This document shows positions 1 to 64,000 of a stretch of DNA of 64,000 nt, piece by piece. Source of the stretch: Nitrospirota bacterium (GTDB lineage Bacteria > Nitrospirota > UBA9217); the NCBI GenBank assembly GCA_963751455.1, contig CAVVUN010000015.1, positions 1,120,001 through 1,184,000 on the forward strand. Direction: 5' to 3'. How positions within the stretch are numbered: the first letter of the stretch is position 1; each line of letters begins with the position of its first letter. Both the position numbers and the translations under genes were made by a program. The notes below the pieces were generated by a model. The model ran no database searches and was not told the DNA's origin. It saw nothing but the letters and a program-made list of their open reading frames with translations.

Positions 1-213
1 AAGATCAGGGAGAAAGGAAGCGACGTCCCCGTCATCCTTCTTACCGCCGATGCCGGGATGACCGAAGCTTCCCCCGCGCTTGAAACAGGAGCGAGCGCTT
101 ACCTGGTCAAGGACGAGAACATGCAGGACGTCGTTATCCTCTCGGTTAAAAAGGTTCTCGAAAAGCAGTCAGCAAAAAAGCGGAATATTCAGGTTACGAG
201 AGCTTCGCATTGA
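1..213 (+). CDS. C-terminal part of a response-regulator receiver-domain protein (5'-truncated by window edge)
   Basis: Frame +1 reads KIREKGSDVPVILLTADAGMTEASPALETGASAYLVKD...ASH*, typical REC beta4-alpha4-beta5 (PVILLT...GAxxYLxK). Confidence 0.7.
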   Translation, partial: KIREKGSDVPVILLTADAGMTEASPALETGASAYLVKDENMQDVVILSVKKVLEKQSAKKRNIQVTRASH

Positions 214-260
214 AGCAGGAGAAATTCATATGTTTTTGCTGAGAACTGTAAAGGAGGTTC

Positions 261-1934
261 ATGGCACAGTCCAATGAATCGGTCCGGGGCAAGCTGAAGG
301 AGCTTAGGGCCGCTTTTAGCGAACAACTGCCCAAAAGGATCCGGCAGATCGAGGACGCATGGGCCGCCCTCCTTCGGGACGGATGGGACCCTGAGAGGGC
401 GGAGAACCTTGCGAGGCTGCTCCACACGCTGGCCGGCACTGCAGGAACGTTCGGCTTCTCTGCCGCCCGCGGCGCTGCGCGCAATATGGAAGCGCAACTG
501 AAGTCGATCATCAAAAGCGGTGCGGTCCCGGACAAGGAAACCATGCCTTCGATCGGGGATCATCTGACTGCGCTCAAGGCGGGCACGAGTGAAAGCGGAA
601 AAAGGGAGTTTATCGAACCCGTGTGGACCGCGTCCGCAAAGCCGGAGACTCTCATACCGCAGGCCGCGGCGAGGCCGCTCAAGAACACCGTTTTTTTCTT
701 TGCCGACGATCCGTTATCGATAGAATCACTTGTGCTTCAAATCCGTTATTACGGTTACGAGGCGGTCACGTTCGGCACTCTTGACGGACTGAGCGATTCC
801 CTGAAGACCCTGGCGCCGCTTCTCGTCATCATGGACCTGTCCGAAGGCGGCATCCCCTGCATACAGGAGGTCGCCCGGATACAGCAGAACCGCACGCCGC
901 GGATTCCCGTAATCTTTTTTTCTACGCGGGCCGGTTTCGACTCCAGGCTCGAGGCGGTCCGCTCAGGCGGTGACGCGTATTTTACAAAACCGGTCGATAT
1001 CGGGAAACTGGTTGACATGCTCGATGTTCTCTCTCAACGCAGGCCCCTCGATCCGTACCGGATACTCATCATAGACGATGACCCCCTGCTGGCCGACTAC
1101 CACGCCACGGTATTGCGCCAGGCGGGCATGTCGACCGGCGTGGTTACCGATCCCGTCCGTGCCCTTCAATCCATGGCAGATTTCAGGCCGGAGTTGATCC
1201 TGATGGACGTGTATATGCCCGGGTGCAGCGGTATCGAACTCGCGAAAGTCATCCGGCAGGATGAAACCTATATCGATATTCCGATCGTATTTCTTTCATC
1301 GGAGACGGACATCAAAAGACAGCTTCAGGCCATGAGCCGGGGTGCGGACGATTTTCTCACGAAACCGATACAGCCGGAGCACCTTGTGACGTCGATTACG
1401 CTGCGCGCCGACCGCCACCGGGCGCTCCGCTCATTCATGTTGTACGACGGGTTGACGGGCTTGCTCAACCATACCAGGACGAAGGAACAACTCGATATCG
1501 AGATCGCGCGGCTTTTGAGGCAGAATTATTCGGCGCTTACCTTTGCGCTTATCGACATCGATCATTTCAAAACGGTCAACGACACCTACGGCCATCCCGT
1601 AGGCGACCAGGTGATTAAAAGCCTGTCACGCCTGCTTCGCCAGCGGCTGAGGACCACCGATACGGTCGGCCGCTACGGCGGCGAAGAGTTTGCCATCATT
1701 CTAGCCGACACCGATGCCCAGAATGCGATAAGGATATTAAACGAATTGCGCGAAGACTTCGGCAAAATAAGGCATAAAAGCGAATTGGAAGCTTTTTCTG
1801 CAACCTTCAGCTGCGGAGCAGCGGTCTATGCTCCCGGGATCTCGGGATCGAGGCTTATCGATGCGGCGGACAAGGCGCTGTATGAGGCTAAGCGATCGGG
1901 CAGGAACAGGGTGGTTATGGGTTCGGACGTGTAG
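261..1934 (+). CDS. Diguanylate cyclase, Hpt-REC-REC-GGDEF
   Basis: Hpt motif LHTLAGTAGTFG; two receiver domains (IIDDD...LMDVYMP...FLTKP); DIDHFK..NDTYGH..GD and RYGGEEF, with RTTD I-site. Confidence 0.92.
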   Translation: MAQSNESVRGKLKELRAAFSEQLPKRIRQIEDAWAALLRDGWDPERAENLARLLHTLAGTAGTFGFSAARGAARNMEAQLKSIIKSGAVPDKETMPSIGDHLTALKAGTSESGKREFIEPVWTASAKPETLIPQAAARPLKNTVFFFADDPLSIESLVLQIRYYGYEAVTFGTLDGLSDSLKTLAPLLVIMDLSEGGIPCIQEVARIQQNRTPRIPVIFFSTRAGFDSRLEAVRSGGDAYFTKPVDIGKLVDMLDVLSQRRPLDPYRILIIDDDPLLADYHATVLRQAGMSTGVVTDPVRALQSMADFRPELILMDVYMPGCSGIELAKVIRQDETYIDIPIVFLSSETDIKRQLQAMSRGADDFLTKPIQPEHLVTSITLRADRHRALRSFMLYDGLTGLLNHTRTKEQLDIEIARLLRQNYSALTFALIDIDHFKTVNDTYGHPVGDQVIKSLSRLLRQRLRTTDTVGRYGGEEFAIILADTDAQNAIRILNELREDFGKIRHKSELEAFSATFSCGAAVYAPGISGSRLIDAADKALYEAKRSGRNRVVMGSDV

Positions 1935-2069
1935 GGCAAGCAGCGCGGATGCAAAAGACGTTGTCTAAAGACTATTGAAAATTGCAAAGTGTAAATGTAA
2001 TTGCCACGGCTGACACTGATGGCCACGAATTAAAGAAAACAGCGCAGGAATCGGATGGTATCATCCGTC

Positions 2070-2365
2070 TAAAAAAATCTTGAACTTCATGCCAGGAAGG
2101 TCAGCCTGTATTCGCGCTATGCACTGCTTAGACTCATTGTCGTACCATCTCGCTTAGAAGCGCGTGATGGGAATCAAGGACCTCATAATCACTGGCCGCA
2201 GGCGAGATCCTTTTCTTTTTTCTGCACCGCCACTCGCATCACCGCGCAAACATGACATGAATCAATATCGAATATCTAAAATAGAAATACTAAATAATTT
2301 GGAAATTAAATTTTAGATATTAGGATTTGCTTCCAATGGGATGCAGGGGGTTCTGGAAAAGCAAA
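2070..2365. repeat. Copy of long modular dispersed repeat (inverted relative to 54400-55260 in its first part)
   Basis: gcctgtattcgcgctatgcactgcttagactcattgtcgtaccatctcgct...cactggccgcaggc is the reverse complement of blocks at ~54455-54560 and ~55105-55210; ends with gggatgcagggggttctggaaaa. Confidence 0.8.
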
Positions 2366-2416
2366 ATCATTTGCTTTAGGTTCTCCACTCCGCAATCCGC
2401 AATGGATAGATCTGAC

Positions 2417-3547
2417 CTATCTCAGGCTCTTCCAAAATTGTTTATGGATTGAAGTAATCGTCCTGATTACCTGATCTGCCGCGGGCGAGGGCTGCTGCTC
2501 CGCGGGCGGAGGCTGTTTCCCCACCAGACTACTGAGCACCGACCGTACGCCGTCCCTCAAGCCCTGCGGATTGTAGCCCCCTTCAAGCGTAATCAAAATA
2601 TTGCCGCAGGTCTCGCTGGCGATTTCCCGGATGATCGCGGCCAGTGCTCCGAACCCCTCGCCTGTTACATCCATCCCGCCCAGAGGGTCTTCTCTATACG
2701 GATCAAAGCCGGCGGACACGACAATGAGCTCCGGATGGTATTCAAGCGCGATCGTTTTTAGTATCCGGTCGTAGACCCGTATGTACTCGGCGTTGCCGAA
2801 CCCGGCGGGGAAGGGGGCATTGACGGTAAAGCCTTCGCCGGGCCCGCTCCCTGTTTCGTTGAAATTACCGGACCCCGGGTAATACGGGTACTGATGAGAA
2901 GAGAAAAAGAGGACGCCCGGGTCATCATAAAACGCTCGCTGGGTCCCGTTGCCGTGGTGAAGATCCCAGTCGGCGATCAGTATCTTTTTGAGTCCGAACT
3001 TCTTCCTGGCATATTGCGCGGCAACCGCTGCATTGTTAAAAAGACAGAATCCCATGCCCCTCCGGGGTTCTGCATGATGGCCTGGCGGACGGACAAAGGC
3101 GAATATAGATTTCGGATTTCGGATTGCACCCTGCACTCGCGCGGGCACTCGTAATCGCGCCCTGTACTCGCGCTGCCCACTCGTGGCACTGGGTGCAGGC
3201 TGGGCGCAGGCGGATTGCGGATTTGTGAGTAATGAGTCGACGGCTTCCAGGAGACCCCCGGCGGCCAGGCGGGCAACTTCATATGAGCGGGCCGAAAGGC
3301 CTGTGTCGGGATCGAACTGCGAATGGAGCTTGCCTTCGGTGCTCGCTACCATTTTTATATAGCCGATATCATGAACGAGGGCGAGTTCTTCCTCGGTTGC
3401 GAGACGCGGCAGTATCAACGGCAGGCCCGGAAACTCCTTATCAAGGAGATCATGGATCACCCGGAGCCGGTTCGGGCTTTCGGGGTGCCCTTCACCGGCT
3501 TTGTGTTCCAGATACCGGTCGTCTCTGATGATTGCCAGAGGGGACAT
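2417..3547 (-). CDS. Histone deacetylase family (Zn-dependent amidohydrolase) with an in-frame repeat insertion
   Basis: HPESPNR, RPPGHHA, GFCLFNN, DWDLHHGNGTQ, SAGFD, LEGGY motifs; start taken at MSPLAII (3547) because the upstream ORF extension translates a heptamer repeat. Confidence 0.92.
   Translation of the reverse strand: MSPLAIIRDDRYLEHKAGEGHPESPNRLRVIHDLLDKEFPGLPLILPRLATEEELALVHDIGYIKMVASTEGKLHSQFDPDTGLSARSYEVARLAAGGLLEAVDSLLTNPQSACAQPAPSATSGQREYRARLRVPARVQGAIRNPKSIFAFVRPPGHHAEPRRGMGFCLFNNAAVAAQYARKKFGLKKILIADWDLHHGNGTQRAFYDDPGVLFFSSHQYPYYPGSGNFNETGSGPGEGFTVNAPFPAGFGNAEYIRVYDRILKTIALEYHPELIVVSAGFDPYREDPLGGMDVTGEGFGALAAIIREIASETCGNILITLEGGYNPQGLRDGVRSVLSSLVGKQPPPAEQQPSPAADQVIRTITSIHKQFWKSLR
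3127..3210. mobile_element. Two nested 42-bp elements inside the HDAC CDS
   Basis: Outer caccctgcactcgcgcgggcactcgtaatcg...ctgggcgcagg (31+11 nt) interrupted by inner cgccctgtactcgcgctgcccactcgtggcactgggtgcagg (3158-3199). Confidence 0.8.
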
Positions 3548-3568
3548 AGCTTTACCCGTAATTCGTTT

Positions 3569-3670
3569 TATTGAAAATTGAAAAATGCAAGTTGCAAAGT
3601 GTAATTGAACGACCCCCAAAACCTGTTCTCAAATTTGCATTTTGCACTTTGCACTTTGAAATTTGACTTG
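3569..3670. repeat. Heptamer-periodic imperfect palindrome (ttgaaaa/ttgcaaa ... tttgcac/tttgcat)
   Basis: Inverted arrays of ~7-nt units; related arms at ~1975, ~42740, ~54845, ~55525. Confidence 0.7.
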
Positions 3671-3672
3671 AT

Positions 3673-4203
3673 TCACCCCTGGTCTTCTCTTCCGGCGATA
3701 ATCTGCGGTGCCGTCTGCTTGTAATTCTCAACGCTCAACGATTCCAGAAATTTCTGCATCTCCGGCGGGTTCGGGAGCCTGGCCGGCAACTTCGCATCCG
3801 GGGCACAGACTGCCAAGACCGTTTTAACCAGGTCCATAACGCTGAACTCGAGGATGTCCTGTATTGTTTTAGAGGAAGCTTGTTCTATCAACAGCGTATT
3901 TTCGCGGTACCAGCCGTCGCCGCGCGGCGTCATCGGTGCGCAGGGAATATGCTCGGCGTTTTTTGTCCGGAGACCCCTCTTCAGCGCGAACCCCGATACG
4001 TCGGAGCGCAGCAGCTGGAGGCCCTTGAACGCAGGGTTTGAGCAGATGCCTGCTTTTCCCCAGCAGAGGGGATCGAACCGGGAAATGTTGATGCCGCAGC
4101 AGAAGGTATAGGCATCCGGCCCATGATCGGGCGCCTGCCGGATCACGATGTACAGGTACTCATTTTTATACTCATAGGAGCGTAACGGGCGTTTATTATT
4201 CAT
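3673..4203 (-). CDS. Hypothetical protein
   Basis: 176-aa ORF with AAGGA SD, co-oriented with neighbours; no motif recognised. Confidence 0.6.
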   Translation of the reverse strand: MNNKRPLRSYEYKNEYLYIVIRQAPDHGPDAYTFCCGINISRFDPLCWGKAGICSNPAFKGLQLLRSDVSGFALKRGLRTKNAEHIPCAPMTPRGDGWYRENTLLIEQASSKTIQDILEFSVMDLVKTVLAVCAPDAKLPARLPNPPEMQKFLESLSVENYKQTAPQIIAGREDQG

Positions 4204-4303
4204 GATTTATTCCTTTATAGATTAAGAAGCCGGGAAGGATTAAAGCGCAAGGGGCACTGAGAAAAGGATCTGCCCCCGGTCTCACGCCTTCCGTGTTTCA
4301 GTG

Positions 4304-4651
4304 TTATCTGCTCCTGGTCTTGGAAGATTTTTTCGCAGTGCTTTTCGCGGGGCTTTTCGTCGGGGTCTTCTTTTTGGGGGCGGGCTTGGCTTTAGCCCTG
4401 GCTTCGAACTGCTGAACCTTTTTCTTGAGCGTATCGTTTTCCACGTTCAGGTCCTTGACCATTTGCTCCAGCTTTGCGTTATCCTGGCTGATTGATTCAA
4501 GCTGCTGCCTGACTGCGTCCCGCTCGGAGCGTGCCTTGCTCGCGGACGCGAAGCTCCATATAAGGAGTATGAGCACCACTGCCGCCAGAGATAAAAATAT
4601 CAGCTTTGCCTTCTGTGCATCGTCTTTTTCGTTCCGCTCTGTCCTCTCCAT
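4304..4651 (-). CDS. Single-TM coiled-coil protein with Lys/Ala-rich tail
   Basis: AAGGAGG SD; hydrophobic LIFLSLAAVVLILLIWSFA, heptad segment, basic C-terminus. Confidence 0.7.
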   Translation of the reverse strand: MERTERNEKDDAQKAKLIFLSLAAVVLILLIWSFASASKARSERDAVRQQLESISQDNAKLEQMVKDLNVENDTLKKKVQQFEARAKAKPAPKKKTPTKSPAKSTAKKSSKTRSR

Positions 4652-4675
4652 CGTGATCTGTACGACCTCCTTGCA

Positions 4676-5203
4676 TTAATGTTTTAATGTTGTTTCGCTG
4701 TAGCGTTTCACTTCAAACCGGTACATGACCAGAGGGGACCCCTCCGGGATGCCGGCTTTCTGCATTGCAATTCCAATCTGGGAATCCACCGAGTCCACAC
4801 CCTCGAGGTCGGGCAGGAGAAGGCCCCGCTTTGAGCCCGACTGGACAATCAAGCCGTAGCGCTGCGGATCGAGGTCTCTTTTGTCCCGGACCGGCTCGGG
4901 AGCCGTCAGCAGGTCTACGGTATATTGGATCGTCCCGAGTTCTTCCGGACGCACGCAGGCGAAACGAGGATCGCAGGTCGCTGCGCTGATCGCGTTTCGC
5001 ACTGTCTCATGCGCTATTGTCGCTTCCTGGGGCTGAAAAGAACCGATGCAGCCCCGGAGAATGCCGTTTATCTTGAGGCAGATGAAGACGCCCGCGCGTT
5101 CCCGCAGCTGCGGCGTCAGCTCCTGTTCCCGGATTTCCCGAATCTTGCCTTCCCTGACGTACAGTTCGACCGTCTCTTTTGCCAATTGTACAAGGGGATG
5201 CAT
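4676..5203 (-). CDS. amrA: AmmeMemoRadiSam system protein A (AMMECR1 domain)
   Basis: LRGCIG, A..DPRF, GLLLPDLEGV motifs. Confidence 0.9.
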   Translation of the reverse strand: MHPLVQLAKETVELYVREGKIREIREQELTPQLRERAGVFICLKINGILRGCIGSFQPQEATIAHETVRNAISAATCDPRFACVRPEELGTIQYTVDLLTAPEPVRDKRDLDPQRYGLIVQSGSKRGLLLPDLEGVDSVDSQIGIAMQKAGIPEGSPLVMYRFEVKRYSETTLKH

Positions 5204-6189
5204 TACATCTCCCGCCGCACCACGTAGTCAGCGAGTGCCATAAGAGCCTGACGCGGCGGCGAATCAGGAAAAATCGAGAGGCTCGCCTTGGCTTCTTCGG
5301 AAAATATCCTTGCAACCTGGAGCGCGTCGTCAACCGCGCCGTATCGTTGCATCATCTGGAGAGTGGAGGAAAGGTCGTCGTCTGAAAGGACGTTGCTTTG
5401 AAGCATGTTTCTGAGCTGCTGCTGTTCATCGGCGTCCGCCTTCCGAAAGAGGTAAATCAGGGGAAGGGTGACCTTACCCTCGGCCAGGTCCTTGCCGAGC
5501 ACCTTGCCGAGTCGTTTCTGGTCTGCGGCATAATCGAGGGTATCGTCGGTTATCTGGAATGCGAAGCCCATTTTTTTTCCGTATGCCGTCAGCGCGTCTT
5601 CCTGTGAAACCGGGGCCTTGCCGATGATCGCGCCCAGTCTGCAGGAAGCCGAAATGAGGACCCCGGTTTTGCAATCGACCAGGCGGAAGTAGTCCGGTTC
5701 CGTTATGTCGGCGTTCTGGATCTGCATGAGCTGCAGGACTTCGCCTTCTGACATGGTGGTAGTCGTTTCGGAAAGAACGTCCATGACCCGCTGGTTCTCA
5801 AGCCGCACGGCATGGTAGAGCGCCTTGGAGTACAGATAATCGCCGACCAGGATGCTCGCCTGGTTGCCCCAGAGGGAATTTGCGGAGGTTTTGCCGCGGC
5901 GGACTTTGGCCTCGTCGATAACATCGTCATGCAGGAGGGACGCGGTATGGATGAACTCCACGACGGCGCCGAGGGTGTACTCGGCGTCATGATCGCGGCA
6001 TCCGCAGAGGCGGGAGGACAACAGGTGAAGCATCGGGCGGAACCGCTTGCCGCCCGCGCCGAGGATATATTTGCTCACTTGACGGATGAGCTCGACCTCG
6101 GTTCCGAGGCTTTCATGGATGCGGTGCTCCATGCGCTCCATGTCGGACTTGAATTCCCTGAGGACGTCTTGAAGGGTGGTTATCATCAC
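5203..6189 (-). CDS. ispB: Polyprenyl (octaprenyl-type) diphosphate synthase
   Basis: GGKRFRP, EFIHTASLLHDDVID..RRG, FQITDDTLD, GKDLAEGKVTLP. Confidence 0.88.
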   Translation of the reverse strand: MMITTLQDVLREFKSDMERMEHRIHESLGTEVELIRQVSKYILGAGGKRFRPMLHLLSSRLCGCRDHDAEYTLGAVVEFIHTASLLHDDVIDEAKVRRGKTSANSLWGNQASILVGDYLYSKALYHAVRLENQRVMDVLSETTTTMSEGEVLQLMQIQNADITEPDYFRLVDCKTGVLISASCRLGAIIGKAPVSQEDALTAYGKKMGFAFQITDDTLDYAADQKRLGKVLGKDLAEGKVTLPLIYLFRKADADEQQQLRNMLQSNVLSDDDLSSTLQMMQRYGAVDDALQVARIFSEEAKASLSIFPDSPPRQALMALADYVVRREM

Positions 6190-6291
6190 GCTATTCTCAG
6201 CTTTTCATTCAGGATAATAGGGGAGACGTCCTGCATTGTCAAGCCGTTTTTCAAATCATGACACGAGGAGATTTTCCGCAAGATAATGAAT

Positions 6292-6424
6292 GATGATCTC
6301 GTAAAAAGTCGTCTCCCCGGTGAAAACCGGGGTCCAGTGGTTATCGAACTTATTGAAAAGACTGGATACCGGCGTTCGCCGGTATGACGAAATTGGGTGT
6401 TTTCTGACTTCTTACGAATGCATC
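6292..6424. mobile_element. 133-bp MITE with internal REP-like doublet and 7-bp target duplication
   Basis: Imperfect TIRs gatgatctcgtaaaaagtc / gacttcttacgaatgcatc; flanked by aatgaat (6285-6291, 6425-6431); inner gtctccccggtgaaaaccggggtccag...ctggataccggcgttcgccggtatgac. Confidence 0.8.
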
Positions 6425-6525
6425 AATGAATGCTGTCAAATTTTTTTTAATGTGATACTTTTAAATGAATAAATAGGCAACTCGGGAGGGGAAGGGGCTT
6501 TTTCTCAAGTCCGAAGCTCTGAATT

Positions 6526-7509
6526 CTAAAGTTTCATCGCTTCATTCACTTCGGCCAGCGTTCCGGCCGCCACTGTGCGTGCCCTTCTCGAACCCTCCTG
6601 CATGATTTCGTTCACTTTTTCGGGTCTTGCGGAAAATTCAGCGCGACGTTCCTGAATCGGCTTGAGATAGGCGAGGAGATGCTTCAGCAGCTCTTTTTTA
6701 TCATCAACGCATCCTATACCCGCGCGCCGGCATTCCACGTTCACATAGTCGCACCATTCCTTCGGAGCGAAGATCCTGTCGAGCGCGAACAGCGGGCAGA
6801 TATCCGGATTGCCGGGATCCTGCCGCCGGACCCTGGCCGGGTCGGTCACCATCTGCATTACCTTTTTCGTGATTTCTTCAGGGGTGTCCGAGAGGTTGAT
6901 GGTATTGTTATAGCTCTTGCTCATTTTGCGGCCGTCGGTACCCGGAAGTTTAGGGTACTCAGTCATGAGCGGTTGCGGTTCAGGAAAGACCTCGCCGTAG
7001 AACTGGTTGAACCTGCGGCAGATCTCGCGGGTAAGTTCCAGATGAGGAAGCTGGTCTATGCCGACGGGAACGAAGTTCGCCTTGTAGATGAGGATGTCGG
7101 CCGCCTGGAGCACAGGGTAGCCCAGGAATCCATAGGTATTCATGTCCTTATCCTGGAGCTGGTCGATCTTCTCCTTGTAGGTCGGCACGCGTTCGAGCCA
7201 GGGCAGGGGCGTGGCCATGGACAAGAGAACATGGAGCACTGCATGCTCGGGCACAAGCGACTGGCGGAAGATGACGCATTTTTCCGGGTCGAGACCGGCG
7301 GCGAGCCAATCGATCACCATTTCATGGACGTAGGTCCTGATCCTCGATGTGTCGGCATAGTTCGTGGTCAGCGCATGCCAGTCCGCAATGAAATAGTGGC
7401 ACTCGTACTGGTCCTGGAGCTTCCTCCAGTTATCCAGCGCGCCCATGAGGTTTCCGAGGTGCAACAGCCCGCTCGGCTGCATTCCGCTTAACACACGCTT
7501 TTTTGACAT
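6526..7509 (-). CDS. trpS: Tryptophan--tRNA ligase
   Basis: SGMQPSG.LHLGN (HIGH-like), YPVLQAADIL, VPVGIDQ, KMSKS. Confidence 0.97.
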   Translation of the reverse strand: MSKKRVLSGMQPSGLLHLGNLMGALDNWRKLQDQYECHYFIADWHALTTNYADTSRIRTYVHEMVIDWLAAGLDPEKCVIFRQSLVPEHAVLHVLLSMATPLPWLERVPTYKEKIDQLQDKDMNTYGFLGYPVLQAADILIYKANFVPVGIDQLPHLELTREICRRFNQFYGEVFPEPQPLMTEYPKLPGTDGRKMSKSYNNTINLSDTPEEITKKVMQMVTDPARVRRQDPGNPDICPLFALDRIFAPKEWCDYVNVECRRAGIGCVDDKKELLKHLLAYLKPIQERRAEFSARPEKVNEIMQEGSRRARTVAAGTLAEVNEAMKL

Positions 7510-7572
7510 GGTGGTATCCTTTTTAGGAATAAGTTCCAAATAGCAGATGCCGAATCACAGAAGCTTAAAATT

Positions 7573-7748
7573 TACCGCGAAGGCGCAAGGGACGCAAAGG
7601 AAATTATTAATTTTCTTGTTCTTAAACCCGGAAGAAAAAGCCTTCCTCGCGACCTTTGTCTTGCGCCCAGCGTTTACGAGTGCCAAGCGCGAGTGCAGGG
7701 TACGCCCTCGCGGTTCAAGCTTTGGTTCCGGCTTGTCCGGGTCAGGGT
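7573..7748. repeat. Composite intergenic repeat: nonamer palindrome carrying a 42-bp-family element (~7660-7704), followed by an IS-end-like segment
   Basis: accgcgaaggcgcaagggacgcaaag ... cctttg[...cccagcgtttacgagtgccaagcgcgagtgcaggg...]ccctcgcggtt, then tttggttccggcttgtccgggtcaggg. Confidence 0.6.
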
Positions 7749-7762
7749 TGTACAGGTTCACT

Positions 7763-8441
7763 CTAAAAAATATTTGCGCCCAGCAGCCAGAACAGCAGCG
7801 GCCCTATGATGGGGCTGATCATCCGGCCGAGTATGCCGAAACCGAAGAGAGCGAGGATGATCAGCATGCCGTATCGCTCGAGCCGGTAATACGCGGCCCC
7901 CTGTTTATCCGGAAGAAGCCAGTATACGATCCTGCTGCCGTCCAGCGGCGGGATCGGTATCAGGTTGAGCACAGCGAGTATGACATTGATGATTACTCCG
8001 TAGCCGAACATGAGCGAGACCGGATGGAAAAACCGCGAAGAGGCGGATGCGGGAGCAATTGCTTCAAGCGCCGGCATGACTCCCCGGAGCAGAAACGCGA
8101 ACAGGACCGCCATGACCATATTCGTTGCCGGGCCGGCGATGGATGACAGGGCCATGCCTTTTTTCGGATTCCTGAAATTATACGGATTGATCGGCACGGG
8201 CTTTGCGGACCCGAACACCATCTGCCCGTTGGTGACTACAAAAAGCAGCAAGCGGCATGATGATCGTTCCGAAAAGGTCTATGTGCGGAATCGGGTTCAG
8301 GGTAAGCCGTCCCATGTCGCGCGCCGTGTGGTCCCCAAGCTTGTCCGCGACCCAGCCGTGGGCGACCTCATGCAGCACGATGGCGAATACCAGCGGCAGG
8401 GCCATCACCGATATTTTTTGTACGATATTCAGTTCTTCCAT
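7763..8441 (-). CDS. Site-2 protease (peptidase M50), split by one frameshift near 8250
   Basis: HEVAHG in 8178..8441 frame; AKPVPINP, AGP, NLIPIPPLDG in 7763..8251 frame. Confidence 0.88.
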
Positions 8442-8582
8442 GGTCTACGGAGGTTCCGAGGATGCGGTTAATGCCGGATAAGTACGATAGCAACAGAAAA
8501 AGACGCGAACCCATGCGTCATTTTCGTAACTGTGGATAGTAAGGGAATATACCGGGCATTGTCAAGAAAAAACGGGGAAGGT

Positions 8583-10510
8583 TTATTTCTGGTTGTTCAC
8601 GGGTTTAAATTTGCCGTCTTCCACTTTTATAGGAAAAGTATTTTTCAGCGCTTCCCGGTTTCCGTCGAACGTCGTCAAGCCGGAGACTCCCGGGTAGTTT
8701 TTCAGCGCCAGAAGGCCGTCTCGCACCGCTGCGGGTGTTTCTTTATGCTCCTTGAAAAGCGTGAAAACCATCATGGCCGCGTCGTAAGACTGGGCCGAGA
8801 GAATGTCCGGTTCTTCACGGTAGGCGGAACGGTAAGCTTCGACGAAGGCTGTCACAGCCGGATCCCTGCTTTCAGGCAGGAAGCCGTCTACGAAGACCGC
8901 TCCGTCGGCATGGCGGCCGGCGCGCTCGATCAGGTCCGGAGCATGCCAGTTGTCCGATCCGATCAGGGCTACTCCTGTTGACGTTGTAGAACGCGAGCTG
9001 GGGGATAAGCAGTCCGACCTGCTCTGCATAGCCGGGAAGATAGAGCGCATCGAAGCCGGGCGCATATTCGGCGAAGAGCTTCTTTCGCTCCGCATCGTCC
9101 TCCGGGATCAGGATTTTCCGTGAGCGCAGATCGATCTCCATAAGCTTGCGGATGTAGGGGCCGAAGTCCTTGGTTTCCGGCGGATACGCTATGGTTGCAA
9201 GGATCTCAGCCTTCCGTTCGAGTTCCCGGGCGAACAGGTTCGAGAGGTCCTTGCCATAGGGTTCATCCGGATACAGCAGCACGAACCGGTTAAGCTTCTG
9301 CTGGAGAGCATACTGCGCGGCCGCTCGCGCCTGGCTATCGATCGTGAGGGCGTTCCTGAATATCCAGTCGCTTTTCTCGGTAAACCCGGAACGGGACGCG
9401 GCTGGGCGGATTACCGGGATCCTTATGTTTGCGAGAAGCGGGGTTATCGCTTCCTCATCTTTGGTTGTGACCGGCCCGATAACCGCGGTCACCCCTTTTG
9501 CCGCGAGTTCTTGAAGAGCGGCGACCGTTTTTTCCGGAAGACCCTCCGTGTCCTTGATTATTATATCCACCCGGTTCTCAGGCTCGGCCAGATTGTGAAC
9601 ATGAACAGCCAGCTCGATGCCCTTGAGCACGCGGTCTCCGAAGAACGCGAGAGGGCCTGACTGGGGCAGGAGCGCGCCTGCCAGGTATCGCGGCGCGGTC
9701 AGCTTCGAAGTGGCCTCGTTCAACAGCATCTCGCCGCGGGTCTTCTCCGGAGTGCGCCGGGAACCGATCGAGAAACTCTTTGCTCACGACGATCGCCTCG
9801 CGGTATTTGCGCTGCTCCAGCATGACCGCGGCAAGCCGCAGTCGTGCGATGTCCGATGGATAGGCGCTCCCCTCAGAGAGGTTCTTCAACTCATCTTCAT
9901 TCAGGCTCTTGTCGACGAGTTCACGCATCCTGTCGCGGTAGCCGGCCCGCTGCTTCTCGTTCGCGGCCGTTTCGGCAAGGTAGCTGTATTCCTTCACGGC
10001 CATGAGATAGTTCTTTTTAAAGGTATAGGCAGCGGAGAGCATCTCCGAGATATGCCGCAGTCGCTCTGGATCGGCGATTTTGCTCCGGTCCTGAAGGTTG
10101 GCGGCCGCGAGGTCGTATTCCTTGAGCTCGAAATAACAGGTACCGAGCTTGTATTTGGAATCGGGAATAAGCGGGGAAGCGGGATATTTTTCGATGATGT
10201 CTTTGTAATAGCTGAGGGCCTGCCGGAAATCGCGCTTCGTCAGGAATATCTCTCCCTTGAGGTGCAGCGCCCTGTCCGCATGCCTGCTTTTCGGGTACAG
10301 CTTGAAGAACGCGTCCGCGGCTTTCACGGCCTGCTCATACTGTTTTTTGGCAAAGAGCGCCTCTGCCTGTTCGATCTGGACGCGGGCGCTTTTTTCCCAT
10401 TCCGGTTCGGGCGGCAGCGACGCGGCGCAGCCCGCCAGTATAATCGTGGATGCGGAGGCGATGAGGAACAGCACAAATGTTATAGTCGAGATGATGCGCC
10501 TGAACGGCAT
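8583..10510 (-). CDS. Lipoprotein with BamD-like TPRs plus LpoA/LppC-like periplasmic binding domain (penicillin-binding-protein activator family); frameshifts near 9745 and 8975
   Basis: Lipobox ILAGC, TPR repeats, then GALLPQSG...FG..VLKGIELA...AVIGP, then LSAQSYDA...YPGVSGLTTFD across three frames. Confidence 0.8.
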
Positions 10511-10604
10511 GTGGTTTACCCCGTTAGAGAAAGCTGTGATCTTTTCAAGGCAGCTAATACTTCGTGAATTGATGCACTGACGGATTCATGCTTCGATCCG
10601 GTTT

Positions 10605-10760
10605 TTATTTCCCTTTTTTGGCGGCTGCTTCCACAATGGCGGCTTTGCGCTTCGCTTTTTGGGTTTCCTCTTTGCGTTTGCGTCTGCGGCTCAGTTCTTT
10701 TTGTCTTTCACGCACGGATTCGCTTCTCCTTTCAAAAGAAAATGTCTTTCCCGAAGCTCC
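10605..10760 (-). CDS. Possible small basic coiled-coil protein (start uncertain)
   Basis: SGKTFSFERRSESVRERQKELSRRRKRKEETQKAKRK..., composition resembles the 58157..58321 protein. Confidence 0.35.
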   Translation of the reverse strand, partial: GASGKTFSFERRSESVRERQKELSRRRKRKEETQKAKRKAAIVEAAAKKGK

Positions 10761-10990
10761 AACCCGTCCACCGGGGAGGAATCGAAGAAAGGGGATCCTG
10801 AAGCGCACACTATAGCTGAGACCGGTCCATTTGTCAATACGGAGAAGCGGCCGAAGGCAGGCAAACGTCAATTAAATAAGAGGGTTATCCGCACGAGTTC
10901 ATCAGTGTTTATGCGTTGCTGTCTGATTTTTTTCTTGATTTATTCAGACTTATAGATTAAATTATACCCGCCTTACGACAGTTGGTCAAT

Positions 10991-11049
<59 letters not shown>

Positions 11050-11066
<17 letters not shown>

Positions 11067-11567
11067 AAATAAAACAAAGCTGGTCATTCTTGACCGGCTT
11101 TTTTTATTTCAGGAAGGGGATCGAACCAAAGGGAGTTTGAGGGAAAGGATTTCACTCATGTTTCGGGAGAGGCCACGAGAGGGCAGGCCCTTTCGTGAAG
11201 CGAAGCGCGTGAGATTCCCCTTCTCGTCCACCAAAATAAAACAAAGCTGGTCATTCCTGACCGGCTTTTTTTATCTCAGGAAGGGGATCGAACCAAAGGG
11301 AGTTTGAGGGAAAGGATTTCACTCATGTTTCGGGAGAGGCCACGAGAGGGCAGGCCCTTTCGTGAAGCGAAGCGCGAGAGATTCCCCTTCTCGTCCACCA
11401 AAATAAAACAAAGCTGGTCATTCTTGACCGGCTTTTTTATTTTCATGAGAGGCGATCGAACCAAGGGAATTTGAGGGAAAGGATTTCACTCATGTTTCGG
11501 GAGAGGCCACGAGAGGGCAGGCCCTTTCGTGAAGCGAAGCGCGTGAGATTCCCCTTCTCGTCCACCA
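11050..11567 (+). repeat. Three 167-bp tRNA-linked tandem repeats
   Basis: ccccttctcgtccacca (tRNA 3' end) at 11050, 11217, 11384, 11551; intervening ~150 bp nearly identical. Confidence 0.95.
11078..11106 (+). terminator. Intrinsic terminator after tRNA (repeated in each 167-bp unit)
   Basis: agctggtca-ttct-tgaccggct followed by T-run. Confidence 0.75.
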
Positions 11568-11972
11568 TAATTTCTTCCTGACAACTTCAAAAACATCCGC
11601 CTCGCGCAAAGCCGCAAAGTTTATAAACCTTAAATCAGTATTAACCATGGATGAACACGGATATTTCCGAACTGATTCGTCTCACACGGACGTACCGATT
11701 GACATAAAAATAGTTGTGTAAAGTATAAATAGAAATTACTTTACACAAACTCTGTTGTGTCGGCTTGCCCATTATGATGGCATATTGTACGGCGTTCCTA
11801 ATCCCGAAGTAAAGAAAAGGACATTGAACTGGCTGAACGCCGAATGGAAGAATGGATGCGGAGGCATCCGTCGGTTTGACCATTTTTTCTGCAACATCTA
11901 GAAAGGCGAGGTAAATCCATCTGCGAGCAATATAAATGTTGACTTTGTGATTTCTCGTATATAAAATAAGCC

Positions 11973-13214
11973 ATGCCCATTCGAAGAAATTTACTGAAAG
12001 AGCTTCAAGCTCATCTTCCCAAGAAAGAGATGACCCTGCTGGTCGGCCCGCGTCAGGCCGGGAAAACGACCCTGATGCTGCATCTCCAGGACGACCTGCG
12101 GAACAAAGGGGAGAAGACGCTCTTCCTGAGCCTTGATTACGAGCGGGACCAGCCGCATTTCGCGGATCAGGAGGCGCTGCTCTCCCGGCTGCGCCTGGAG
12201 TTCGGCCGCAAAAAGGGGTATGTGTTCATCGACGAGATACAGAGAAAGGAGAACGCCGGAATCTTTCTCAAGGGCCTGTACGACATGCGGACGCCGTACA
12301 AGTTCATCCTCTCCGGCTCCGGAAGCGTTGAATTAAAGGAAAAGGTGCACGAGTCCCTCGCAGGCAGAAAGAGGATGTTCGAGCTTTCCACGGTCACGCT
12401 CGCGGAGTTCGTCAACTACCGGACTGCGTACAAGTATCAGGACAGGCTTGCGGACTATTTCCGTGTGAACAAGGCCGAGGCGCGGGATCTTCTGATGGAA
12501 TATCTGAACTTCGGAGGTTACCCGCGGGTGGTGCTTGAGGATACCGCGAAGGAGAAATCGGCGATCATCGACGAAATCTACCGGAGCTACATTGAAAAGG
12601 ACATCGCCTTCCTGCTGCGCGTGGAGCGGATCGACGCGTTCGGAAATCTGATACGCATGCTCGCGGACCGGATCGGCGGCATGACCAACCTGAATGAGCT
12701 TTCTTCGACTCTGGGGATCTCCGTGCAGACCGTGAAGAACTATCTGTCCTATGCGGAAAAGACCTTCATCATCAGAAGGGTCACGCCCTGGTTCAAGAAC
12801 CTGAGAAGCGAGATCAGCAAATCACCGGTGATGTATTTTGGCGACCTCGGGCTCCGGAACTTCGCGCTTCGGCGGTTCGGCAGACACACGGCGCTGCACG
12901 AGACCGGGTTCCTGTTTCAAAACCTTATTCATCAACTGCTTTATGAGAAGACGCAGGAGGAGGGCGGCACGGTCCACTTCTGGAGGACGAAAGACAAGGC
13001 GGAGGTGGATTTCATCATCAATAGCGATGACGGCGTGATCCCCGTGGAGGTGAAATGCCGGGAGATGAAGAGCGGGGAGATCGGCCGCTCGCTCCGGGGC
13101 TTCATCGCGAAGTACAAGCCGAAGGAAGCGTGGGTCGTGTCGCTGGGAAGGCATGAAGACGAGAAGCTGGAAAAAACACGGGTGCGGTTCCTTCCGTTTT
13201 ATGAGTTGCTGTGA
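11973..13214 (+). CDS. AAA_14 ATPase with DUF4143 / C-terminal PD-(D/E)XK-like domain
   Basis: GPRQAGKTT, FIDEIQ, SGS..ESLAGR, FGGYP, YFGDLG, FWRTKDKAEVDF...PVEVK. Confidence 0.9.
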   Translation: MPIRRNLLKELQAHLPKKEMTLLVGPRQAGKTTLMLHLQDDLRNKGEKTLFLSLDYERDQPHFADQEALLSRLRLEFGRKKGYVFIDEIQRKENAGIFLKGLYDMRTPYKFILSGSGSVELKEKVHESLAGRKRMFELSTVTLAEFVNYRTAYKYQDRLADYFRVNKAEARDLLMEYLNFGGYPRVVLEDTAKEKSAIIDEIYRSYIEKDIAFLLRVERIDAFGNLIRMLADRIGGMTNLNELSSTLGISVQTVKNYLSYAEKTFIIRRVTPWFKNLRSEISKSPVMYFGDLGLRNFALRRFGRHTALHETGFLFQNLIHQLLYEKTQEEGGTVHFWRTKDKAEVDFIINSDDGVIPVEVKCREMKSGEIGRSLRGFIAKYKPKEAWVVSLGRHEDEKLEKTRVRFLPFYELL

Positions 13215-13272
13215 CATTGCAAGGTCTCTTCTGGACTTTTTTGGCTGCTTGTAGTAAAGTGCTGAAATACTT

Positions 13273-13806
13273 GCCCCGTTAGAGAATCGTTTTTATTATC
13301 AATGAGATTGCGCATTTGTAAATGGTCGCGAAGACAATTCCTGACCGGGAAACTCGTGATCTCTAACGGGGTGAAGGATTAATAGAAGTCGGGGAGGATC
13401 ATGGCTGATTTACCCCGCTTAGAGGTCCCTTTTACCGTGAATTAGTAGGCGTCAGTCATTCTTGGCGGATAGATCGATCGTAATTGAGAGAGGGGCGGTT
13501 TCTTGACCTCTAACGGGGTTTAGAAACAATCCAGAAAAAGATCCTCTCATTTACCCCGATAGAGATTTTTGCCCGTGCCATAGTGGAGCCGATACCATCG
13601 AAAGCGTACGACTGCGTTCGTTTGCCTATCAAGAAAAGACCGTTGAATCTCACACGGGTGAACGGAACGAGCGTGATTGGCAGCAATTCCACGATCCTTC
13701 ACCCCGTTAGAGATAGCGGCGCAAACACAACGGGTGCATAATCGGCATCGATAGCAAGGATAACGTATATCCGTCACATCAAGCAGGTCTGAATCTCTAA
13801 CGGGGT
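13273..13806. mobile_element. Four 100-108-bp elements with ACCCCGTTAGAG/CTCTAACGGGGT inverted ends (13273-13372, 13412-13519, 13553-13659, 13701-13806)
   Basis: Each opens with (g/a)ccccg(t/ct/a)tagag and closes with ctctaacggggt (degenerate ctcacacgggt in the third); interiors dissimilar. Confidence 0.85.
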
Positions 13807-13825
13807 TAACCCCTACAACGAGACG

Positions 13826-14100
13826 ATGCGTATGTACTATACGTATGTTTTGCAGAGCACAAAAGACGGTAAATGGTATACGGGATTTACAGGGGATCTA
13901 CAAAAACGCTTCAGCGATCACAACGCAGGTAAAGTTCCCGTAACCAAGAACCGTGGACCGTTCGAGTTTATTACGAGGCATGCTTGCACGAGCAAGATGC
14001 TACGGCGCGGGAGAAATACTTGAAGTCGGGGATGGGCAAGCGGTATGTGAGGAATCGGCTGAAGCGTTTTTTTATGGACAAGCCCTCTTTACCCCGTTAG
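13826..14100 (+). pseudogene. Small GIY-YIG nuclease, frameshifted near 13968
   Basis: MYYTYVLQS..DGKWYTGFTGDLQKRFSDHN...TKNRGPFE, continuing in another frame YYEACLHEQDATAREKYLKSGMGKRYVRNRLKRFF...; stop TAG lies inside the downstream repeat. Confidence 0.85.
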
Positions 14101-14194
14101 AACATAATTAATCTCTAACGGGGCAAGCCTTGCAGTCCCGCAATCTCTCGCCTGATTTACCCCGTTACAGATTGTTCATCATCTGTAATGGGGA
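14091..14194. mobile_element. Two short (34 and 36 bp) members of the ACCCCGTT IR family
   Basis: accccgttagaacataattaatctctaacggggc (14091-14124); accccgttacagattgttcatcatctgtaatgggga (14159-14194). Confidence 0.8.
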
Positions 14195-14386
14195 GAACTC
14201 ACTAAGTGAAAAGAACTGGCCGACATTTTCATCTTCCTCACCTATCTAAGCGAGGAATACAATATCGATTTATTGAATGAGGTCGAAAAGAAAATCGGCT
14301 TGAACGAATCGAAATACCCTGTGGAAAAGGCTAAAGGCTCGTCGAGGAAATACACTGAATTGTGATTGATATCTACTGAGGTTTTT

Positions 14387-17300
14387 ATGAGTACTGAACT
14401 GCCAATACAGGTCGGTCAACTGGTCACAGGCCCTCTTTTCAATGAGCCCATGCGGGTGGAGACAGTTCGCTCTGATGGTGCTCAGATGTGGGTTCTCGGC
14501 CTCGTTGGTGAAAAAACCCACCAATTCCGCCGCGTCACACTTACCGGATCAGATCTGAAACAGCTCATCATTCTCGATTCGATGCCGAAGTACGATGGCG
14601 ACGGTGAACTCGTGCGCCTCGGGCTACAAGCTTATTTTCTCGGCATTGCCTATGAATTCGATCCTTATTTCGGCCTCTCCATCTCTCGTGTTGATCCGCT
14701 TCCGCACCAGCTTGAAGCTGTCTATGACTACCTGCTGAAACTAGCCAGAGTTCGGTTTCTCCTTGCCGATGACGCCGGTGCAGGAAAGACCATCATGGCT
14801 GGGCTTCTCATCCGAGAGCTTAAGCTAAGGGGCTTAGCAGAGCGTATTCTTATCGTTTGTCCGTCCAACCTAACTTTTCAATGGGAACGGGAACTCAAAG
14901 ACAAGTTTGAAGAACGGTTCAAGAGAATCGTGGGTGCTGATCTCAACTCCTACAGCATGAATCAGTGGATTGAGAACAAGCAAATCATCACATCTCTTGA
15001 TCTCGCTAAGAGGGAACAGACTTTGCCGGGACTCCGGCAGGCTGAATGGGACCTGGTTATCGTAGACGAGGCGCACCGTATGTCTGCCTCTGATCCCGAA
15101 CATCGGACACAGCGCTACAGGCTTGGCGAACTGCTTCGCGATACTTCGTCACATATTCTGCTGTTGACCGCTACACCTCACAAGGGTGATCCCGAGAATT
15201 TCACCTTCTTCCTTCAGCTTCTTGATCAGGATGCCTTTGCGGATGTCCGCTCGATCCGTGAGGCAATGGACAAGCGAAGGGCACCGTTCTACCTTCGCCG
15301 GACCAAAGAGGCAATGGTTTATTTTCCTGAGCGCCAGGATGACGGCACGTGGATCGCACGGAAGATATTCACCCGTCGTATTCCGCATACAGTACAGTTC
15401 TCAATCGACGGTCCCGAAGATCAGCTCTACCGGGATGTGACCCGCTACGTCAAGCAGCAGAGCGCACAGGCCGCGGCAAATGGCGAGGATCCGCGCGCTC
15501 GTGCTATCGGTTTCTTAATGTCCCTCTATCAGCGTCGTCTAGCCTCAAGTACCTATGCAATGCGCCACTCCCTGGAGAACCGTATAAAGAGACTTAGGGA
15601 CAACCTTCAGCGCGCACAGGAATTGGCCAAAACAGCACCTCCTGATATGCCGACTGACGAGGAACTTGAGGAAATGGAGGATGCCGAGCGTGTGAAGCTG
15701 GAAGATGTAATTGAAGCATTAACACTCTCACGAAATGCGAAAGAAGTCCAAGAGGAAGTAGCTCAGCTTACTGAACTTGCACATCAGGCAAAGATTGTGG
15801 AGGAATCTGGTACAGAAGCGAAACTGTCCAGATTCAAGGATCTTCTTCAGACAGAGGGGTTCTTCGACCATCCGGACAAGCGGCTGCTGCTTTTTACTGA
15901 GTTCAAGGACACGCTGGAATATCTGGTCTCGTGCCTCAAGACCTGGGGTTTCCGCGTCGGATTCATCCACGGAGGTATGAAGCCTGGCAGCAGGAACGAG
16001 CCAGGTTCCAGGCTTTTTGCAGAAGCCCAGTTCTGGGCAGGTGATACGCAAATTCTGGTGGCAACGGAAGCGGCAGGTGAGGGCATCAACCTGCATTGCT
16101 GCAATATGCTGTTCAACTATGATATTCCCTGGAACCCGAACAGGCTTGAGCAGCGCATGGGCCGGATCCATCGTTATGGCCAAAAGAAGGATTGCCTCAT
16201 CTTCAATTTTGTCGCGGCAAATACGATTGAAGGCCGCGTGCTGCAAAAACTGCATGAAAAGCTGCAAGAGATAAGGGACGCCCTAGATGACGACGCCGTT
16301 TTTAATGTTGTCGGAGAAATTCTGCCGTCGTCGCACCTTGAACGGGTGCTCCGGGATTATTACGCTGGCGAGCTTGGTGAAGAGGATCTGGAAGATCGCA
16401 TACTTAAAGACGTAAAGGAAGACAAGTTCAGAGCAATCTGCCAAAATGCCCTTGAAGGGCTCGCTTCAAAGAAACTTAACCTGAACATGCTCGTGGAGCG
16501 TCGGGCGCTTGCGCAGGAGCGGCGGGTTGTTCCCGAGACCATAGCAAGGTTTATCAAGGAGTCATCTGGGAGAATTCCGTTTAATTTAAAACCGGTATCC
16601 GGGATGCTTCACGCCTACGAACCGTCCACAACACCACCTGTACTTCGCCGGTTTGAAATGGAGCCTGACTGGAAGCTGGCGTCTATCGCAAACAGGTATC
16701 CGCGATTCTCGACAGATAGAAAGACAGCAGAGGAAAATAATCTCGAATGGGTCACTCCCGGCCATCCTTTATTTGAAGCGCTTCGTCGTCATTCTCTTAA
16801 TCTGGCAAGAGAGGTTTTCAATCAAGGTGCATGTTTCCATTCAATCAGCCATGATAAACCCGCCCGCTTGGACTTCTATCGCGCCCGCGCCGTGGACGGT
16901 CTCGGCCAGGTGATACACGAGCGTTTGTTCGCAATCCAAATAGCCGACAGCGAAGAACCGAAACTGTTCGATCCCGGTGTGCTGGGGAATCTCCAGGCCC
17001 ACAGCGCCTCCCGATGAACTGCCTAACATCGCCTATCTTCCTGAACCGTCTACCTGGTTTCATGAACATGCTCTGCGCCCCTTCATGGATGAAGTGGGAA
17101 TTGAGCGTCGCGCTGAAGTAGATCGCATTTCGCGCCATGTGGAAATATCTCTCACTGAGCTGATCCATAAGGCGGATGAACTGATTGGCAGGTTTGCCGA
17201 ATCTGCCGAACGGGGCGACGAAGGGGCCAAGGGACTTCTGGCCCAAGCAGAGGCGCGTCACCATGAATTGCTTTATCGCCGTGAAAAGAGAAGGCAGGAA

Positions 17301-17813
17301 CTGGAACGACAGAGGGCACTCAGTCTTCAGGCCGTTGACCGGATCGCGAGCGTGTTGATCCTTCCACATCCGGAGCGGGAAAAACCCGAGATGAGAAGGC
17401 TTCAGCCTGATGCGGCCGTAGAAGCGACCGCAATGCGAGTCGTGATTGAGTACGAGCAGAAGCAAGGCCGACAAGTATTCGACGTGCATGAAAAAAACCT
17501 CGGCTATGATGTGACGAGTCTCGACATCAATTCGGGAGAACTCAGGCTGATCGAGATTAAGGGCCTGGGAGCGGAGACAGGAAATATTCTTCTTACTCCG
17601 AACGAGCGCAGGGTCGCAGAAGATCGACGGGATTGTTACTACCTCTATGTTGTGACCGACTGCAACAAGGAACCGCAATTGCAGGAACCGATTAAAGACC
17701 CGGCAAGGTTCCCTTGGCATGAGGTGAAGAAAGTACAACATTATTGGCTGGAAGTGAATGCCATGACGAAGCCGATGCAAGTAAAAGAGGAACAAAAACC
17801 ATATGGCAGCTGA
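14387..17813 (+). CDS. SNF2-family helicase with C-terminal DUF3883 (PD-(D/E)XK-like) domain; frameshift near 16995
   Basis: PLPHQ, LADDAGAGKT, VDEAH, LTATPH, ATEAAGEGINL, WNPNRLEQRMGRIHRYGQ; second frame VEATAM...GYDVTS...LIEIKG. Confidence 0.9.
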
Positions 17814-18636
17814 GCACATTACCGCTCATTACGAAAATGCAATTGTAACATTTATTGATATTTTGGGATTTCGTGACATTGTACTGAATTCATCATGTAC
17901 TGATGTTGAAAGCATCCTTGAGCGGATTGAGTATTTTACCGATGCTGGAGAGCGCGATCCGGACTATGCACATTTTTCAATTGATCCCGCTGTTTACACA
18001 TTCTCTGATTCGATAATCCGCATTCGCCCAATTGAACGATATGGGAACCGTCACTATCCTGTTGGTTTACTTTTTCATGAACTTCTTGACTTGGTTCATG
18101 TGCAAGGGGGATTGTCCTATAACGGCATTCTTTTGAGGGGGGCGGTTTCATATGGATCGATTAGGATTACCGATACGCGTGTCTTTGGTCCAGCACTTAT
18201 AAGAGCGTACGAACTCGAAAAGAACTGTGCTCTTTATCCACGCATAATTATAGACCCTGAGCTCATAAGTGAGTTCCAGCGCAACCGACTATTAAGAAAT
18301 GAAATACATTCTCTCGAAGAGGAAACTCGTTATATATCAAACGTTACATCGCACAGCGATGATGGCTTCGTTTTCGTAGATTATCTCAGGGCAATGGAGT
18401 CTGAGAGCGATCCTGTGTCTTACCCTAGTTTCCTGTCAAGTCACAGAGATGTAATTATTCAACGTGCACAGGGTCATCAACTTCCGCAGAATATTGCGCA
18501 AAAGGTAATGTGGCTTGCAAGATACCATAATTCCATCATAACAGCGCTGCCGGACGAATTTTATGAACACCATCAGTTTGACAAAGATAGGTTGCTAATA
18601 ACACAAGGTGATATCGGGAATCTCGTGCAAATATGA
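17803..18636 (+). CDS. Class III nucleotidyl-cyclase-like protein
   Basis: AIVTFIDILGF, FSDSII, LLRGAVSYG, GPALIRAYELE, YPRIIID pattern with two conserved Asp. Confidence 0.6.
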   Translation: MAAEHITAHYENAIVTFIDILGFRDIVLNSSCTDVESILERIEYFTDAGERDPDYAHFSIDPAVYTFSDSIIRIRPIERYGNRHYPVGLLFHELLDLVHVQGGLSYNGILLRGAVSYGSIRITDTRVFGPALIRAYELEKNCALYPRIIIDPELISEFQRNRLLRNEIHSLEEETRYISNVTSHSDDGFVFVDYLRAMESESDPVSYPSFLSSHRDVIIQRAQGHQLPQNIAQKVMWLARYHNSIITALPDEFYEHHQFDKDRLLITQGDIGNLVQI

Positions 18637-18679
18637 TGCAGTGAATAGCTTTGCGTTGTTACATCAGGAAGGATACTAA

Positions 18680-20755
18680 ATGCCGATTACAGATCGTCAG
18701 CGGGCATTAGCGCAGGAACGTCAATGGGCAGCTGCACGGGACACATCGCCACAAGTACGCTTAGTCGCTGGCCCAGGGACCGGGAAATCGCATACGATTG
18801 AAAAAAGAATCGCTGACTTGTTGACGGGCGGTATTCCTGCAGAAAATATATATGCGATATCGTTTACTCGCGCTGCCTGTGCGGAGCTCAGTGGCAGGGT
18901 GCAGCTTTTTTGCAGCACGCTATCATGTGCAGACGTTGCTTCAGGCGTCAGAATTTCAACGATGCATTCTCTTGCGCTTCGTATTTTGCGAAGAGCAAAT
19001 TTACTTACTTCATATCCTAGCACGCCTATGATGCTTGACAACTGGGAGCAGAGCACAATATATGACCGGGAGCTCGCCAGTAGTATCGGTTGTTCTCCTT
19101 CGCGGGCGGGTGAGATTCGTCGTGCATATGACGCTCACTGGCAAACCCTTAATCCAGACTATTTGAACCAAGCACGAATAACAACCGCCGAAATTACTGG
19201 CTTCAGAGCATTTCACGCTGCCAGAACGAATCTTTATTGTTGCGTCCTGCCGGGAGAAGTTATATTCAAATGTGTGGATGCCCTTCAGCATGGTGCCCTT
19301 CAGCAGGATCAACTACCACGAATAGATCATTTGATCGTTGATGAATATCAGGATCTGAATGCTTGCGATCAGGAATTCGTCCGACTGCTCTGCTCCCAGG
19401 GCACGATTCTATTTATTGCTGGCGACGATGACCAAAGCATTTATTCCTTCAGACATGCTAATCCAGAAGGAATAATTACCTTCCCGATCACATATCCTCA
19501 GTCATCAACGCACATATTAACAGATTGTTTTCGCTGCACGCCTGCGGTTTTGGCACCAGCAAATCGTCTTATAACATTCAATCCAAGTCGCGTGCCCAAG
19601 CAACTTGACGCTCTTTACGGGACGGCAGAACCACCCGTTGCGGGACAAGTCGCGGTGTGGTCTTTTTCGACAGCACAGCAGGAGGCGCAGGCTATAGCAA
19701 AGTCATGCAAAGAACTGCTTGACGCCGGTTTGTCGGGTAGAGAAAACGAGATTCTAATACTGGTAGCGAATCGAAGGGTACAGTTGAATCTTATTACACA
19801 AGAGCTGGGAAATCTTGGTTTACCTTACGAGCCGCCTAAAGACGCAAGTTTGACGGGGTATGCGTCGATCCGAGTTATCTACTCTATATTACGTCTTGTC
19901 CGCGAGCAAGCAACGGGGGAGGCAGATTATCCTGCTTATCGTGATGTCTTGGAATTGTTGCACGGTGTAGGCCAAGCAACGGCAAAGTCAATTGCCGATG
20001 ATTGCATAACGCACAATCAAAACTATCGAGATTTATATCATTTACAATCGGCACCTCGTTGGCTTGCCGGCCGTGCCTCCGCCGCCGTTCAGCGGGTTAT
20101 ATCAATTGTACAGGCTGTTAGTTCTTGGGTTATGTCCGATACATTATCAGCCCGTTCTGCCGATATGGAATACGTTCTCCGGTCACTGGTTTTCACGACA
20201 GGAGGACAAGCGACAACTGCCATAGCAGAATGGAATACCCTTTCTGGAGCACTTCCACAGGAAATGACTCTCGAAGAACTACTCCAATTTCTGTCCGCTG
20301 ATACAGAGACTGAACAGCAGGCTATTCTTGATATCGTCTCTCAGCGAATAGGAACAGCCTCGCAAGCAGCAGAATCTAATTCTCACACGCCTGGTCAGAA
20401 GAAGATTAGAATATTAACTATGCACGGTGCAAAAGGTCTAAGTGGAAAGATTGTCTTTATTCCTTCAGCAGAACAGGGGATTATGCCCAATTCAGCTGCA
20501 TTACAGGCAACGGGCCTTCTTATTGAGCAACGACGTCTTTTTTATGTATCGTTAACGCGAGCAATGGCATGCTGTATCATATCGCACGCTGCGCAACATA
20601 CGGGTGCTGCGGCTATGACCCTCGCACAGCGATCTTCTGTGCGGTTACCAAGATCACAGTTTTTGAGTGAGATGGGTGTAACCAGTGTTAACAGGGCAGT
20701 AGGATTAAGTCAGGCGGAAGCATCAAGGATCATAATTGATGTAAACAATCTTTAA
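18680..20755 (+). CDS. UvrD/Rep/PcrA-like SF1 helicase
   Basis: AGPGTGKS, ISFT, STMHS, IVDEYQD, GDDDQSIYSFR, FRC, TMHGAKGL, EQRRLFYVSLTRA. Confidence 0.92.
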   Translation: MPITDRQRALAQERQWAAARDTSPQVRLVAGPGTGKSHTIEKRIADLLTGGIPAENIYAISFTRAACAELSGRVQLFCSTLSCADVASGVRISTMHSLALRILRRANLLTSYPSTPMMLDNWEQSTIYDRELASSIGCSPSRAGEIRRAYDAHWQTLNPDYLNQARITTAEITGFRAFHAARTNLYCCVLPGEVIFKCVDALQHGALQQDQLPRIDHLIVDEYQDLNACDQEFVRLLCSQGTILFIAGDDDQSIYSFRHANPEGIITFPITYPQSSTHILTDCFRCTPAVLAPANRLITFNPSRVPKQLDALYGTAEPPVAGQVAVWSFSTAQQEAQAIAKSCKELLDAGLSGRENEILILVANRRVQLNLITQELGNLGLPYEPPKDASLTGYASIRVIYSILRLVREQATGEADYPAYRDVLELLHGVGQATAKSIADDCITHNQNYRDLYHLQSAPRWLAGRASAAVQRVISIVQAVSSWVMSDTLSARSADMEYVLRSLVFTTGGQATTAIAEWNTLSGALPQEMTLEELLQFLSADTETEQQAILDIVSQRIGTASQAAESNSHTPGQKKIRILTMHGAKGLSGKIVFIPSAEQGIMPNSAALQATGLLIEQRRLFYVSLTRAMACCIISHAAQHTGAAAMTLAQRSSVRLPRSQFLSEMGVTSVNRAVGLSQAEASRIIIDVNNL

Positions 20756-20797
20756 AATTTCGTTGCTGCTATCCGTATATTTAGAAAGGAAAGGTTA

Positions 20798-23791
20798 TTG
20801 ATCCCCAAAGAATGTAAACGCCTTGCAGAAGTGGATTTTCCGATTGCTGTCGTGAGCAAGCATTCGGCACGGGAGAAATACGTTCGACAAGGTCATCCGA
20901 GTACATTACATCTTTGGTGGGCGCGTCGGCCGCTGGCTGCATGCCGCGCTATATTATTGGGTTTATTGTTACCCGATCCTTGTGATCCATATTGTCCGGA
21001 TGACTTCAAGAGAGAGTCGATTAAGCTGCTGAGGCGCGATGCTGCTACATCAGACAAATCTCTGCAAAAAGCTCTTCTCAAATTTATCGGAGATTTTGCG
21101 AACTGGGAGGCCGCTGCAGACAGAAAATACCTCGAAATAGGTCGTGGTTTAATCAAGGCAGCACATCCGAATGAGAAACCATTAGTGGTCGATCCTTTTA
21201 CAGGTGGTGGTTCTATTCCCTTTGAAGCACTTCGATTGGGGTGCGATGCCTTTGCTAGTGACCTTAATCCTGTTGCACGCTTGGTTCAAAAGGTGTTATT
21301 GGAAGACATTCCACGACATGGTCAACGATTGGCAGAGGAGTTGCGCAATACGGGAGAGGAAATACGCAAAGCTGCTGAAAAAGAGCTTGCGAACTATTAT
21401 CCAGTAGATGCAGATGGGTCGCGTCCTATCGTTTATTTGTGGGCGCGCACTGTTCAGTGTGAATCTCCAAATTGCGGCGCCGAAATGCCGCTTATACGGT
21501 CTTTTTGGTTGTCCAAGAAATCAAATCGAAAAAGTGCGCTGAAATATGAAGTGATACGGCAAAAAGGGAAACCGCCCCGTGTTGAATTCGACATTTTTGA
21601 ACCAAAGAGAGATAAAGAAGTTCCAACTGCAACGATTACACAGGCAAGAGCTACCTGTCTTTGCTGCGGGTCAGTTCTATCTCCTGACCGCGTAAGGGTA
21701 CAGCTTACAACAATGCGTGGGGGAGCGGATGTTAGTTTTGATAAACACGGCAGCCGTATCGGTGGAGCGCGTTTACTTGTTGTTGTTATTTTGAAGGAGA
21801 ACGATCCAGGACGTCATTACCGCTTACCTGCTAATAAGGACTATGAAGCTGTATGGAGAGCAAAGAAAAGTCTTGACAGATTGTCTCACCAAAAACAAGA
21901 TGGCGATCAAGAATTATCGATGGTTCCCGATGAAGTAATATCCCTGAATGAGATTAGACGAATATCGGTGCCGATCTATGGTGCAACAACTTGGGGTGAT
22001 ATTTTTACATCACGACAAAAGCGTACGCTGTCTACGTACTCTGCGCTTGTCAGAAAAAATAACAATAAAGATACTGCCGCTATGTTGGCTCTTGCAGTTG
22101 ATAGAATGATCATGCTATTAAGTGCGCATTGTCGCTGGAAGCCTACAGGAGAAACGCTGATTGATATGTTTGGCCGTCACGCAATCGGCATGGTCTGGGA
22201 TTTTGCGGAAGCCGTCCCGGGTGTCCAGACATCAAGTATATTCAAAGGATGGATTGACGCGTATGTAAAATTTAGCGAAGACATTTCACGGCTATCATTA
22301 GAGCCTGCACAGGTCATATCCGCAGATGCGTGTAAACATCCGCTGCCTGACTCATCCTGTAGCATCTGGTTTACAGATCCGCCCTACTATGACTCAATCC
22401 CTTATGCGCATCTTGCAGATTGTTTTTATGTCTGGTTAAGAAGAATGTTATCAAATAGTCCTTTACTGAAAGCCTTTACAACTGAACTGACGCCTAAAGA
22501 AGCAGAATGTGTAGTTGATCGTCCACATCGGTTAAGTACTTCAAAAAAAGATGCAAAATATTTTGAAGAGGGTATAAAAGCAGCGTCTGCCGAAGGCCGT
22601 CGAATTCTTGCCGATGATGGTATCGGCTGTATAGTTTTTGCCCACAAAACTACTGAGGGATGGGAATCTCTGCTATCAGGCATTATACAAGCAGGTTGGT
22701 CGGTGACTGCATCATGGCCTATTTCTACTGAGCTTGCTACCCGATTAAATGCAAGAGACACGGCTTCATTAGATGCAAGTATTCATCTTATTTGTCGTCC
22801 TCGTATTAACGATCAGGTCGGTGACTGGGGTGAAGTTCTTAGAGAACTACCGAAGCGAGTAGGTGACTGGATAGAGCGGCTCCAGGCTGAACATGTGCGT
22901 GGGGCTGATCTAGTATTTGCCTGTATAGGCCCAGCGCTAGAAATATTCAGTCGGTATTCTCGTGTCGAGACAGCGGATGGGAAAGAGGTCCCGCTTGCGG
23001 AGTACCTTGCGAAGGTTTGGGAAGTGGTTGGGCGGACGGCGTTGGAGCATGTGCTCGGAACAGCCGAGGCCAAGGCGCGGAATGGAATGGCAGGCGCATT
23101 GGAAGAGGACGCGCGGTTGACCGCGCTATTTCTCTGGACGCTTCAGAGTACCAATGGCGATGCTGATTCCCCCTCACCCCGGCCCTCTCCCGCAAGGGGC
23201 GAGGGAGTAGATGAGGAAAGCTCTGACGATGAAGATGAGGATGTAGGGGCAAAGGGAAAAAAGGGTGGTTACAGCCTTATTTACGATGTTGCACGAAGAT
23301 TTGCACAACCTCTCGGTATTCACTTGGAGAAATGGGAAGGCAGGATCATCGAAACAACAAAAGGGGTCGTTCGGCTTTTGCCTGTGCATGAGCGAGCGAA
23401 GCAACTTTTCGGTGAGGCAGGTGTGCAGGCTGTCGCCGAGCAAATGAAACACAAAAGGGCCGAATCACTGCAAATGACTCTTTTTGCCCATGCGGAGTTG
23501 CCAGCCGCGGCTGAAGTATCAAAATCTGGTCGAAAGAATAAGACGAGGATCGAGATTTCCGACGATGCCGTAGAAACGCGGAAGATTGAGGCGACGACTC
23601 TCGACCGCGTGCATGCTGCGATGCTCCTTCAGGCTGGCGGGCAGTCCAATGCTCTTCGGGCCTTACTCAAGGCGGAGCAGGAACGCGGGCCGGATTTTCT
23701 GCGGTTGTCAAACGCGCTTTCGGCTCTGTATCCGCGCGAGAGCGAAGAGAAGCGGCTGCTTGATGCGATGCTTTTGGCAGTGCCGAGGTAA
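20798..23791 (+). CDS. DUF1156-domain amino (N6-adenine-type) DNA methyltransferase with Zn ribbon
   Basis: LHLWWARRPLAACRA, DPFTGGGSIPFEA, CESPNC...CLCC, TDPPYYD, FAHKTTEGW. Confidence 0.9.
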   Translation: MIPKECKRLAEVDFPIAVVSKHSAREKYVRQGHPSTLHLWWARRPLAACRAILLGLLLPDPCDPYCPDDFKRESIKLLRRDAATSDKSLQKALLKFIGDFANWEAAADRKYLEIGRGLIKAAHPNEKPLVVDPFTGGGSIPFEALRLGCDAFASDLNPVARLVQKVLLEDIPRHGQRLAEELRNTGEEIRKAAEKELANYYPVDADGSRPIVYLWARTVQCESPNCGAEMPLIRSFWLSKKSNRKSALKYEVIRQKGKPPRVEFDIFEPKRDKEVPTATITQARATCLCCGSVLSPDRVRVQLTTMRGGADVSFDKHGSRIGGARLLVVVILKENDPGRHYRLPANKDYEAVWRAKKSLDRLSHQKQDGDQELSMVPDEVISLNEIRRISVPIYGATTWGDIFTSRQKRTLSTYSALVRKNNNKDTAAMLALAVDRMIMLLSAHCRWKPTGETLIDMFGRHAIGMVWDFAEAVPGVQTSSIFKGWIDAYVKFSEDISRLSLEPAQVISADACKHPLPDSSCSIWFTDPPYYDSIPYAHLADCFYVWLRRMLSNSPLLKAFTTELTPKEAECVVDRPHRLSTSKKDAKYFEEGIKAASAEGRRILADDGIGCIVFAHKTTEGWESLLSGIIQAGWSVTASWPISTELATRLNARDTASLDASIHLICRPRINDQVGDWGEVLRELPKRVGDWIERLQAEHVRGADLVFACIGPALEIFSRYSRVETADGKEVPLAEYLAKVWEVVGRTALEHVLGTAEAKARNGMAGALEEDARLTALFLWTLQSTNGDADSPSPRPSPARGEGVDEESSDDEDEDVGAKGKKGGYSLIYDVARRFAQPLGIHLEKWEGRIIETTKGVVRLLPVHERAKQLFGEAGVQAVAEQMKHKRAESLQMTLFAHAELPAAAEVSKSGRKNKTRIEISDDAVETRKIEATTLDRVHAAMLLQAGGQSNALRALLKAEQERGPDFLRLSNALSALYPRESEEKRLLDAMLLAVPR
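23169..23207 (+). repeat. CCCTCACCCC-type REP-like hairpin inside the methylase linker
   Basis: ccctcaccccggccctctcccgcaaggggcgagggag, translated as PSPRPSPARGEG. Confidence 0.75.
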
Positions 23792-23847
23792 ACGTAAGGC
23801 AAGAAAAAGGCCTTGCAATTTTCCACCACAAATGGCATTATTTCAGC

Positions 23848-24183
23848 ATGAAAGTAGTGGAAAAAGATAAAGTCGTCAGCGGCATGCTTCGGGACGAGCT
23901 CAAACGATGCCAGGAGATGCTCGCCGGTCTGCAGAAGTCCGCTGCAGCGCTTCCCAAAGGTGTTCTCAGCGAACGGAAGAAGCGATACAAACAAAAAGCC
24001 TATTCCTACTTTTCGTTGAAATACCGCGACGGGAAACAGGTTGTCAATAAGCACATACCGAACGCCGACGCGCCGGCGCTGGCGAAGAAACTCGATCAAA
24101 GAAAGCAGCTCGAAAAAGAGGCGCTGGCGTATGAGAAAAGAATCGTTTATCTTTCGAAGATCCTGAAAACCGGCAAGGGCTGA
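23848..24183 (+). CDS. Small basic protein, partner of downstream nucleotidyltransferase
   Basis: LPKGVL..RK...YSYFSLKYRDGKQVVNKHI flanked by coiled coils; 4 nt from next gene. Confidence 0.7.
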   Translation: MKVVEKDKVVSGMLRDELKRCQEMLAGLQKSAAALPKGVLSERKKRYKQKAYSYFSLKYRDGKQVVNKHIPNADAPALAKKLDQRKQLEKEALAYEKRIVYLSKILKTGKG

Positions 24184-24187
24184 AGGC

Positions 24188-24877
24188 ATGCTGCTGACGA
24201 TTCCTCTCACGAACAAGAACATCTTTCCGCCCGAGGTTGCTGAGCTGTTTCAGGCTCTCCACAACGCAAGTTTCTTTGAAGAGTCCATGCTGATCGGAAG
24301 CTGGGTCATGCCCCTGTATCAGGCCGCCTTCGGCATGTCCTATGTGCTTCGCACGCTCGACATTGATTTCGCGGTCCAGTTTGCCGCATCCGACAGAATC
24401 AGGAAGTCCGATATCGAGAGCATCATCACGGCCTTAGGCTATCTGCCGGTCATGATGCAATCCGGCATACGGAAGTATACGCGCGAAAATTTCAGCGTCG
24501 AATTCGTCGCACACCGGAAAGGCGGCAGAGATGACGAAGTCGTGGTGATCAGAAAATGGAACATTACCGCCGCGCCGCTTCCTTTTGTGAATATTCTTCT
24601 GGATTTTCCCTTTATCGCCGATTTCGGTGGCTTCCGCGTGAGGGCTCCGATCCCGGAAGCATACTTTATCCAAAAAATGCTTACTGCCCAGAGACGGCCC
24701 GGCGAGAGTAAAAGGGACAAGGACCTTGAACAGTGTTCGATCATAGCGCGCAGAATCGATTCGGGCAGGCTTGCAGCGGTAATCGGATCGCTTAAGCTGA
24801 GTGCGAAGAGCAAGAAAGCGTTACTCGCCTCATGCGAGGCGATCCATTTTCCACCACAGACGCTGGGTTTACGGTAG
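24188..24877 (+). CDS. Nucleotidyltransferase-fold protein (GSU2403-like)
   Basis: LIGSW...RTLDIDF (GS...DxD), P.PEAYFIQK, KRDKD. Confidence 0.75.
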   Translation: MLLTIPLTNKNIFPPEVAELFQALHNASFFEESMLIGSWVMPLYQAAFGMSYVLRTLDIDFAVQFAASDRIRKSDIESIITALGYLPVMMQSGIRKYTRENFSVEFVAHRKGGRDDEVVVIRKWNITAAPLPFVNILLDFPFIADFGGFRVRAPIPEAYFIQKMLTAQRRPGESKRDKDLEQCSIIARRIDSGRLAAVIGSLKLSAKSKKALLASCEAIHFPPQTLGLR

Positions 24878-24913
24878 CAGTGTAGGGGAAAGAAAAGGGC
24901 AGAGGAGGATATC

Positions 24914-27673
24914 GTGGAACCTTGGTATAAGGTAGTTACTCCCCGCAAGGAAGTTCGTGAGGGGAGATCATTCAATCCGGACGAGTTTGCAATCGCCCTT
25001 GAGCAGGTTGTGGCTAAGACCGCTCCCGAGGACTACCGCGATCCTGCAAAGTTCTTCAGCCGAACCTTTTTCTCTCGTGCTCTAACCGACCATGCCTGCA
25101 TGGTGCTTCGCCGTTTGTCGGGCGAGACGACAAATACTGCGCCGGTGCTTACGCTCATTACCCAGTTTGGCGGAGGTAAGACACATACCCTGACGACACT
25201 CTATCACCTGATCAATAGCGGCACACCTGTCGCGAAGCTTACAGGCGTACCGGAATTATTGAAACAGTCTGGACTTGCTTCTGTGCCGAAATCAAAAGTC
25301 GGCGTTTTTGTCGGCAATGCCTGGGACCCAAAGGAAGGGCATGAAACCCCTTGGATCGATCTTGCACGTCAGCTTGCGGGCGACAAAGGCGTTGCAGCCC
25401 TCGGCACATCATCCAAGACAACTCCTCCTGGAACAGAAGTTCTCGGGAAAGTATTTGACGCCGCAGGTGGTTCGGTGCTCATCCTTTTTGATGAAGTGCT
25501 CAATTTCATGAACCGCCATAGAGATATGTCGGAGCCATTCCATGCCTTTATCCAGAATCTCACCGTTGCTATGACAGGCGCCGCAAAGAGCGCGGCAGTC
25601 ATCAGCCTTCCGCGCAGCCAGGTTGAGATGACTGAATGGGATATGAAGTGGCAAGAAAAGATCACGAGGGTTGTGAGGCGAGTATCAAAGGACCTGATCG
25701 TTCTCGATGAGGCGGAAATATCAGAGGTGATCAGGCGCAGGCTCTTTGAAGACTTGGGGAATGAAAGAATCAGGAAGAACGTTGCAAAAACTTACGCAGA
25801 CTGGTGCTTTGAACGCCGCGCTCAGCTTCCTCCTGAATGGACGGCGGTTGACTCAGCTTCGAGCGAGGCAAAGTCACGCGAGTATTTACAGAGCAGGTTT
25901 GAGGCTTGTTATCCTTTTCATCCCGCCACGCTTTCCGTGTTCCAGAGAAAGTGGGCAACAGTAACCCAGTATCAACAGACACGCGGCACTCTTGCCATGC
26001 TTGCTCAGTGGATATCGTGGGCACAGAAGGACGGTTTTCAAAAGGCTAGAACTGAACCACTCATTACTCTTGGATCGGCTCCGCTCGATGTACCGGAGTT
26101 CCGCAGCGTCGTACTGGGCCAGCTCGGCGAGTCGAGGCTTCAGTTTGCTATTGATACCGATATTGCAGGGAATCATGCGCATGCCCGAGCTTTAGATGTG
26201 GATACCAAGGGGCCGCTTAAAGGTCTTCATCGCCGTGTGGCAACAGCAATTTTATTTGAATCATCGGGCGGCATGGTGGACAAAGTGGCTCATCTGCCCG
26301 AGCTCCGGTTTGCGCTGGGTGAGCCTGATGTAGATACAACCTCTGTTGACACTGCTGCACACGCACTAGAATCAAAGGCATATTATGTCAGGAAAGTTGG
26401 CACGGATGGCTTCCGGATCGGATACCAGCCTACGCTTAAAAAGGTGGTGAGCGACCGGCGTGCTTCGTTGGATGAAGAAAGCGAGATTCGCCCTGCAATG
26501 CAAACGCTCGTGAAAAGTGAGTTTGAACGAGGGCGGACAATCCCGTGGATTCTATTTCCCACGGATGGAACAGAGGTGCAGGATTCTCCTAAGCTGACTC
26601 TCATTCTTATGGACCCGAGAAATGAATGGGATGGTAATGGCGGCCTGCGCACGCGCATCGGGGAGTGGACAAAGCAGCGCGGCAGTTCACCCAGGCTCTA
26701 TCCCGGTTCGCTTGTCTGGTGTTTCAAAAAACCAGGCCGTGAACTGCACGATAAGGTTGAAATGATGCTTGCCTGGAGGCGGGTCAGACAGGAAATCGAC
26801 GATAATACACTGGGCGGAGATTTTGACCGCTCAGATAAAGCAGAGCTACATACCAAGGTAAAGGATGCCGAAGAATCGGCGAAGGATGAGGTCTGGGCGT
26901 GTTACCGATATGCAGTCCTGTATGATCCCGCGGCTAAGGACGGACTTAAAATTATTGATCTTGGAGCAGGGCATTCGAGCGCGAGTGAAACGCTTTGTGG
27001 TCGGATCATCAGCGCATTAAAAGCTGAAGCACTCTTAAACGAATCAGTAGGCGCAGGCTATCTTGATCGCAAATGGCCACCTGCGTTAAAAGAATCTGGA
27101 GCCTGGCCGCTTGGCAGCCTTCGTCAAAGTTTTTTAAACGGCACCATGCCCCGCCTTGTTGATCCGGACACGGTCCTGAGAAATAAGATCGTGGAATTCG
27201 TCGAAAGGGGCGAGATGGGGCTTGCCTCTGGCCAAAAGCAGGATGGTACTTTTGATCGAGTTTGGTTCAATGAGTCTATCGCAATAGATGAAGTCACGTT
27301 TGACACCGGTGTGTTTCTTTTGAACAGTAAGAAAGCCCGTCAGCTTAAGAGTGGAGCGACAGTTCTTCCTGCTGGCGTCGTAGTTCCACAACCGGAACCC
27401 ACCAAGACTATTCCTGTTGGATCTGATCAAACAACGGCTGTGGCGGGTGCCCAGCAGGTATGTCTGTGCTTAACGGGTGCGGTGACGCCGGAAGTATGGA
27501 ACAGGTTGGGTGTGAAACTATTGCCGAAGCTGCGAGGCGGTCAAGATTTGAAGCTCGGCATTAATTTTACTGTTACCATCGATGCCAGGTTCGCTAAGAA
27601 TACCGAAACTGAATTGCGCCAGATTATTGAAGAGCTTGGGCTCAGCGAGACGATTACAGTAGAAGTGAAATAA
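24914..27673 (+). CDS. DUF499 AAA+ ATPase (BREX-related)
   Basis: PWYKVVTPR.EVREG...DEFA, FF.RT, TQFGGGKTH (Walker A), LFDE (Walker B), VIRRRLF, YPFHP. Confidence 0.9.
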   Translation: MEPWYKVVTPRKEVREGRSFNPDEFAIALEQVVAKTAPEDYRDPAKFFSRTFFSRALTDHACMVLRRLSGETTNTAPVLTLITQFGGGKTHTLTTLYHLINSGTPVAKLTGVPELLKQSGLASVPKSKVGVFVGNAWDPKEGHETPWIDLARQLAGDKGVAALGTSSKTTPPGTEVLGKVFDAAGGSVLILFDEVLNFMNRHRDMSEPFHAFIQNLTVAMTGAAKSAAVISLPRSQVEMTEWDMKWQEKITRVVRRVSKDLIVLDEAEISEVIRRRLFEDLGNERIRKNVAKTYADWCFERRAQLPPEWTAVDSASSEAKSREYLQSRFEACYPFHPATLSVFQRKWATVTQYQQTRGTLAMLAQWISWAQKDGFQKARTEPLITLGSAPLDVPEFRSVVLGQLGESRLQFAIDTDIAGNHAHARALDVDTKGPLKGLHRRVATAILFESSGGMVDKVAHLPELRFALGEPDVDTTSVDTAAHALESKAYYVRKVGTDGFRIGYQPTLKKVVSDRRASLDEESEIRPAMQTLVKSEFERGRTIPWILFPTDGTEVQDSPKLTLILMDPRNEWDGNGGLRTRIGEWTKQRGSSPRLYPGSLVWCFKKPGRELHDKVEMMLAWRRVRQEIDDNTLGGDFDRSDKAELHTKVKDAEESAKDEVWACYRYAVLYDPAAKDGLKIIDLGAGHSSASETLCGRIISALKAEALLNESVGAGYLDRKWPPALKESGAWPLGSLRQSFLNGTMPRLVDPDTVLRNKIVEFVERGEMGLASGQKQDGTFDRVWFNESIAIDEVTFDTGVFLLNSKKARQLKSGATVLPAGVVVPQPEPTKTIPVGSDQTTAVAGAQQVCLCLTGAVTPEVWNRLGVKLLPKLRGGQDLKLGINFTVTIDARFAKNTETELRQIIEELGLSETITVEVK

Positions 27674-27717
27674 ATCTCAAGTCGTGGCGTTGTCAACTGC
27701 GAAGAAGATCCGGCTTA

Positions 27718-28420
27718 TTACTTATATCTTTTCTTCTTCTCCATCACCACCCCGACAATCCGATACTCGATGTCTTTATTCAAGACGATATCCTGATATT
27801 TGGGATTCAGCGGGTGGAGGACTCGGGCACTGTCGAATTTTTTGTACTGCTTAAACGTTGCCTCTTCCTCGTCGTTCTTCACGATAACGTAATCGCCGTT
27901 CTCCGCCCCTGCCCCGTAGCTGCAAGTAGGGCGATTCGAATCATTTGCGACAATCAGGTGTTGTACTCCCGCCAAATGCAGGGTTGAATAATCATGTGCT
28001 GCAACGGGGTGAACAGTAGGGCTGATAACGAGAATTTCGCCTTCCTTGAACTCCGGCTCCATGGAATTGCCCTTCACCCGGAGCGCGAAGTTGTGCTCTC
28101 CTTTAATATCGCTCTCGATCCATTCTGCTGCATCTTCTGTGTGGAATGATTCACCGGTTTCCGACCACTTGCCGGCAGCCACCTAGGATGTGACCGAGAT
28201 CTTACGCATCTTGCCGAGAGCGGCGGGCTCCACGTTTTCGAGAGGTAGCCGGTCTCTCTGAGGAACTCCTGAACGTCGGCGCGGTAGGCTGCCCCGATGC
28301 TGCCAAGATTCGAAGTCACGCCAGCTACGGGGTAAACATCACCTTGTCGAACGACGGGGCGGTCACGCCGTCTTCGATTTCCTTGACGAACGTGCGGGAA
28401 ACATGCGCGAGCTTAGCGGG
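27718..28420 (-). pseudogene. XRE-HTH / S24 (LexA/CI-like) repressor, disrupted
   Basis: KLAHVSRTFVKEIEDGVTAPSFDKVM (HTH), YRADVQEFLRETGY, in-frame TAG before VAAGKW, FALRVKGNSMEP, ATFKQY, LHPLNP; IR-element inserts at 27911-28010 and 28291-28333. Confidence 0.82.
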
Positions 28421-28431
28421 ATAGGTTATGC

Positions 28432-28902
28432 CTATTTCTCTTTCCACATACGTGCATCGAAGACAAAGGGCATGGGATCGCTGATGCGGATTTTCTTAAA
28501 GTCACGGTGGCCGGGATTGAGCAGATAGTTCCAGCTTTTAGGAACCAGCACGGAGGGGACTCGGAAAACAGCCGTGTCCGCTTTTTTCGCCCATGCGGAA
28601 CCGATATCCTTTGTTGAATCCTGCGGCGGTTCGGCGGTCCAGTCATCAGGGAGATCGGCGCTTTTAAGCTTTTCAACAAGGACACTGTCCGGGATCTCGA
28701 TCTTAAAGTACACGAACTTGATATGAGAAGCGTCGAACCCCAAGTGAACGAACTTTTCGACCACGGACAGCGCCAGAGACTCGCTTGCGTAGATTGCCGG
28801 TATGCCCTGGTGATGCCATCGGCCGCTTACGCGGCGGGCCCCTTCGCCGGTAAATGCTTCCTTGGCGCGTTTTGCCTTATCCAGGCGCCACGCAGTGATC
28901 AC
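28432..28902 (-). CDS. RES-domain toxin
   Basis: AWR, GEGA...GRWH, YASES...VE, VPS...NYLLNP.H. Confidence 0.9.
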   Translation of the reverse strand: MITAWRLDKAKRAKEAFTGEGARRVSGRWHHQGIPAIYASESLALSVVEKFVHLGFDASHIKFVYFKIEIPDSVLVEKLKSADLPDDWTAEPPQDSTKDIGSAWAKKADTAVFRVPSVLVPKSWNYLLNPGHRDFKKIRISDPMPFVFDARMWKEK

Positions 28903-29339
28903 GAAATGACCCCGTACTCAATGCGCCAGAGAAGGTCTTCGACCTCCTTTGATCCTGCCTCGGTATGCAGCAGATCAAGGGGCGCTTTGCCGCCCAAGCC
29001 CACCTGTCCCCGGCGCAGCCATTCCCTGGCTTTGTCCTCGTCCTCCAGGACCTCGCAGGCGATCGAGAATATCCTCGCCAACCGGTAAAGCCGGTCGCTG
29101 GCAATGGCCGACAGGCGCTGACCCGGAGAGTTGCGGACGCGGGCCAGAGTCCGCTCGCTTACCTCGATAATGCCGGCGAAAACGGGGAGGGGAAGGTTCA
29201 GCAGGCCCCGGACGTGGTTTCCCGCCTTATAGGGGAACCCTTCGCGGATGAGCTTGTCCAGGTCCAGGGTGCTTTTGATTTTGCGTCCAAGAGAGGTCTG
29301 GCCGCCGAGAACTGATACGATATTCTGTTCGGTAAACAT
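28899..29339 (-). CDS. Xre/MbcA/ParS-type antitoxin
   Basis: SERTLAR, SDRLYRLARI, AREWL...LGGKAPLDLL.TEAG..EV..LL.RIEYG; 4-nt overlap with toxin. Confidence 0.9.
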   Translation of the reverse strand: MFTEQNIVSVLGGQTSLGRKIKSTLDLDKLIREGFPYKAGNHVRGLLNLPLPVFAGIIEVSERTLARVRNSPGQRLSAIASDRLYRLARIFSIACEVLEDEDKAREWLRRGQVGLGGKAPLDLLHTEAGSKEVEDLLWRIEYGVIS

Positions 29340-29412
29340 GAAAGTGACCTCCTGTCATCTGGCATAATATTATCAGACAAATGGCAAGCTGTCAACTGAA
29401 ATAGGTGAAAAC

Positions 29413-29538
29413 TTACTTGTACCGCTTCTTCTTCTCCATCACCACTCCGACGATCCGGTATTCCTTATCCTTGTTCAGGACGATGTCGTTGAACTTGGGA
29501 TTGAGCGGGTGAAGGATTTTGGTATTGTCGTACCGTTT
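29413..29538 (-). pseudogene. 3' remnant of a second S24 repressor paralogue
   Basis: KRYDNTKILHPLNPKFNDIVLNKDKEYRIVGVVMEKKKRYK*, similar to the end of the 27718 gene; truncated exactly at accccgttacag (29539). Confidence 0.8.
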
Positions 29539-29614
29539 ACCCCGTTACAGTTCAATCTTATAGGCGCTAATGTTACGGTATTGCAGAAGGGGAGCGGATG
29601 GCTCTGTATCGCTT

Positions 29615-30030
29615 TATTTGAACCTATTTTCATTTCCAATGAAATATATTCCTGTCGATAATACGAACAGGGAATTCATAGGCGGTCATTGGAATAAGAA
29701 ATATATTCGAGCTATACAGTCGATTCTTCTGGTTAAGAGAGGAATCGTGTCCAGTAATCGGAGTTTTTTTGAAAAGGCGTTTGGGAAAACGCTTGATGAG
29801 TATTTTGAGATACTGATGATGCCAGAGGACTTTATAATCTATCGAAAATATTTCGAAATGGAAAAAAACTGACTCCCGAATGGCAAAAATTGTATCGATC
29901 ACTAAATCAAAGCGAGAAGTCGTTATTGCTTGAAACGGTGAAAACTAACAAGGTTGCGCCATTGGAGCACGTTCACTATTCCACGAGTCTCCAGAAAATA
30001 TTGCCATATTACGAAATTACTTATGATTAA
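29615..30030 (+). pseudogene. 3' fragment of an AT-rich gene, possibly radical-SAM-like family; frameshift in A-run near 29865
   Basis: LFSFPMKYIP...FIGGHWNKKYIRAIQSIL...FFEKAFG...ILMMPE, continues LTPEWQKLY...YD*; no start or N-terminus present. Confidence 0.45.
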
Positions 30031-30129
30031 TCGTCAGTCTGGTAAAACGCCGAGTGTGGCTAATGGTATAAACATTTGTCGCTGTTCTCCGAAAACAGCG
30101 AGTGATATGTTGAGGACGATGGCGCAATA

Positions 30130-30474
30130 TTATGCGGCCGCTTTTTGAGCCCTCACATCGACGGAAGTAGGAAGCGTTATTTGCACGTTGGCCTGAGTCG
30201 CGGGGACAAACATATAGGATTGATATGAAGAATATGTAGTTGTCGTTATTACAGGCGGTTCCGGTATTTCCATGCCCAGTTCAATTCGTGTTTTTAAGTA
30301 GAGCTGCTTTGCATCTCCAAGATTTTGCAATGCTTCTTCCTGGCTTCTTCCATGACTCATACATCCCGGCAGTTGAGGATGTTCTGCGCGATAGCAGGGT
30401 TCGCCGTTCATATCTTCATCGGGTGTCACAATCGCGATGTAGGGCAATGATAAATAATGGTCGATAGTTTTCAT
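30130..30474 (-). CDS. hicB: HicB-family antitoxin
   Basis: YLSLPY, AEHPQLPGCMSHG.S.EEAL.NL.DA...IPEP. Confidence 0.85.
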   Translation of the reverse strand: MKTIDHYLSLPYIAIVTPDEDMNGEPCYRAEHPQLPGCMSHGRSQEEALQNLGDAKQLYLKTRIELGMEIPEPPVITTTTYSSYQSYMFVPATQANVQITLPTSVDVRAQKAAA

Positions 30475-30698
30475 TTCGGGTCGCCCCCCTTTAATTCCTG
30501 TAATTTCTCGATTAGTTTTATGGCTGTTTGAATATATCCTACCACAACATGGCTATGTCTGGCAACTGTTGCCATCAATTCGGGATGTTCAGGATGATAA
30601 TAAATCGTGTGATTGCCACCCTCACGGAACGTGAAACCAAAACCAGTATAAACCTTGTGCAGGTCATCCGGTGTCCAGCCATGCTTCGTGTTCTTCAT
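30471..30698 (-). CDS. hicA: HicA-family toxin
   Basis: GFTFREGGNH..Y.HP......VARH; overlaps hicB by 4 nt. Confidence 0.75.
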   Translation of the reverse strand: MKNTKHGWTPDDLHKVYTGFGFTFREGGNHTIYYHPEHPELMATVARHSHVVVGYIQTAIKLIEKLQELKGGDPK

Positions 30699-30825
30699 TT
30701 TCTCGAAGTATGGCTATCATTCTAATAGATGGGGATGTTGTTCACATACCTATAACGCTGAAGACGAGCGCGCGGCCGATTTAGAATAATTCCGGGTAAG
30801 AGGTGTGATAGTTCAAGTCGTCCGT

Positions 30826-30857
30826 AAAAAAGCCCGCTCATAAGAGCGGGCTTTCTT
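30826..30857. terminator. Bidirectional intrinsic terminator near the right island boundary
   Basis: aaaaaagcccgctc-ataa-gagcgggctttctt. Confidence 0.8.
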
Positions 30858-30901
30858 GCGTTTTGGAGGAATCTATATCGATCCCGAAACTGCTCTCTTT
30901 A

Positions 30902-31123
30902 CTATGCTTCCTTGTGGCGTGTTTCCTCTCTTAACGATGATATCCCGAGCAGTTTATACGCCGGACAGAAGCCCACGCTGCTCGTCACGAGAAAGATCAC
31001 TGCAAAGATCCCCAGAATAATTGCCGCTATGCCGGTAAGCTGGCCTGTAAAATACAGGATGCCAACGATCACGGCAAGAATTGTCCTAAGCACCCGGTCA
31101 ACAACTCCCATGTTTTTTTTCAT
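30902..31123 (-). CDS. DUF2892 (YgaP-like) membrane protein
   Basis: MKKNMGVVDRVLR...two TM...GFCPAY.LLGIS; GGAGG SD. Confidence 0.88.
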   Translation of the reverse strand: MKKNMGVVDRVLRTILAVIVGILYFTGQLTGIAAIILGIFAVIFLVTSSVGFCPAYKLLGISSLREETRHKEA

Positions 31124-31282
31124 CGTTCTCACCTCCATCTTATAAAGCCGAACGCCTGAACAATGCCGGTGGCGAGTCCGATGCAAATGAGGCATGCCAA
31201 GCTAAATTAATATCCTTTCAGAACTATTGGCATGGAATCCCGACGCGATCATTTCTCTTAATTTAAGTATACCACCCCGTAA

Positions 31283-32485
31283 TCAGGCCGCCAATTTTCC
31301 CAGTTCCTGTGCCGGAGACTTCCCGAGGAACCGGTATTCGCCTATATTCTGTTTTCTGGCTTCCTGCTGTCCGGCCTCGATTCTTGCTTCTATGGACGCC
31401 TTTGAGAAATCCGAGGGGCTTCTGAGTTCTGCGGCGGCAGTGAAGGGTATCATCGTAAAGGCGTCAATGCGTCTGTGGTCCAGCAGGCCTTTGAACCCGG
31501 GATGATCCTGGAGCTCGTGAACCGTGGCGCCCCTGCCTGCGGATGCCAGTGCGTCGTTCAGCTCCTTTTTGAGTTTTTCGTCGGCATTTATCGTTTTCAG
31601 AATAAAATCGATGTTTTCGGCCAGGTCCATGAATTCCGAATAGTTCACAAACAATTTCTTATCGAGTTCGAGCTTGCTGGCGAAGATCAAATTGAAGAAG
31701 CGGGAAATGACTTCCTCCATGGTGTTCGGTATCGTTCCCTGCATGGGGACCAGCTCGACAACAATGATTTCGCGTTTTACCCCGCGGCTGCGTGCCCCGC
31801 ATCGTTCGAGGCAGTTGATCGCCTCAGACAGGGGGGTGTTCGAGTGAACGCCGCCGTCCCAGTAATAGCCGTCCTTTATCCGGGTCATAGGGAATGCCGG
31901 CGGCAGGCTTCCGCTCGCGAGGATATGATCGATCGATAAGTCCTGTTCGTTCTCGAATTTTCCGCCCTCGCGTATACTCAGTGCGTTTCCGAATTTCGCG
32001 AAGCGGCCGCTCTCCACGTTCACGGCGGTCACCACAACCTGGCAATGCGTATTCAGCCTCTTCGGGTCTACGGCTTTCTGCAAGGTAGCTCTGAGCGGGT
32101 GGGTATCATAAATGCTGTTTGTGGTGAAAGGAGCGAAGACGGGATTATAGACGTACTCGGGGCGCAGGCGGTACATGCCCTGATTGCCCAGTATTGACAG
32201 GAGCTGCTGGAACTTCTGTGGTATAAAATCGTATGCAAGTTCGAAAAAGGCAGGCAGGGGCGCGAGTTCGGCGAAATCAACGCGCCAGATTTTGTCCAGA
32301 ACATCAAGGGGGTTTTCGGCTCCGGCCAGTATGGCCGCATTTACCGCTCCGATGGAAATTCCGGTGATCACATCAGGTTTGAAACCAGGGCGGGACTTGA
32401 AGAGCTCTTTCATAACGCCATATTCATACGCCCCCAGGGCTCCTCCGCCCTGCAGAACAATTGCCGTGTATATATCTTTTTCCAT
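31283..32485 (-). CDS. Patatin-like phospholipase
   Basis: LQGGGALGAY, GISIG (GxSxG), ASGSLPP.FP, YWDGG..SNTP. Confidence 0.92.
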   Translation of the reverse strand: MEKDIYTAIVLQGGGALGAYEYGVMKELFKSRPGFKPDVITGISIGAVNAAILAGAENPLDVLDKIWRVDFAELAPLPAFFELAYDFIPQKFQQLLSILGNQGMYRLRPEYVYNPVFAPFTTNSIYDTHPLRATLQKAVDPKRLNTHCQVVVTAVNVESGRFAKFGNALSIREGGKFENEQDLSIDHILASGSLPPAFPMTRIKDGYYWDGGVHSNTPLSEAINCLERCGARSRGVKREIIVVELVPMQGTIPNTMEEVISRFFNLIFASKLELDKKLFVNYSEFMDLAENIDFILKTINADEKLKKELNDALASAGRGATVHELQDHPGFKGLLDHRRIDAFTMIPFTAAAELRSPSDFSKASIEARIEAGQQEARKQNIGEYRFLGKSPAQELGKLAA

Positions 32486-32862
32486 AGTTCCCTCCAATCA
32501 AAGCAAACGTTAATTATTTCTTTTTATAGAGTAACACAACTTCGATCATGGACGGAACGTGTGGTCAGATTTTACAGGAGGAAAAAGTAAGAGATGACGT
32601 GCGCGTTCGGCTGCGCCTTTTCAGTTTCCCGAGGGCATTTACGTTGTATAATCAGGCAGCGAGAGGAGTCCCATGTCACGTCCAAGGTCAATTCATTTAA
32701 ATATAGTGATCCGGAAAATATAAAGCCTCTGGTATTGGAAACCAAAGGGAGGGAAAAGAGATATACTTAAGGGAATAAAAGCAACAATCCCGAATGCCGG
32801 GCATTTTCCCCCTGACCCCCGATATTTCAAATAATATAGCGATTCGTGCCATCATGAGACAT

Positions 32863-33822
32863 ATGCACCTGAGAGAACGCATCGTTCAACTTCTTATTGT
32901 CTTCCTTTATATGATTCTATTGCCGGGGCAGGCGTGTCCCTCGGACATTCTCGCTCAAAATGAAGGTATCGACCGGGCAGCTGCCAGACCAGAACCGGCC
33001 GGCCGCTTCTACAACCCTCCGATTATTGAGCCGCGCGAGGGCGGCGGATTGCTCATCTATTTTCCTGCCGGAGATCTCTATCCGCCGTATGCAGCTGATC
33101 CGGTTCGTATGGGGCTGGCTGTTGAACCGGTCACTGTTACGAAGGTCGGCATCGAGAATACCAGCAATAAGCGGATCAATCTCAGCGCCGGGGCGGAAAT
33201 GCCTTTCATACGGTCCCAGAGGGGCGATCAGCCGGACGTCGGCTGGCAGCTTACCCTTGTAGGGGGTTTCAACGACCAGAATGATGTCGGCATACATCTG
33301 GACAACATCGGATGGGACGGACATTACGGATTGATGGTGAATATCGCACCGCAATCCGGACTCGCATTCAAACTGGCCCTGCTCCATATATCCAGCCACG
33401 TGGGCGATGAGTTCGCGGAGAGGACAGGCAGGACGCGTATCGGATACACCCGTCAGGAAGCGGCTGCCGGCATAAGCTGGATCATATCGAAACGGTGGCG
33501 CATCTATTCGGAAGCAGGGGATGCATTTGATCTCGGCAACGAGGAACTCCAGAAAAAATGGAGGACACAACACGGGCTCGAATACGAGTCAGGCCCCTGG
33601 CTGTGGAAAGGCCGGATTGCATGGTATGCCGGGGTCGACGTGCAGCGCATGCAGGAGAGGAATTGGCACAATGATACAGCGGCCCAGTTGGGACTCGTTC
33701 TCCGTTCGCTTGGAAGAACCGTCCGGGTCGCCGTGTCCCTGTACAACGGGAGGCCGCCGATAGGGGAGTTTTTCCAGCACACTGAAAGCTACAGGAGCTA
33801 TGGTCTTTGGATAGATTTCTGA
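32863..33822 (+). CDS. Exported beta-strand-rich protein, DUF1207-like
   Basis: Signal peptide, LYPPYAADP, HISSHVGDEF, GEFF, terminal GLWIDF; start uncertain. Confidence 0.6.
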   Translation: MHLRERIVQLLIVFLYMILLPGQACPSDILAQNEGIDRAAARPEPAGRFYNPPIIEPREGGGLLIYFPAGDLYPPYAADPVRMGLAVEPVTVTKVGIENTSNKRINLSAGAEMPFIRSQRGDQPDVGWQLTLVGGFNDQNDVGIHLDNIGWDGHYGLMVNIAPQSGLAFKLALLHISSHVGDEFAERTGRTRIGYTRQEAAAGISWIISKRWRIYSEAGDAFDLGNEELQKKWRTQHGLEYESGPWLWKGRIAWYAGVDVQRMQERNWHNDTAAQLGLVLRSLGRTVRVAVSLYNGRPPIGEFFQHTESYRSYGLWIDF

Positions 33823-33912
33823 AATATTATTAAAACGACTGAATGCGCGCAACGAGGAAAGAAGGCTTATTCAATAAAGGTTGAATCGAGTCCAGAGCTT
33901 AAGAGAATATTA

Positions 33913-34674
33913 TTAATTACCCGCCAACGCAATGCCTTTCATGATGTCGTCCCAGATAAACTGCCGGATGAAGTCCTGATCTCTCGGCGCAATGTCAACG
34001 AACCGCAGTCCAATACCGGATTCCAGGTCTGGTCCGCAGCCGGCCTGGCAGTTGTAAAGGACCACCGCGTCAGCAGCAATAGTGCGGCCGTTCAGGTTCA
34101 ACTCGAGCGAAAGTTCGGTATTGACTGAAAGAGGGTTCATTGTTCTCAGGAACATGCCGCCGTCCGATAGGGCCAGCGTATATGCGCCGTAGAGGCTCTC
34201 CTGTGCCTGGCCGTACACCTTTACGGGCTGCACAGTCCGGACCCGGATGCTCGCCCGCGGATTTTTCTCCATCGCAACCTGAACTGTCCGATACAGCGTT
34301 TCGGCCTTGATCGGCCGCCAGAGACAGCCGACTGCGCCAAGTTCAAAGCACCGGTCTTGTATGTTCCGGTCGTGTTGCTGCATAAGCCCGATGAGAGGTA
34401 TGTGAAGAGTGGCACTGTTACGGGTGAGCTCGTGCATCAGGTCGAATACGTTGACATCGGGAAGGTCGACGGCAATTAGGATAAGACAGGGCACATCGCG
34501 TTTGGCAACAGCAACCGCTTCTTTGCCGGTCGTTGCCTTAAGAACGTGATAGCCGAACCGTCCAAGAAGGATAGAGACGCAGGAGAGGCTGTAAGGGGCA
34601 TGGTCCGCAACCAGCACGGATAGTCTTTTTCGATTGGATTTTTTTTGCGGAATTCCTGCTTTTTGTTCCGTCAT
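33913..34674 (-). CDS. Receiver-like domain + PilZ domain protein
   Basis: REC fold with degenerate acidic pocket, then PRASIR, LSDGGMF, GIGLRF. Confidence 0.82.
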   Translation of the reverse strand: MTEQKAGIPQKKSNRKRLSVLVADHAPYSLSCVSILLGRFGYHVLKATTGKEAVAVAKRDVPCLILIAVDLPDVNVFDLMHELTRNSATLHIPLIGLMQQHDRNIQDRCFELGAVGCLWRPIKAETLYRTVQVAMEKNPRASIRVRTVQPVKVYGQAQESLYGAYTLALSDGGMFLRTMNPLSVNTELSLELNLNGRTIAADAVVLYNCQAGCGPDLESGIGLRFVDIAPRDQDFIRQFIWDDIMKGIALAGN

Positions 34675-35119
34675 CCCGGACTCCCGGAAAAAATACCCCG
34701 AAAAAACGACCTGTTAAGTGTTTCCTGGTTTAGTCGCTATTTACAAACTTAGTCTACTATAGAAAGAAAGCCGGTGTCAAGGCAATCAGTCAAACGATAA
34801 ATACAGAATCTTACACCTAACGCGGCCTCTGGCCGCAACCAACGGTGACGTCTAAGGGTTACGAAGCCCGTATCGTCAAGCGTCGAGCGGAAGGATTTAA
34901 GCCCAACGACGAAGCCTTTAGAGATGAAACGGGCCTCGCCTGCACCCGCGTTTTCGCAAGAGCAGGGTGTTACCGTTACCGAACGACGAAAACCATTTAA
35001 CCCAAAAAAAGCATTTGGGACGCAGAAAAATCGGATAAACGCAATAAGGTCGGATAAAAAACGTTCTTGTATCGTAAAAGCAGTCACCCTGCGGGTGAAT
35101 TTTTTTCTCTAAAAATTCT

Positions 35120-35287
35120 GTAACTACTCAGGTCACTTTTTTATCCGCAGATTACGCAGATTTCGCAGATAAAAACAAAACCAGAATTCCGGTTTTAGAA
35201 TCTGCGTCAATCTGCGAAATCTGCGGATAGAAGGGCTTTTTCTTAGATTTGTCTTAATGCTGTTCTGAAAAGAAGCTGAATAGTTAC
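35120..35287. mobile_element. 168-bp MITE with 8-bp target duplication and internal nonamer palindrome
   Basis: TIRs gtaactactcag / ctgaatagttac; aaaattct on both sides (35112-35119, 35288-35295); inner atccgcagattacgcagatttcgcagat...atctgcgtcaatctgcgaaatctgcggat. Confidence 0.85.
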
Positions 35288-35391
35288 AAAATTCTTTTGT
35301 TTGATCTGCGGTTATCTGCGTTCATCGCGTCCAACTGCCGTTTTCAGGATTAAACATTTGCGCGAATGTGCCACTTTCAGAGAATGACATA

Positions 35392-36417
35392 TTACACCAC
35401 GTGGTCGGCGCACGCCAGGAAGGCCTTTGCATTGCGAAGAGGCGTATCGGGCGGAAGATCGCAGGAGGGCATGAGAATGAACTTCCGGAAGGGATCGGAA
35501 ATCCCCGACATCGCTTCGGAAACCGAGTCGCACAGAACGGCCGGGTCGCCGCCGAAAACGTTTTTGATCACATCCACGTTGCCCGCGGTGACGAGCTGCC
35601 GCGGGCTGTACATATTGTAGACCTCGGAAAGGGATACGCCGGCATCGAGGGATATGCAGTCCGCGCCGGTCTCGGGGTAAAGGGAAACCTGGGAGCTGAT
35701 ATTGCCGCATTGATGCATGAACCCCGCGACCCCGCGTTTCTTCATTTGTTCGAAAAGCTTCTTTTCGCAGGGCAGGACGACCTCGCGGTAAAGATCCATT
35801 GGAATGAGCGTAGCAGCGCCGTCGGATATCACGATGCCGTCGATTGCACCCTGTTCTATGAGAGGTATGAACAGGGCGGACGAAAGGCGAACCCCGAGTT
35901 CGCATACTTCCCGGATAAACTCCCGGTCCGTCATCGTTTTTTCCTGGAGCAGGTTCCAGTCGCACAGGATCATGGCCCACGTGTACGGGCCCCAGGAAGT
36001 GACGCAGAGAAAGCGTTCAGGCAGCCGTTTTCTGAGGCGGCCGATCATCTCGACGAGCGCGAGGGAATGTGGAGAATCCGCGAGATTCACCTTTTCGAAA
36101 TAACGGGCGTCTTCCGTTTTGCTGATCAGCGGGTGCGCCAGCAGCGGCGCCTGCTCTTCCCGGAAGGCGAGTTCACCGCCGAGGGCCTCGGCCGGGAAGC
36201 TGTTGAGCCCTGAGCCGGGGAAGATAATATCCGTATCGAGCTGGTTGAAAAAGAGAGCGAGCGTCTCTGCATAGCGCTCAGGGTCCCCGGCAAGGTTTTG
36301 CATGCTGAGTCCGGTCTGTCGGTACGACCAACGCCCTGCTCCGAAGAGAGCCCGGGGCAGACGCTTGCTCTTCTCTCCGTGCAGCACTTCCTTGATAAAT
36401 TCCCTCGTGTCCATCAT
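35392..36417 (-). CDS. Uroporphyrinogen decarboxylase / MtaA-CmuA family protein
   Basis: AEALGG, GPYT, HQCG, SLD, GNVD, FILMPSCDLP..TP..N. Confidence 0.85.
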   Translation of the reverse strand: MMDTREFIKEVLHGEKSKRLPRALFGAGRWSYRQTGLSMQNLAGDPERYAETLALFFNQLDTDIIFPGSGLNSFPAEALGGELAFREEQAPLLAHPLISKTEDARYFEKVNLADSPHSLALVEMIGRLRKRLPERFLCVTSWGPYTWAMILCDWNLLQEKTMTDREFIREVCELGVRLSSALFIPLIEQGAIDGIVISDGAATLIPMDLYREVVLPCEKKLFEQMKKRGVAGFMHQCGNISSQVSLYPETGADCISLDAGVSLSEVYNMYSPRQLVTAGNVDVIKNVFGGDPAVLCDSVSEAMSGISDPFRKFILMPSCDLPPDTPLRNAKAFLACADHVV

Positions 36418-36424
36418 GGCGCCT

Positions 36425-37222
36425 CTATTTCTGCCCTAGATGCCAGCCGCCCACGTTCAGCTCTTTTGAATGGAACTGAGAGCGGTTTTGGACAGGTTCA
36501 ATATGCCATGTCCATGCCGCATCCGGAGCGGGCAGCTTCAGATCCGCTATCGTAGACTCCCTGCTGAATATCGCCCCTTCCCGGTCACGCTTAACGGACT
36601 CAAAGTCGGATACCATACAAACAGGGCAGGCGAGAGACAGTAAAGACGTGTAATGCGATTGCACGATTGCACGGCACCATTCATTGACCTGCTCTCCACT
36701 CAACCCGGGCAGCTGCCTTACAGCGTATTGGCGGGGAATGACCGTGAGCTGCGAAAGTATGTTCAGGGACACTACGAGGTCCGCGTATTCATAGTCTTTC
36801 GGCGAGGCGCATACCGGCTCGGGCAACTCATGAATTCCGTATTGTTTGTTGTTATAAATGCGTTCCGCGATATTCGTCACATCGTGCTCGATAAACCGTG
36901 CGTTCTCATGCTGTTTCAGGATTTTACGAACTTCGGGCAGGCAGACGACGTCCATCAGGATAACCTCGCGGAACAGCGAGGCAATCTCGGATAGCGGAAC
37001 ATCAAGCAGGAGACCCGAGCCCAGAATAACGACCGTGTTTCTCTTTTTGCATTTCTCTGCTATGGACAACACGAACCCACGCGTCCTGTCAAGATGAGGC
37101 TGCCATGCGTCCTGCCGCTGTCGATACCTGTTCCGCATGGCGATAGCCTCATCGAGATACCCCATTGCACGGATATACGGAGAACAGGAAGCTGTTAAAG
37201 AGGTAAAGAGGTCCAGAAGCAT
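36425..37222 (-). CDS. Hypothetical protein with SAM-binding-like motif
   Basis: VVILGSGLLLDVPL...VILMDVV, DVT, VVSLNILSQL; start moved to MLLDLF since the upstream extension is repeat-derived. Confidence 0.65.
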   Translation of the reverse strand: MLLDLFTSLTASCSPYIRAMGYLDEAIAMRNRYRQRQDAWQPHLDRTRGFVLSIAEKCKKRNTVVILGSGLLLDVPLSEIASLFREVILMDVVCLPEVRKILKQHENARFIEHDVTNIAERIYNNKQYGIHELPEPVCASPKDYEYADLVVSLNILSQLTVIPRQYAVRQLPGLSGEQVNEWCRAIVQSHYTSLLSLACPVCMVSDFESVKRDREGAIFSRESTIADLKLPAPDAAWTWHIEPVQNRSQFHSKELNVGGWHLGQK

Positions 37223-37234
37223 ATATATGGAAAA

Positions 37235-37735
37235 CACCCTGCCATGAAGTGCGAGATCCTTGTTTTTTTTCTGCACCACCGGTCCCCAGCGCCGCGCAGA
37301 CATGCCAGAACATCTGCAGTTGTATTTGCAAAACAGCCACCCAGCCAGCACCCAGCGACTACGAGTGCGATGGCGCGAGTGCAGGGTGTGCGCTGAGCTT
37401 CGCTGCGCTGCGCACAATACTTAGACTCATTGTTGTACCCTCTCACTGAGAAACATGCGAGGGGAATCAAGGACCGCATGCACGGTTTGTGGTTTGCCGA
37501 CTCTGCTGCCGGTCATGTAAAGCGCGAACGCTGGTCACACCCCATACTCGCGGTTCCACTCGTAACTATCGGGTGCAGGCGGGATGCAGGGGTGTCTGGA
37601 AAAACGAAAAAAAATATTAAAGAGTGTGACTGCGCGCTTGCGTAGTTTGTAATTGCCACGCATGACATTGATAATCACGGTTTAAGAAAAAACCGAAAGA
37701 ACTGGCGTTTTCATCCGTGTCAATCAGTGGCTAAA
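37235..37735. repeat. Long modular repeat copy with two 42-bp-family inserts (~37345-37388, 37538-37579) and a nonamer element
   Basis: Shares gccatgaagt...gatccttgtttttttctgcaccacc, ttagactcattgt.gtacc, ccggtcatgtaaagcgcg, gggatgcaggggtgtctggaaaa with the other copies. Confidence 0.8.
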
Positions 37736-38396
37736 CTAATTCTTTCTCTTCCGATCGGAGGCGCACGTTGTCCAGGATATGCACCCCGGGCTCGTCCGCA
37801 TCGGCGGAACGCACCAGTGCTGCTGCAACCTGGGAAGCATACACCGGCCGCCATGTCGACGGCGCCAACCAGCCGACCTTTTTGGCAAGTTCTTCACCGA
37901 AACGACGCTTGGGCCTTTCACCCAGAAGCAGCGACGGCCGGGCAATCGTAACCGAGGGATAATCGAGGGCCAGAATGGCTTCTTCCAGTTCTCCTTTTAC
38001 GCGGTTGTAGAAGAAGACCGATTTTGCGTCGGCGCCGAGCGCGCTCACGAAGAGAAAGTGGCGGGCGCCTTGGGCACGCGCTGCTTTTGCGATCGCAAGG
38101 GTATATTCGAAATCAACACGGTGGAAAGCCTCTTGAGAGCCTGCCTGGTGGATGGTGGTGCCGAGGGCGCTGAATACCAGGTCCGCTTTGAACCAGTCGG
38201 GATGGTCCTGCAAATGATCAAAGTCGATCCTGCATTCACGGACCAGCGGCTTCCTGTCCTCATCCCGCAGGGAACGGCGGACCAAGGCCCTCACTTCCTC
38301 CATCCCTTCATGCTCCGAAAGAAGGCGAAGGATTTGCCGGCCCACGAGTCCTGTGGCGCCGGCCAGCACCGCAACCTGCTTCTCTTTTGTCTTCAT
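37731..38396 (-). CDS. NAD(P)-binding Rossmann protein (YraR/TIP30-like)
   Basis: GATGLVG, ALGTT..QAGS..AF.RVD, VSALGAD, FYNRVKGELE, RPSLLLG. Confidence 0.9.
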   Translation of the reverse strand: MKTKEKQVAVLAGATGLVGRQILRLLSEHEGMEEVRALVRRSLRDEDRKPLVRECRIDFDHLQDHPDWFKADLVFSALGTTIHQAGSQEAFHRVDFEYTLAIAKAARAQGARHFLFVSALGADAKSVFFYNRVKGELEEAILALDYPSVTIARPSLLLGERPKRRFGEELAKKVGWLAPSTWRPVYASQVAAALVRSADADEPGVHILDNVRLRSEEKELV

Positions 38397-38406
38397 TTGC
38401 GTTACC

Positions 38407-38838
38407 TCATGGAGCCGAGTATGTCAAGGTGCTTCTCAGGGCTGCGAGAACCAGGCAGACAGCTGTCAGGGTCGAAACAATTGCGGGGGCCGCAAAAAAG
38501 TTAGTCCAGCACAGAACCGCGACAGCTGCCTGGGCCACTGCAAAAGGCCAGGCCAGTTTCCGCACAGTCTGCGGCGTTTCCTTGACCATGCTGCCGAGCT
38601 GCCAGGAGAACACCGCGGAAAACAGGAGAAACACGGTCACGAGCAGGCCGAACCCGAAGTAAAAATCCCAAAGGCTGCGGCTGGCTCCCATGACATCGAA
38701 CCGGACCGTGCGCATGCCGGAAATTACAATGTCAACTCCTAATCCTTTGCTTGACTGGCGGAACATCCCGAACGTGTGGGTCAAACCGAAAAAGAACAGA
38801 AGACAGGAAGAAACTTTATAGAGCAGGGATGCTTTCAT
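38407..38838 (-). CDS. Four-TM membrane protein
   Basis: AAGGAGG SD; GLTHTFG, WDFYFGFG, four hydrophobic segments. Confidence 0.75.
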   Translation of the reverse strand: MKASLLYKVSSCLLFFFGLTHTFGMFRQSSKGLGVDIVISGMRTVRFDVMGASRSLWDFYFGFGLLVTVFLLFSAVFSWQLGSMVKETPQTVRKLAWPFAVAQAAVAVLCWTNFFAAPAIVSTLTAVCLVLAALRSTLTYSAP

Positions 38839-38919
38839 GGTATTCCTCCTTATAATTTGGAAAAGTATAGCTGAATTCCAAGACGAGATAAAGCTTAAAA
38901 AGATATAATGCCACGAGGC

Positions 38920-39228
38920 ACACCCTGCACTTGCGCAATGCTCAGAATCATCGTTGTACCCTTTTGTTAATACCCGAACGGTGAATCAAGGACCTCATTA
39001 TCGTACCATCTCGCTGAGTAACGCTTAGCCCCTGTTGACATCGCACTGAGAAACCTGCGGCGGGACTCAGGACCGGAGAGCCTGCATTGTAATTGCCACG
39101 GATGACACTGATGACCACGGAATAAAGAAAAAGCACAACTACGGATGGTTCATCCGTGTAAATCCGCCTGCACCCAGCGTTTACGAGTGCACAGCGCGAG
39201 TGCAGGGTTGTGTCCATCAGCGGTTAAA
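38920..39228. repeat. Repeat cluster: long-repeat fragments plus nonamer element carrying a 42-bp-family insert (39167-39210)
   Basis: aatcaaggacctcat, tcgtaccatctcgct; ttgccacggatgacactgat...atccg[cctgcacccagcgtttacgagtgcacagcgcgagtgcagggttg]tgtccatcagcgg. Confidence 0.7.
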
Positions 39229-39243
39229 TACATTTATTCGAGT

Positions 39244-41643
39244 TTACCCGGGAAGCTCTTCCCAGAAATCCGAAACTTCCTTTAAAATGCCATCGGAAAC
39301 GCGTTCAGTCACAAGGGACTCGAACCAGTCCTTCGGCATGGATCGGGTATAGTCGGACTGAACAAAGCGCTTGTCCATGAGGATTATGAGGCCACGGTCC
39401 GTTTCCGAGCGGATGACCCTCCCTGCGGCCTGGACAGCTTTCGCCATTGCCGGGATCGTGTACGCGTATTCGAAGCCCTGGCCGTAGCGGCGTTCGTAGT
39501 ACTCGCGCATTTTTTCGCGTTCGAGATCGAAATTCGGAAGCGGAGGCCCGACAACAAAGACGCCGATTGCCATATCCCCGGGATAGTCCACGCCCTCCGA
39601 AAACATGCCGCCCTGCACTCCAAACAGGATGGTAGGGGTTCCCAGCCGCAATTGCTCCAGCACGGCCTCCACACGGGGCGCTTTCATATCGCGCTCCTGC
39701 TTCAGTACGATGAAACCCACGGACGGCTGGAACAGGCCGAGCACCCGCTCGAGGAACTCGAAGCTCGGGAAGAAGGCGAAATAATTTCCGCGGCGCAAAG
39801 CAATTATCCGTTGAATGACATCCGCTATCCTGGGATAATTGCGCTCGCGGTCCGGGTATCGGGTCGAGACCTGCGGAATGATCAGGAGTTTGCGGTTTTC
39901 CCTCGGAAAAGGACTTTGAAATTCGGCGGTCTTAACGGCATCGGGATCCAGTCCGCAGAGCCTGGCATAATAATCGAACGGCTTTATTGTGGCGGAAAAA
40001 GCGACCACCTGTGCGTATGCATCATAACAGTCCTTCAGCATGGCGGACGCGTCGCAGCAGGTGATCTTGACAATGCCGCCGGTGGGATGGGGATGAAAGG
40101 TCACGAAGAATTCCTGCCTGTCCGGGTTGGCCGCGTATGCGAGCGCTTCCGTGAACTCGGACCAGGAGAAGCAGAGCCGCATCACGACGTCGCGCGGCTG
40201 GATTTCCAGGTCCGAATCGAGATACCGGGAAAGGAAGGCGCGCAGTTTTACATCCTGCTCCAGGAACGGGTCCAGCGGAGGAGTGATGGCCGAGGGTCTT
40301 GAATCGTCTTCCGGCCTGCAGGAAACGATCGCCTCTCTGCAGCCGTCCAGAAGGTCTTCGGCCTCGTGTTGGAACGTTGAAGGCAGCGCCTTGATCTGGT
40401 CCCGCATTAACTCGAGGGTGATCGTGGACAGGGAGGGAGAGTAATAATCCATGGAGCGGGAAGGAAGGTTCTGTGCTTCGTCGATCACCAGGTTCGGTTT
40501 CCCGGCCTGGTCTATTCCCGTCATCGCAAGCCTCCCGAACGACGAGCGCGGGGCAAAAACATAATTGTAATCGCAGATAACGACGTCCGCTTCCTGGGCC
40601 GCATCAAGCTGCAGTTCGAAGGGGCAGACCTGGTACTGCTCGCCCAGGTCACGGAACAAGCGGGCCCTTAATTTCTTCTTCCCGGCGAGCAGGTCCAGGA
40701 TGCCGTGCTCGTGGAGCTTTGAGTAGTAATCGCTCGCGTATTCGCAGTAGTCCGGGTTGCAGAGGGGCTCGTTCTTAAAGCAGATCTTTCCTTTTGCGGT
40801 TATGGTGAGAGCTTTGATCTTCGAGCCCGTCTCCTGAAAGCGGATGACCGCGTCCTCGGCCACGGAATGCTGGCTGTTCTTGGGCGTTATATAGACAGTC
40901 TTCTGGCCGCGTGCCAAGGCCTCTTTCAGCACCGGATAGAGAACTCCTGCGGTTTTACCGAGTCCTGTCGGCGCCTGGATCAGCATGCGGCTGCCTTCGC
41001 GCATTCCCTGTTCTACAGTCTCGATCAGCTCGAACTGGCCGGGGCGCGGGTCCTCGAAGGGGAAGGTGAAGGCGGTGGCGAGCTTCCTGCGGCGGGCCGC
41101 GCGCTTCTCGGCCTTTTGCGACTCGAGGACGAGCTCATCGAGGCGCGCTCCAAGCCATTTCTCGTACAACGGAAGATCCAGGGCCAGTTCGAGATCCCGG
41201 GAATGCCTGGTGCGGCTGGAAACGAGATGAAAGAAAAGCGCCGGAAGGACCTTGTGCTCCAGCCAGGAGAAGTAGCCGTACGTCAGGAGCTGGAGGCAGT
41301 AAGGGTGGGCCATGGGATCGCCGGAGAGAGCGGAGGCGAGCATGCGGATATTGAAAGCGGTCTTGATTTCCTCTATCTTGGGAGGCTCGCGCCTGAAAAT
41401 GCCGTCCATCCGTCCGTCGATCCTGAACCTGTATCCCGAGCGCTCGAATTCCCGGCTGACCGGCACTTCCCGTTCGTACGACGGATCAGCCTTGGCCCTT
41501 TTGTTTTGAACGCGCATGTGGATCTCGCGGCCTTCCAGTGCCGCCTGTCCGTACCCTGAATGCGCCTCGATGCTCCCGGTCCGGGGAACCGGAAATGCGA
41601 AATCTCGGACGGGGAGGGTGATGAGTTTCATTTCAAGCGTCAT
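39244..41643 (-). CDS. DinG/XPD (Rad3)-family Fe-S helicase with N-terminal PD-(D/E)XK nuclease-like domain
   Basis: GRMDG..IEEIKT..QL..Y; RPGQ, QAPTGLGKT, C...C...C...CPFE, DYNY, IDEAQN, SAT, FFPS, SEGVD, QAAGRVIR. Confidence 0.9.
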   Translation of the reverse strand: MTLEMKLITLPVRDFAFPVPRTGSIEAHSGYGQAALEGREIHMRVQNKRAKADPSYEREVPVSREFERSGYRFRIDGRMDGIFRREPPKIEEIKTAFNIRMLASALSGDPMAHPYCLQLLTYGYFSWLEHKVLPALFFHLVSSRTRHSRDLELALDLPLYEKWLGARLDELVLESQKAEKRAARRRKLATAFTFPFEDPRPGQFELIETVEQGMREGSRMLIQAPTGLGKTAGVLYPVLKEALARGQKTVYITPKNSQHSVAEDAVIRFQETGSKIKALTITAKGKICFKNEPLCNPDYCEYASDYYSKLHEHGILDLLAGKKKLRARLFRDLGEQYQVCPFELQLDAAQEADVVICDYNYVFAPRSSFGRLAMTGIDQAGKPNLVIDEAQNLPSRSMDYYSPSLSTITLELMRDQIKALPSTFQHEAEDLLDGCREAIVSCRPEDDSRPSAITPPLDPFLEQDVKLRAFLSRYLDSDLEIQPRDVVMRLCFSWSEFTEALAYAANPDRQEFFVTFHPHPTGGIVKITCCDASAMLKDCYDAYAQVVAFSATIKPFDYYARLCGLDPDAVKTAEFQSPFPRENRKLLIIPQVSTRYPDRERNYPRIADVIQRIIALRRGNYFAFFPSFEFLERVLGLFQPSVGFIVLKQERDMKAPRVEAVLEQLRLGTPTILFGVQGGMFSEGVDYPGDMAIGVFVVGPPLPNFDLEREKMREYYERRYGQGFEYAYTIPAMAKAVQAAGRVIRSETDRGLIILMDKRFVQSDYTRSMPKDWFESLVTERVSDGILKEVSDFWEELPG

Positions 41644-41839
41644 GTGAGTATACTTCGCATCTTCGTGATAAGTGAGAACCCATTTTTTTATCCTTCATGC
41701 TAAGGCAATGCGGCATAAGTGTCAAGCGATCACGCATTCTGCGGGGGGCCGATCTCGCCCCTAAAATTTTATTGCATTTGCAGCATAATTTTATTATCCT
41801 CAGGAAAAGTGACGAATTGCTCGGAAAGAGGTTTTTTCC

Positions 41840-42724
41840 ATGAACGATGAAAAGAAAAATGCGGCAGCTGCTCCGGTCTGAAAGCCGTCAGGCGGCAAAG
41901 GTGATTGCCGCGTAGATATGGGGAACACTTTTTCCTCGTGCGCTCTTCCCCTCGGGCCAGGGACAACGGGCTTGGGCTTCGCTGCAGGTGCGGGCACGGA
42001 TAACGACATCCGCACCGCGATCAGGAAAAAATATTCAGAAGTCGCGGCTTCCGCTGCCGGAAAGTTCCAGTATCCTGTCGGCAGGGACGGCGCATACGGC
42101 CTCGCATATGATCCTGTTTTGATAGAGGCAGCCGGGCCGGAGTTTCTAGATTCATTTTGCGGTGTGGGAAATCCTTTTTCCCTCGCTGCAATCCAGCCAG
42201 GCGACAGGGTTCTGGATTTCGGATGCGGTGCTGGCTTCGATCTATTCGTTGCAGCCAAACTGGCAGGAAGCTCGGGCCGCGTTTGTGGAATAGATTTGAC
42301 TGAACAAATGACCAGGCGGGCAGAGGAGAACCTCTTTCGGCTGGGAATCAAGAACTTTGAGGTCAAAAAGGTCGATTCTGAAACCGTACCGTATGAAAAC
42401 AATACGTTTGACGTTGTGATATCGAATGGAGTTATAAACCTGTCCCCTGATAAGGCGGCAGCTTTCAAGGAGATAATCCGCGTTCTGAAGCCGGCCGGAA
42501 GATTTCAATTTGCGGATGTTGTACTCGAGAAAGAGCTGCCGGAAAATATCGCAGGAAGTCTCGAAGCATGGTCCCAGTGAATCGGCGGAACTGTCCCGGT
42601 CAGGGACCAGGTAAGGCTGCTGGAAGAAGCGGGATTCGAAAAACCGGAATTCAAGGGATATACGGGGTATTGGACGTCGGCTTATACTGTCGGAGCTTTA
42701 TTTAAAGCGAGGAAAAAGCTTTAG
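41840..42724 (+). CDS. ArsM-like SAM methyltransferase, probable selenoprotein with two Sec (UGA at 41879 and 42578)
   Basis: FCGVGNP, LDFGCGAGFD, VISNGVINL.PDK; frame continues through WSQ-UGA-IGG to ...ARKKL TAG; upstream ATG 41840 in frame; hairpins follow both UGAs. Confidence 0.82.
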
Positions 42725-42739
42725 CCACCAGAAGAACCA

Positions 42740-43500
42740 TTGCAAATTGCAAAGTGAAAATTAGTTGTTTTTAGTTTGCTTTTCCAGACACCCCTGCATC
42801 CCGTGAGCAACGTCCGCGCTTTACATGACCGGAAATCGCGTCGGTAAATCACAAAGCATGCATGCGCGTGCGAAGCTCAGCGCAATGGGATGCTGTGTCG
42901 ACCGGTAAAAAATAAAACTCTCTGGCATGTTTGCGCGGCGGTGTGAACGGCGGTGCAGAAAAAAGACAAGGGTCTCGAACTTCATGCCATGAAGTCCACG
43001 ATCCTTGGTTTTTTCGGGCAGCCTCGGTGCTCTGCTGTGCTTTGCATGCCCGATTCACTTTTAGGGGTACAGCATTTTGCGATTATTCCTGCAGCACTTT
43101 CCCTGCGGCCGTGCTGCCTTGAGCCCTGTAGTAATCGGTATTCGATGGCGGCATGCCCGACGCACAGCTATCGCGACCGAGCTGCCCCGGGGTTTGGGGT
43201 AACCTTTAAGCCAGAGCAGTTAAAGCAACCACTGGGTCAGTTTTTATTTTCTTTTGCCTTTCCAGAACCCCTGCATCCCGTGAGTAATGTCCGCGCATTA
43301 CATGACCGGGACTCGAGTCGGTAAATTACAAATCATGCCTGCGCGTGCGTAGCTCAGCGCGATGGGCTGTTGAAATGACACGTAAAACAGAAGACACTGT
43401 GTCATGTTTGCGCGGCGATGCGAACGGCGGTGCAGAAAAGAGACAAGGGTCTTGCACTTCCTGGCATGAAGTACACGATCCTTTGTTTTCTCGGCAGTGT
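42740..43500. repeat. Long modular dispersed repeat, two partial tandem copies (inverted relative to 54300-55260)
   Basis: tttccaga(c)acccctgcatcccgtgag...ttacatgaccgg...cggcggtgcagaaaa.gacaagggtct at ~42780 and ~43258; 43010-43220 is the reverse complement of ~54885-55097. Confidence 0.85.
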
Positions 43501-43589
43501 TATATCTCCTTAGCTGCGAAATCCTCTTCCCGTTTATTGCTAACAATGGTATAGTTGCGGCCAGGCGACAGCCAGTCGTCCGCTCGACC

Positions 43590-44348
43590 ATGGATTTCAT
43601 ATCAGCCAAAACCATATTAACTTTGTTTACGCCTCCGGCCTTCCTGATCATAGCCATAGGCGCCGGCTTTCTGATGTTATTGTTCTGCCGATTGTTCGGC
43701 AAGATCCTGATCGTTTCGGGTTTTCTCCTTCTGTACCTTTTGAGTTTAAGCCCGGTTGCCGAACTGCTGCTGAAGCCGCTCGAAACCAACGCGGCCGAAC
43801 GTCTGCGGAAAGATACCAGGGCGGACGCGATCGTCGTGCTGAGCGGAGGCGTAAAGGATCTTTCATGGCTCGAACTGCCTCCTGAACCTTCCAGCACTTC
43901 GCTCGAGAGGGTTGTGAAGGGCGTCACGGTGTACCGGGTCCTGCAGCTGCCCCTGGTCCTGGCCGGCGGGAACGCAGAGCCTGATGGAAAGGCCGGCCCT
44001 GAAGCTGACGCCATGGCCCGTGTGGCGCGGGACCTCGGTGTGCCCTCAAAGAACATAATCGCCGAGAACAAGTCCCGGAATACAATTGAGAGTGCGCGGG
44101 CACTCAAAGGCCTTCTAAAAGGACGCCGTATCGTCCTGATTACGTCCGCCTTTCATCTGAAACGGGCTACGGCCATGTTCCGGAAACAGGGCTTTACTGT
44201 AACGCCGATTTCAGCGTCCTATCTGTATCAACAGAGAAGTCTTTCCTTCAACTCATTCATTCCCGAAGCCTCCAGTCTCTCCGCTTCATCCACCGCGATT
44301 TCTGAATATATTAAACTGTTCTGGTATTCTGTTACCGGCGATATGTGA
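43590..44348 (+). CDS. YdcF/ElyC family (DUF218) membrane protein
   Basis: Two N-terminal TMs, AIVVLSGG, LAGG...EA..M, E..SRNT.E.A, LITSAFH.KRA. Confidence 0.9.
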   Translation: MDFISAKTILTLFTPPAFLIIAIGAGFLMLLFCRLFGKILIVSGFLLLYLLSLSPVAELLLKPLETNAAERLRKDTRADAIVVLSGGVKDLSWLELPPEPSSTSLERVVKGVTVYRVLQLPLVLAGGNAEPDGKAGPEADAMARVARDLGVPSKNIIAENKSRNTIESARALKGLLKGRRIVLITSAFHLKRATAMFRKQGFTVTPISASYLYQQRSLSFNSFIPEASSLSASSTAISEYIKLFWYSVTGDM

Positions 44349-44551
44349 TCTGCACTGATGTCGCTTCTTCGACTTCCCTCCCGACGCTGCAAACATCATC
44401 GTTATCACATAACCCCTGCTATACTTATTGTAGCAGGATAAACATTCGTGCCTTCGTGGCTGAATTTTGCTGTTGAATGCGCTGAATCACTTCGATTGAA
44501 TATCGGGATGTCTTCGCGGCATTATGGTTCCGTCTTTGAAAGGAGGCAACC

Positions 44552-45001
44552 ATGCTGAAAAAATTATTCCAAACACATGAGGATATAGCGTTGCTGGTGC
44601 TTCGGGTCATGCTCGGCGTTGTATTCTTCCCGCACGGGATGCAGAAGCTCCTGGGCTTGTTCGGCGGCTACGGGTTCTCCGCAACCATGGACTCTTTCAC
44701 CACGAAACTCGGTATTCCCGCGATCTTCGCTTTTCTTGCGATCATGGCAGAGTCGCTTGGTTCGCTTGGTCTTATTTCCGGTCTTTTGACGCGGGTGGCA
44801 GCCTTCGGCATCGCGGTTAACATGATCGTTGCCGTTTTCCTTCTCCACCTGCAGAATGGGTTCTTCATGAACTGGTACGGCACTCAAAAAGGAGAGGGAA
44901 TCGAATACCACCTCCTGGTGATTGCGATAACGGTCGTGCTCATGATCAGGGGAGGAGGCACGTGGTCAATAGACCAGGCGATCGCAAAAAACCTGAAATA
45001 A
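44552..45001 (+). CDS. DoxX family membrane protein
   Basis: LRVMLG.VFFPHG.QKL.G.FGG.G, GLLTR.AA, GIEYHLL, G.WSID. Confidence 0.92.
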   Translation: MLKKLFQTHEDIALLVLRVMLGVVFFPHGMQKLLGLFGGYGFSATMDSFTTKLGIPAIFAFLAIMAESLGSLGLISGLLTRVAAFGIAVNMIVAVFLLHLQNGFFMNWYGTQKGEGIEYHLLVIAITVVLMIRGGGTWSIDQAIAKNLK

Positions 45002-45016
45002 GAAATGCTTTGGCGC

Positions 45017-45046
45017 GAGGCGGGGTCTTCTCCCCGCCTTTTTTTT
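45017..45046 (+). terminator. Intrinsic terminator
   Basis: aggcgggg-tcttct-ccccgcct followed by T-run. Confidence 0.8.
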
Positions 45047-45158
45047 CAGATAAGCAGCACTTGATTACAACTTCTATTGACATGACCTGCGCCTCCCTAT
45101 ATTATATTATCCAGGTTAAATTATGTCGTTTGGTTGTACATATTTCATTAGGCATGTC

Positions 45159-47510
45159 ATGGTATTCTTAAAAAGAATTGTTCAGGTTTCCCTTATCGTT
45201 TCAATGATTTCATGCGCCACATACAAACATGATCCTCCCGATAATGCAGCCATGAACCCGTTGGCGCTCTCAGCAGGCATTCTCCCGGCAGACCCGGAGC
45301 AGGGGGTGAAAAACGCTGTGGATGCGTCCAAAGCGGGGGATTGGCAGGCTGCACTTATTCTTTCAAGGCAGGTCGCGGACCGGTTCCCCGATACCCTGTG
45401 GTATAAACGGTCTCTGTTCCTTATGGAGCGTGCGCTGATCCAACTTGACCGGTCTGCCGAGGCAGATGCCGCTATGCTCGCAGTCCAGGCAGAATATCCG
45501 GAAATGGCGGATTACGGGCTGTTCATCCTGGCCGAGTATCATTTTTTGAAGGAGCGATACAGCCAGGCGGCTGCGTTGTATGAAGAGCTTATCAGCCGTT
45601 ATCCGAAGAGCTCACTTGCTTCGCGCTCGGTGTTCCGGCGCGCCCAGGCCCTGACCGAGGCGTATGCGTACGCGCCGGCCGCCCAGTTATATGAACGGTT
45701 CCTTCGAGACTACCCGCGTTCGGAGCTCTGCGCCGACGCCTGTCTCGGTCTCGGGAGGGCGCTGACCGCGGAAGCCGACCTCGCTAATGCTGTCCGGGCC
45801 TACCGTGACGTGCTCGTAAAATATCCCGCCAGTGCCATGGAGCAGCGCGCTCAGTCCGCCTTACTGGAACTCCGGGCGGGCGGCGTCGAGGTTCCCGAAC
45901 TTAGCTCCAGCGAGCTCTACGAACGCGGGAAAAATCTTTTCCAGGCAGGCCTTTACGACAGGACCGTGGAAGCGTTCAGGAAACTGCTTGCGGCTGATGC
46001 CCGGTTTGCGAACAGGCCCGAGGTGATGCTGAAGACCGGCATCGCGCTCTTTAATCTCGGAAGGCGGCCCGAAGCCGCTGCGCTGCTCGAGAAGATGGTG
46101 AAGGAGCATCCGCGCGACCAGCGGGTAGCCGATGCGCTGTACTGGACCGGCAGGTCCTACAGCAAGCTCGGAGAGTCCGAAAAAGCGCTGGCCATCTTCC
46201 GCAAGATCCTGATCTCGTATTCAGGGAGCGAGTGGGCCGACGATGCCCTCTTTATTACCGCGAACATTTATCGGGACGCCAATGACATGAAGCAGGCGCT
46301 CTCATTGTTCGGGAAGCTGGCACAGGAGCATCCCGGCAGCAGGTATGCTGACAGCGCCGTGTGGTGGCAGGCCTGGTCCTATTACGGCGCGGGAGAATAC
46401 CAAAAGGCCGAACAGAAGCTCCAGGAGCTGGCCACTAAGTATCCGCGTTCGTTTCTCGTGAGCCAGGCGTTCTACTGGCAGGGAAGGGCCGCCGAAAAAA
46501 ACGGCTCCGTACAGCATGCCGTCGCACAATTTGCCAAACTTTTGAAACGAGCGCCGTATTCGTACTATGGCTACCGCGCCAGCGAGCGGTTGGCCGCAAT
46601 CGGCCCGCTGGCCGCCGCTAAAGCGGATTTTATGCCGGAAGCGCAAACGTCGTGCGAGGAAGGCGCGTGTGCCGGCGAAGCGCCGGTAGAAGCCGAAACG
46701 GACGACGGCCCGCCTGTCTGGACCGCGGAAGCCGTTAAGATCCTTTCCTCTGATCCTTCATTCGTCAAATCGCGCGAGCTCCTCTACCTGAACATGAAGA
46801 AAGAGGCTGCCGCGGAGCTCTGGCCGATCCAGGAAAGGCTGCCGAGACGGCGCGGCGCCATGCTCGGCCTGAGCAAGACTTTTTTCGAACTCGGGGACTA
46901 TTACCGTTCCCTGATGCTCGTTCTGAGGAACTATGAACGGTATCTTGACGGCGAAACAGAGAAGACGCCCGCGGATTTCTGGATGCTCGCGTATCCCCAA
47001 GGCTACTGGGACAGCATTCTTTCCTATTCCCGAAAGTACGGCCAGGACCCCTATTTCATCGCGGCCATCATCAGGCAAGAGAGCCAGTTCAGATCCGAAG
47101 CGGTCTCGCCCGCGGGAGCCCGCGGCCTTATGCAGGTGATGCCGGCGACAGGTGAATGGGTCGCTCGCAACATACGGCTGCGCGGTTTCGATGCGGGAAA
47201 GCTCTACGACTCGGACACGGGCATCAACATAGGCACCTGGTACATCGGCAGTCTTATGAAGCGGTTCAAGGGCGACCCGGTGCTGGTTGCTGCCGCCTAC
47301 AACGCGGGGCCGGAGGCGGTCTCCCGGTGGTCCATGAACGGCATGGACAGAGATGAGTTCGTTGAATCGATCCCGTTCCAGGAGACAAGGGGTTACGTTA
47401 AAAAAGTAATGCAAAACTATGCCGAGTACAAGAGGATCTACGGCAAAAACGTGGCGCCGATTGCGCCCCTTCCGGTAAAGAATGAAACTGCGATCGAATC
47501 GAAGATGTAG
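45159..47510 (+). CDS. Soluble lytic murein transglycosylase (Slt-like) with TPRs
   Basis: TPR array; AIIRQESQF, SPAGARGLMQVMPAT, AAYNAG, ETRGYVKKV. Confidence 0.92.
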   Translation: MVFLKRIVQVSLIVSMISCATYKHDPPDNAAMNPLALSAGILPADPEQGVKNAVDASKAGDWQAALILSRQVADRFPDTLWYKRSLFLMERALIQLDRSAEADAAMLAVQAEYPEMADYGLFILAEYHFLKERYSQAAALYEELISRYPKSSLASRSVFRRAQALTEAYAYAPAAQLYERFLRDYPRSELCADACLGLGRALTAEADLANAVRAYRDVLVKYPASAMEQRAQSALLELRAGGVEVPELSSSELYERGKNLFQAGLYDRTVEAFRKLLAADARFANRPEVMLKTGIALFNLGRRPEAAALLEKMVKEHPRDQRVADALYWTGRSYSKLGESEKALAIFRKILISYSGSEWADDALFITANIYRDANDMKQALSLFGKLAQEHPGSRYADSAVWWQAWSYYGAGEYQKAEQKLQELATKYPRSFLVSQAFYWQGRAAEKNGSVQHAVAQFAKLLKRAPYSYYGYRASERLAAIGPLAAAKADFMPEAQTSCEEGACAGEAPVEAETDDGPPVWTAEAVKILSSDPSFVKSRELLYLNMKKEAAAELWPIQERLPRRRGAMLGLSKTFFELGDYYRSLMLVLRNYERYLDGETEKTPADFWMLAYPQGYWDSILSYSRKYGQDPYFIAAIIRQESQFRSEAVSPAGARGLMQVMPATGEWVARNIRLRGFDAGKLYDSDTGINIGTWYIGSLMKRFKGDPVLVAAAYNAGPEAVSRWSMNGMDRDEFVESIPFQETRGYVKKVMQNYAEYKRIYGKNVAPIAPLPVKNETAIESKM

Positions 47511-47543
47511 AATATACTGTGTGCGGACGTTACAGGTTCCCTG

Positions 47544-47765
47544 GTGAAGGACATTAAAACCAAATTCGACGAAGTTGAAAAACGGGTCAAAGCCGTAGTG
47601 ACTGAAAACGCCTCGCTTCGGAAACAGGTCCGCGAGCTGGAAGCGGAACTTGCTAAGACCCGCCGGGAATCTCACGAGCTCCAGAATTTTCACGGAAAAA
47701 AACTGCACATCCGGGAAAAGATCGAGCGTATCCTGCAGTCACTTGAAACCGCAGAAAAGAAGTGA
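47544..47765 (+). CDS. Small coiled-coil protein (ZapB-like)
   Basis: All-helical heptad pattern, EN..LR..V.ELE...IREKIERIL..LE. Confidence 0.55.
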   Translation: MKDIKTKFDEVEKRVKAVVTENASLRKQVRELEAELAKTRRESHELQNFHGKKLHIREKIERILQSLETAEKK

Positions 47766-47801
47766 CCCTGTTTTTTAGCGCGGGCAAGGGACCAAACGCC
47801 T

Positions 47802-48701
47802 ATGGCATCCGAAACCCTTTTTTACAACAGTCTTCTGAACACCCTCTATGACGGCGTTTATTTCGTCGACAAGGACAGAAGAATTACGTATTGGAACAAA
47901 GGGGCCGAGGAGATCACCGGATATTCGGCGTCCGAGGTGGTCGGCAAGAAATGCTCGGAAGGCATCCTGATGCATACCGACCAGGAAGGCGATATCCTCT
48001 GCAACAGCTGCTGCCCGCTCAACGAGACCATTTGTAAAAACAACGGCCAGGAACGCGAGATGTTTCTCCAGCATAAGCAGGGCCACCGGGTGCCCGTGAA
48101 AGTGCGCGTGACGAGCGTCCTCGATGAGCACGGAGCAGTCGTTGGCGGACTGGAGGTATTCAGCGTCAGCGCGTACGGATCGGCCGCCGTGGAAAGGGTT
48201 GCAGAGCTCGAGAAAATGGCGTTCGTGGATCCTTTGACCGGCCTGCCCAACCGGCGTTTCTCCGAGATAGCCTTGAACGCGCGGCTCGAGGAGCTTCAGC
48301 GGTACGACTGGGGCTTCGGAGTTATTTTCATCGATATCGATCATTTCAAGATCGTCAACGACCAATACGGGCACGATATCGGAGACGAGGTCCTCAAAAT
48401 GGCGGCGAAGACGCTTCAGAACACGGTGCGGAGCTTCGACGTTGTCAGCCGCTGGGGGGGCGAGGAATACGTGGCCATTATCGTTCATGTGAGCAGTGAA
48501 GAGCTTGTTGCGACCGCGAACCGTTGCCGGGCCCTTGTCGAACGATCGAGACTCCCCGGCGCGCAGCCGGTCAGCGTAACCATTTCGGCCGGCGCGACCC
48601 TTGCGAAAGGGGATGACACTGTGCACTCCCTGATCAAGAGGGCCGACGAGCTGATGTATAAAAGCAAAATTGCGGGCAGGAACTGCGTTAGCGTAGGCTA
48701 A
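47802..48701 (+). CDS. PAS-GGDEF diguanylate cyclase
   Basis: DGVYFVD..R.ITYWNKGAE.ITGY; DPLTGLPNRR, DIDHFK.VNDQYGH, RWGGEEY. Confidence 0.92.
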   Translation: MASETLFYNSLLNTLYDGVYFVDKDRRITYWNKGAEEITGYSASEVVGKKCSEGILMHTDQEGDILCNSCCPLNETICKNNGQEREMFLQHKQGHRVPVKVRVTSVLDEHGAVVGGLEVFSVSAYGSAAVERVAELEKMAFVDPLTGLPNRRFSEIALNARLEELQRYDWGFGVIFIDIDHFKIVNDQYGHDIGDEVLKMAAKTLQNTVRSFDVVSRWGGEEYVAIIVHVSSEELVATANRCRALVERSRLPGAQPVSVTISAGATLAKGDDTVHSLIKRADELMYKSKIAGRNCVSVG

Positions 48702-48768
48702 GGCAAAGGTTTTAAACGCCATGCCCTATGCCCCATGCGCTATGCGCTGCAGCATTACAGGACCATCA

Positions 48769-49500
48769 TTGGACATTATCAGCGCGAACAACTTGATCAA
48801 GGACTTCAACGGCCTGCGCGCAGTCGACCGCATCGGTTTCCGGATTTCCCGGGGCGAGTGTTTCGGCTTCCTGGGCCCGAACGGTGCGGGTAAGACGACC
48901 GTCATGCGGATCATTTCCTGCTTCATGCCGCCCACGGAAGGTGAGGTCCGTGTATTCGGCAAGGACGTGATTCGCGAGCCGAGCGCTATCAAGGCGCGGA
49001 TCGGTGTAATGCCGCAGGACAACAACCTCGACCCGGACCTGTCCGTTACGGAAAATCTCGTTGTGTATGCCCGGTACTTTGATATCCGGAAGAAAGATTG
49101 CCTTCGCCTGGCCCGCGTGCTGCTCGAATTTGTCGAGCTCCAGGACAAGGCGACCGCGAAGATCGACCAGCTTTCCGGCGGAATGAAACACCGGCTCCTC
49201 CTCGCACGCTCCCTCGTGAACAACCCCGACATCCTGATCCTTGACGAACCCACAACGGGCCTTGACCCTCACAGCAGAAGGGCGGTCTGGGACAAGCTCA
49301 ATCATCTCAAATCGCAAAATACCACGCTTCTCCTTACAACGCACTATATGGACGAGGCGGAGCGGCTTTGCGACCGCGTGGCCATCATGGATTCTGGAAG
49401 AATCAAGGCAATCGATACCCCGCAGAACCTGATGAAGGAGCACGGGGGCAACCTCGAGGACGTGTATCTCAAGATGACCGGGAGGAGCCTTGCGGATTAA
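48769..49500 (+). CDS. ABC transporter ATP-binding protein (NodI-like)
   Basis: GPNGAGKTT, LSGGMK, ILDEPTTGLD, TTHYMDEAE; start placed after upstream heptamer repeat. Confidence 0.9.
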   Translation: MDIISANNLIKDFNGLRAVDRIGFRISRGECFGFLGPNGAGKTTVMRIISCFMPPTEGEVRVFGKDVIREPSAIKARIGVMPQDNNLDPDLSVTENLVVYARYFDIRKKDCLRLARVLLEFVELQDKATAKIDQLSGGMKHRLLLARSLVNNPDILILDEPTTGLDPHSRRAVWDKLNHLKSQNTTLLLTTHYMDEAERLCDRVAIMDSGRIKAIDTPQNLMKEHGGNLEDVYLKMTGRSLAD

Positions 49501-50245
49501 ACGCGCATTCAGGGTCTGGCAGCGCCACTGGACAGTCTACACCAAGCTCTACCGGACGAGTTTCGCCCTGAACTTTGCGGAGCCTGCGCTGTACCTCGTT
49601 GCCATGGGCCTCGGTCTCGGCGCGTTCGTACAGAACATTCACGGGCAGCCTTATATCAATTACATCGCACCGGGCATCGTGGCGTCCTCATCCGTGTTCG
49701 CAGCCGTGTATGAATGCACGTACGGAACGTATATACGGATGACTTTTCAGAAGACGTTCGACGCGATCCTCGCAACGCCGATAAACCTCGATGACCTGAT
49801 TGCCGGAGAGCTGATCTGGGGCGCTACCAAAAGCGTGATCTTCGGGATCACGATCATGATCGTGATCGCTCTATTCGGGCTTGTGGACTCGCCCCTTATC
49901 GTGCTTTCGATCCCGTTCATTTTCCTCGGGGGACTGATTTTTGCCGAACTCTCGGTGCTTTTCTGTTCGCTGGTGCCCGGGATCGACTTTTTCAGCTACT
50001 TTTACACCCTGTTCATGACGCCGCTCTTTCTCTTTTCCGGGATTTTTTTTCCGCTCGACAGCATGCCGCCGATCGTCGCGCGCCTTGCTTCGTTCACGCC
50101 CCTTTACCATCTCGTGAACATCTGCCGCGCCTTTGCCGCAGGGACTTTCGAAGGAACAGCCGCGAGCATGGTCTGGATGGTGGTCATGACTGTGGCGCTG
50201 GCTCCGCTGCCGTTTCGCCTGATGAGAAAAAGGGTGATTGAGTAA
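49490..50245 (+). CDS. ABC-2 permease (NodJ-like)
   Basis: EPALYL.AMG.GLG, Y..APG, GELIWG, LFSGIFFP..P, PLYH. Confidence 0.9.
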   Translation: MRIKRAFRVWQRHWTVYTKLYRTSFALNFAEPALYLVAMGLGLGAFVQNIHGQPYINYIAPGIVASSSVFAAVYECTYGTYIRMTFQKTFDAILATPINLDDLIAGELIWGATKSVIFGITIMIVIALFGLVDSPLIVLSIPFIFLGGLIFAELSVLFCSLVPGIDFFSYFYTLFMTPLFLFSGIFFPLDSMPPIVARLASFTPLYHLVNICRAFAAGTFEGTAASMVWMVVMTVALAPLPFRLMRKRVIE

Positions 50246-50365
50246 TAGAAGGCAAAACAGGCGATTCTTTTTTGCCGCAAAGATGCATAAGGAACGCAAG
50301 CGTTCAAGGGACCACAATCCTTCTTTTGCGTCTTTTGCGCATTTTGCGGTTTAAAATATTAAGAT

Positions 50366-51337
50366 ATGGCCAAAAACAGATTCTCGGATAAGGTTGCTTC
50401 AGTCAGACAGGAACCGCTTGCAGCCGATGCCATAAAGGCGTTGCAGGTAAACCTCGGCTACGCCTGCAATATGTCGTGCAAGCATTGCCATGTATCGGCG
50501 GGCCCCGCACGGATCGAGATAATGGACCGAACCACGATCGATCTCGTTATGGCTGTTCTGCACGAACATCGCATAGAAACGCTGGATATTACCGGCGGCG
50601 CGCCGGAAATGAATCCTGGTTTCAGGGCGCTCGTATCGGAAGCGAAGAAGCGGGGAACCAGGGTCATCGTACGCACAAACCTGACCGTTTTTTCTGAACA
50701 GGGGATGGCTGACCTGCCGGAATTCTACCGAGACACCGGTGTTGAATTGATTGCTTCGCTTCCCTGTTACCTCGAGCAGAACGTGGCCGCTGTACGAGGC
50801 AGGGGCGCGTTTGAAAAAAGCATCGAAGCCCTTCGCCGCCTGAACCGGCTGGGCTTCGGCCTGGGATCGCCGGAGCGGCCTCTGAACCTGGTATACAATC
50901 CCTCCGGACCGTTTTTGCCGCCCGCACAGGCAGGACTCGAAGCCGACTATAAGCGTCAATTGAAGGACCAATACGGGATCACGTTCGACCGGCTATACTC
51001 GTTCGTGAACATGCCGCTGGGGAGGTTCAGGGACCGACTGGTTCATAGCGGCGATTACGAGAGATATTGCGCCATGCTCGAATCCTCGTTCAACCCGGAT
51101 ACGCTGGACCGGCTGATGTGCAGGTCGCTCGTAAGCGTCGGTTGGGACGGCAGGCTCTACGACTGCGATTTCAACCAGGTCCTGGGGATACCGGTAACGC
51201 AGGCAGGCAGCCATATTCGAGGCTTTGATCATGATGCGCTTTCCCGAAGGCGCATCGCTGTGGACAATCACTGCTTCGGCTGCACCGCGGGCCAGGGGTC
51301 AACGTGAATGGGCGCAGTGACCGGGCCGGGCGCCTGA
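50366..51337 (+). CDS. arsS: Radical SAM protein ArsS/DUF3641 family, probable C-terminal selenocysteine (UGA 51305)
   Basis: LQVNLG..CNMSCKHCHV, DITGGAPE, ASLPCY, LVYNP, MCRS, YDCDFNQ, HCFGCTAGQGST-UGA-MGA. Confidence 0.85.
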
Positions 51338-51439
51338 TACGCTTGACTGCTGATGGCAGAGCGCTGACGATTTCTGATAGTCTCTGCGTAGCCTCCCGCA
51401 CTCTGAAGTCCGAATTCTGCACTCACCCTGTAACATGCC

Positions 51440-54089
51440 TCATTTCCCGTCCAGCACGTTCCGTACTTTCTCGAGCAATTCGGACGGGATCACCGGTTTC
51501 GACAGGAAATTCACGTCTTTTTCCAGAACGCCCTGATGATTGATCATGTCGGCGGTATACCCGCTCATGAAGAGCGCCTTGACGGCGGGATATTCGCTCA
51601 CGATTCTGTCGTACGCCTTTTTCCCGTTCAACCGGGGCATGATTACGTCGAACAGAAGCAGCCGTATTTCGCCCCGGTGCTGCTTGAATCTTTCAACCGC
51701 CTCTTCGCCGTCCGCGGCTTGAACGACCCGGTAGCCAGGCATCCCGGAGCAGTGAACTGATCATCTCGCGCGACGGTTCGTCGTCTTCGGCAAGCAGTAC
51801 CGTTTCGGAACCCCGAGGGAAGTCGCGCTTATCCTCTCCGACCGGGTTTTCCGCGGCAGCGGTCGTCAGCGGAAAATATATCTGAACGTGCTCCCCTTCC
51901 CGGGTTCGCTGTATACATTGATGAAGCCGTTGTGCTGCTTGACGATTCCATAGACCATTGCAAGCCCCAGCCCTGTGCCCTTGCCGACTTCCTTGGTGGT
52001 AAAAAACGGCTCGAAGACCCTGCTCATGGTCTTGTCATCCATTCCGCAGCCGGTATCGGTCATGCAAAGGCGGGCATATGCGCCCGGAGCGCCGTATCCA
52101 TGAACCGAAATAAAGTCCCGGGTCAGCTCTATAATTTCCGTCTCGATCAGGAATCGTCCCTGGCCCGTAATGGCGTCACGCGCATTGCTCGCGATATTCA
52201 TCAGTACCTGCTCTATCTGGCCGCTGTCCGCCATGACCATGATGTCCTGCGCAGCCAGCATCGTCCGGAGCTCGACCTCCTCGCCGAGGAGCCGCAGAAG
52301 AAGATTTTCGAGGTTCCTGACAATCGCGTTGAGATCGACGGGCCGGAGCTCGATCACCTGTTTTCTGCTATAGGCCAGCATGCCGCGGGTCAGGCCGGCG
52401 GCCCGCTTGGCAGCTGCGACGATCTGCTCCAGGATGAATCGCTCCCGGGAAACTTTTTCGGTCTTTGTCGCCATCATTGATGCGTATCCTGTGATGGTGG
52501 TCAGAATATTGTTGAAATCATGCGCTACGCCGCCTGCCAGCTGGCCCACGGCTTCCATCTTCTGCGCATGCCGGAGCTGTTCCTCTACCTGCTTTCTCTT
52601 CGTCACGTCGTGGAAGAATCCGTAGGAGGCCGTGACCGATCCCTGGTGCCGCTGCGGACTGATCGTGCCTTCAGTCGAAACCGCACGGCCGTCCCTGGCC
52701 GCAAAGATCAGGCTGACCCCGTGAAAGGACTTCCCGGCCAGCGCCTCCCGGAATATCCTGGCCCCGTCCGCATGGTACCGGTCGTGGAGCACATCGAAGA
52801 CGGTCAGTCCCTCCAGTTCCTCCTGCGTGTACTGAAGGGCCGCAAGCCAGGCAGGGTTCACGAACAGGAATTTACCGTTCGCGGGATCAATGCCCTGGAT
52901 CATGTCGTGGGTATTTTCGAAGAGCGTCCGGTAACGCTCTTCAGACTGGTTCAGCGCTGACAGGTGGAGCGAGTTCTTTACGGCAACGGCCGCATTATTG
53001 CCGATCGTCTGGTACAATGCCTGCTCATCGTCGCTGAATTCGCGGCGTTCACGCGTATGACCGATCAGAGCGCCGAACACCTCGTTCTCGATCATCATCG
53101 GCACGCAGAGCGCGGAGGAAATTCCTTCGCTCTTGACGATCCGGCGGTATCTCGAACCGCTGCTCGGCTGCGAAATCGACAACCATTTCGGGCCGCTTGT
53201 TCAGGACGGCGTACGTGGACAGTCCCTGGCCTGCGACGAGCATGAAGGTGTTTACCATGGACTCGGGAAAACCCAGGGTGTCCGCGACAGTCAGCTTCTT
53301 CTTGTCTTGCGAGAGCATCATCAGTGTGGAATAATCGAGCTCCAGGATTTCTTTCGGGACGGCGACTGTTTTCCGGTAGAGCGATTTCAGGTCGGTCGTG
53401 GTCGTGATCTCCCGGGACACGGTAAGAAGGCGTTCAAGGTACCTGGTATGCGCGGAGAGCCGGTTCTCGGCCTGTTTGCGGGAAGTAATATCGCGCACGA
53501 GTTCGACGCCGCCGATGATAGTTCCGGAGGAATCCCTGAGAGGCGATGCGATGATTTCCAGGTAGACGGTGTTCGGCCCCCGCGCCACTTTTCGATCCGC
53601 GCGGTGGATCTTCCCGTCGATGAAGCATAAGGCGATCGGGCAGTCCGGGCAGACGGCATCCGATTTCGCATAGGCTTTATGGCAATACTCTCCGACGCGG
53701 CTCCCCCCGGCAAAGCTCTGATGCACCTGGTTCTGGTAGAGTACCTGGAAATCGGTGCCCTGAATGCTCATGCCGTCGCCCATCGCGGCCATGATCGCTT
53801 CGAACTTGTTCCGTTCCTCCGAGAGGCGAGCAAGATCGCGGTCGTGCTCGGCAGCAAAGCGCGTTACCAGGGAGTAGAGCATCCATGCCGTAAGCCCGAT
53901 GAAGAGAAGAGTGCTGAAGGGCTGCAGTATCAGGCGGGCGGAACCGTTGTCATCGCTAAAAAAAAGTGAATCAGCCCGGTTGAAAAGCAGAAACCAGAGA
54001 AGGGTAGTGAAGGCGTAAATGGCCGCAATCTTGAGCGGGGTAAGCTTTTTCAGAATCGAGTACGACCGTAGACCGGGATTCATCGACAT
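51440..54089 (-). CDS. Hybrid sensor kinase TM-PAS-GAF-PAS-HisKA-HATPase-REC; frameshifts near 53145, 51880, 51750
   Basis: [60 protein letters not shown] across frames. Confidence 0.85.
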
Positions 54090-54258
54090 TTTTCACTTCC
54101 GCCAGGGGTCAGCCGTCAGCGATAGCTGAAAGGCGACTCAAAGACCATCGCGAGACATGTGATATAAAGACCGGAAAAAGAATATCACATGAGGTTTCGA
54201 AAATAAAGAGGTTTTAAACAGTATATATATACTGTTTGTGTGGTGTGATTTGTGATTT

Positions 54259-54298
54259 ACCCCGCAGCAGTCCCGCCTGCAGCGGACTGCTGCGGGGT
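54259..54298. repeat. 40-bp hairpin of the ACCCCG...CGGGGT family
   Basis: ttt-accccgcagcagtcc...ggactgctgcggggt. Confidence 0.6.
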
Positions 54299-54299
54299 C

Positions 54300-55370
54300 A
54301 TGTAATGCGCGGCCGCTGTTTATGGGATGCAGCGGGTTCTTGGAAAAAGCATGTGAGAAGCAAAAGAGGGTTTTAAGCTTTCCCCAGTACGAAGAACATC
54401 AATTAGGCATGCAAAGCACGGCAGAGCACCGAGCTGCCCGAAATAACAAAGGATCTTGCCTGCGGCCAGTGGTTATGAGGTACTTGATTCCCATCACGCG
54501 CTTCAAAGCGAGATGGTACGACAATGAGTCTAAGCAGTGCATAGCGCGAATACAGGCTGGACGTCATGCCAGGATGTTCAAGATTCTTGTCTTTTTTCTG
54601 CACCGCCGTTCGCAACGCCGCGCAAACATGCCAGTTTGTTTTTTTAGTTTCACTTGTCGACACGGCGTACTCATTGCGCTGAGCTCCGCACGCGCATGCA
54701 TGCTTTGTGATTTACCGACTCGTTTCCCGGTCATGTAAAGCGCGGACGTTGCTCACACCCTATACTCGCGGTTCCACTCGTAACTATCGGGTGCAGGCGG
54801 GATGCAGGGGTGTCTGGAAAAACAAACCAAACACAACAAATTTGAACTTTCCAATTTGCAATTTTCAATGTTCTGCAGTATGCAATTGCTTTGGGTTAAA
54901 AGTTTCCCTAAAACCCCGGGGCAGCTTGGTCGCGATAGCTGTGCGTCGGGCATGCCGCCATCCAATATCGATTATTGCAGGCTCAAAGGAGCACGGCCGC
55001 AGGGTAAGTGCTGCAGGGAATAACCGCAAAGTACTGTACGAAGAACGTCAATCAGGCATGCATAGCACAGCAGAGCACCGAGCTGCCCGAAAAAACCAAG
55101 GATCTTGCCTGCGGCCAGTGGTTATTAGGTCCTTGATTCCCATCACTCGCTTCTAAGCGAGATGGTACGACAATGAGTCTAAGCAGTGCATAGCGCGAAT
55201 ACAGGCTGGACGTCATGCCATGAAGTTCAGGATCCTTGTCTTTTTTCTGCAGTCCACTCACATTGCCATGCAAGCATGCTACTGTGTTATCCGGCTCTTT
55301 CTGATATAGAAGGCTACCCTCAGCCTGCGGCCAGCGTTTATGAGTGCCTAGCGCGAATGCAGGCTGCACT
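54300..55370. repeat. Largest block of the long modular repeat (two internal copies) with 42-bp-family inserts at 54756-54797 and ~55324-55366
   Basis: ggcatgca.agcac.gcagagcaccgagctgcccgaaa...gcgagatggtacgacaatgagtctaagcagtgcatagcgcgaatacaggctggacgtcatgcc at ~54405 and ~55055. Confidence 0.9.
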
Positions 55371-55755
55371 CACGCTTCGCTTAAAAAACGCTCCGCTGTG
55401 CTGTCCGGCTTATTGATTTGATCATGTTTTTTCACGCATGACAAAGCACGTCAATGTTCGCGGACCGCAGCGCGCTTTTGGAACTGCAAATGCTTAACAA
55501 AGAAACAACCGCTGGAAGTTCAACACTTTACATTTTGCACTTTGAAATTTGCAATTTTCAATGTTCTTCCGTATCTCGATGTCCCTCCCCCGAACCCTTC
55601 TCTAGTCAATTGCCTCTCTCCCCCCTTGCCATATTCTGCACTTTCCTATACAATACGAATCAGTTATACGGTACTAAGTCTACTGGATTTTCGGCCGCTG
55701 ATCGCTGACAGCTGATAGCTTCTTCTCTGACACTTTGCCACTCTGACACTGTTTT

Positions 55756-56541
55756 ATGCTGAACTCAAAACCTGAACACAACTCTCAAGGCAACCCGAAC
55801 GGGTTCGTGCTTGTAGTCGACAGCGAGCCGCAGAGCCTTATTTTCACGTCCATGATCATCCAACGCCTCGGGTACCATGCCTCCTCGGCGCTTGGCGTCG
55901 GAAATGCCCTTGAGATCATAAGCGGCTCAGCGCCGGCCCTTATCGTCACCGAACTGCATTTAAAGGGTTTAAGCGGCCTCGATCTGCTGGAGCGGCTCAG
56001 GAATAAACAGGCTGCCAGCGCTATCCCGGTCGTCATAATCTTAAGGGAACTGACGCCGGAGCTCGAACAACAGTGCCGGGAGGCAGGCGCTGCTGCCTGC
56101 CTGGAGAAGCCGATCAAGGTCAATGCGCTATACCAGGCGATCCATCCGCTGCTCGAACCCGGGTCCCGCAGGAAGAACATCCGCATCGAGACCAATCTCT
56201 CCGTGACCGTTGACGGACGGCCCCTGGACTGCGTGGACGGCGAGTGCGCTGTCAATCTCTCAGTAAACGGCATGCATTTGCGGATGGCGCGTTCCTATCC
56301 AATCGATTCCTGCGTTCATGTGCGCCTGACGATCAATGAGGAAGAGATTGAGGCGGAAGCAAGGGTCGCGCACTGCCGGGCTCCGGAAAACGGGTACTCG
56401 GGCATGTGGGGCATAGGGTTGCAGTTTCTCAAGAGATCCCCGGAGGCGGGGGAGATCATCCGCAGGTTCATCAACGAGGAGGTTACGCATGGTATGGAGC
56501 CTGCGTGCGGAAGTGGCGGTCTGCCCGATCCGGATGCTTGA
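55756..56541 (+). CDS. Receiver-like domain + PilZ domain protein (paralogue of 33913..34674)
   Basis: VLVVDS, LIVTEL, LEKP; RRKNIR, NLSVNGM, GIGLQF. Confidence 0.82.
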   Translation: MLNSKPEHNSQGNPNGFVLVVDSEPQSLIFTSMIIQRLGYHASSALGVGNALEIISGSAPALIVTELHLKGLSGLDLLERLRNKQAASAIPVVIILRELTPELEQQCREAGAAACLEKPIKVNALYQAIHPLLEPGSRRKNIRIETNLSVTVDGRPLDCVDGECAVNLSVNGMHLRMARSYPIDSCVHVRLTINEEEIEAEARVAHCRAPENGYSGMWGIGLQFLKRSPEAGEIIRRFINEEVTHGMEPACGSGGLPDPDA

Positions 56542-56740
56542 CCGCTGATTTGCTATTATTGAGAGCAATGGAAATATAAAAAGAGCAAATAATAAAGCTT
56601 GACATTTCGGCCCGGATAGGGCATCATCTGGCTCAGAAGTTCCGGATGTTCTTGCAGGCAACCGCAAAGACAGATAGACTTTGCGGCATTTTTATTGTCC
56701 TTTTCCGTCGCTTCAATTCACAAGAAGGAGGTAGCTCATC

Positions 56741-56941
56741 ATGGAGACAGGCACCGTAAAGTGGTTCAATGATTCCAAAGGTTTTGGATTCATTACCCGT
56801 GAAAAGGGCGGCGATGTGTTCGTTCATTTCGGCGACATTCAGGACAGCGGCTTCAAGTCGTTGGCCGAAGGCCAGTCAGTGCAGTTCGACGTTGTCGACT
56901 CGCCCAAAGGCCCCAAAGCATCTAATGTCGTAAAGCTGTAA
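56741..56941 (+). CDS. csp: Cold-shock protein (CspA family)
   Basis: [37 protein letters not shown]. Confidence 0.97.
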
Positions 56942-56964
56942 CCGAAAAACTATCCAAGCTTTTT

Positions 56965-56998
56965 CAGGGCCCTGATTATTTCAGGGCCTGTTTTTTTT
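56965..56998 (+). terminator. Intrinsic terminator after csp
   Basis: cagggccctga-ttatt-tcagggcctg followed by T-run. Confidence 0.7.
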
Positions 56999-57171
56999 GC
57001 GCTCGATGTTGTCACCAAAAGCGGTCCAGGCGTCCTTCTTCGTATATTTTATTGCCTTTTGATTATCTCGTGTTGTTTCTTGAATGCAACTTCCTATCCG
57101 TCGGGAAGGCCAGGCGCGAACAAATATTGTTTCCGCCTCTTTCCCTGTAGCGGTGCTGTCAAGGAGAATAA

Positions 57172-57543
57172 ATGCGCAAACCGACATACAGGGAAAAGCT
57201 GGATATCGAGAGAGCGGCGCTCGTTACTGCCGGCCTCGTATCAGAGCGCTTTCCCGGGGTTTCGAATATTGAATTTCGCATGACCTATTACCGGCGGGGG
57301 TTGAATCAGGTTCTGATGACGCGTACGCTCAGTTTCTCACCCTCTGATTATGCGGGTTTTCATCTGAAATGCATGCATGATGGCTGCACGAACGGGGGAT
57401 ATGATCTTGCTCCGGTGGTTGCAGCTATGGTAAAAGCCCGCAAGAAGTCGTCCAGCGGAAAAATATTTTGTCATGGAACGAACGATACCCTGGGGCATGC
57501 GAGCATCGCCTATGAGGTAAATATTCAATACAGCAAAGGTTGA
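57172..57543 (+). CDS. Hypothetical protein with possible metal-binding Cys/His
   Basis: AAGGAG SD; CMHDGC.NGGYDL, FCHG, H. Confidence 0.7.
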   Translation: MRKPTYREKLDIERAALVTAGLVSERFPGVSNIEFRMTYYRRGLNQVLMTRTLSFSPSDYAGFHLKCMHDGCTNGGYDLAPVVAAMVKARKKSSSGKIFCHGTNDTLGHASIAYEVNIQYSKG

Positions 57544-57620
57544 AACGCTTCAGACCTGTAAAAAAAACAAAGCCCGCTCATTTTCGAGAGGGCTTTTGTT
57601 GTCAAAAGGGGCAGCTGGGA

Positions 57621-57908
57621 TTATTTCGCGCCGAGAATCGCGTCTTTGGCTGCTTTGGCAACGCGGAACTTGACGACTTTTTTCGCCTTTATCTTGATGG
57701 TTTCACCGGTTGCGGGGTTTCTGCCCATACGGGCTTTCCTCTGAACGAGAACGAGCTTGCCGAGCCCGGGCAGTGTGAAGCTGTTTTTTGCTTCCTTGTA
57801 GGCGATTTGTGCGATAAAATCCAGGATGTCAGCGGCCGCCTTCTTCGTAAGTGTCGCTTGCTCTGCGAGCTTTGCTACCAACTGCGATTTCGTTAATGGC
57901 TTTGCCAT
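57621..57908 (-). CDS. hup: HU family DNA-binding protein
   Basis: TKSQL, LPGLGK, RKARMGRNPATGE.I.I.AK.VVKF. Confidence 0.95.
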   Translation of the reverse strand: MAKPLTKSQLVAKLAEQATLTKKAAADILDFIAQIAYKEAKNSFTLPGLGKLVLVQRKARMGRNPATGETIKIKAKKVVKFRVAKAAKDAILGAK

Positions 57909-57969
57909 GTATACCCCTTTCGTCGATTAGAATTGGTTGGAATTCCGTCAGTAGTAAACAATAAAAAGA

Positions 57970-58032
57970 TTACTTCTTCTTGCTCTTTGGTTTTTTTACT
58001 TCTTTTTTTGCGCCTTGCCGTGAAGCTGCCAT
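57970..58032 (-). CDS. 20-aa basic peptide MAASRQGAKKEVKKPKSKKK
   Basis: AAAGGAGGTG SD 7 nt upstream of ATG; TAA stop; co-oriented in cluster. Confidence 0.6.
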   Translation of the reverse strand: MAASRQGAKKEVKKPKSKKK

Positions 58033-58156
58033 GCCGCATCACCTCCTTTGACCGATCAGAGTCTCTTTGCCACAGAGTACAAGAGATTAATATGCAAGCC
58101 TTTCTCTATGACCTCGGTGTCTTTGGTTTGTTATGTTTCCTGGAGGTAAATTTGCG

Positions 58157-58321
58157 TCAGACGCCGTTTTTGTCGTCCTCTCCGCCCTCGGCGCGCGGTT
58201 CCTGATTCTCAATGGGAATTATTGCGTTTTTATCAAGCTTGCGTTGTCTTTTTTCCTCGCTCTTCTTTTTCTTTGCAAGTTCCTTCTGACGCTTTTGAAA
58301 ATTAAAATTCGGTTTTCCCAC
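58157..58321 (-). CDS. Small basic protein (54 aa)
   Basis: AAGGAGG SD, GTG start; GKPNFNFQKRQKELAKKKKSEEKRQRK. Confidence 0.75.
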   Translation of the reverse strand: MGKPNFNFQKRQKELAKKKKSEEKRQRKLDKNAIIPIENQEPRAEGGEDDKNGV

Positions 58322-58435
58322 TGGATGCCTCCTTAGGAAGAAATGTTCAAACTGACCCGCCCGACAGCGGGCTGGAAGAAGGCGCATGCTTTACGGCGAT
58401 CGACGTTTGATGCAGCGGGTACCGCGTTACGGCAC

Positions 58436-58654
58436 CTACCTTCCCGGCCTCGGCGCAGAACCGGATGGCCGCGAGCGCCTGAGGAGTTTCCTCTTTCGCT
58501 TCTCCGCCTCCACCTGTTTTCTCTTTTTTTTCACCGAGGGCTTTTCGTAAAAGCGCCGTTTCTTCAGATCCCCGAACAGCCCATCAAGCTGGAGTTTCTT
58601 TTTCAGGGTCCGCAGGGCCTTTTCGATGTCCCGGGACTGGACCATTACCTCCAA
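58436..58654 (-). CDS. rpsU: 30S ribosomal protein bS21
   Basis: IEKALR.LKKK....G...DLKKRRFYEKPS.KKKRK. Confidence 0.92.
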   Translation of the reverse strand: MEVMVQSRDIEKALRTLKKKLQLDGLFGDLKKRRFYEKPSVKKKRKQVEAEKRKRKLLRRSRPSGSAPRPGR

Positions 58655-58989
58655 GATCGTTTTCCTCCGCCACCGCCGCCGTAGCCGCCGCCACCTCCGC
58701 GATTACCACCGCCGCCGCCGAACCCGGAACGTGCGCGCTCTGTCTTCGGCCGGGCCTCGTTCACCGTGATCGTCCGGTCCATGAACGATGTGCCGTTCAT
58801 CGCGGAGATCGCCTTTTCCGCGTCCTCATCCGACGCCATCTCCACGAAACCGAACCCCTTGGACCTGCCGTTGGTCTGATCGACGATCAGCGTCGCGGAC
58901 AGGACCTCTCCGATTTTCGAGAATGCCTCCCGCAAATCCTCCTCATGAGTATTGTACGAGAGATTTCCTACATAAAGTTTCTTCGCCAT
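58645..58989 (-). CDS. RRM RNA-binding protein with Gly-rich tail
   Basis: LYVGNL (RNP2), KGFGFVEM (RNP1), VNEARP. Confidence 0.95.
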   Translation of the reverse strand: MAKKLYVGNLSYNTHEEDLREAFSKIGEVLSATLIVDQTNGRSKGFGFVEMASDEDAEKAISAMNGTSFMDRTITVNEARPKTERARSGFGGGGGNRGGGGGYGGGGGGKRSWR

Positions 58990-59294
58990 GATGCCTCCTG
59001 TGTATTTCAAGTCGCCTGACGGTCATTGCCGCACAGCGCGTTTACGTCCCTTCACAGTCACTCTGTGTCCCGTAGAAAAGCGCGGATTTCGCGTGAGGTG
59101 ACCGGCAAAGCCGCATCGTTCGCCAACCAGACATGCTGTCGCTTTTGAGTGCGAAAGGTGAGAGCGAGAGGAGTCAGTGATCGATGATAGGGCAGGGGCA
59201 TCTCTTCAGATAACCAGAGCCCATTGCCCCGTTAATGGCGTGTAGTATATTATACCCGTTTTCGCTCATTTTGCAAGGGTTTTTCGGGACTGCG

Positions 59295-59422
59295 TTTCAC
59301 GCGGAGGCGCGGAGTCGCGGAGGATAAATCAACAACCGGTCCTCTGTTCGGTTTATCCCAAAAAACATAAAGTTCGGCTTTTTTTTCCGATTCTCCGCGA
59401 GTTCCATGCCTCCGCGCGAGAC
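59295..59422. repeat. Octamer-periodic imperfect palindrome
   Basis: cacgcggaggcgcggagtcgcggag ... ctccgcgagttccatgcctccgcgcg. Confidence 0.65.
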
Positions 59423-59521
59423 TTTCGGTAAAAATTCGGTGAAGTCTTGCGAATTCCTCCGCGAACTCTGTTATGCGTGCATTATGGCAACAACAGGGTA
59501 CGCCTCCGCATGAGACAAGTC

Positions 59522-59941
59522 TTATTCCTCGATCGGCGTTGTAATTTGCGCTCCCTTAGGAAGCACCATGCTGACCACAACCCTCGCGGATGGGCCCCTG
59601 TTTGCGACTGAATGTACATCGCCAGGATTTTCGGTCCAGCTCTCGCCGGTTTTAACTACTCTTTCAGCGTTACCCTGTACCAGCGTCATTTCACCGCTCA
59701 GTACGGTTACGAGCACCTGCCCGCCGTGAAAATGTTTCGGAAAACCCGCGCCGGTGGGAAAATCAATTACGGCGGTGAGAAGATTGTACTCACGACCTTC
59801 GAGCAGGATAGGAAAATTAGACTGATAAACAAATATGGGACCTGGGGTCGTAGTTTCTGCCTGCGGTTCCTGGGCCGCTGCTGCGGAACCGAAGAGAAAA
59901 ACCGCGAGGATCAGCATTGGGAGTTGTTTTATCGGTTTCAT
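59522..59941 (-). CDS. Exported cupin-domain protein
   Basis: Signal peptide; HFHGG...VLSGE, GESW.E.PG.VH. Confidence 0.85.
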   Translation of the reverse strand: MKPIKQLPMLILAVFLFGSAAAAQEPQAETTTPGPIFVYQSNFPILLEGREYNLLTAVIDFPTGAGFPKHFHGGQVLVTVLSGEMTLVQGNAERVVKTGESWTENPGDVHSVANRGPSARVVVSMVLPKGAQITTPIEE

Positions 59942-60252
59942 GGTTAACCTCCGCTAAAAGATCCATATTGTTTCTCTTTTTATTATGAACAGTGATCCTC
60001 CGAATGTCAAATCGGGATAGTCGTTGTCCGCATTAGCAGACGCTTCCATGGAAAGATAGTCAGCAGAAGAGCTGTTCCCGCACGCAAATCAGCAGCCAAT
60101 TCGCACGAAAATTCCGCGCTCAATAAGCGTCGCGCTGCATTTGACAGTTTTGAAATCTAAACTGGACCTGATCCTCCGTTGTATGCTATTCTCGTAGCAG
60201 TTATAGTCGCACTTCCGGCGCGAAAGATCGGGTCTCAGAGAGAGGACATCAT

Positions 60253-60975
60253 ATGGAACGATTGTCTAAAAATGATATATTGGCCCTGGCCTCGGCCAGC
60301 GGAAATGCATCATACTTTGATCTTGCCAGTATGAACCTGAGAGGGGTGGAACTGCTCGGCATGTGTTTCGACGGCTCGAATCTCAAAGGCGCGGACCTGT
60401 CGAGTGCCAATTTCAGCGGGTCGAGTTTCAGGAATGCGGACCTCTCCGGCTGCAACCTGGGCAACTCGAACTTTACCGGCTGCTCGTTCGTAAAAGCGCA
60501 TTTCGACAAGGCAGACCTTACCCATTCCAGCTTCGTCGGAGCGGATTTTACGGAAGCCAGCCTTACGGAAGCCAATTTTACGAACTCGATGATCTCCGGC
60601 GCCGTTTTCGAGAAGGCCGACCTCAGCCGGGCCAATATTCAGATGGTGGATGGAGCGATGATCCGGTGCAGCGGAGCAGCCATGATGAAGATCCACGCAC
60701 GGAGCGCAAGCCTGATCTGCGCGATTCTGTCCGGATGCGATTTGCGCGGCGCGAACCTCCACGGCACCGATCTCAGCAGCGCAAACCTTTCCTCCGCTGA
60801 TCTGCGGGAAGCGGACATCCTCGATGCGACGCTGACCGCGGCTGATCTCACGAATGCCGATATTCGCCAGGTCCGTCTGAAGCGGACTGACCTTACGCGC
60901 GCAAAATTCGACGGCCTGAAGCACGATGAAGAACTGCGGGAACTTATCACGCGCTTTACCGGACGGAAAGCTTAA
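60253..60975 (+). CDS. Pentapeptide repeat protein
   Basis: Continuous A(D/N)L/F-xx pentads. Confidence 0.92.
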   Translation: MERLSKNDILALASASGNASYFDLASMNLRGVELLGMCFDGSNLKGADLSSANFSGSSFRNADLSGCNLGNSNFTGCSFVKAHFDKADLTHSSFVGADFTEASLTEANFTNSMISGAVFEKADLSRANIQMVDGAMIRCSGAAMMKIHARSASLICAILSGCDLRGANLHGTDLSSANLSSADLREADILDATLTAADLTNADIRQVRLKRTDLTRAKFDGLKHDEELRELITRFTGRKA

Positions 60976-61058
60976 CCGGAAAACGTGCAGCATAAACAGT
61001 ATAGGCCTGACTATAATGAATGTCAGCCGCCAGGAAATCATAAACATTGGGAGGACTC

Positions 61059-61262
61059 ATGGATCTGTTTGATCGGGTTGTCGGCATATTGAAGAGAACG
61101 AATGAGAAGGAAATTGCGCCCGAGGTAAAACCGGGACGCAATGAGCCGTGCTGGTGCGGCAGCGGAAAGAAGTTCAAGAAATGTCACCTTCCCGAAGAGG
61201 AAAAGAAGGCGACAGCGAACGCCTGTTCGCTTAACTGCGGCCCTGCCTGACACTCTTCATGA
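61059..61262 (+). CDS. SEC-C motif protein, possible C-terminal Sec (UGA 61248)
   Basis: GGAGG SD; [18 protein letters not shown]; ...[14 protein letters not shown]. Confidence 0.7.
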
Positions 61263-61446
61263 GCTGAGTTTCAGCTCGACTAACGTGAAGGGATGGTATT
61301 GAGGGTCCGGCCTTCTTTACTTTTTCCGTGTTCATGAACATTCCTGCCCATGCAATCTCCTGCATTGTTCTGCCGCAGCACTCTGTTGCATCAAATGTAA
61401 TTGCGGAACCACAGTAATTACCCTATAATCCTAATCCGAAAAAACA

Positions 61447-62391
61447 ATGCAGGAGGCAGCTATGCGTTCTGGTGTGAAAGCAGTAAGCTTCGACGTTCGT
61501 GTTCTGGTCCGGCTCTTCCTCGCGGCAGCGTGTGTCGTGACAGCTGTAAATGCTTTTGCTGCTCAGGCGTCTGCAGAGGCAAGGGACCTGGACGAAATCA
61601 TGAAGAGCGGAGTTCTCAGGCATCTCGGCGTGCCATACGCCAACTTTGTGACCGGGAGCGGCGACGGCATGGATGTCGAGATCGTCAGGAGTTTCGCCGA
61701 GTCGCTCGGGGTACGGTACGAATACGTAATAACGGATTGGGACGACGCGATCGGGGACCTTACGGGCAGCAGAGTGAGACCGAAAGGCGGCGAAATCGAA
61801 GTGGTCGCCTCCGTCCCTGTGAAAGGCGACTTGATAGCAAACGGCATGACCGTCATTCCCTGGCGCGAGCGGATCGTCGATTATTCGGTCCCCACCTTTC
61901 CAAACCAGGTCTGGCTTGTGGCTCGTGCCGACTCCCCCCTGAAGCCCATTAAGCCCTCGGGAAGCATCAAGAAGGACATCTCCCTGGTCAAGAGCCTGGT
62001 CCGGGACCGGTCGCTGCTGTGCAAGGCGAATACCTGTCTGGACCCCAACCTGTACCAGCTCGACGCTGCCGGCGCCCGGGTGGTCCTCTTTGAACGGTCG
62101 TTGAATGAGCTGGCGCCTGCAGTTCTGAACCGGGAGGCGGAAGCCACGCTTCTTGACGTGCCTGATGCGCTCGTTGCCTTGCAGAAATGGCCGGGCAAGA
62201 TCAAGATCATCGGACCGGTGAGCGAAGTCCAGAACATGGCGGTCGCCTTCCGGAAAGATGCACCGAAGCTGCGGGAGGCGTTCAACCGGTTCCTGATGCA
62301 GCTCCGCAGGAATGGAACGCTGCAGAGTATCGCGCTCAAATATTATCCCTATGTGACCGATTACTACGCGGATTTTTTTAAAAACCGCTGA
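61447..62391 (+). CDS. Periplasmic substrate-binding protein (family 3 / PBPb)
   Basis: DLDEI..SGVLR, G.DVEI...FA..LGV, GDLIANG.T..PWR...VDYS, VAFRK....LR..FN. Confidence 0.85.
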   Translation: MQEAAMRSGVKAVSFDVRVLVRLFLAAACVVTAVNAFAAQASAEARDLDEIMKSGVLRHLGVPYANFVTGSGDGMDVEIVRSFAESLGVRYEYVITDWDDAIGDLTGSRVRPKGGEIEVVASVPVKGDLIANGMTVIPWRERIVDYSVPTFPNQVWLVARADSPLKPIKPSGSIKKDISLVKSLVRDRSLLCKANTCLDPNLYQLDAAGARVVLFERSLNELAPAVLNREAEATLLDVPDALVALQKWPGKIKIIGPVSEVQNMAVAFRKDAPKLREAFNRFLMQLRRNGTLQSIALKYYPYVTDYYADFFKNR

Positions 62392-62445
62392 TCCTGCAGA
62401 ACCGGCGAAGCCTAATGACAATTACTATCAAGGAGGCAGGCGGCA

Positions 62446-64000
62446 GTGAAACTAGCCCGTAACCATAAGCTCGGCATCGTGATCGCCGTCATCGCTCTGC
62501 TGGCGTACGTGTCCTTTCTTCTCACCACTAATTATCTTTCGCAGAAAAACCTGAAGCAGACACTGCTCGAGCAGTTCCGGCTCGAGAATGAGACGCACGC
62601 CACGGAAATCTCTTATTTTTTTTCCGAACGCCGCGAAGATTTGAGGAACCTGACTTTGTCTCGCGAGGTTGCGGTCTTCTTCGAGAACCGCGCACTCGGC
62701 ATGAGCATGGAATACGGGTTGAAACAGAGCTTGCCTCCGATCAAGAACCTGTTCGTTTCCCTGATTGATCGCGCCCGCATCGGTAAGGAGTCAGCGTATC
62801 TCCAGATCGTGCTTCTTGACGAAAACGGCGATCTTCTCGTCCAGGTTGCGGCGCCCGGCCGGGCGCGAGTACTGACGGCTGGGGAAAAAGAGTACAACAG
62901 CCCTGACTATCCCGCCGGGATGGTAATTGCCGAGGACCGCGACAGGACGATCGTGATCACGACATCATATTTTTTCAAGGGAAAGCATTCAGGCGGGATC
63001 ATTGCCTGGATCAACCCGAACTATGTCGCCGAACACGTAGTTAAACCCAGAGACCATCATCCGGAGCAGACACCCAGTCTCGTGACCGCGAGCAAGACCG
63101 TCTATATTCATGCGGATAGATCGAGCGTGTCCGGTTTCCCGGACCGACTGAGCGATCATCCCCTGCGGTTCGAGGAGCGACGGCCCGGGGAAAAGGCAAA
63201 GGACATGATCTCTTTGGCCTCACTGGTGAAAGACACGCCGTTCTTTCTTGTTTCCCGGGTGCCGGCCCAGACCGTAGTCGGTGGACTCGAGCCGGGGGGC
63301 TTCTCGCCGGCATGGGGATACTCGCGCTTGTGATCATCGGCGGGGGCCTGGCCACAGTCAGGGTCATGACCCGTACGGTGCTTCTCCAGACCAGGCTGGA
63401 TGCTTCGCTCAGGCATGAACAGAACGTGCGAGAAAAGAACATCCAGCTCGAAAAGGAGATCGCCGAACGCAAACAGGCGGAGGAGGCGCTCCGGAACAGT
63501 GAAGACCGCTATCGCACTCTTGTCGAAACCTCGCCGGACGTGATTTTTACGGTCTCCCTTGGAGACGGCATCTTCCGGTCGATTAACCCGGTCTTTGAGA
63601 AGATCACCGGGTGGCCACGCACGGAATGGATCGGCAGGCCCTTCCTCGATATTATCCATCCCGACTATCGTGCGATTGCACTTGAAAAACATCGCGAAGC
63701 AATAAATGGGGCCGGCGTGATGCGGTACGATCTCCGGTGTCTCACCAGGTACGGGACGTGCCGGATAATCGAGGTGACGTCCGCGCCGCTTCCACAGAAC
63801 GGTGTCGTGTCGGGCAGGCTGGGCATCGCGCGGGACATCACGGAGCGGACCGTCCTCGAGGAGCAGCTCCGGCATGCCGTTAAAATGCAGGCAATAGGAC
63901 AGCTTGCGGGTGGCATTGCCCATGACTTCAACAATATTCTTTCCGTTATTATCGGAGCCTGCGATCTGGTTCTCCTGGACCTGCAGGAGGGCAATCCCGC
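62446..64000 (+). CDS. Membrane sensor histidine kinase (periplasmic-TM-PAS-HisKA), frameshift near 63298, runs off window
   Basis: N-terminal TM; second frame [48 protein letters not shown]. Confidence 0.82.

Follow-up and report, generated by a model that had tools for sequence, protein, structure and literature searches.

A cassette of 278 bp in which a single gene for an 86-amino-acid GIY-YIG nuclease is enclosed between 13-bp inverted ends (intact unit at locus L118) is likely a very small and widespread mobile element, because it is found as an intact unit and because its sites occur empty in related genomes. In the window, i.e., the 64-kb stretch of DNA analysed here, a decayed copy of this cassette lies together with six paired gene-less ("empty") elements in and around the remains of a MazG-like gene (Table 1). 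The elements have ends CCCCGTTAGAG…CTCTAACGGGG and span positions 13274-14193, which bears out the claim of the initial annotation that six elements with inverted ends lie within ca. 920 bp. The 12-mer at their ends, searched with up to two mismatches, is matched 14 times in the window versus 3.35 expected, a count reached by none of 100 shuffles, and nine of these 14 matches fall into the cluster. A single left end belonging to this family, for which no partner was found nearby, lies at 10518-10530. Across the window's genome (G000, of which the window is C15:1120001-1184000), a relaxed search rule gave 17 element pairs, two of which are nested look-alikes, as well as a second, truncated cassette start at C15:1716401, and no intact copy of the nuclease was detected there.

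Table 1. Empty elements, cassette remains and pieces of the MazG-like gene in the window.
Feature	Position	Strand	Size	Remarks
Empty element 1	13274..13371		98 bp	5' of MazG-like start; flanks CTTG / TGAA
Shine-Dalgarno and MazG-like codons 1-4	13391..13412	+		Shine-Dalgarno at 13391, ATG at 13401
Empty element 2	13413..13518		106 bp	Left end with one additional base
MazG-like codons 5-14	13523..13552	+		From comparison with intact alleles
Empty element 3	13554..13658		105 bp	Variant ends; flanks TTTA / TGAA in place of 3 host bases
MazG-like codons 15-26	13663..13697	+		35 nt identical to an uninterrupted stretch in L104
Empty element 4	13702..13805		104 bp	At left end of nuclease cassette
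Decayed GIY-YIG cassette	13810..14072	+		Left end (13810-13831) damaged; nuclease gene starting at 13832; right end lost
Empty element 5	14092..14123		32-bp hairpin	At deletion removing cassette right end and approximately host codons 27-50
MazG-like codons 51-57	14133..14155	+		From comparison with intact alleles
Empty element 6	14160..14193		34-bp hairpin	Both arms with a mirrored change; flanks TTTA / AGAA
MazG-like codons 66-115 and stop	14213..14365	+		PF12643 above cut-off

The DNA between the elements indeed derives from a MazG-like gene, as had been proposed, with 82 of 115 host residues recoverable and 71 of these 82 shared with the intact homologue P0036. Its C-terminal piece passes the Pfam cut-off for PF12643 with 32 bits, matches 734 of 1011 candidates and is 74-90% identical to the best 120 homologues listed, and the predicted Shine-Dalgarno sequence is in place ahead of an ATG. 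Codons 58-65 are scrambled in addition to the deletion around element 5, and ca. 33 of the 115 codons are lost or scrambled. The notion that the elements have shredded this gene holds for five of them, which split it, but not for element 1, which lies upstream of the start codon. In relatives (L086-L115), the 115-amino-acid MazG-like gene is multi-copy, with up to six matches per genome, and often truncated without any elements. The broken gene lies in an island following a tRNA (11973-20755) that looks like a defence island and carries few annotations, among them an AAA_14/DUF4143 ATPase, an SNF2 helicase in two overlapping frames (14366-17017 and 16977-17813, the latter with NOV_C), a 277-amino-acid protein and a UvrD helicase. 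Further upstream (10991-11571), a tRNA-Ala (CGC) precedes 3.1 copies, arranged in tandem, of a 167-bp unit in which the 3' end of the tRNA recurs, and this tRNA-Ala is the sole Rfam match above cut-off between 10000 and 15000. The array may represent a second nuclease-linked repeat family, given that a GIY-YIG gene of another clade stands in frame with tRNA-Ala-like text at L249 and L250.

The region 13701-14124 had been taken for the autonomous unit, but the anatomy of intact cassettes in homologues resolves it into two separate empty elements, 4 and 5, that flank a dead cassette. Among the loci examined, cassettes measure 274-287 bp, with a single 336-bp copy that carries a nested element; their left end lies 16-29 bp before the start codon, and their right end coincides with the last four codons of the gene. 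In line with the suggestion that intact copies would end in S-L-T-G, they end in L-T-G, and SLTG, the translation of the cassette right end, is the consensus ending of 33 close homologues. P0001 begins as the N-terminus of a MazG-like protein and continues, via the left end, as the nuclease. The nuclease gene of the window still scores above the PF01541 cut-off (E 6e-10) and is 90-94% identical to the intact copies in L007, L118 and L119, and, compared with L007, it lacks 4 bp after 13968, a deletion by which the frame is shifted and E62 is lost. Its first frame stops at 14023, and the idea that its stop codon is supplied by the repeat applies only to the post-frameshift frame, which ends inside element 5; in intact cassettes, the stop codon lies just outside the right end.

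The postulated tight link between this GIY-YIG family and the inverted ends extends far beyond the window. Our family scans returned at least 565 relatives in genomes and at least 510 in metagenomes, and among the best 79 of the former and the best 80 of the latter, the gene is hugged by both ends at 67 and 77 loci, respectively, compared to a background of 18 in 5050 windows for just one end. Since these loci were picked by protein similarity, they cannot show other contents between such ends. Cassette records are labelled as Nitrospirota, Thermodesulfobacteriota, Patescibacteria, Planctomycetota, Omnitrophota, Elusimicrobiota and others, and searches of viral contigs found no relative, those of plasmids no match and those of phages one match of 37%. 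At weaker GIY-YIG matches (L249-L274), the ends do not hug the gene. The protein of L248 is divergent and has likewise divergent ends that are still mirrored.

Several lines of evidence point to a cassette that folds as a single strand. The terminal arms change together, with 42 of 45 deviations at the outer base and 42 of 47 at the inner base mirrored in the opposite arm, and a second 13-bp stem was found within the coding sequence, where codons 24-28 pair with codons 78-82 and adjoin the terminal stem. An unguided scan of 70 cassettes below 90% identity (out of 97 gap-free ones) recovered the terminal and internal stems as its five top covarying column pairs, though kinship inflates such covariation counts. 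Across both stems of 35 cassettes, 97.9% of 910 cells are paired versus 29-53% in slid controls, and seven of the 13 pairs of the internal stem show two-sided changes, which none of 500 shuffles reached. It is because of this second covarying stem inside the gene that we consider the cassette to fold as a single strand. The rarity of G-T pairs (22, next to 14 A-C, among the 910) would fit a DNA stem better than an RNA stem. Compared to synonymous shuffles, the predicted folding of whole genes shows a modest effect (z between +1.3 and -3.6 for 12 cassettes), and elements 1, 5 and 6 of the window have predicted folds with z -3.3, -5.6 and -5.4, respectively.

The encoded protein is a genuine member of the GIY-YIG superfamily by its match to PF01541, its conserved Tyr/Arg/His/Glu residues (Y16, R26, H30 and E62, invariant in 33 homologues) and its fold, and 1612 synonymous versus 491 non-synonymous single-base codon differences indicate purifying selection. 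The structure model (pLDDT 93.6) has HIGLE (Z 7.5, rmsd 4.0 over 86 residues) and Slx1 (Z 7.2, rmsd 3.8 over 85 residues) as its nearest folds, where a Z below 8 may reflect nothing beyond a common fold. The best sequence and Foldseek matches are UPF0213 (YhbQ) / Slx1-like proteins (PDB 1zg2 and 1ywl). To the best of our knowledge, no strand-transfer chemistry has been described for GIY-YIG enzymes.

Signs of mobility are found at the junctions of cassettes and empty elements alike. With the element boundary set at NCCCG…CGGGN, 4-bp duplications flank 24 of 70 genome cassettes (shuffled 7.5, maximum 15), 11 of 77 metagenome cassettes (shuffled 3.0, maximum 8) and 37 of 89 empty elements (shuffled 10.8, maximum 21), counts that are inflated by kinship and, for the 89 elements, come from a sample partly picked by length pattern from which duplicate loci were removed. 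Element 2 of the window has a perfect duplication of TTTA. Most junctions are not clean duplications, and 3-11 host bases are replaced among those listed; 25 of the 89 empty elements have TTYA on the left and TRAA on the right, by which the stem is extended, and a single one has the reverse. Many Patescibacteria records show the cassette at ATGAA with ATGAA rebuilt on its right side. Tandem and nested copies exist, including tandem cassettes with one shared 4-mer at L191 and insertions into the cassette's own ends. The local pile-up of empty elements that had been suspected from the window is evident across 159 cassette loci, with a density of 22.5 empty elements per 100 kb at distances of up to 250 bp from a cassette versus 2.5 at 2-3 kb, a 9-fold difference that includes a few fragments of broken cassettes on the near side and could also arise from shared hot-spot genes. 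At L120-L186, L247 and L248, cassettes and empty elements recur at a few sites in accessory genes that we take, from peptide motifs, to be ORF6N-like and four-helix-bundle-like.

The initial annotation regarded the empty elements as progeny of the cassette, which is not supported in the sense of internal deletions: when the interiors of the ca. 100-bp elements were compared to the cassette by profile, no similarity was detected. In the same test, the idea that these elements are cassettes minus the inner stem failed as well, with 62 interiors matching no better than shuffles, and only three clear cassette fragments were found among elements. With the inner stem formed, 80 columns remain as an open loop, which equals the interior size of the common 100-110-bp empty elements; as their interiors are not detectably cassette-derived, we read this match as a possible size preference. 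Four candidate elements of 134 bp were false calls on an internal look-alike. An origin of the interiors from captured host DNA was also rejected, with 18 of 46 having any match and nearly all of these matches falling on other elements, on cassettes or on a different repeat family. Many copies that are nearly identical exist of elements of 28-39 bp. The 100-110-bp subfamily (L214-L245) has three internal hairpins and many copies in several genomes, some with a nested element, and is present in G000 at C2:489589, C6:129034 and C15:218698.

We think it somewhat probable that the GIY-YIG nuclease drives a hairpin-based, mostly local mobility of the cassette and of gene-less elements, although the role of the enzyme as mobiliser is one that we infer from sequence comparisons. 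The element would extrude as a single-stranded stem, and the second stem would fold away ca. 175 nt of the cassette to leave an open loop of ca. 80 nt as in the 100-110-bp elements. The Slx1-like nuclease would then nick at the foot of the stem, and host repair or replication would join the copy into a nearby TTYA/TRAA-like site, so that the site ends up either duplicated over 4 bp or with its flank altered in a way that lengthens the stem. If this action is mostly in cis, empty elements would accumulate around a cassette until it is destroyed, as at the window, and recombination may additionally carry filled sites from allele to allele of accessory genes that are widely exchanged. Going one step further, we would give about even chances to the cassette being a new class of autonomous insertion sequence with the 86-residue GIY-YIG protein as its sole element-encoded factor, in which a self-folded strand is transposed, with its coding sequence serving at the same time for recognition, and gene-less elements are bred alongside until host gene and cassette are both destroyed.

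Alternatively, the ends could mark a non-autonomous element that a HUH (IS200/RAYT-like) or DDE transposase of the host mobilises in trans, with the GIY-YIG gene as a TnpB-like persistence cargo, an account that we consider unlikely. Among 201 genomes of the phylum, many of them incomplete or kin, 16 have at least five exact ends, and 13 of these 16 lack the gene, so a simple correlation of gene and motif across genomes is not supported, with a strong family member in three of 16 motif-rich genomes versus one of 185 others. The structured 100-110-bp subfamily (19 of 62 clustered interiors) is likewise present in several gene-less genomes, and a set of 60 relatives gave no match to P0002 and short elements in nine. 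G000 is, moreover, rich in enzymes that could act in trans, with 33 Y1/HUH, 25 DDE_Tnp_1, 22 rve and 15 tyrosine-recombinase matches, while inside the window no profile match to Y1/HUH, IS4/5-type DDE, rve-type DDE or tyrosine recombinases was found, as the initial annotation had noted. Against trans-mobilisation of a cargo gene, none of the transposase or recombinase matches of G000 is bracketed by these ends (one of the 33 Y1 matches lies ca. 290 bp from the element at C15:218698), and no DDE or other transposase-sized frame was found between paired ends in G000 or in 16 retrieved regions. The multi-copy insertion sequences of G000 do not have these ends. It further speaks against this account that the ends vary with the protein clade, as at L248, that the right end is coding sequence, and that empty elements crowd near cassettes.

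The alleles of the interrupted MazG-like gene form a series in which the same cassette is accompanied by one empty element in L119, one in L118, five in L007 and six in the window. At L119, the cassette follows codon 26, and L118 has element 3 and the cassette. In L007, elements 3 and 4 and an intact nuclease gene are accompanied by three more elements, of which one lies upstream, one inside the right end of the cassette and one at codon 33. The upstream element of L007 is related to element 1 and sits at the matching site with 65% interior identity; the site is empty in intact MazG-like alleles, as is that of element 2, which is empty in L007 as well. Element 3 is common to the window, L007 and L118 in its site and variant ends, with interiors 60-70% identical, and the same site is occupied by a whole cassette at P0001. 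Element 4 is common to the window and L007 (85% interior identity) and absent in L118 and L119, and the site of element 6 is empty in L007. Empty sites are present in homologues, and contigs from all four public sequencing runs compared have an empty cassette site; no RNA run was among the matches listed (shares 0.05-0.06), and the contigs that fall on the window come from relatives. Hypermutation of the interiors was not established: those of element 3 differ by 30-40% and four-fold sites of the nuclease gene by 10-28%, and element 4 differs by 15% versus 24% at four-fold sites.

This series also bears on whether the nuclease acts as a homing-like nickase, with filled sites reaching empty alleles by recombination and new sites arising rarely through hairpin-driven replication errors, which we hold to be improbable. 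L118, L119 and L007 indeed share the same irregular cassette junction with three host bases replaced on host C-terminal parts that are 72-83% identical, like those of intact paralogues, and this combination, resting on few informative bases, suggests that filled sites spread by recombination too. The short host pieces of each interrupted copy match different intact alleles with 0-2 differences in three of four cases, and the few sites that recur in the presumably ORF6N-like genes would also be expected of a homing-like process. Against such a process speak the many unrelated target sites, the exact duplication of rare 4-mers, the existence of cassettes in tandem and of elements inserted in cassette ends, rank correlations for allele linkage that are not significant and the property of homing enzymes, as described in the parts of PMC1564403 considered here, that they do not recognise their own element. 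A MazG-like gene that still works, through excision of the elements at the DNA or RNA level or through translational bypass, is highly improbable despite host pieces no more diverged than intact paralogues (88-94% versus mean 92% identity) and the much greater divergence of element 3 interiors, given the lost and scrambled codons, junctions without a single frame-restoring rule and an intact paralogue in G000 at C6:9361-9705.

Should the nuclease be the mobiliser, the cassette would be a bacterial insertion sequence of less than 300 bp that is driven by an enzyme class for which our literature search found no precedent in prokaryotic DNA transposition, and it would account for a widespread source of gene disruption and unusual protein termini among uncultured bacteria. 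A published guess that GIY-YIG genes and hairpins form mobile pairs would become directly testable, and a defined substrate with two covarying stems, a TTYA/TRAA-like 4-mer target and catalytic mutants provide the basis for such tests. The MazG-like locus itself is a natural time series of an element ruining a gene.

No published description of this GIY-YIG/inverted-end cassette family was found in a search that covered the main texts of papers and few subscription journals. Integron cassettes have a complete attC between R'' and R' boxes, and such an identity was rejected, as what separates a right end from the left end that follows it is either coding sequence of the host or a 4-mer. The homing profile TIGR01453 gives 19.8 of 56 bits, far below its cut-off. 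Like DDE-type insertion sequences and their MITEs, the cassette family has terminal inverted repeats, 4-bp target duplications, gene-bearing and gene-less forms and insertions at its own ends; it differs in that no DDE gene was found between ends (in G000 and 16 regions), that elements of 24-39 bp move, that arms and internal stem covary and that the interiors of most empty elements did not arise from the cassette by deletion. IS200/IS605 and REP-RAYT systems use a small HUH Y1 enzyme that recognises single-stranded hairpins and tetranucleotide targets, and their gene-less repeats accumulate. To our knowledge, IS200/IS605 make no 4-bp duplications, unlike the cassette family, in which these are common. 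The cassette family resembles these systems in its small enzyme, hairpins, short targets and accumulating gene-less repeats (PMC11893778), and covariation and folding support a hairpin at its ends; it differs in that its enzyme is GIY-YIG and its ends are mutually pairing terminal inverted repeats, and a HUH enzyme tied to the repeats was not found in G000.

Slx1-like/UPF0213 (YhbQ) proteins share the minimal single-domain fold of the cassette protein and are described, in the parts of PMC1564403 considered here, as located beside methyltransferases or in fusions and not inside inverted repeats. Non-intron insertions with small GIY-YIG genes in the rRNA genes of CPR bacteria belong to neither intron class and are not homing-like as described (PMC11270868); compared by description only, they target rRNA, and the term 'inverted repeat' is absent from the main text of that paper. 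Also close to the cassette are the Ssn proteins, stand-alone GIY-YIG enzymes of less than 100 amino acids tied to dispersed hairpin repeats (NTS/SRM) in several phyla (PMC11893778), of which SsnA cuts single-stranded DNA near its own hairpin (Chenal et al. 2025, PMC11893778) and for which the authors proposed, without demonstration, that NTS-ssnA-NTS resembles an insertion sequence. The Ssn repeat is its own hairpin of 20-50 nt beside the gene, whereas the cassette gene lies inside one stem with a coding right arm; neither mobility nor target duplication is shown in the parts of PMC11893778 considered here, while the cassette family has empty sites, duplications and nesting. G000 contains two broken GIY-YIG genes of the SRM-linked clade among different palindromic repeats (L003:1400-1960 and L006:1200-1900), which are themselves split by further repeat families. 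A degenerate SRM motif was found within 300 bp at none of 159 cassette loci and beside four other GIY-YIG genes, whose proteins all fall into a six-row clade (100/98) apart from the cassette proteins in a tree of 53 rows and 89 columns that, built without an SsnA reference, serves as a proxy only. By the tests run, the cassette element is set apart from the Ssn and IS200/RAYT families and, as far as G000 and the 16 retrieved regions show, from the DDE families.
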